In this document: piece by piece, positions 1 through 32,422 of the stretch
How the letters are laid out: each line of letters begins with the position of its first letter
Position numbering within the stretch: position 1 is the stretch's first letter
Source: Bugula neritina
Taxonomy: Eukaryota > Animalia > Bryozoa
Assembly (NCBI GenBank): GCA_964035545.1
Contig: CAXIUT010000106.1
Coordinates: forward strand, 1 to 32,422
Length of the DNA: 32,422 nucleotides
Direction of reading: 5' to 3'
Position numbers and translations under genes: made by a program
The notes under the pieces: model-generated
What the model was told of the DNA's origin: nothing
Seen by the model: the letters and a program-made list of their open reading frames with translations, nothing else
Database searches by the model: none

Positions 1-113
1 CCCAACCCCAACCCCAACCCCAACCCCAACCCCAACCCCAACCCCAACCCCAACCCCAACCCCAACCCCAACCCCAACCCCAACCCCAACCCCAACCCCA
101 ACCCCAACCCCAA
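1..113. repeat. Left telomere (CCCCAA)n
   Basis: Perfect C4A2 hexamer array at the contig start, the repeat type known from Tetrahymena and related ciliates. Confidence 0.98.
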
Positions 114-497
114 TTCTTCTCTTAAGATATTGTCTTCAATGTTGGTTGAATGTTTTTCTTAGAAAAAAATGGTGTTTTCATTCATTTTCTCCATTTATGA
201 ATTAACTAATTTAAGTATTCGCATAACAAGAAAATTAACAATAAATTTATGATCATTTCTGATTAATAATTAACGAAAAAGAATAAATAACTTAGTTGAT
301 TTACCTTTAAAAGAATCGATTATTTAGTTTGAAATGAACACAATATGATACTTGATTTAGTAATAAATAATAAATAATAATAAAATTAATATGAATTACA
401 ATCTATCAATTTAGTTCAAGAGAGTTTATGAATTAACTGTATTTATTGCTACTGAATGTAAGATATTATTCATTTTATTTATTCAGGATATTAAGAT

Positions 498-1046
498 ATG
501 AGTAGAGCACACCAAAAATCTAAATAGACTATTAAAGTCGTTGCTACATCTGGAAAGGGCCCTTCTAGCCTCCCCTGGAAAGAGAGAATTCATCCCGATG
601 AATATCAAATTCTTCTCAGCACCTTCGAACTCTTTGATAGTGATCGATCAGGAACCATTGACCCAGAAGAAATTCATAAAATTATGGAAGAGCTTGGAGA
701 CTCACGCAAAGACACTCTTATCTTCACCATGATCGACGCACTCAGATATAAAAATAAACCCATTACTTTTGAAGAATTTGTTGATCTTGTATCTCCTCCC
801 GTTGGTGACGTCAAAACAAAAGACGGATTGAGAACCATTTTCAGACATCTTGATAAGGACCACGATGACTACATCAATTATGATTAATTGAAGAAGCTAG
901 CTAGACTTGCTGGAGATTCTATTAATGACGAAGAAATTTTGGAAACTCTTCATTCAATTTTCATCAACTATAAGACAGCCACCAACGAAGGACTTCACTT
1001 CGAAGAGTTTTATTCTCTTGTCAGCAATTATTATAAAAAGCATTGA
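498..1046 (+). CDS. Centrin/caltractin-like EF-hand Ca2+-binding protein
   Basis: ATG 498 to TGA 1046, no intron. EF loops FELFDSDRSGTIDPEE and FRHLDKDHDDYINYD-E(TAA); the TAA falls on loop position 12, which is normally Glu. Confidence 0.85.
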
Positions 1047-1196
1047 TCCATCAACCATATTCATCAAGTATTTAGTCACTATTTAACATCTTTGTGAAAC
1101 TGATCGACTTTCTTTAATAAATATTGAATTTGTATTATTCAATTAGTCTGTAAAGCTGATTTATATATTTTATAGATATTAAATAAAATTAAGAAA

Positions 1197-2393
1197 ATGA
1201 GTTAAGAGGAACCTACCTTTTTTCCTACTCAAATCGCTCAAAAAGGCAATAACGAATCATAATTGCCTGAATCACCTGAATCTCCTTAGCCATCTCCTGA
1301 GCCAACAGTTTAAAAAGTTGAAGAAGATCTTTGCTCATTAAGACAACTTTTAACTGCTTTTAACTCTTTCGATCGAGAAGAAAAAGGGTTAATTCAACTT
1401 TAAAATAGCTAATAAATTCTTTCCACAAGAAATATCTCAACTTAAAACAGTATGCATCTCATAATATAGTTAAAGAATATCATGTTATGAGTCTTCCTCT
1501 GTTCGAAAATCAAGTTTCTTTCGATTAATTTCTCTTTATTCTTGGACTTGCTTAAAGTAGTGATAGTAAAGTTGAAGAAAAGTATGCATTATGCAAAAAG
1601 GTAGATGAAAGACTTATCGACTTTTTGAAGTAAATTCTTTGTTATGAAGATTATTGAACAAATATAGAAAAAAAAGTGAAAAGAGTGGTAATTATAAGGA
1701 AGCAAAGAACAGTAAAAATAAAATTGAAGAAATAAGAAATAGATAGTTAGAAAGAAGAAATAAGTACCTCAAAATATTGTATCAAAATTAGATCATTGAT
1801 ACTGAGAATGCTCAAAAAAATAAATTTTAAGAATTTTGTAGTACATGGGATCATTTTATGAACTAATATTAGTTGACAGCTTCAGATTTAGTCAAAAAAG
1901 TTAAAGAAAGACAAATAACTTAATTAAACTAATATTAACTCAAGGTTAGAGAATAACTTGCCTCAAAAATGCACTTTTCTAAATATCTACTTGAATTGCA
2001 ACTCAAATAAAAGTACTTGATCTATCATTAAGAAATCTTGTCAAATTGCAATAATATTAAAAAGCTAAAGAAGTCCAACAAGATATCGAGGACATGAAGA
2101 TAAAAGAGATTCGATAAAAAGAACTTGCAGATCAATAAATAGTCTAACTAAGACTTAAGGCACTAAGAAAACAGCAAGAATCTACAATAAGCACATTATT
2201 ACAAAAAATACAAAAGGATAGAAACGATCATATGAGACAACGTCAAACTGAGACCGAGAAGTTGATGGTGAGGAGTAAGACCCAATTAACATAAATAGAC
2301 CATAGATTTAGCGAGACAATGAAGAAGATTTATTAAGCTTTGCATAATTTGGGGCTTTAGAGTGATAAAAATATCAGGATTAACAAACAGTGA
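1197..2393 (+). CDS. Hypothetical protein: degenerate N-terminal EF-hand-like region plus long coiled coil
   Basis: Continuous frame with TAR=Glu after removing three 20-nt GT-AG introns (1450-1469, 1630-1649, 2013-2032). Contains AFNSFDREEKGLI; ends at TGA 2391-2393. Confidence 0.75.
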
Positions 2394-2427
2394 AGTTTAA
2401 AATATTAATGATAGTATGACTATTAAA

Positions 2428-3315
2428 TCAATTCATATATTTATGAGTATTTTGACTTTGATTTGGATTATTATTCTAGATTGTAGGTATAATAGCCATC
2501 GGTCTTCTCATCATTTGAATATTGTTATAGATTGATTGTGCTCTTTGCTAGCTAATTTCTTAAAAGGGATCGAAATGAGGTTCGTCAACATTGCACCACT
2601 GATTCTCAGGATCAGGTACATTATCGATCTTTTTCAGGAATTGTCTAGTATTATTGCCCGTAACTGATATAAAAATATGAAATCCAAAGAAACATAAAAG
2701 AGGCAATCCTAGAACTGCTCCAATTACTGATACAACTACGATGATGGCAGTTTGATTGATATCTTCATCTGATTTCTTAACGATAAAGACAACTGTATTG
2801 ATTATTGCCATAAGAACTGAAAGAAAGGTAAATCCTACGAACATAACAAAATACCGATAATTTCTTTTCCCGATACAATTACCTACAACTCCACAGTGAT
2901 GATCGAAATTTTAGACACAATTTTGGCATGATGAGCAATGGCTAGCTCTAGGTGGTCGATATATATGGCAAGTTTAGCAAAATTTTGCCTCATCTCTCCT
3001 TTATTACTAAAGAAAGATTTTAAATTTCTATCTGTTGTGATCGAGAAAAGGTCTGCGAGGAATAATACCAGGATCGGTGCAATTGGTCAGAAACATGAAT
3101 ATTTGCATGATGACAATGCATATATACAACAGAATTGGTAAAGCAGGAGTAACTTCCCAAGTAGTTCCAACTATGAAGATTGAAAAAGGAATGAGTATTC
3201 CAAGGAGACATATGTATATATAGATTATTCCTCCTAATTATCTTGGAGGTCCTGAAATACAACAGCCACAGCAGAACCGATTATTTCCAGGCCAAACTTC
3301 GTGAAGATAAGGCAT
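2428..3315 (-). CDS. DHHC palmitoyltransferase (Erf2/ZDHHC9/14/18-like)
   Basis: MPYLHEVWPGNNRFCCGCCISGP...TDPGIIPR...[45 protein letters not shown], with hydrophobic segments. Intronless, 295 aa. Confidence 0.93.
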
Positions 3316-3653
3316 ATTTATATTATTATAACCGTATAAACTATCTAGTTCAATCACATTTATATCAACTAGCCAAAAGTTTATCAATTCGTATTGACAT
3401 AGACCTGGAAATATTTTTATTTAATCAAAAAAAATGGAGATGATTCGAATGATAAGTTAACATAAAAATGTTTGAGAAAAGCATAGTTAACTAAGAATCT
3501 GTATCAGAAAGTTTAGATTAAAAATTTAAGAGGTTAAACTTATGAGTGGAAAGCTTGAGAAGTTTAGTTTTAAGGAATATTTTAATTGAGAGGTTAGTTG
3601 GGTTAATAATGATATGAAATAGCTAATTCAGAAGGGGTACAAATCATGTTGCC

Positions 3654-3722
3654 TCACTTTCTGCTTTGTCTTCTTTTACGTTTTAGTCTTCTCATTCTTT
3701 TCTTTGCCCACTTCTCTCTCAT
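3654..3722 (-). CDS. RPL41: Ribosomal protein L41 (eL41/eS32)
   Basis: MREKWAKKRMRRLKRKRRQSRK* matches the L41 consensus MRxKWxKKRMRRLKRKRR; too short for the ORF track. Confidence 0.92.
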   Translation of the reverse strand: MREKWAKKRMRRLKRKRRQSRK

Positions 3723-3799
3723 TGTATGGATATAAATATATAATTATAAATGATTAAAAAAATAATATTCATCTCACAAAAAATTAGATCAAACATCAC

Positions 3800-4588
3800 T
3801 CATAACTCTGTCTTCTCTTCAGATATTTTTTATCCCTTCCTATTTTATCCTATCTCGTTCAAGTCTGAGAGTCTTTTAAAAATTCCATGATATTCTAAGG
3901 ATTCTTAATCTATTTGACCTTTCATTATCTTTTTAACCTCTTCAAATTATTTTTCACTCATCAAAAGCAGCTATCTTCTGACAAGCCAAAGATATGATTT
4001 ATCTTAAGGATATTATGAATGAATTCCTTTATACAGGACCATCTAAATTAAAATAATTCTTACATTAAGACCAGGAACTAAAGGAAGAAGCTCATTAAGA
4101 TCTACTATTGATCCATTTTTTATGTTTTAGTTCAAGAAAGTGCTCAAAGTGAATCCGTTTTAAGGCGCATATTCAGTTACTACAAAACTTATTGACAAGG
4201 ATAGACCTCGATGTTTCCAGGAAGAATTGCTTTTCTCATCAAGTTAGTACTCAATTTGCATTTCTAATACTTATTGAGTTAGGTCTGCAATTCTATGCTG
4301 CGGGGGATATTTGAAAGAAAATTTAGTTCCTTTATACTTATGTTCAGACCCTGAACCACTCAAAATAAGAGTTGATATATCCCCATGAAAAAATGTTCCA
4401 TTTGATTGATGAATAATCGTAATAGGACTCTATTTATTTTTAATGATAAATGAGAAGGCATTGTTAGGTTTGATAGGCAAGGAGGTGAGAGAGATGGGTT
4501 CGGGGATAGTTTATTTCTTGCAGACAGAAGAGGTAGCGATAATGAGTTGTCCTATTAGGAGAGTGACTAATAGTAGAATACCTTTCAT
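3800..4588 (-). CDS. Secretory-pathway alpha-carbonic-anhydrase-like protein, probably acatalytic, with C-terminal KTEL
   Basis: Signal peptide MKGILLLVTLLIGQLIIA. Alpha-CA-like motifs in the expected order: YKGTKFSFKYPPQH, LEMQIEY, VDLNELLP, LYKG...YLWLV. One probable 21-nt intron; ends EKTEL*. Confidence 0.62.
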
Positions 4589-4662
4589 AGAAGTAGTTAT
4601 TATCGCTAAAGAATGAATATAAGTTAGAAATCTTTAATTATCATATCAATCCAGAGACAATT

Positions 4663-5304
4663 TCATTTTACCACTTTGTATTTATTAAATAAACCTTTCA
4701 AATGCTCATTTTCTTGCTAGTTTTCCTCACCTACTGGTCCAGATACTACTTGCTTCTATGTCTCTGATATCATCTCTAGCAATTATTTCTTTCTTCGATT
4801 CCATTTGATCTTGGTTCTTTCCCATTCGTCTATCTTCTGCCTGTAACCTTATAACTATCTTTGGCATCCAAATATTTCTTCATCTAGTTCGATTTATCTT
4901 GCTTCTTGTTCTTAATATTCTCTTTGTAAAGATTAATTTTGTGCTTTAAGTTTTTTTCCTTCTTCAACAATACTATCAACTCCTTACCCAATACTCTCCA
5001 TCTGTTTTTAAAGGCTAGCTGCTTACTCTTTTTATGTGATCACTGTCTATAGTTGGTTTTTCATAGTTTCTAACTCTTCTTGCTGCCTTTTACGAGTGGA
5101 TTGAATTAAAAAAAGTAGAAATTATGATCTATCTGAGGTATTTTTCTTTTCAAGTTGTAATAGAGATTCGTAGTTATAGATGGCTACTTATATTTCTTAT
5201 TCAAGAAAACGAACTTGAGATGATTGTTGTTGAGATGTCATTGATTGGTTGTTGGGATGTTCTTGGCCTTCCAAAATTTTACTACTATTGTATTCAAAAC
5301 TCAT
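4663..5304 (-). CDS. Hypothetical coiled-coil protein (213 aa)
   Basis: Uninterrupted ATG-to-TGA frame with TAR=Glu; E/K/Q-rich. Confidence 0.7.
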
Positions 5305-5351
5305 TCAAGTAAGTTGATATTAATATATTAAATCATAAATCGAAAACATTA

Positions 5352-6346
5352 TCATAATCTTCTACCTTTCTGACTTGTATAAATCCTCCTTTTGTTCATA
5401 TAATTCACTAGTTTAATACGATTCTTTTACATATAGTTTTCTTCACTGGCTTCAAATACCACTTTGAAGCTCTCATCGAATAACAATCTTTAAAGAAATT
5501 TTAGAAATTAGCCATGAGAAAAAAACATTCGAAGAAGTTATCTATCTTATCAATGAATTACTTTTTGTTAGAAATAGAGAATTGATCCATAGATAGAAGT
5601 CTTGTCTCATCCTTTCTTCCTCGATTCTGTATTTATCTCTTCCATCCTTAAACACAGACCTTCCACAATTCATAAAGATCTTTTTTCTAAACTTGCTATT
5701 GGTGTTGCAATACTGCTGTTCTTTATAAATCTTGAGATTTTTCTCTTAAGGCTCGAATAATTTCATTTTTTTACCTTATTTATCTTTTTAGTCTGACCAT
5801 TTATCTTTAAACTTATGGGATTCTATTTTATTGAGAAGTTTTTGCTTTTTAAGGCAAGCTTTTAAAAGCTATTTCTGAAAGGTTCTTTTTCAGTTGTTCT
5901 ACATTGATTTAAACCTCATTTGATTTTAATTTTTAAGCTAAATAAATCAAATAAATACTTTAAAGAAGATGTTTGTAGATGGCGATTTGTTCTGATGCAT
6001 TACTCGACTGGGCAGTAAGATTTTTATGATCATCAAGAAGAGATTGATGTTGTGAGTTAAGTTTTAGACATTAATATTTGAAATAATCTCTTTCTTTAAG
6101 TACAGTTTCAAGTTGAATAGCCAATGTGTTATTGATGAATTTGTCTTAAATTGTATTTTTAAGCTCTTCAAGTAACTTAACTAGTTCATGTATTTTGAGA
6201 CGATAGCATTTCAGAAATTGTTATTCATGACGATGGACAGTTTATTAAAATGTACTGTTCATGCTTTGGGTTGCTTCTTCTATACTAAGCAAAAGCTTCT
6301 TTATCAAATTTTATGATTCCTTCACTTTATCGAATGATAATGTCAT
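5352..6346 (-). CDS. Hypothetical coiled-coil protein
   Basis: Frame restored by two short GT-AG introns (21 and 20 nt). Contains HEEQFLKCY, ERDYFKYECLKL and DLYELWKVCVEGWKREI. Only a weak resemblance to the BBOF1/CCDC176 C-terminus, not asserted. Confidence 0.7.
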
Positions 6347-6456
6347 AGAAATATTATTAATATTCCAAATAATAAATAATTTTGAAACCATATTAATAGT
6401 CCTAAAATATATTTCTGATCCTATTGATGTTTATTATAGTTTTTATCTATGAAAAA

Positions 6457-6567
6457 GGGGTTGGGGTTGGGGTTGGGGTTGGGGTTGGGGTTGGGGTTGG
6501 GGTTGGGGTTGGGGTTGGGGTTGGGGTTGGGGTTGGGGTTGGGGTTGGGGTTGGGGTTGGGGTTGGG
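6457..6567. repeat. Internal (TTGGGG)n telomeric block, right-end orientation
   Basis: About 18 perfect repeats, ending TTGGG directly against an open coding frame. Confidence 0.95.
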
Positions 6568-7067
6568 AGAAGCATAAAGAACTCATTGAAAATAACGAAA
6601 AAGTTGTTGAAGATAAGATAGGTATCACATAATTGAAAAAATAAGCAGCTTTAAAAAAAGAAGAAATCAAAAGAAAAAAATAAAGTAAAAATGATAAACC
6701 AGTATTAATTCCAATCAGAGATACTCCAGTTGAACCAGTTCCTGAACCAGTGAATGATAACCAAAAGTGTGAGAGAGCTACTCAAGATCAATTTGAATAT
6801 TTTCAATCTTACATAAGTCAAAGATAAAAAGAGAGGAAGTTTGATTAATAAGAATAAGTCAGACTTGATATGTTTGCTTTACAGCAGCAAATGTATAAAC
6901 AAAAACAAGAATAAAAAGTAGCTCCATCAAGAGGTATCACAATAGTTATGGAAAAATAAGTAGAAAAACCTAAGAAAAAGACTCTTATGAAGATAAAAAT
7001 AAAGAAAAAAGGAGATAATTAAGGAGAACAATATTAATAGAAAAATAAAATAAGAGTCCTCGAATGA
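6567..7067 (+). CDS. 5'-truncated hypothetical E/K-rich protein; start hidden by the telomeric block
   Basis: Frame [17 protein letters not shown]... is open from the telomere edge to TGA 7065-7067, with no in-frame ATG near its 5' end. Confidence 0.65.
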
Positions 7068-7187
7068 TTGTTCTTTTTACTTTATTAAAATTGAAATTAA
7101 TTCTTAGGATATAGATTAATCTTTTTGTTTTGATGCAATTTTAAACATATTCCTTAAAATATATTTCAGTTAACAATCATAATAACA

Positions 7188-8698
7188 ATGGAGAACCAAG
7201 CAAAAGCAACTTCGTATAAAGACTTGCTCAAAAGTTTCCAACAGGCGGACAATCAAGGTCAAACACCTCGAAATAAAAAACTAATCTATCGTCCTACTCA
7301 ACCTAAACAACTTGTAGCTTCAAAGAAAAATAAATAAAACATTATCACCAAAAGTCACACCCAAAGCATTCATTAAAAATCAATAATTCATAGATCTGAA
7401 TGGATAGAAGAAGATGTATTAAAATAATTCAATGATAAAAGAAAGGATAAACAACAAGAACTCAATTATAATAAATTCATAACTGAAATTACAAATATTT
7501 TGGCTGCTCTTACTGGAATCATTCCTCCAGAACTTCTTATTCACAAATTAACCTATTTACAATTTCTTTAAGCTCTAAAATAATTAGCTCTTATCAAAGA
7601 TAGTTATTAGCCGAGTTTCAATGATTCACCATCTTCTCTTTGGAATGAATTAGGTTCTAACGGACATACATGTGGGGCATTTATCCTTTATATAGCTAGT
7701 ATCCTTAATATGAAGAAAGGATAGGATTAGAATACTTTAAAATACCTATATTTATCTAAAAAGTATGCTTAGTTGAAATATACAAGAATGGAACTTTTAG
7801 GCAAAATTAAAACAACTCACGATGAGTAAGAATTTCCTTTTACACCATGTATATCTCAGAGAAGTAGAACTTTAGCTGCTAGTCGTTCTAAATCTAAAAA
7901 CAGGCATTAGAAATGTTTTGTTCAAAAAAGTGTTAATAATTATCTTTAAGAAAACCAGTAATAACATAATTAAATTTACCCTTAAGATACACTAGCAGGA
8001 AATCGTCGTTCTTAGATATTGTATAAACTTGCTAAAGAGAAATCTCTTTAGAAAAGAAGAGATAAAAAATCAAATTAAGTATAATACTAAAAGTCGATTA
8101 AAGAATTGACTTTTCGCCCTAAAATTCATCCAAATAATAAACCTAAAAATAAGAAAACTATTCATGGATAACAAGATTCAATAAATAGAATTATTAGAGG
8201 GAGAATCTAAAGATAAGTTCGCAGAATTATCAATCAAAAAGGTTTGCCTTATAATGAAAAACTTTTCGAAAGAATGAAAAAATAAAAATATTAGGCATTA
8301 CAAAAGGAAAAGAAAATTGAATGTCCCTATCATGACTAGTTTCTATAAAACTAGATAATACAAGTTTCTTAACCCTTATAACAGCCTTAGACTTAGACTT
8401 AGCCTTCACCTGAATAAATAATTGAAAAAGAATAAAAGAAATTAAAAGCTCAACCTATAGTTTTAACTATTGAAGTTGATCAAGATAGATGCTAAAAGCT
8501 AATAATAGATGACCCTAGTAAGTATAAAGAAGCAGCATTAAAGTTTATTCAAGATTTAAGTATTTATTTTTTGATATAGATCTTGGTCAATAGATGTATG
8601 ATAAACTAATTTAAGGAATTTAGAGGGCTTTAAAATTTCAATTGACCCAAGTAGATTAGGATTCTTGTGAATCAGAACGTGAATCTATTGAATAATGA
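7188..8698 (+). CDS. Hypothetical protein with 'E-x-x-F-x-P-x-I' repeats, possibly cytoskeletal
   Basis: Long frame with EFPFTPCISQRSR and ELTFRPKIH motifs; one 20-nt intron near 8560; TGA 8696-8698. Confidence 0.7.
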
Positions 8699-8816
8699 TT
8701 TTTTTTATAGAACTAACTACTTTTTATCAAGCTAGTTCCAATTTATTATGAACTATTATTAAATCTTTAATAAAATTACATATTTAAAGATTAAATATTA
8801 ATTGTTTGTCCGATAA

Positions 8817-9190
8817 ATGGAGAACGCTCAAAGCGAATATCAAAAGAAGATGGCTTAATAGGCTCAAAGACAGTAGTAGATATATAACTAAGATAAGCAT
8901 AAGAGCAACGTCAAGCAATTTTAATTCAGTTACTTACTCCTGAAGCAAAATAAAGATGTACTTATGTCTAACATAGTAATGAAAATAAAGACAGTCAAAC
9001 CTTAAAAAGCGATGGGAATTGAAAATTCAATCATTAAAGCAGCTCAATCAGGAATGCTAAAGAATAGATTGTCCGAAAAGGAATTAGTTGCTTTATTGGA
9101 GAGAGAAAGTGAGAGTAAAGCTGAACAAAAGATAACAGTATAATCAATATTATAAAGTTTAAACGTCATGGAATTGATGATGATTGGTGA
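8817..9190 (+). CDS. PDCD5: Programmed cell death protein 5 (PDCD5/Sdd2 family)
   Basis: EEQRQAILIQLLTPEAKERLMKIKTVKPEKAMGIENSIIKAAQSG...LSEKELVALLE...KITFKRHGIDDDW*. Introns 8873-8892, 8958-8976, 9138-9157. Confidence 0.9.
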
Positions 9191-9293
9191 TTTAGTATAT
9201 ATTCATCAAAAATATTATCTTATAATCAAAGAAGAAACCTCCAAATTTGTTGGTTTGAATATGATTCTTATTATTTGCTAATTTAAATTAAAT

Positions 9294-10367
9294 ATGAATC
9301 AAATAAGAGCAAGTGCTCCTTCTTAAATATCCATCAAGCGGCAAGGTCTCTTAAAAGAACTACAAAATATATCTAGAGAAAACATCAAGAAAAGAGCCAG
9401 AAGCTAATTGATTAAAGTACTTACTAATACATAACTTGATGATATACTCGAAAATACTTCATCTTCTATTCGAACTCAATAACTATCAACTCTGGTCAAA
9501 TATGCTAATTAACAATATCCTAAGGCAATTGCTCATATTGGAAACCTTCTTCTTGATGATATTTTGAGGGTTTCTTAACTTTAAAAATTTCATCTAGAAC
9601 CAGGATATCATCCATATTGGCTCTGGCTTATCGAAGTGCTTGTTGAAAAAGACTACTGCACACTTAATTTGGTTTAGCACTGCATAAAATCCATTTCCAA
9701 TAAAAGATCTTAAAAAATTGTTAAGAGCGCATTAACTGTACTGTACAAGATAACTACTTCTAGTTTACATTCTCCTCTTTTACTAAGAGATGAAGAAGCT
9801 CTTTTATCGATTTTAAATGCTACTTTTAGAGAAGATTCAGCTTCAGACATGGCTTTTTTACTAATTTACCAATTATTAAAAAAAAGCAACAAATCATTTA
9901 TTCAAAGATTTTAAGATGGAATTTTAAGATAAAAGCTGGTAAACTTGCTACTTCTTGGAAGTCTTAAAAAATCTATTTCAAAAATAACAACAATCAAGAT
10001 AATTTATTAATTTTTAAGCAAAGGACTTTATCTCAAATAACTTGAATAGACTATTCTGATGTTAATAAAGCAATCTCCATCTTTAAATGCTGAAGAACTA
10101 ATTCTTACTTATCTAAATTTATTTATAAGTGAATCAACTCGAAGTTCTCTTTTGAGCATGATCGATTTAGGATTGATAGTTTAGATGAGAAACTTGAAAG
10201 AACATTTTATGGAGAATTAAGATTACGACAATCATGCGAAATTAATCAGCATAGCGAGATAGTTAAATCAGATATCTAAAGAAATTGAAGGGATGGGAAA
10301 AGGAATAAATCGTGAATTATCAAGGTTTTAATTACTTGGATATTCTAACAAACTTTAGCTTTGCTGA
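9294..10367 (+). CDS. Hypothetical Leu-rich helical (ARM/HEAT-like) protein
   Basis: 357 sense codons with no in-frame TGA. The fold assignment rests on composition only. Confidence 0.65.
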
Positions 10368-10402
10368 TATATATTTTTTTTTATACTTATTTTACACTAT
10401 AA

Positions 10403-11060
10403 ATGAATTCTTTGCCGACAAATATACAATTCTACCTGAAACGCTATCAATAAAAAATGAAAGGTATATCTCGATTAAACAAGGATCGAGTGAATTAGCT
10501 TTGAATTCAATTAGACAGAGCATCTAGCAGTTCAATAAGTAGAGATGTTAAAATATTAAATTGAGAAATATTGAAATAGAACCATATGAAAATGATAAAG
10601 GAATATAGTATTCACTATTATACTTGATAAAAATTAAAGGAAGAAAAGTACTTTATCTATTATCAAGAATACCTACTATCAAAACAGAATTCTTAGCTTT
10701 TATCTTTTTGTTTTTGATGGTTTTCCCAAAGAACCTCCTTAAATTATAGCTGGAAATCTTTTCGATTCAGTTAAAAAATAAGAAATAAGATTTATGCATA
10801 TCAATGTGGCAGAGAGCGGTCAGTTTTGTACAAAAACAAACCAATAAAATGGCTAATACTTTAAGGGAACAACTTTAAAGGATATTTTAGTTGAGTTATA
10901 GAATACAATATATGAGCCAAACATAGCAAGTTCTTACAATAATATCCTTTTTGATGCGTTTAATGCTCAAGCAGGCAATCAATAATACTACCAACTCCTT
11001 AATAAGCAGGCTCGGTTGCTTTAAGAAGATTATTCATCAGATGAAGATGATGATTATTGA
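10403..11060 (+). CDS. Divergent ubiquitin-conjugating enzyme E2
   Basis: After 20-nt introns 10464-10483 and 10648-10667: IKGRKNTYYQNR...DGFPKEPP...FMHINVAESGQFC (HxN motif plus catalytic Cys)...TLKDILVELENTIYEPN, then an acidic tail. Confidence 0.8.
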
Positions 11061-11198
11061 GTATTAAAATGTTTAAATCAAAGTATTTCTTTTAAACAGC
11101 CCATTATTTTCTTATCTTTTTAGTTAATATTTCATTTAATATTGTATTGCCAGGATAAATTGCTGAAAAAATAACATTGATGTTCGATAATACTCAGA

Positions 11199-11349
11199 TC
11201 AATATTGAATTCTAAATGAACAAGACCTCTCAGAATATAAAATAGAACTTAAGAATCTTCTTAAATCATAGAATATATCATACATATGTTCACTGTCATT
11301 TAATGAATATAATTTAGAAATCGAATTGTAACGCTTAGATTATTCGAAT
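11199..11349 (+). promoter_or_regulatory. Conserved upstream region of secreted-peptide gene copy 1
   Basis: Aligns by eye with the upstream regions of copies 2-5 (TCAATATTGA, TCTCAGAA, AATCAATAGAA-like, GTTCACTG, TTATTCGAAT). Confidence 0.6.
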
Positions 11350-11667
11350 GGGAAAATTTGCTACACGATTCTTTTAGTAGCCTGCCCACGAAGCTCCCTT
11401 CATGCTGAATTATTGTAAACTAATGAATATTTGTTAGTTAATCTTAATTTATAACCAGTTCGTGTATCTTAACCCTAACTCCCATCTCTAATTATATGTC
11501 CTCCTCCACTTCCTCCAATATAATGCGAATAAAACTACCTCAATACTCATCTTGCAGTTCTTCTATTTGAATGTTTTACCCTCCTAAAGAATGTGTGGCA
11601 GAAGAGGATATGATATGGAGGAAGAAGATGTAGATGTGGAAGAAGAAGATGTGGGAAAAAATGTTGA
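11350..11667 (+). pseudogene. Secreted Pro/Cys/Arg-rich peptide family, copy 1 (degenerate)
   Basis: GGG replaces the family ATG after TATTCGAAT. The signal region is degraded (KICYTILLVACPRSSLHAELLETNE), and the RCGRRRCGKKC* tail is out of frame. Confidence 0.7.
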
Positions 11668-11964
11668 TATTAATTTCATTTACTCATTTAAATAAACTTT
11701 AGTATTTTTTTTCATTGATAAGATCTTAATGGAGAACCATCATTTATCTTCTAAAGTTTACAAATAGTTTATTTTTGTCCATTTCTTGGTAAAAAATTCA
11801 AAAGAATATGGTATTAAGCTTTCCATTTAAATTTTTTAGTCCAAATGATGAACAAATATGAAATAAAAGAAATAAAATAGTTTATTTAAGATAGCTAGTG
11901 ATAAAACAATTGAATTTTCAGGTAAGGCCTTACTGAAAAGTAACAGTGATCTTCAATACTAAAA

Positions 11965-12129
11965 TCAATATTGAATTTTAAATGAGCACAATCTTTCAGA
12001 AGATAAATAAAAATAGAACTTAAAACCTTTCTATATCAATAGAAAATATAATCAAATATGTTCACTGAAGTTTAGTGAATATAACTATAAATCGAACATC
12101 GAATTTTAGAAAAATATAATTATTCGAAT
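11965..12129 (+). promoter_or_regulatory. Conserved upstream region of copy 2
   Basis: Palindrome TCAATATTGA (11965-11974), inverted repeat TTCACT-N7-AGTGAA (12061-12079) and TATAAAT about 45 nt before the ATG. Confidence 0.6.
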
Positions 12130-12654
12130 ATGAAAGTTTGCTACACAATTCTTTTAGCAGCTTGCCTACTCAGCTGTCTTCATGCTGAAGTATTGTAAAC
12201 CAACGAACATTTTTGGGGTGGATCTAATCACCTAAGTAATCCATCCATACCTCAACCTAGTCGTACATCTTAACCTGAGCCTCATCCAGATTGTAGATAT
12301 CAACCAGTACCTCAACCAAGTCGTACATCTGAGCCTGAACCTCCACCTCGCCCAACTAAATGTCGACCCAGATATCGTCCAAAGCATTGCCGACCCAATC
12401 CTCGTCCAAATTACTGTCGACCCAATCCTCGTCCAAAGCATTGTCGACCCAATCCTCGTCCAAAGCATTGTCGACCCAATCCTCGTCCAAGGCATTGTCG
12501 ACCCAATCCTCGTCGAACTGTTTGTCCAACCAGACCCAGAAGTTATACTCATACTACATCAAGAAACAGAGGTCAAAGATCTCGATCTCATTACAATAGA
12601 GGAGGAAGAAGAAGAAACAGTTATTCAGGAAGGAGAAGAAGAAGATATTACTGA
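12130..12654 (+). CDS. Secreted Pro/Cys/Arg-rich precursor, copy 2 (174 aa; CRPNPRPKH-type repeats, Arg-rich tail)
   Basis: MKVCYTILLAACLLSCLHA-EVLETNEH-FWGG, two PQPSRTSEPEP units, about six 27-nt CRPNPRPKH-like units, ending GGRRRNSYSGRRRRRYY*. Confidence 0.88.
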
Positions 12655-13066
12655 TTTCATTAGACTACATTTTAATATATATTCGTAAGGTTAGAGTATC
12701 AATAAGATTTTATGGGTTATAATGGTAATATGTATCAACATTATGGTTATTTATTTTAGATTTTTTTTTTATAAAGCATCAAAGGACATATGGTTTAAGT
12801 GATCTTGATAAATATTCATAAAATGTATCAAAGAAAAATCTTAATTCGCTTTTAAACAATGGTTAACGAGAAATTCTTGAGTTTTTAAAGTTAATAAATT
12901 TAAAATTCAACTTGTAAATCGAAAGATAAAATCATGAGAATCCAAAGAAGTCTTTGAGTCCTTTAGCACTTCCTAAAATAGAAAGAGCAGTTGATGTTTT
13001 ATCTTTTTTCTATAGTCTAGGAGGTAAGACCTTACTGAAAAGTAACAGTGATTTTCAATACTAAAA

Positions 13067-13230
13067 TCAATATTGAATTTTAAATGAGCACAATCTCTCA
13101 GAAGATAAATAAAAATAGAACTTAAAACCTTTCTAAATCAATAGAAGATATAATCAAATATGTTCACTGAAGTTTAGTGAATAAAATTATAAATAGAACA
13201 TCGAATTTAGAAGGTTATATTTATTCGAAT
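13067..13230 (+). promoter_or_regulatory. Conserved upstream region of copy 3
   Basis: TCAATATTGA at 13067, TTCACT-N7-AGTGAA at 13163-13181, then TATAAATAGAACATC. Confidence 0.6.
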
Positions 13231-13740
13231 ATGAAAGTTTGCTACTCGATTCTCATAGTAGCTTGCTTACTCAGCTGCCTTCATGCTGAAGTATTGTAAA
13301 CCAACGAACATTATTGGGGTGGTTCTAATTGGTGTAAATATCCAAAAAGACCTCCTCCAACATGTCCTCCACCACCACCGCCTCCACCTCCTCCAACATG
13401 TCCTCCACCACCTCCAACGTGTCCTCCACCACCACCGCCTCCACCTCCTCCAACATGTCCTCCTCCTCCACCACCCCCTCCACCACCACCACCACCACCT
13501 CCAACATGCCCTCCTCCACCACCTCCAATATGCCCTCCTCCTCCACCGCATCCAACAGTATGTCCTTATGTTTATCGACCAAAGTTACCAAGATTATCTC
13601 TTTTCAAATCAAGAGGCTGCTCTTCATACGGTAGAATGGGAAGATATTGCAAAGGTAGATGTAGAGGAGGAAGAAGATGCTGCAAAAGTTACGGTAGAAG
13701 AAGAAACTGCTGCACAGGATATGGAAGAAGATATTACTGA
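13231..13740 (+). CDS. Secreted Pro/Cys/Arg-rich precursor, copy 3 (169 aa; polyproline-TC repeats, Cys/Arg/Gly tail)
   Basis: MKVCYSILIVACLLSCLHA-EVLETNEH-YWGG, repeated PPP..PTC units, ending GRYCKGRCRGGRRCCKSYGRRRNCCTGYGRRYY*. Confidence 0.88.
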
Positions 13741-13891
13741 TTTCATTAGACTATATTTTAATATATATTCGTAAGGTTAGAGTATCAATAAGATTTTTAT
13801 GGGTTATAATGGTAATATGTATCAACATTATGGTTATTTATTTTAGAATTTTTTTTTATAAAGCATCAAAGGACATATGGTTTAAGTGATC

Positions 13892-13926
13892 TTGGGGTTG
13901 GGGTTGGGGTTGGGGTTGGGGTTGGG
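13892..13926. repeat. Internal (TTGGGG)n block
   Basis: About 6 repeats. Positions 13895-13926 replace exactly 32 nt that are present in the duplicate at 12808-12839. Confidence 0.95.
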
Positions 13927-13959
13927 CTTAATTCGCTTTTAAACAATGGTTAACGAGAA

Positions 13960-14720
13960 ATTCTTGAGTTTTTAAAGTTAATAAATTTAAAATTCAACTT
14001 GTAAATCGAAAGATAAAATCATGAGAATCCAAAGAAGTCTTTGAGTCCTTTAGCACTTCCTAAAATAGAAAGAGCAGTTGATGTTTTATCTTTTTTCTAT
14101 AGTCTAGGAGGTAAATTAACTACATCTACAGTTTCTAGTATGTTATTTATTGATTTTTGTTAGAAAAATATTTCTTAAATAATAATTGCCAGTTGTTAAT
14201 TACAATTCTTTATATTTTTAGGTTTTAATAGTATATAGTCATACAGGTAGATCACATAATTTTTCTTTTCGATATAAATAAATGATACTTTGTCCAAAAG
14301 TAGTAAAAATATCAGTTATTTTAAGGTTATATAATTTATTTATTCATATGTCCTTTAGTATAGAATCTTTGGCAGTGTTTTGAATTTGAAAAATCCATAT
14401 TATCTCGCTAGTATGGTGTCTATTGGAGAATTCTTTTTAAATTAAAGGATATTTTAGATTTATTTAGGAGGAGGGATTTGTTATTTTTTAAAAGTCGAAG
14501 TCTACTTAAAGGTTTTATTTATTGAAAAAACAGATAAAATATTTATAAACTTAATTTAGACAACAAGAACAAGAAAAAAAGATTTAGAAAAAAAGTTACT
14601 TGAATATTTGTCTTAGTTGATTCTGTTCTCAGTACCTAAGAAGATATCTTGTCTGATTATATATATTTTTTTTGTAACAGGATAAATAAATGTCACCTTA
14701 AAAAGATTTTGAAATAATCA
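13960..14720 (-). pseudogene. Diverged paralog of the gene at 17599-18420 (its 3' end is also copied at ~12875-13027)
   Basis: Shared blocks such as INNILET...VNLPP.LEK..KTST.L...SAKGLK. A 1-nt insertion relative to the intact gene leads to an early TGA in both duplicate copies. Confidence 0.65.
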
Positions 14721-14723
14721 ATT

Positions 14724-14794
14724 TTGGGGTTGGGGTTGGGGTTGGGGTTGGGGTTGGGGTTGGGGTTGGGGTTGGGTTGGGGTTGGGGTTGGGT
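14724..14794. repeat. Internal (TTGGGG)n block
   Basis: About 12 repeats, one of them a TTGGG variant. Lies between the two duplicated cassettes. Confidence 0.95.
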
Positions 14795-14799
14795 AAAGT

Positions 14800-15345
14800 T
14801 TTAATATCTCTTCAAATATGAATTTAGAGTCTATAAAGATGTAGAATTAGTAAAATGTACCAAGGTAGAGAGTAATTTAAAAGTTTTAACAATTGAAAGT
14901 TTTTTAAAAAAAGAATAGCTTTCAAAAGAGAGAGGAAAATGACAACCAGAGCCAATATAATTTAGAAGAAAACAGAATAAAACTTCAGAAACATTAAGAA
15001 ACTAATAGTATTAATGGATATCTAAAATAAATTGTTTAAATATCATTTTATATCGAAAACAGTAATGGTAGATAAATCAAGTTGGGAATAGCTTCTATCA
15101 ATGTAGCAAAGAATGGTTAGTTTTGTACAAAATCAATCAGTAAAATAAATCAGTAAAATTACTAAGGAACATAATCTTGAAAGATTTTAATTGAATTTAT
15201 AAAAACAGCAATTTCTACAGTAATATACTCTTTGATGTGTTTAATGCTCAAGCAGACAATCAGTATACTTACTAATTCCTCAAAAAGCATATCCAATTAC
15301 TTTAAGAAATTATTTATCAGATAAAGATGAAGATAATTATTAAAT
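14800..15345 (+). pseudogene. Degenerate copy of the E2 gene at 10403-11060
   Basis: Clear nucleotide similarity (TATCAATGT.GCA.AGA..GGT.AGTTTTGTACAAAA; TTTGATG.GTTTAATGCTCAAGCAG.CAATCA), with deletions, frameshifts and loss of the stop codon. Confidence 0.78.
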
Positions 15346-15662
15346 ATTAAAATAATAAAATATTGATAATGCATCAATTAAAATAAGTCTTTAAAACAAC
15401 CCATAATTTTGCTTTCTTTTTAATTTAATTATGAATCATATGAAAAAATTGGAACAACATGCTGTCCGAAAGTTACATTAATATACTATACTCACATCAA
15501 TATTGCACCGAAAATTAAACGCCATCTTGTCAGAGGACACATAAAACTGAATAACCTTCTTTCAATTAATAGAACTTATAATGAATATGTTGGACTGAAA
15601 TCTAGTTAATATAGTTATAAATAGAACATCTAATTTAGAACACTTGATATTATTATTCGAAT

Positions 15663-16563
15663 ATGAAAGCTTGTTACTTGATTCTTTTAGCAGCTTGCCT
15701 ACTCTGCTGTCTTCATGCTGAAGTATTGTAAACCAACTAACATTGTTGGGCTGGTCCTTCAAGGAGTATTGTCAAAACCTGTCCTCCGATCAGACCTCCA
15801 ATTGTTTGTCCTCCTGCACCAAAAATTTTAGGATCATCATCTTTTGATTTTAATCCTTTGATTTGTTATCCTTGTGGTCGAAGAGGAAAATGTTGCAAAC
15901 CAGGAATATGCCCCATAGGTGGAATCTTTAACAGAGGAATATTTACCAAAGAGGAATATGCTGCAGAGGAAGAGGGTGTGGAAGAAGAGGTAAAGGATGT
16001 GGAAGAAGAGGGTGTGGAAGAAGAGGGTGTGGAAGAAGAGGTAAAGGATGTGGAAGAAGAGGGTGTGGAAGAAGAGGGTGTGGAAGAAGAGGTAAAGGAT
16101 GATGGAAGAAGAGGGTGTGGAAGAAGAGGGTGTGGAAGAAGAGGTAAAGGATGTGGAAGAAGAGGGTGTGGGAAGAAGAGGGTGTGGAAGAAGAGGTTAA
16201 AGGATGTGGAAGGAAGAGGGTGTGGAAGGAAGAGGGTGTGGAAGAAGAGGGTGTGGAAGAAGAGGGTGTGGAAGAAGAGGTCAAGGATGTGGAAGAAGAG
16301 GTGTGGAAGAAGAGGTAAAGGATGGTGGAAGAAGAGGTAAAAGGATTATGCAAATAGGCAAAGGATTGAGAAAAATAAAAAAAGGATTCGAGAAAAATCT
16401 CAAGAGGACTATGTTGCAGAGGTAGAAGATGTGGAAGAAGAGGATGTGGAAGAAGAGGATGGTGGAAAGAAGAGGTAAAGGATGTGGAAGAAGAGGGTGT
16501 GCGAAAGAGGTAAAGGATGTGGAAGAAGAGGTGTGGAAGAAGAGGTGTGGAAGAAGAGGTAAA
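15663..16563 (+). CDS. Secreted Pro/Cys/Arg-rich precursor, copy 4 with expanded (GCGRR)/(GKGCGRR) array; frame broken in this assembly
   Basis: MKACYLILLAACLLCCLHA-EVLETNEH-CWAG...CPPIRPPIVCPP...CYPCGRRGKCCKPGICP, then 15/21-nt repeats with several indels. The 3' end is uncertain (assembly error or pseudogene). Confidence 0.7.
15968..16563 (+). repeat. Purine-rich minisatellite GGGTGTGGAAGAAGA / GGTAAAGGATGTGGAAGAAGA
   Basis: Mixed 15- and 21-nt tandem units are directly visible. Confidence 0.9.
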
Positions 16564-16950
16564 GCTTCAGCTCATTAGTATGTCCTCCTTAGTCCTTCTG
16601 ATCTTCCCATTTAACTGCATTTAAATACTATTAAATACTTTTTTGTTATGTAAATATTCTAAAATCCTTAATCAATATTTAAAATTTAATTCTTTTCTAA
16701 AAAGATAATAGCCTGATCAAAACTGCTAAGTTCTTTAACCGTGAATATCCGAATCACATTACAGTCCTAAATCATCTTGACCATTCGTAATACCCATTCT
16801 AACATGAATGCAATTTTCTCAGAAGACACATAAAATTTAAGAACCTTCTTTAAATCAATAGAAGAATACATCTAATAGTTCACTGAAGTAGTTAGATACT
16901 AATTATAAATAGAACATCGCATTTAGAAGTTTATAATTATTCATTCTACT

Positions 16951-17359
16951 ATGAAAGTTGGCTATTTTATTCTTTTAGCAGCTTGCCTACTCAGCTGTCT
17001 TCATGCTGAAGTATTGTAAACCAACTAACATTGTTGGGCTGCTCCTAGATGGGGAGGTATTATCAAAAATTGTCGTTTTCCAATTAGGCCTCCAACTATA
17101 TGTCGTCCAATAAGACCAACGATATGTCCTCCTGCTTTACCAATAAGACTACCTAAATTGAAATGCACAAGTCAAAGATATTATTCTCCTTGGGGGTAGA
17201 GGAGGCAGATATTGTGGAAACAGAGGGAGATATTGTGGAAACAGAGGAAGATATTGTGGAAACAGAGGGAGATATTGTGGAGGCAGAAGAAGATGTTACA
17301 AAAACAGATCTAGAGGAAAAAGACATTGCAAAGGATACAGAAGAAACAGATATTGCTGA
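16951..17359 (+). CDS. Secreted Pro/Cys/Arg-rich precursor, copy 5 ((GRYCGNR)n repeats); one apparent +1 indel in the G5 run at 17192-17196
   Basis: MKVGYFILLAACLLSCLHA-EVLETNEH-CWAA...CRFPIRPPTICRPIRPTICPP. Removing one G gives GRGGRYCGNRGRYCGNR...RRNRYC*, whose end (AGATATTGCTGATTTCA) matches copies 2 and 3. Confidence 0.8.
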
Positions 17360-17598
17360 TTTCACTTTACTGCATTATGAATAATTTTTATACTTTTTAT
17401 TAAAAATTAAAGTTAAACGAAAAAAAAATAATTATGAATTTACAATGAATCGACTGTTCTATAAATTATTAAAATACCAATCCTATCCTTACTCTTCACA
17501 AAAAACATCAAGAAATATGCTATTTAAGTTATTTTGATAAAAAATCATGAAAAATTATTTATATTATTAAAAATAAAAACTCAATAAAGATTTTATTT

Positions 17599-18420
17599 TC
17601 ATTAAAAAATCATTAATAGTAGATGCTTGAGTTTTTGAAGTTAATAAATATAGAAATATTTTAGTTTGTCTTATGTATGCATATTCAAGATAAAATCATG
17701 AGAATCCGAAGAAGTTTTGAGTCCTTTAGCGCTTTTTGAATTGGCAAGAGTAGTTGATGTTTTGTTTGTTTTTTACAGTTTAGGAGGTAAGTTAACATCG
17801 TTTAGGGTTTCTAGTATGTTATTGATTGTTTTTTGTTGCTTTTCTAGCCGCTTATTGACAATATCTTAAAAGATTGAATGCTTTTAGATAAATGTACTTT
17901 CCAACTCGTTGATATTCTGATTAATCTTTTCTTGAAAAATATTATCTCTTGACTTATTTTCTTTCGTAAGTTATGTGGAATCTAGAATATCTGTGCTTTC
18001 TGGACTGATTTCTTTCGCCTTTTAATGCAAGTAGTTTATAGTTCTTTTGATTGAGGGAAAATCAAAGAGTTGTTAGTCTTCAACGATACTCTCATCTGAG
18101 TATTATTTAGGAAGAGTTTATACTTTTGTGATCATTATTCTTTCAGCTTATCAATTTACTCCCAAACATTCGAGATATTCAATTGAGTTTATCATAGTAC
18201 TGTTTGAACGTTTTTTATTGGGTCGAAGAAAGAAGAAAAGAAATTTCTTCAATAATACTTGTCACTTATTAATTACTATTTTTTGTATTTTGATGTTTCA
18301 ATGGGATAGTACCTAATTCATTGATAGATTGTATTTCTTGTTTTTAGTTTTTATTTGAAGATTGAGTGTTAGAAAAGAGAGGTGATTGTAGCTTAATTAA
18401 GAAGTGTGTTTTCTTTATTC
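17599..18420 (-). CDS. Hypothetical protein (5' exon structure unresolved)
   Basis: About 180 codons open from ~18140 to TGA at 17601-17599, with a candidate 20-nt intron upstream. Start coordinate is approximate. Confidence 0.55.
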
Positions 18421-18562
18421 ATGGAAAGTTTATAATTTTAAATAGTTCAAATAACATTTTATTTCATTTGAAAGTTTAAGTTACAATAAGTTGATTCGAT
18501 AAAGATATTTATCTGAATTGAGATCTTAAGTAAATACTATAGTTATTTAAATATTTTTGAAT

Positions 18563-19937
18563 ATGGGAAACTAAGTGAATAGGCACTAGCAAAATAAGAA
18601 GCAAGGAGGCGAACAAGCCAAGAAAAAACCTATTCCTCCTCCTCCTAGAGTAGGAAGAAAGAAAAAAGGAAAAGGTATCGATGCAGCTACAAAACTTCCA
18701 GCAAGGTAAACATCATCTTATGTAGTGACTCCTATCACTAAATGCCGTTTGAGACAACTGAAACTTGAAAGGATCAAAGACTACCTCCTGATGGAAGAAG
18801 AATTTGTTGAACACTATCAGAAAGAATAAAAAGCCAAACCTGAAGAAGAAAATGTAATATCTATATGACTCAGGAATAATTCAAGAAAATCTAACAACTT
18901 AGAGGACTACCAATGAACGTTGGTACTCTTTAATAATTTGTTGACGAAGATCATTGTATTGTCTCATCAACAATGGGGCCTGAATATTATGTGCCTATCA
19001 TGTCTTTCGTTGATAAAGATCAATTAGAACCAAATAGTTCGATTCTACTCAATCACAGAGGCATGTCTATTGTCGGTATTATGCAAGACGATGTTGATCC
19101 TTTACTCAATGTGATGAAAGTGGAAAAAGCACCTCTTTAAAGCTATGCAGATATCGGTGGTCTTGAGACTCAAATTCAATAGATCAAAGAAGCTGTTGAG
19201 TTACCTCTTACTCATCCTGAAGTCTATTAAGATATGGGTATTAAACCTCCAAAAGGAGTTATTCTTTATGGAGAACCAGGAACAGGAAAAACTCTTTTGG
19301 CTAAAGCTGTCGCTAACTAGACTTCAGCAACCTTTTTGAGAGTCGTAGGATCTGAATTGATTCAAAAATACTTGGGAGATGGACCTAAATTAGTCAGATA
19401 ACTTTTCAAAACCGCTCAGGAGCATTCTCCTTCAATTATCTTCATTGATTAAATCGATGCTATTGGTACAAAGAGATATGATTCGAACTCTGGAGGATAA
19501 AAATAAGTGCAAAGAACTATGTTGGAACTTCTGAATCAACTTGACGGATTCGATACTCATGCTGAAGTTAAAGTAATCATGGCTACTAACAAAATTGATA
19601 CTTTAGACCCTGCTCTAATTCGTCCTGGAAGAATAGATAGAAAGATTGAATTTCCTGTTCCAGATTTAAAAACCAAGCATAAAATCTTCCAAATTCATAC
19701 TTCTAAAATGAATCTTAACTAAGATGTAAAAATACTTCTATTTAGGTAACTGGAGGATAATTAATTCAAACAAAGGACGACCTTTCTGGAGCTGATATAA
19801 AAGCAATGTGCACATAGGCTGGTTTGATAGCTTTGCGAGAGAGGAGAATGAAGGTAACAAAGGAAGACTTTGATAAAGCCAAAGAGAAAGTGCTATACTT
19901 GAAGAAAGGAGATATACCATAGGGATTGTATATTTGA
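18563..19937 (+). CDS. RPT2: 26S proteasome AAA-ATPase subunit Rpt2 (PSMC1/S4)
   Basis: [76 protein letters not shown] and C-terminal PEGLYI*. Introns 18854-18873 and 19726-19745, plus an anomalous one at 18706-18725. Confidence 0.97.
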
Positions 19938-19988
19938 TAATCGAATCAATTCAATTATAAATATTAAATACAATATAGTATTGAATTA

Positions 19989-22045
19989 TCACATTAAAAG
20001 CTAACCAAGATGTTTTCTTATCTTACTTTTTTCTGATTCAGTCAATTTTGTTTTAATTGAGTTTAATTTAGCGAATAATTCAGCAAAAGATTGTCCATTC
20101 TACTGTTTTTATAGCTATTTTTTTACAATTTTCAGTTAATTTTATTGCTTATCAATGACTTTTTATAATTACACTACTTTTAAAATGGATTTCTTTTGTT
20201 TTTCAATGATATTTTACAAATTTATTTTTTATTTAAATGAATTTTGAAGTTCAATACTTTTAATTTAAAGTTAACATTCTAATCTTAAAGCTTTTTTGTA
20301 ATTTTCTGAACAATTAATTTTAACTTAAAGTTAATTGTTATTTGTTTAAGCTATGTACTTTTTTAAATCAGATATTTACCTTTTAAAGTCTTTTTATCGA
20401 TCTTTAAAGATATTGATCTTTTAATTATTTTATAACAATAAATTCTAAATCTTTTCTTCATAATATTTCTATTTTTAAATGAATTTCTTAATAAATTTTT
20501 CAATTGTTGAATTTGCGTCATCAAGTTCATATTATTTTGACTTAATTTGTTATTTTAGTGTTAAAACTTCATTTTATTTGAATTATTTTTATTTTTCATG
20601 GCTAATTTAAAGTATTTTAAGTACTTATTCAGACTTTTATTTACTTAAATGTAAACTATTAACAATCTTTTTCTGTGATTTTAATTCAATTTCAAGTATT
20701 TATTTTATTTACTGTAGTTTTTCTTTTTATTTTTTTTATTATTCACACTTTTATCTGTATTTATTCAGTTCTTTTTGTATTTAAACATTTTGTAGTATTT
20801 TTTCAACTTAGTATTCTTTAGATTTTACCTAAATTATCAGATAAATACAGTAAATTCAAGCTACTTTAGACTTTCTTTCATGTTCTCTTATTTTTCTTAT
20901 CTATTTTTTATTTATCCTTATAACTAATCAATTCTTTAATTGGCTCTTTTAAGTTCTGTTTTCAGCTTATCAAACTCTGATTTTCTCTATTGAAAAATAA
21001 CATTAAATTAATTTTCTTTTTCCTAAAGAACATCTTGAATATTTTTTTGTTCTGACTTATAAGTTAATATTTTTTAATTTAGCATACTTATTTGTTCTGA
21101 AAACTCCAAATTAATTTTATTTATCTTCTATGCATTTTTACTTTAAATTTATATTTTAGTCTTTGAAAAATCTTCAATAATTTATTGATTTTTAAGATCA
21201 ATCATTTATGATTCTAGTTATAACCTTGTATTTTTACCCTAAAAATCTGATATTTTATTCTTGAGGTCTTCAATTTCTCTTAAATATTTTTCTTCATTCT
21301 ATAAATTCAATTGAGTTAAATGATTGATTTCAGATTAGTATTGTTTTTATTTTTAATTCTTTTATATCTACCACTCCTAAGATTTTAATCTGATAGCAAT
21401 ATCCAATTCTTATCTGATAGATGTGAATTATTATCCCTTCTAATTAGAACTTTAAGTTTATTTATTTCTAAGTTATTCTCTTAAATTTTATACTTATAGC
21501 GATATTCTATTGAATTTTTCTTTCATTTCTTCATGATTTTCATTTTTTTATTGATATTTATCCTTCCACATTTATATTTCAAAAGCATATGATAAGGATT
21601 CTGGTTCTAATCTTTAGCTTATCTCTTAAATCATCTCTTACTTGTTTTTTTGTTTTTTTTAGGAAGCCTTTAACTTCTTCTTTTATTCTTTATCATTGTT
21701 TTATTTTGACTTTGATCTATCAATAATTCTTGGAAGCTCATCTTTCTACTTCTAAAATAAACATTATATAGATTTTATTTTTTATTAATTTGTCTCTTAA
21801 CTCTCAATTGTCGACCTTACTTTTTGAATAATTTCACTTAAAAATGATATTTATTTCTAGAAAATAAGTCTTTGATTCATAGGCTATTAGCTATTTTTAT
21901 AGTTAGAATTAAACAAATTTTTGTTTGCTGAATCTCCTTGAGAAGAAGCACTTTTAAACCTTTCTAAATAAGAGATAGAATAATTTTAGGAACTATCCTC
22001 TAAGACTCTGATCTCATCTGAATTGAAAAAACTATTTTCTGTCAT
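19989..22045 (-). CDS. Large E/K-rich coiled-coil protein
   Basis: Strongly T-rich plus strand, and the segments read are open on the minus strand with TAR=Glu. Stop at 19991-19989; start and introns are approximate. Confidence 0.6.
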
Positions 22046-22350
22046 TAAAAGTTCCTACACTTCAAGTACAAATTATATATAATCTATTCTTACAGAAATC
22101 AAATATCATAAAGATTTCCAATAATACTTGTTTTTGTCTGAAATACCTCAAATATCACTTTACTTTCCTCTGAATATTGAAAATAGCACCTTAATATTTT
22201 CAATTATATTATTTTCTTTCTGAAGAATTGTGATTGACTATTTTTGCCAAATAAAGATCAATTAAGAACGATATATCTAATTTTGAATATTTTGTGAATA
22301 TTTATAAAAATCTATTAATAAATATGATTTATTTGAGATTTTATAATTAA

Positions 22351-25300
22351 ATGTCGAATTATAGTAATATTCCCTTTCAAACCTGGTAAAACTATGCACA
22401 TTTGGTCTGCACTTCAATCGACCAGAAGGTACTCTTCTTCTAACTCAGACTAAAACCTAAGCCGAACAATTTTTCTATAATTTTATCAAATAGCCTAACA
22501 TCAATATTTTAATCACTTTACTAGGGAAAGGCTCCGATATGTTAGTATTTGCTCTTTTTAGCTACATTGGTAAATTTCCTATTAATTTTACACATACATG
22601 CAATTATTACTTTTTGTTTATGCAGGTGCTAAAATAGTGGCAATTGCATGAATTTACTTTTGTTCGATAAAATAGCAAACCATTCTAAAATTATGTTTCC
22701 CGGACAATTCTAAACACTCTTGGCATTATGATGAAAATCCTATATTAAAATAGTCGAACTACAACTGAATTAGTTCAATTTCTATCAGATATGCCAGTAA
22801 ATTTCTTGAAGATTTTGATATTTAAAACTTTTATTGATGTAATAGAGGTAGTTGACGTGTAGATGGGTTTTATTAGGTTTAGAAATATGGCATATTCTTT
22901 TCAGGATAAAATAATACCAATGATATGCTAATCACTCATTCCTTTCTTTTATAATTTCTAAGAAAGTCTCAAAATCAATGACTTGGCTGTCATGCAATCA
23001 AAGTTAGATGTAAATTAACCAACTAATCATTAAAATCATAGCAATTAACTAAAATTAACCAAAGATCAGTATACTCATTCTTAGTATATTCTTGCTTTAC
23101 TCAAAAAAATAGTGTAATTTAACTATAATATAACATATACAGAATATTAAAGCTAGCAAGTTATCGATACCTGCCTAATTTCATTTCCTGATAAAGTTCT
23201 AGAAAGGATAGTCAACCACTAATTTCTTAATAGTCTATTTTATCTGATAGACAAAATCATTTAAAATCAAGCTAGCACAAAAAGAAACTAATATATGAAG
23301 ACTACTTTAGAATGCCTAGCTAAAATTCTTCAAGCTAGATTAGGCTATATTTCAAATAGTGAACGATAGTTATTTATTTATACAGCCATCAAGGGGATTT
23401 CTAAGTTATTGACCATATGTCAACAAATGCAAAATGAGATTTTGTTGGAGTATATTCTCACATGCAATTCAAAACTGTTTATGAATATCGATATCTCTGA
23501 TATTTAGAAAATATTCAGGCATAATTCTGAGTTCAACCTGCAGCTGTATGAAATGTACAAGAAAGATCTGATTTGGATCATTTTGGAAATATTTAGAAAA
23601 AGTAAAATCAATACTAATAACACTCTCTTAATATAAACCCTAGAAGTAGCTAATAAAATAGTTGTTAACATCAATATTGATATCACGAAACCGATTAGTC
23701 AAGAAAATGCATTTTTCCTTGATTTTGTTAAAGAAATCATCAACAACTACGTAGCCAACTTGAGTCAACAGTCAGGCCTTCTCTTCTCAACTACAAAAGT
23801 TTTATGGTTATCTGAAAATAAGCAAGCTGTATAAGGTTTGTTTGAACCTTTCAAAAAGTTAGTTCTTTATTCTCGTTAACATTTATTCATACAAATTAAT
23901 TTTATTCTAGATTAGTATATTCATCGACAGTAAAAATAATATATAAGGTTAGCTAATATTATATTTTTTGTTTCACAACTTTTAGAACGTCACTTTCTCT
24001 AAAAAAACCTGATGAATCAATCTAACCATTCTGAGTTAGCCATTTTAGCTGTCATAGTAAAAAAAATAACCTAACTTATGCAACACCATCCTCACATGAG
24101 TCTTTAGTTATAATAATCTAATCATTATCTCGATATAGCTGTTCTTCTTTTTTGTTAGTCAATTTTAATAGAATTTTTATCATCTTTTTAATCAAATCCT
24201 CAACTAAAAATCAAACATAAACTCTATCTGCATATGGCTTTTGGCAGTAGCTATAATGAAAGTTATGAATAAGAAGATATTCAATCATAGTCAACAGTTA
24301 TAGGATATCTCACCATTGTTTTTCGATACTTGAATAATGATAATTACACAATAGATCGAGATATCAAGATGCTTTATGCTTTATAAATAATATAAAGAGT
24401 TATTTTTAAGTTAAAATGGAACATGAGAAGATAATCTTTTCTTAAAAGTAAGTTATTTAAAGAGTTATTAGATTTTTTCAGTTATTATTTCAGTCAATGC
24501 TATCAAACTCCATAAATTATGGTTAAAATAGGTAAAATAACTGTTTCTCTTAATTTTGATGATATTCTTGACGAGTATAAATTCAGAATCAATAAATTGA
24601 TATCCAAGATACCTACTGAGTAAGCTAAATTTATTTTTTATTACCTTACAGGCATCTTTGAGGGTATCTAGTCTGGTAATATATGTCGATATTTCTTTAA
24701 TAGACTAAATAAAACTCTAAATCTACCTTTATTCTTTACTTAGATGTTCAAGATGGCTATCAAAGCGTAGTCTGATAAGGATTATAAATAAGTATGTCGA
24801 TTTTGTAAGTTACTAGTGCTAAATAAAGGTTTAAAAATAGCACCAAATGCATTTTTAGTCTACTAACTATTTCAATTGCTGCTACCTCATTTAATATGGT
24901 TTATCAATCAAATCAACTAAAGTCAAAATATTGACTTAGATTTGTTATGTGATGCAATATATTAACTACTATAGATGTTTTCTGGAATTATCAATGGAAC
25001 ACATATTAATATCTATGTTTTGGATTAACTGTAGAGTGATGGAAATGTACAATTAGGCTAGTAGTTTATTTATCAGTTGTTTAGGATGATGAAGTTAATT
25101 TCAAAGGAGTTGAATCTTTATCCTAAATTAGAATAAATGGTTTTGAATTGTTTTAGTTCATCAAAAAAATAAATCCTTGATTACATTTACGATCGTCCAA
25201 CCAATAAACTGTCATCTGTCTTTAACTAAATCGTTATTTTGGAAATAGATATTATAGCTGAGTATATTACAATGCAAATGAATGGAAATAAAAATGTTTA

Positions 25301-25712
25301 AGAAAAGTTATTGAAACTATTTGATAGTTTAAGGATATTTTATCATAATATAAACACTAAAGAGGAAATAAAACATAAAGTTAACGCTAATAGCAACCTA
25401 TGGTAGTATCAGAACCTTTCTTAGAATGGCTAGATATAAAATAAAGTCGATAAATTGGTATATTATGTGATTAATCTAACAGTAACAACCTATAAAAATA
25501 ACGTTATTTATATCAGAAGTTCATCTAAGTTAATATATACTTTGAAAAAAAAGTATAGAAATTATATTCTTAGAAGTATTTAAAAAATGGGAATCAATAA
25601 TTACTATATAGAAAGAGCTATTCACATATTGGATAGATCTACACAAGATATGGAAGAGGAATTTATTGAAGATTTTAAAAACTGGATCAATGATGTTAAT
25701 TAAAATAAATGA
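22351..25712 (+). CDS. Exportin-7/RanBP16-like karyopherin-beta
   Basis: About 1100 helical-looking codons. RFRNMAYSFQD, DTCLISFPDKF and QASTKRN resemble XPO7 HRKIASSFRD, DLCTVQIPTSW and IASVRRS. First intron 22429-22448; other introns not fully mapped. Confidence 0.65.
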
Positions 25713-25830
25713 ATGATCAGAATCTGATTTATTATCATTATTATAACTGTTTAATAGCTATTAGAACAACAATAATTTTTGATAGATTGAATTTTTTTGA
25801 ATTTTTAATTTCAACAGCTTCTTGATGAGT

Positions 25831-27735
25831 TCAAATATAAAAATGCGGGTGAAAATATTAAAAAAAAAGAAAATTATTGAAAAAACATTCAAATAAATGG
25901 ATATTCACTTTTCTTTTTGATTAATAATGGTTTAGGCTTTTTACTTCTGGTTTTAATATTATAAGGAAAATATTAAAAAAGGATCCCTAAAGTAAAAATT
26001 ACATTAATGAGCTCAGAAAGTTAAGTTCTTTAATTCTGTTAAAAAAAATATCTTTTTTACTTATAAAGAGCTTAATTTCCCGCTTAAGATAATTCTTGAT
26101 AATATTTTTAAAAGAACAATGAATCACTTTGAAAGACAAACAACTAATAAAGATTAAGAAGCTGCCAACTTCAAGCAGAAGCTCCTAAGCATCAAATTCA
26201 GTCCTTTTGGCACAACTTAAGCCTCTCCTTGGTAGAAAAAAAAATATTTGAAGAAACTTGCTCATGATGTAAAGAAGAGTTTAGAAGAGATTGATCTCTA
26301 ATGATTTGTTTTCCTCTTTATTATTACACCAATTGCTACCTATCTATCTTATACACAGAGTAAAAACTGAATGAGAAGACTCCAACGAAAATGGAAATGT
26401 TAATGCTTTTGAGAGTTTTTACATCGGGAAAAAATGATTCATATCTAATATTGATCCAAGGTATGAGACTTCTTGGAATATCAAGAAATCGGTCGGGAAT
26501 AATGACGAGAGCTTAGAGAAAGAAGTTGTCAAATAAGAGAATAAAAATAATAAATATAACAATAAATTTATGGAGTTATAGATAATTATTTTCATTATAT
26601 CATCAAAGCCTAGGCAATAATATTTAGTTTATTAATAAAAAATATTTAGAGTTATGCATTAGTTTTTTATATAGTAAAACGCAAAAGTCTTAATATTTAA
26701 AAAAAAATGAAAAAAACAAAGCAAAAATATAAAAATAAGCTCAAAAAAGATAAATAAGAGTAAAATAAAAGTTATAGAGGTGAGATAAATTATTTTTTTT
26801 GATAATTTATTTGGAATTTGATAGAAACATAAAATATTCTCCCTGAAGAGATCAAACAGGAAAGTATTTAAACAAAGGTTCAAAAAAAACTATGTTTAGA
26901 GACTCATTATAAATCTTTTTGGCTTCTTAAAAGACTTTAGGTTGATAACAGTCAAAGGAAATCATCTAGAGTTTAGCATCAAAAATAAAAATAAACTTGT
27001 AAAAAAATACTTAATATTTGAACATTAGAAAGCAAATCACTAGAGAAAAGTTATGATATTTATAAAAAGTGGTATGAATACCTGAAAACAAAAAATGAAT
27101 AAAATAATGTTCTAAGCTATAAGAATTCTTGATCCTAAAACTCTAAAGACTAAATAAGTGAGAAGATGATTAGTCATCTTACTTTACGATCGTCGGAAGG
27201 AATGAAATTGTCCTAGCATAAACGAAGAAAGGTAATTTGATAAAAAGATAGCTATATACTTTGTAAATAAGAGATTAAATGATTTTCAGGAGAGAAAAAA
27301 CATGGGAAAAGTCGCAATAGTCAATTTTGATAAATATTCTCTTATTTTACTATTAATTTTAGTTGAAAATACTCCATTTAACTTAATTGATTAAAATCAA
27401 ATCAATATTAAGTTTAGCAGATATATTAGATATAAGAATTTTGATATTTTTATTAAGGTGGTTCTCAGATATCATACTTTAAAAGCTCTTTGAAATAATA
27501 GTTCATTCAGGTTGACTAAAAAGTAGAGAACTGATGAAAGGCTCTCAAAATATCGAACAAGGAAGGAGAGGAAACAAAAGGAGGGACTGTTGATATGTTG
27601 ATTGAAGATAAAGATGAGAAATGAAAGATGGATAGAGGAATAAAAAATGAACAGTAAAGAGATTTGTGAAGTCGAAATAAAATTGCCGCACTATGTTTTA
27701 GAAATGATTGGGAAAAACTTAGATAAATTAGTCAT
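25831..27735 (-). CDS. Probable multi-pass membrane protein (exon structure unresolved)
   Basis: A 377-codon TGA-free hydrophobic frame (26961 to 25831) overlaps a second ~200-codon frame upstream (~27473-26852). The 5' boundary is a guess. Confidence 0.4.
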
Positions 27736-27756
27736 TTATAATTATCAATTCTGTTT

Positions 27757-29752
27757 ATGAATAGTCAACCAAAAGAGGAGGTTGATTAGTCTAACTAAGT
27801 CTTGGGCCATCTAACTGACCTTCTGCAAAATCAGTAAAGAACTGATCACCCAACATCTCAACCCATCATTTTGAAAGAAGAATCAGGTCCAGACGGGGAG
27901 TAGCTACTGAAGGCGAAGAGTAATAAGGCCCCGACTAACATTGACTGTCCCAGAAATGCGGAAGAGGGTAGGTTAGAGGATTAACTAGAATGTTAGGTTT
28001 GTAAAGATGACTCAATCGAGTTGAAAAAATAGTACAGAAAAATATAATCTCAATAATAAATTGAATAATTACCTTAGTAAGTATGTAAAAGGGCTAGTTC
28101 TGGTTTTTCTGATCCTTCTGATTAAGAAAATAAAGAAATTTAAAACTTGCCTTCTAAATTTATTTAAGATGGGCAATCTCTTATGAAAAGAAGAAATAAA
28201 AAAACTTATTAAAATTAAGATGAAGACTATTCCTAAGCAATTGAACCTTACAAATTTCCCTTTATCAACGAATATATCCACAATCATAGTGCTTAATATC
28301 TGAAAACTGTATAGATCTTTGAAAAGAGCAAATAATAACTTAACAAAACAAGCAGTAATTCATTTATCAACTGCGATGTCAGGTATTTCAACTGGAATCT
28401 CTTTGCAGAGTAAGTAGGTAAGTTTTAAGTGGTTTTAATTGATCCCCCATGGAGAATCAAAGGAGCCCAACAAAATGACTCCCAATTCATGTTTTCAAAC
28501 TGCAAATTCTCACTTGAATATAACACTATGGCTAACAGCTAAATTGCTAGAATTCCACTTCACCTACTATCAGATGAAGGATTTATTTTTCTTTGGATTT
28601 TAAACAGTCAATTAGATGCTTCTCTAGAGATAATGGAACAGTGGGGATACTAATTGGTAGAAGAGGTAATTTGGGTGAAACTTAAAGATGAAAAGATCAA
28701 TTTGACTCATGGATATTACTTCATGCATTCTTATTAAGTCTGTTTGATTGGATATAAGAATAAGAAAAATAATAAAAAAGATAAAATTAAATTAAGAAAA
28801 GGGATAAGTTGGAATACTGTTTTTGCTGAAGTCAGATAAAAATCTCAAAAACCTGAAGACATTTATGCATTGATTGATATTATGTTCAAAGGAAGTCATA
28901 AAATATAAATATTTGCTAGAAATCATAACTTAAGGTTTGGAATATTCAGTGTAGGTAACTAGTTAGGTGAATCTTACGACAAATGGCTTTTGAAGTTATA
29001 ATGTGACTAATGTGGTAATATACTTCAATCAAGTCAAAAAAGATTTAAATCGAAACTTCAACCAAACTACGATCTTTGTCATCGATGTATAGCTCTTAAA
29101 GATAAATCACTATTTTTCTAGCTATCAAATAATGTTGATGAAAACATCAAGCATGAATATATATCATGTGATAACTGTGGAATTGAGCCAATATGGGGCA
29201 TCAGATTTCAATGCATAACATGTCACGATTTCGATATTTGCTAAAGTAAATTTTATTTTATTTAGATTGTTATGATAGAAATATGCATAAAGAAACTAAC
29301 TTTCATTCACTGGAACATGAATTTATGGTCCTAGAAGTACCTGTTTTTGGAAATGGGTTTCATATTCATGAAGCTAAGTGTTCATCATGCTACCAAAACC
29401 CAATCATAGGAATTTACTTTAACTGCTTGACCTGTAAAAACTTAAATTTATGTACTTATTTTATTATAAAGGTCAAAAATGTTATTTCTAACGACCGATC
29501 AGTTCTTTCACTAATCTTTTAAAAAGACACAAACAAGACCACAAGATGTAGGTGATATTTGAATCTCAGATCCAAGATAGTAAAAAATATTAGTGTTTTA
29601 GCTGTAAAAGATAAATTTTATAGAACTGCTGGATGTGTTAAAATTGTTATAATTTCTTTTTCTGTGAAGAATGCTATTCCAAAAGATCCTAATTTAAAAG
29701 TTTGTATGCGAATACTCATAAACAATTTCACATCTTAACCAAAATTTTTTGA
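27757..29752 (+). CDS. MT-A70 family N6-adenine methyltransferase with four C-terminal ZZ-type zinc fingers (AMT2/AMT5-like)
   Basis: FINCDVRYF, VLIDPPW (catalytic), GFIFLW, WGYELVEEVIWVK, GYYFMHSYEVCLIG, SQKPEDIY and IEIFARNHN..G..SVGNEL, followed by four CxxC...CxxC modules. Introns 29246-29265 and 29452-29471. Confidence 0.9.
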
Positions 29753-29920
29753 TCTTCATCTATTATCATATTTTACAATCATAGTTATTACTATATCATT
29801 ATTATCAACTGATAGAATCATTATCGATCACTTTAGAATCGAGAAAATAATTTTTTTTCTTTTAATTTATCAAAAGAAATCAAAGTTTTTTAGTTTTTGT
29901 TCTTTAATTTTAACTATAAA

Positions 29921-30511
29921 ATGGAAAATTATAATCTCAATGCAGAAAAACTAAAGAATATACAACGAGAAATGTAACCAGAGTATTATAACTCTCATAA
30001 AGCGAAAGATCTAACCAATGCATAGAAAACATGTACTTGATATATGACTAAGAAACAAAACGCAATTCACCATGCCAAAAAATATTCAAATACAGTACAT
30101 GTTAGTCCATGTATCGAGTCCTTGCCATCACTCCCGCTTAGTCAATTCTACAGTATACATACAAAAGAAAATAATAAAGAACCAAAGATACTTGATAAGG
30201 CTAAAATTTATCTTGAAGAAAAAAGAAAATAGAATCATATAGCATAAAAGAAGAATGATTTGTCATAGTATATATAAATATTTGCGAGACCTGTCTCTCA
30301 TAAAGAAAGAGTTAAAAGACAATCAATCTAGTTTGGTATTTTTTAAGTAGAAAAGAAAGAAAATAAAGCAGAAAGGAGAGAAATGAGATAAACAGGAGGA
30401 TTCAATGAAGAAAAAGTATAAAAAACAGATGATGCCAGAAGTATGTTGAACGCTAAGATCAGAAAAAGGTTAAATCATAAAAAAATAATTGACTTGTTGA
30501 GAAGAGGTTGA
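29921..30511 (+). CDS. Hypothetical basic protein
   Basis: Two open segments are joined by a 20-nt GT-AG candidate (30033-30052) whose phase is off by one nucleotide. TGA 30509-30511. Confidence 0.5.
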
Positions 30512-30558
30512 TTTAATTGTGAAATTTATCATATTGTATTATTCATAATTAAATTGAG

Positions 30559-30765
30559 ATGGAAGATAAGCCTCAAAAAGAAGAAGAAATGCTCGATTTG
30601 TCTAAAACAGTGCCTATATCAACAGAAGAAGAGAAAAAATTGGCTTCTTTTCTGAATAAATTTCAAGCAAACATCAAAGGAGATGACTAGATGTAAGAAA
30701 TATTCGGCGATACAATCAAACAATGGTCCAATGAACTCGAAGTCAAACACAATCCTAAATAGTGA
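30559..30765 (+). CDS. Small acidic hypothetical protein (68 aa)
   Basis: MEDKPQKEEEMLDLSKTVPI...KHNPKE*; coding-like composition between AT-rich spacers. Confidence 0.55.
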
Positions 30766-30862
30766 ATGATCTATGTTTCGTATGGATCAAAATATGAATG
30801 TTTTATCAGTTTCATAAAGTCGAAAATAATTGATTAAGAGGTCGATAATAAGGGATTGATGA

Positions 30863-31494
30863 TCATAGAGGGTGTATGCTTTGTGAGGTAAGTAGATCTC
30901 CAAAATTTTTGATATCTCCTTTCATTATTTTATCAACATTGGTCAAATGAGAAACTGGCTTTCCTGCTTTATAGATGATAATGCAAGGGCATCTTTAATC
31001 AGGGAAGTTCTAGATGCATTTGGTCGATATTATCTTGATAAACTTCACATGGGCATATTGTTTAGCTATATCTGGCAGGTGCATATTGATCAGATTGCAA
31101 AATTCGTTGCTTGGCTGGTAGAGATGCAAAACAACAAATGATTCTGGATCAGCTTCTGTCACTTATCTCACATATTAATCTCTTGATATTTCCAACACTT
31201 GTCCATATTTCTATTTTTCAACTTTTACCTTTAGTTCTTTCATGCGGTTGGCCATGTACTGCTTGGTAAATTCATCTTCGAAATCTAAATAGAAACAAAG
31301 ATACCCAAATCATCTTAGAGTTAATCAAGTTATTCTTTATCAAGTTTATCCAATTTGTTCTAGAGTTTGTTTTCTTCTGCATGAATTTCTTGCATTTTAG
31401 CTTGTTCTTCAGCTAGAGTAGTTTTCTTTTCATTAGGAAGGTAGTTTCCGTATTTGACATTAGCATCGAACCATTCAGTAGTTACTCCGTTCAT
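30863..31494 (-). CDS. Phosducin-like protein (PDCL3/Plp2 type)
   Basis: N-terminal TTEWFDANVKYGNYLP and C-terminal CIENFPDERCPCIIIYKAG match PhLP2/3 family motifs. Internal introns not mapped. Confidence 0.85.
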
Positions 31495-31617
31495 TCTATC
31501 TTTTATGATAATTATATTGAGCAATAATATATGAGCTAAATATTAATAGTTATTTTAGATAAAAGAAACAATAAACTCTGAATTAGTTTAAAATAAACTA
31601 AAATATCAATGTCTTTA

Positions 31618-32259
31618 TCATTTTTCAGCCTTGATGGGCTCCAGATAACTACTTGAACACTAAAGCTATGTTTTCAATCGTTCTATTTTCTTTTTAGGCT
31701 TTTTGTTATTTATATTTATATCTTTTTTAGAACCTTTTGCTTTTGCTTTTTATTTTTCTTATTCTTCTTTTCTTCTATTCAAACTATCGTAAATAGTTTT
31801 TATTTTTTATCTCTCTTTTTTATGATGATCTACTCTTTTATTGGAATTGCTATTTTATACTTTCTTGAAATAATCTTTATTTTTATCTTTAGGTTGAAAA
31901 GGATTGTTTCCGCTGATATATTGATTAAAATTTCCTGTTGAATTAAATTCCTGACGATATTTGATGGTTTCTTTCTCTCCCTACTATACTTCATCATCAC
32001 TGCTGACGATGTCATCAATAGATAAGATGATTTTAGGGAAAGTGTATATTTTGTTGGCAATAGATAGTTTATATCTCTCATTGATTTATCTTTTGAATTA
32101 TCGGATTTACTATTAATTTTGTTTTTATGTTTCACTATCTGGCTACTAGAGGTCGAAAAGAGGTCTTTTTCGACTATTGAGGAGGAAAAGTTATTCTTGA
32201 GAGTAGCGTTAGAGGTTAGAGAGGGCTTATTCGTCTACTTCTGATTTGAATTAGTACAT
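31618..32259 (-). CDS. Hypothetical K/E-rich protein (213 aa), starting ~60 bp from the telomere
   Basis: Uninterrupted ATG-to-TGA frame with TAR=Glu. Confidence 0.65.
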
Positions 32260-32319
32260 GTTATTACATACAATATTATAAACCTATTCTAATTATGATA
32301 TTAAATGAAAGTAAAGGGA

Positions 32320-32422
32320 TTGGGGTTGGGGTTGGGGTTGGGGTTGGGGTTGGGGTTGGGGTTGGGGTTGGGGTTGGGGTTGGGGTTGGGGTTGGGGTTG
32401 GGGGGGTTGGGGTTGGGGTTGG
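32320..32422. repeat. Right telomere (TTGGGG)n
   Basis: T2G4 array at the contig end, with one expanded G run. Confidence 0.97.

Follow-up and report, generated by a model that had tools for sequence, protein, structure and literature searches.

A tandem ciliate gene family with a constant signal-peptide-like leader and divergent Pro/Cys/Arg repeat bodies

Disulfide-crosslinked Pro/Cys structural proteins, such as IgG3 hinge repeats, SPRR/LCE, keratin-associated proteins, and cnidarian minicollagens, have polyproline-type rods with regular Cys and Gly/Tyr/Cys blocks, occur in tandem clusters, and evolve in repeat number. Penaeidins and arasin-type crustacean peptides are polymorphic products of multigene families, with a signal peptide and a Pro/Arg-rich, then Cys-containing cationic segment; in penaeidins, which have ~50 to 70 amino acids, six Cys at fixed spacing form a domain of their own. 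Bac5/Bac7, PR-39, apidaecin, and the cathelicidins, which are high in Arg and Pro, follow the logic of a conserved precursor N-terminal part joined to a variable cationic part. In leader-conserved families of small Cys-framework peptides, a near-invariant leader precedes a fast-diverging mature region with fixed Cys in a folded peptide, and the gene families are expanded. MgCRP-I is an example of a Cys-rich peptide family with a conserved signal and a hypervariable mature region (PMC4558851). Among mussel-foot proteins, Mfp-3 is a basic, highly polymorphic, Gly/Asn/Tyr-rich adhesive, and Mfp-6 is rich in Cys and Tyr (PMC5132118).

The window (the whole 32,422-nucleotide stretch of DNA analysed here) is a 32-kb telomere-capped macronuclear chromosome of a ciliate. 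The host reads TAA and TAG as Glu and uses TGA as its sole stop (NCBI table 30, the peritrich nuclear code). In the 26S proteasome subunit 4 gene, TAA encodes the Walker B Glu, and further TAA/TAG codons break up otherwise conserved blocks. In the family described here, codon 26 is TAA in some paralogs and GAA in others, and TAA alternates with GAG in an internal repeat of copy 2. An earlier reading made from the sequence only had proposed that an in-frame leader TAA (Glu) conceals the genes from standard-code open reading frames and had suggested translation with table 30. The TAA is present at codon 23 in all five copies, and the proteasome gene and the TAA/GAA/GAG alternation support the code. 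With TAA/TAG read as Glu in this genome, standard-code translation does not reveal the family. The host may be sessile, judging only from its genetic code, and is probably a bacterivore.

Five co-oriented tandem units are present (Table 1), and alignment of ~200 nt ahead of their starts (mean column identity 78%, pairwise 80 to 94%; identities of the listed regions to copy 3 are in Table 1) bears out the proposal that they share an upstream region. That of copy 2 contains a TATAAAT-type box ~45 nt ahead of the ATG. Start, stop, promoter, and 3' UTR are all conserved across copies 2, 3, and 5, with a homologous TGA stop followed by TTTCA. The distal part of the copy-2 3' flank is also paralogous to positions 17602-17791, downstream of copy 5. 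The flanks of copies 2 and 3 are near-identical and their bodies unalignable; flank identity between sister genes with unalignable bodies is 93 to 99%. The (GGGGTT)n tract nearest copy 3 stands in for exactly 32 nt of otherwise identical copy-2 flank. A blastn self-comparison aligns 10799-11431 with 15096-15744 at 67.5% identity over 683 columns. Judged from such alignments, the cluster is a block duplication, in which the upstream neighbour's tail, copy 1, and copies 2/3 correspond to a tail fragment, copy 4, and copy 5, as marked by the duplicated neighbour tail.

Table 1. Positions of the family members and associated elements in the window
Feature	Position	Strand	Basis or remark
Upstream neighbour's tail	10799..11166	+	second copy at about 15096-15468
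Copy 1 promoter-like shared upstream region	11167..11349	+	77% identity to copy-3 upstream
Copy 1 (g1), decayed	11350..11667	+	three-frame translation; leader profile match E 8e-6
Copy 2 upstream region	11929..12129	+	94% identity to copy-3 upstream
Copy 2 (g2), intact ORF, 174 codons, TGA end	12130..12654	+	translation and short-read contig
Copy 2 shared 3' UTR and downstream flank	12655..13027	+	paralogous to 13741-14114 (copy 3)
Copy 3 upstream region	13031..13230	+	upstream alignment
Copy 3 (g3), intact ORF, 169 codons	13231..13740	+	translation and short-read contigs
Internal (GGGGTT)n tract	13894..13926	+	just 3' of copy 3
Second internal (GGGGTT)n tract	14724..14795	+	between the cluster's two halves
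Copy 4 upstream region	15469..15662	+	73% identity to copy-3 upstream
Copy 4 (g4)	15663..16601	+	translation; leader, CPPIRPPIVCPPAP block, Cys cluster, long GCGRR/GKGCGRR array
Copy 5 upstream region	16817..16950	+	81% identity to copy-3 upstream
Copy 5 (g5)	16951..17360	+	translation; TGA at 17358-17360

A 27-codon N-terminus is common to the five units. As had been described, copies 2 to 5 share a 19-aa leader and an EVLETNEH segment (MKVCYxILLAACLLSCLHA-EVLETNEH, invariant or almost so) and continue with xW(G/A), here FWGG, YWGG, CWAG, or CWAA. The suggested search of this genome with a leader profile (22 aa) found the five family sites only in 216 Mb (E 2.6e-13 to 8e-6; next match E 2.2), and a degenerate DNA pattern of the leader occurs at 5 places versus 0 in a control. 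Because both match only these five places, the leader is far beyond chance. Leader, promoter, and 3' flank are all confined to this locus within the 216-Mb assembly. In the leader, pN is 0.05 to 0.08 versus a pS of 0.11 to 0.31, and the mature N-terminus includes 27 nt with no difference, synonymous or otherwise, among four paralogs.

The claim that the leader is secretory agrees with the n, h, and c regions of this N-terminus: MK, 15 hydrophobic residues (mean Kyte-Doolittle 2.4 to 2.8 over residues 3 to 17), and L-H-A with predicted cleavage before E (Ala at -1, Leu at -3). The predicted h-region is too short to be a membrane anchor. The EVLETNEH segment had been taken for an acidic propiece, a view that we do not retain. 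With 8 residues, 3 of them Glu, it is small beside the proteins' net charge of +18 to +30, and no processing site follows it, so that the start of the mature protein, conserved between copies, is the better reading.

Of the five intronless genes that had been proposed, only copies 2 and 3 are continuous open reading frames; copy 1 is decayed, and copies 4 and 5 are split as assembled. It is plausible that copies 2 and 3 are intronless; introns of 20 nt occur in the host genome. Copy 1 has GGG where the others have ATG and no in-frame ATG, and its spoiled leader carries Pro-Arg-Ser-Ser, reading ...VACPRSSLHAELLETNEY. Its body, which matches part of the copy-4 array at ~74% identity, has CPPPLPP and GCGRR/RRCRCGRRRCGKKC remnants in separate frames, so that frame changes are needed to read it. 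Copy 2 has a 30-nt repeat (x3.3, 12249-12347), a 27-nt CRPNPRPKH array (x5.7, 12361-12514), and an Arg/Ser/Gly/Tyr-rich tail that lacks Cys and ends in RRRRRYY; one short-read contig covers 12182-12444 and has 1 mismatch there. Copy 3 has a polyPro-Thr-Cys array (13341-13554) and an Arg/Gly/Cys/Tyr tail ending in GRRYY, and short-read contigs match 13235-13392 and 13592-13689 with 0 mismatches. Copy 5 consists of a leader and Pro/Cys block up to 17196, then, in the +1 frame (17195-17357), a GRYCGNR x4 array and an Arg/Cys/Tyr tail. Its sole frame break lies in a G5 run (17192-17196). Contigs covering 17012-17236 from three runs in two studies (X1, X2, and X3, public short-read contigs) all lack one G at 17192, and the break is therefore an assembly error. 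In copy 4, the GCGRR/GKGCGRR array (15969-16564) contains at least nine frame changes (±1 shifts) as assembled, and four gap letters separate the assembly from a short-read contig over 16311-16457. These breaks are single-base changes within G or A runs, the type of error seen in copy 5, and are probably assembly errors like that one.

All of the repeat types that had been named (CRPNPRPKH, polyPro-TC, GCGRR/GKGCGRR, and GRYCGNR) were recovered. In clean sequence, every repeat period is a multiple of 3: 27 and 30 nt in copy 2; 12, 21, 36, and 57 nt in copy 3; 15, 36, and 51 nt in copy 4; and 21 nt in copy 5, where the GRYCGNR unit recurs x4.4. The GCGRR/GKGCGRR repeats have periods of 15, 21, and 51 nt. 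The bodies are unrelated between copies at the DNA level, and the distinct bodies of copies 2, 3, and 5 are reproduced by short-read contigs of two studies. Read indels within intact coding bodies are of 3 nt (12366 and 13696, the latter an in-frame deletion in copy 3 seen in all four runs). Decayed copy 1 has one of 6 nt (11621) and a nearby -1/-2 pair (11584, 11592; net -3), and indels in flanks are of 1 or 7 nt. Because repeat periods and coding-body indels are multiples of 3 and leader pN is below pS, these data indicate that the five paralogs are a real, protein-coding, lineage-restricted family.

The mature proteins have a net charge of +18 to +30, a pI of 9.6 to 11.6, and range from 117 to about 300 aa in length. 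Cys totals of 8, 15, and 12 were counted, the odd number 15 belonging to copy 3, which is 39% Pro with long P10-P15 runs and is built of Thr-Cys-(Pro)5-15 modules with Cys every 7 to 17 residues. Copy 2 (22% R, 21% P) has exactly one Cys per 9 residues, and the copy-5 tail comprises R, G, Y, C, and N at 31, 24, 13, 13, and 9%. In an AlphaFold model (pTM 0.14), a globular fold is missing; the polyPro part is modelled with confidence as an extended segment and the tail as disordered.

No homolog had been recognised from the sequence, and the searches agree: hmmscan placed five pieces in 0 Pfam-A families at E up to 1, and no homolog was found among 1.84 billion protein representatives, by word search over 5.8 billion proteins, or in the ESM Atlas, PDB, or JGI metagenomes. 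HMMER matches to polyPro proteins (E 6e-7 or weaker) involve low complexity only. From these searches, the family sequence is without counterpart elsewhere in the databases covered.

Each system described above other than the mussel-foot proteins shares its listed features with the family, apart from peptide size and the fixed, folded Cys framework, and differs in others. The Pro/Arg-then-Cys order of penaeidins, which had been offered as a parallel, is an analogy only: there is no match to PF05927 at E up to 1, and Cys sits throughout the Pro block rather than in a six-Cys domain separate from a Cys-free Pro domain. The family's C-terminal block is a tandem Arg/Gly/Tyr/Cys repeat, and its proteins are longer. 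The PRP-type motifs of proline-rich antimicrobial peptides occur in copy 2 (RPNPRPKH-C x6) and not in copies 3 to 5. Compared with Bac5/Bac7, PR-39, apidaecin, and cathelicidins, the proteins are much longer and have no cathelin-like or long acidic prodomain; a short linear Cys-free peptide does not fit a mature part of 150 to 155 aa with Cys in each repeat and no spacer or processing motif between units. Whereas small Cys-framework families fix their Cys, here Cys number and spacing follow repeat copy number. The family resembles Mfp-3 and Mfp-6 in being predicted to be secreted, basic, small, and highly polymorphic, a likeness of composition without homology. The tails of copies 5 and 3 fit a mussel-foot composition and that of copy 2 lacks Cys, but Arg is far above any Mfp and dominates in place of Lys, and Mfp-3 has neither repeats nor a polyPro rod. 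With the Pro/Cys structural proteins there is likewise no homology, and extreme Arg and a ciliate-specific leader set the family apart from them. An extensin/HRGP-type wall protein was rejected, as Ser-(Pro)4 modules are absent (no SPPPP in copy 3).

We tentatively favour, at a probability of roughly 0.4, a role in a disulfide-crosslinked extracellular matrix or adhesive over an antimicrobial role, because mature sizes are well above those of typical antimicrobial peptides, Cys is periodic in Pro rods, and no globular fold is predicted. Functional copies would comprise a cleavable signal peptide, the conserved mature N-terminus EVLETNEH-x-W, and a low-complexity body: a proline rod with a single Cys every 7 to 17 residues and a strongly cationic Arg/Gly/Tyr/Cys tail. 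Diversity in the body may arise as short tandem repeats expand in frame and turn over, with promoter, leader, C-terminal end, and 3' flank kept alike, probably by recent duplication or gene conversion. Once exported, the proteins would come together extracellularly as a polycationic matrix or glue, laddered by disulfides and possibly crosslinked through Tyr; Pro/Cys rods would provide interchain crosslinks, and Arg/Gly/Tyr tails would lend cohesion and bind anionic surfaces or polymers. Such material might belong to the stalk sheath, holdfast, cyst wall, or lorica. The sheath, matrix, and batonnets of the peritrich stalk are extracellular, and a review assigns no molecular identity to them (PMC6189993). 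It is a rather unlikely extension that the family, as a new polycationic, disulfide-laddered polyproline/arginine cement class, would provide the first known molecules of the extracellular structures by which peritrichs attach (stalk sheath, batonnets, holdfast cement, or cyst wall); its repeat cassettes would turn over fast enough to leave unalignable bodies between flanks that remain nearly the same.

Less likely than a matrix or adhesive, but a serious competitor, is a set of host-defence or prey-killing peptides, in which the proteins or fragments released from them kill bacteria in food vacuoles or the medium and an arms race drives mature-region diversification. The charge and pI, the PRP-type motifs of copy 2, the probable bacterivory of the organism, and the unalignable bodies of copies 2 and 3 despite near-identical flanks all suit such peptides, which just as typically join a constant leader to a hypervariable cationic body. 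However, the units of these long proteins (117 to about 300 aa) are not divided by spacers or defined processing sites, and Cys lies within every Pro repeat; to our knowledge, classical proline-rich antimicrobial peptides lack Cys. Moreover, an acidic segment of 8 residues is too short to offset the cationic body in the manner of an antimicrobial propiece, the Pro content and P10-P15 runs of copy 3 are not an antimicrobial design, and the Pfam search gave no Penaeidin or other antimicrobial-family match. Another secretory role is quite improbable: polycationic cargo or a condensing agent that packs acidic granule contents, with EVLETNEH-x-W as a sorting or processing tag, or a secreted recognition or mating signal. 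Such a role would accommodate the invariant mature N-terminus, polycations are natural partners of acidic granule proteins, and in the precursors of Euplotes pheromones, too, the pre-pro segment is conserved and the mature part varies. But pheromones are allelic, small, and folded, in contrast to tandem low-complexity paralogs with no predicted fold, and granule-protein homology was absent from the Pfam and protein searches; the data give no pointer to granules.

We regard as least probable a locus that is largely non-functional, decaying or unexpressed, with neutral repeats. Long open frames are common when TGA is the only stop, and the window contains many spurious ORFs of at least 100 codons under table 30; copy 1 is clearly decayed, and copy 4 is broken many times as assembled. 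A run search found no RNA run containing the locus, and small runs guessed to be RNA, with the same species label as the best locus-containing run, contained almost none of its words, which speaks weakly against very high expression in those samples. Neutral decay is nevertheless at odds with multiples of 3 among repeat periods and polymorphic coding-region indels, with leader pN below pS, and with the start, stop, promoter, and 3' UTR kept in copies 2, 3, and 5; three independent read sets assign the copy-5 break to the assembly, and the copy-4 breaks are of the same G- or A-run kind.

If expressed, the family is a compact case in which regulatory, targeting, and terminal parts stay constant while new in-frame repeats rebuild the body over a very brief span of evolution. 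It would then open to molecular study, for the first time, either the stalk, glue, or cyst-wall materials that sessile ciliates build outside the cell, a matter of interest for biofouling and for bio-inspired wet adhesives, or the peptides with which ciliates defend themselves against bacteria. Such families escape standard-code annotation, and homopolymer errors of this assembly can make intact genes appear broken.

The five tandem units (g1 to g5) represent a real and previously undescribed ciliate family, an orphan confined to a single locus and predicted from its sequence to encode secreted, cationic repeat proteins. All five lie in the same orientation at the starts proposed by the sequence-only reading, as is borne out by a shared upstream region, a shared N-terminus and profile matches. 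The 200 nt upstream of the units align with 80-94% pairwise identity, and a TATAAAT-type box is kept ~45 nt ahead of the ATG. In copies 2-5 the protein opens with the leader and the segment that follows it (MKVCYxILLAACLLSCLHA-EVLETNEH-x-W), and a 27-nt core (codons 17-25) shows zero differences among four copies. A search of this genome with the leader had been proposed; a 22-aa leader profile run against the whole assembly finds only the five known places (E 2.6e-13 to 8e-6; next E 2.2). A degenerate DNA leader pattern gives 5 matches, versus 0 in the control. Own-genome searches with the leader DNA, the promoter, the 3' flank, the N-terminal part of g5, the tail of g3 and an RRRRYY-stop pattern are likewise restricted to this locus.

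Features of the contig, in window positions; mature products are counted from the predicted cleavage L-H-A / E
Feature	Position	Strand	Description
Telomere caps	6-113; 32313-32422		(CCCCAA)n; (GGGGTT)n
Chromosome neighbor	456-1046	+
Chromosome neighbor	2428-3315	-
Chromosome neighbor	3800-4588	-
Internal (GGGGTT)n tracts	6457-6564; 13894-13926; 14724-14795		right-end telomere orientation
g1	start 11350	+	decayed pseudogene
g2	12130-12654	+	continuous ORF, 174 codons, TGA stop homologous to that of g3; mature 155 aa, pI 11.6, net +30, R 22%, P 21%; 8 Cys, last seven spaced exactly 9 residues
g2, +1 frame	12182-12802	+	open, VDPILVQ repeats, 206 codons
g3	13231-13740	+	continuous ORF, 169 codons, TGA stop homologous to that of g2; mature 150 aa, pI 9.6, net +18, P 39%, C 10% (15 Cys)
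g4	start 15663	+	GCGRR/GKGCGRR array
g5	start 16951; TGA 17358-17360	+	GRYCGNR array; mature (sum of two pieces) 117 aa, net +27, 12 Cys
26S proteasome regulatory subunit 4	~18563-19827		20-nt intron 18855-18874 (GTAAT...CAG)

Telomere repeats cap both ends of the contig, which therefore looks like a whole macronuclear chromosome, one complete contig in an assembly of 216 Mb and 321 contigs. Its neighboring genes on the left include an EF-hand protein (...DSDRSGTIDPEEI...), a DHHC-type Cys-rich membrane protein and an ORF with a signal-like N-terminus. To the right, a gene for proteasome subunit 4 (E 1.5e-33 against PDB chains, in a translation with TGA as the only stop) has conserved blocks broken up by lone TAA or TAG codons. 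The Walker B motif has the form hhhhDE, and in this gene its glutamate position is occupied by TAA (...IIFID-TAA-IDAIG, 19450-19452). Within the family, codon 26 is TAA in some paralogs and GAA in others, and an internal 30-nt repeat of g2 carries TAA in one copy and GAG in the other. Because of these replacements, the code is assigned by sequence comparison to NCBI table 30 (TAA/TAG = Glu), the peritrich code, as the earlier reading had it. Removal of the 20-nt intron in the proteasome gene rejoins the frame (...PEEEN / EEFKKIEQLRG); thus tiny introns exist in this genome, in keeping with a report of narrow intron lengths in peritrichs (PMC13685798). Splicing of a second GTAA...TAG 20-mer (18707-18726) would disrupt the same frame.

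Many spurious ORFs of at least 100 codons occur in the window under the one-stop code, and open frames by themselves are weak coding evidence when there is a single stop codon. Several features are stronger evidence. Conservation among g2, g3 and g5 extends to the start, stop, promoter and UTR, and the leader has pN of 0.05-0.08 versus pS of 0.11-0.31. All clean repeat periods are multiples of three. Where the assembly was compared with contigs assembled from public short-read runs, indels in the intact coding bodies are 3 nt long (12366, 13696), and the decayed g1 has a 6-nt indel (11621) and a close -1/-2 pair, net -3; outside the genes, indels are 1, 1, 1 and 7 nt. The bodies of g2, g3 and g5 were each recovered with 0-1 mismatches in short-read contigs of independent studies, so the diversity of the bodies is not an assembly artefact.

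Of the five copies, g2 and g3 are intact as assembled, g5 is intact by reads, g4 is uncertain and g1 is a pseudogene. In the assembly g5 is split at a five-G run (17192-17196), with its Pro/Cys half in frame 0 and its GRYCGNR array and tail in frame +1. All spanning short-read contigs (17012-17236; three public runs, two studies) lack one letter at 17192. The break is thus an assembly error in a homopolymer, and those read data sets carry an intact g5. Tiny introns were ruled out as its cause, since the reads differ by 1 nt. The leader and Pro/Cys part of g4 are normal, and its 600-nt array requires at least nine ±1 shifts to hold frame. Repeat periods there are 15, 36 and 51 nt in the first half and 14, 35 and 53 nt in the second; single bases in G or A runs account for the differences. 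Between 16311 and 16457, assembly and short-read contig differ by four gap letters. Homopolymer errors like that in g5 are the likely cause. In g1, a decayed copy, the homologous frame has GGG at the ATG position, the leader's hydrophobic core is broken (…VACPRSSLHA), and the Pro/Cys and GCGRR remnants occupy separate frames. Apparent joints between paralog leaders and the g1 body were dismissed: the compared stretch began at 11420, within g1, so the g1 leader aligned to paralogs. Single-base homopolymer errors against public short-read contigs were seen at 17192-17196, 16311-16457, 11434 and 12707, and elsewhere in this genome a read check is needed before an apparent frameshift is taken for a pseudogene. 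The open +1 frame of the g2 array would be entered if a 25-nt GTAAT...TAG intron candidate (12237-12261) were spliced. Such splicing would ruin the conserved C-terminal frame, and conservation of the C-terminus and stop speaks against this version of g2.

Self-comparison shows how the cluster arose. A block duplication relates 10799-11431 to 15096-15744, each comprising the tail of the upstream neighbor and the promoter and leader of g1 or g4, and the 3' flanks of g2 and g3 match that downstream of g5 (17602-17837). On these grounds g1 and g4 are taken as positional counterparts of GCGRR type, and g2, g3 and g5 as counterparts with a Tyr-rich end and a common 3' UTR. The g2/g3 pair is a later tandem duplication of 1.1 kb. 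The 5' flank and leader of these two copies are 92.9% identical (11920-12228 versus 13022-13329), and their last ~16 codons and 3' flank are almost identical except for one 32-nt swap; the central ~375 nt cannot be aligned. Each body consists of its own young tandem repeats (for example, g2 has 5.7 copies of a 27-nt unit, with 90% matches), and a short junction, ...TVCP..., is the sole recognizable sequence common to the bodies. The bodies therefore diverge via birth and turnover of repeats, and the similarity of the flanks is probably maintained by recency or gene conversion.

The claim that the family has no recognizable homolog stood in every database searched. Pfam gave 0 matches for five pieces, and an exhaustive HMMER run over 1.84 billion representatives with the g3 mature piece as query gave no homolog; ten polyPro matches (E 6e-7 or weaker) proved on inspection to be low complexity only. 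Word-indexed protein searches for the g2 piece and the two g5 pieces found nothing, an ESM Atlas feature search and a PDB sequence search gave no usable or meaningful match, and two degenerate leader patterns (TAA required, or any Glu codon) had 0 matches in JGI metagenomes. That nothing turned up in protein databases counts only weakly against the existence of relatives, because standard-code predictions of their proteins would end at TAA/TAG.

The hydrophobic N-terminal leader rules out a protamine-like nuclear basic protein. An acidic propiece had been proposed; EVLETNEH is only eight residues long with no processing site after it, and would instead be a conserved mature N-terminus, possibly a sorting or docking tag. 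AlphaFold2 gives the g3 mature piece a pTM of 0.14 with zero helices or sheets; its polyPro segment is confidently extended (pLDDT 80-88) and its Arg/Gly/Cys tail scores 40-52.

We tentatively favor a structural or adhesive role as disulfide-crosslinked extracellular material, by analogy and with a probability of about 0.4. Regular Cys on polyproline rods is known in interchain-crosslinked hinges and in cornified or keratin-associated proteins, and the family has single Cys regularly spaced along such rods. The Arg/Gly/Asn/Tyr/Cys end blocks resemble in composition the adhesives Mfp-3 (basic, polymorphic) and Mfp-6 (Cys/Tyr-rich) (PMC5132118). In peritrichs, the extracellular structures to which such products could belong include the stalk sheath, fibrillar matrix and batonnets; a review treats these as structural and assigns them no molecular identity (PMC6189993). 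The products also exceed typical antimicrobial peptides in length and proline content, which tells against the main rival, a defensive or digestive antimicrobial role. That role is possible though doubtful: it would suit the extreme positive charge, the PRP-type motifs in g2 and the conserved leader with a hypervariable mature part, as in MgCRP-I (PMC4558851). More generally, the family fits a known pattern of secreted low-complexity or Cys-rich families with conserved leaders and hypervariable remainders. Granule polycations or signaling molecules are an unlikely reading of these cationic products.

A silent, decaying locus is likewise unlikely. None of the runs on record as RNA contains the locus. 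The runs that do contain it are available as assembled contigs, hence unable to show transcripts, and are probably DNA because the sets include very long contigs. Near-identical stretches of the locus are present in runs (X1-X8) labeled as three different organisms in three studies, and many small runs that share the species label of the best-matching run contain none. Perhaps one species goes by more than one label, or some of these samples contain the ciliate as an associate or contaminant.

Short-read contigs often stop at the internal (GGGGTT)n tracts, and the other contigs of the assembly carry the same 30-nt telomere pattern internally, with 5850 forward and 3093 reverse overlapping matches. 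Such tracts possibly mark alternative sites of telomere addition (nested minichromosomes) or stem from telomere-bearing reads as consensus artefacts; widespread internal telomere-addition sites are reported in Blepharisma (PMC13685798). Summed contig depth in runs X1 and X2 (11420-17415) is ~10-fold higher over g1-g3, left of the middle tract, than at 14020-15219, and climbs again at g4 and g5. Candidate causes are differing sub-chromosome copy numbers, amplification bias and transcription, which contigs alone cannot tell apart; a reading as an RNA signature was rejected as uninterpretable, the g1-g2-g3 intergenic stretches being covered as deeply as the genes. The middle tract, 3' of g3, stands for exactly 32 nt of the g2 flank (12808-12839), with 38 nt before and 31 nt after it identical to that flank and identity running 188 nt downstream. 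A length-preserving swap is odd for de novo telomere addition and points weakly to an artefact of polishing or consensus calling, or to an unusual repair event.
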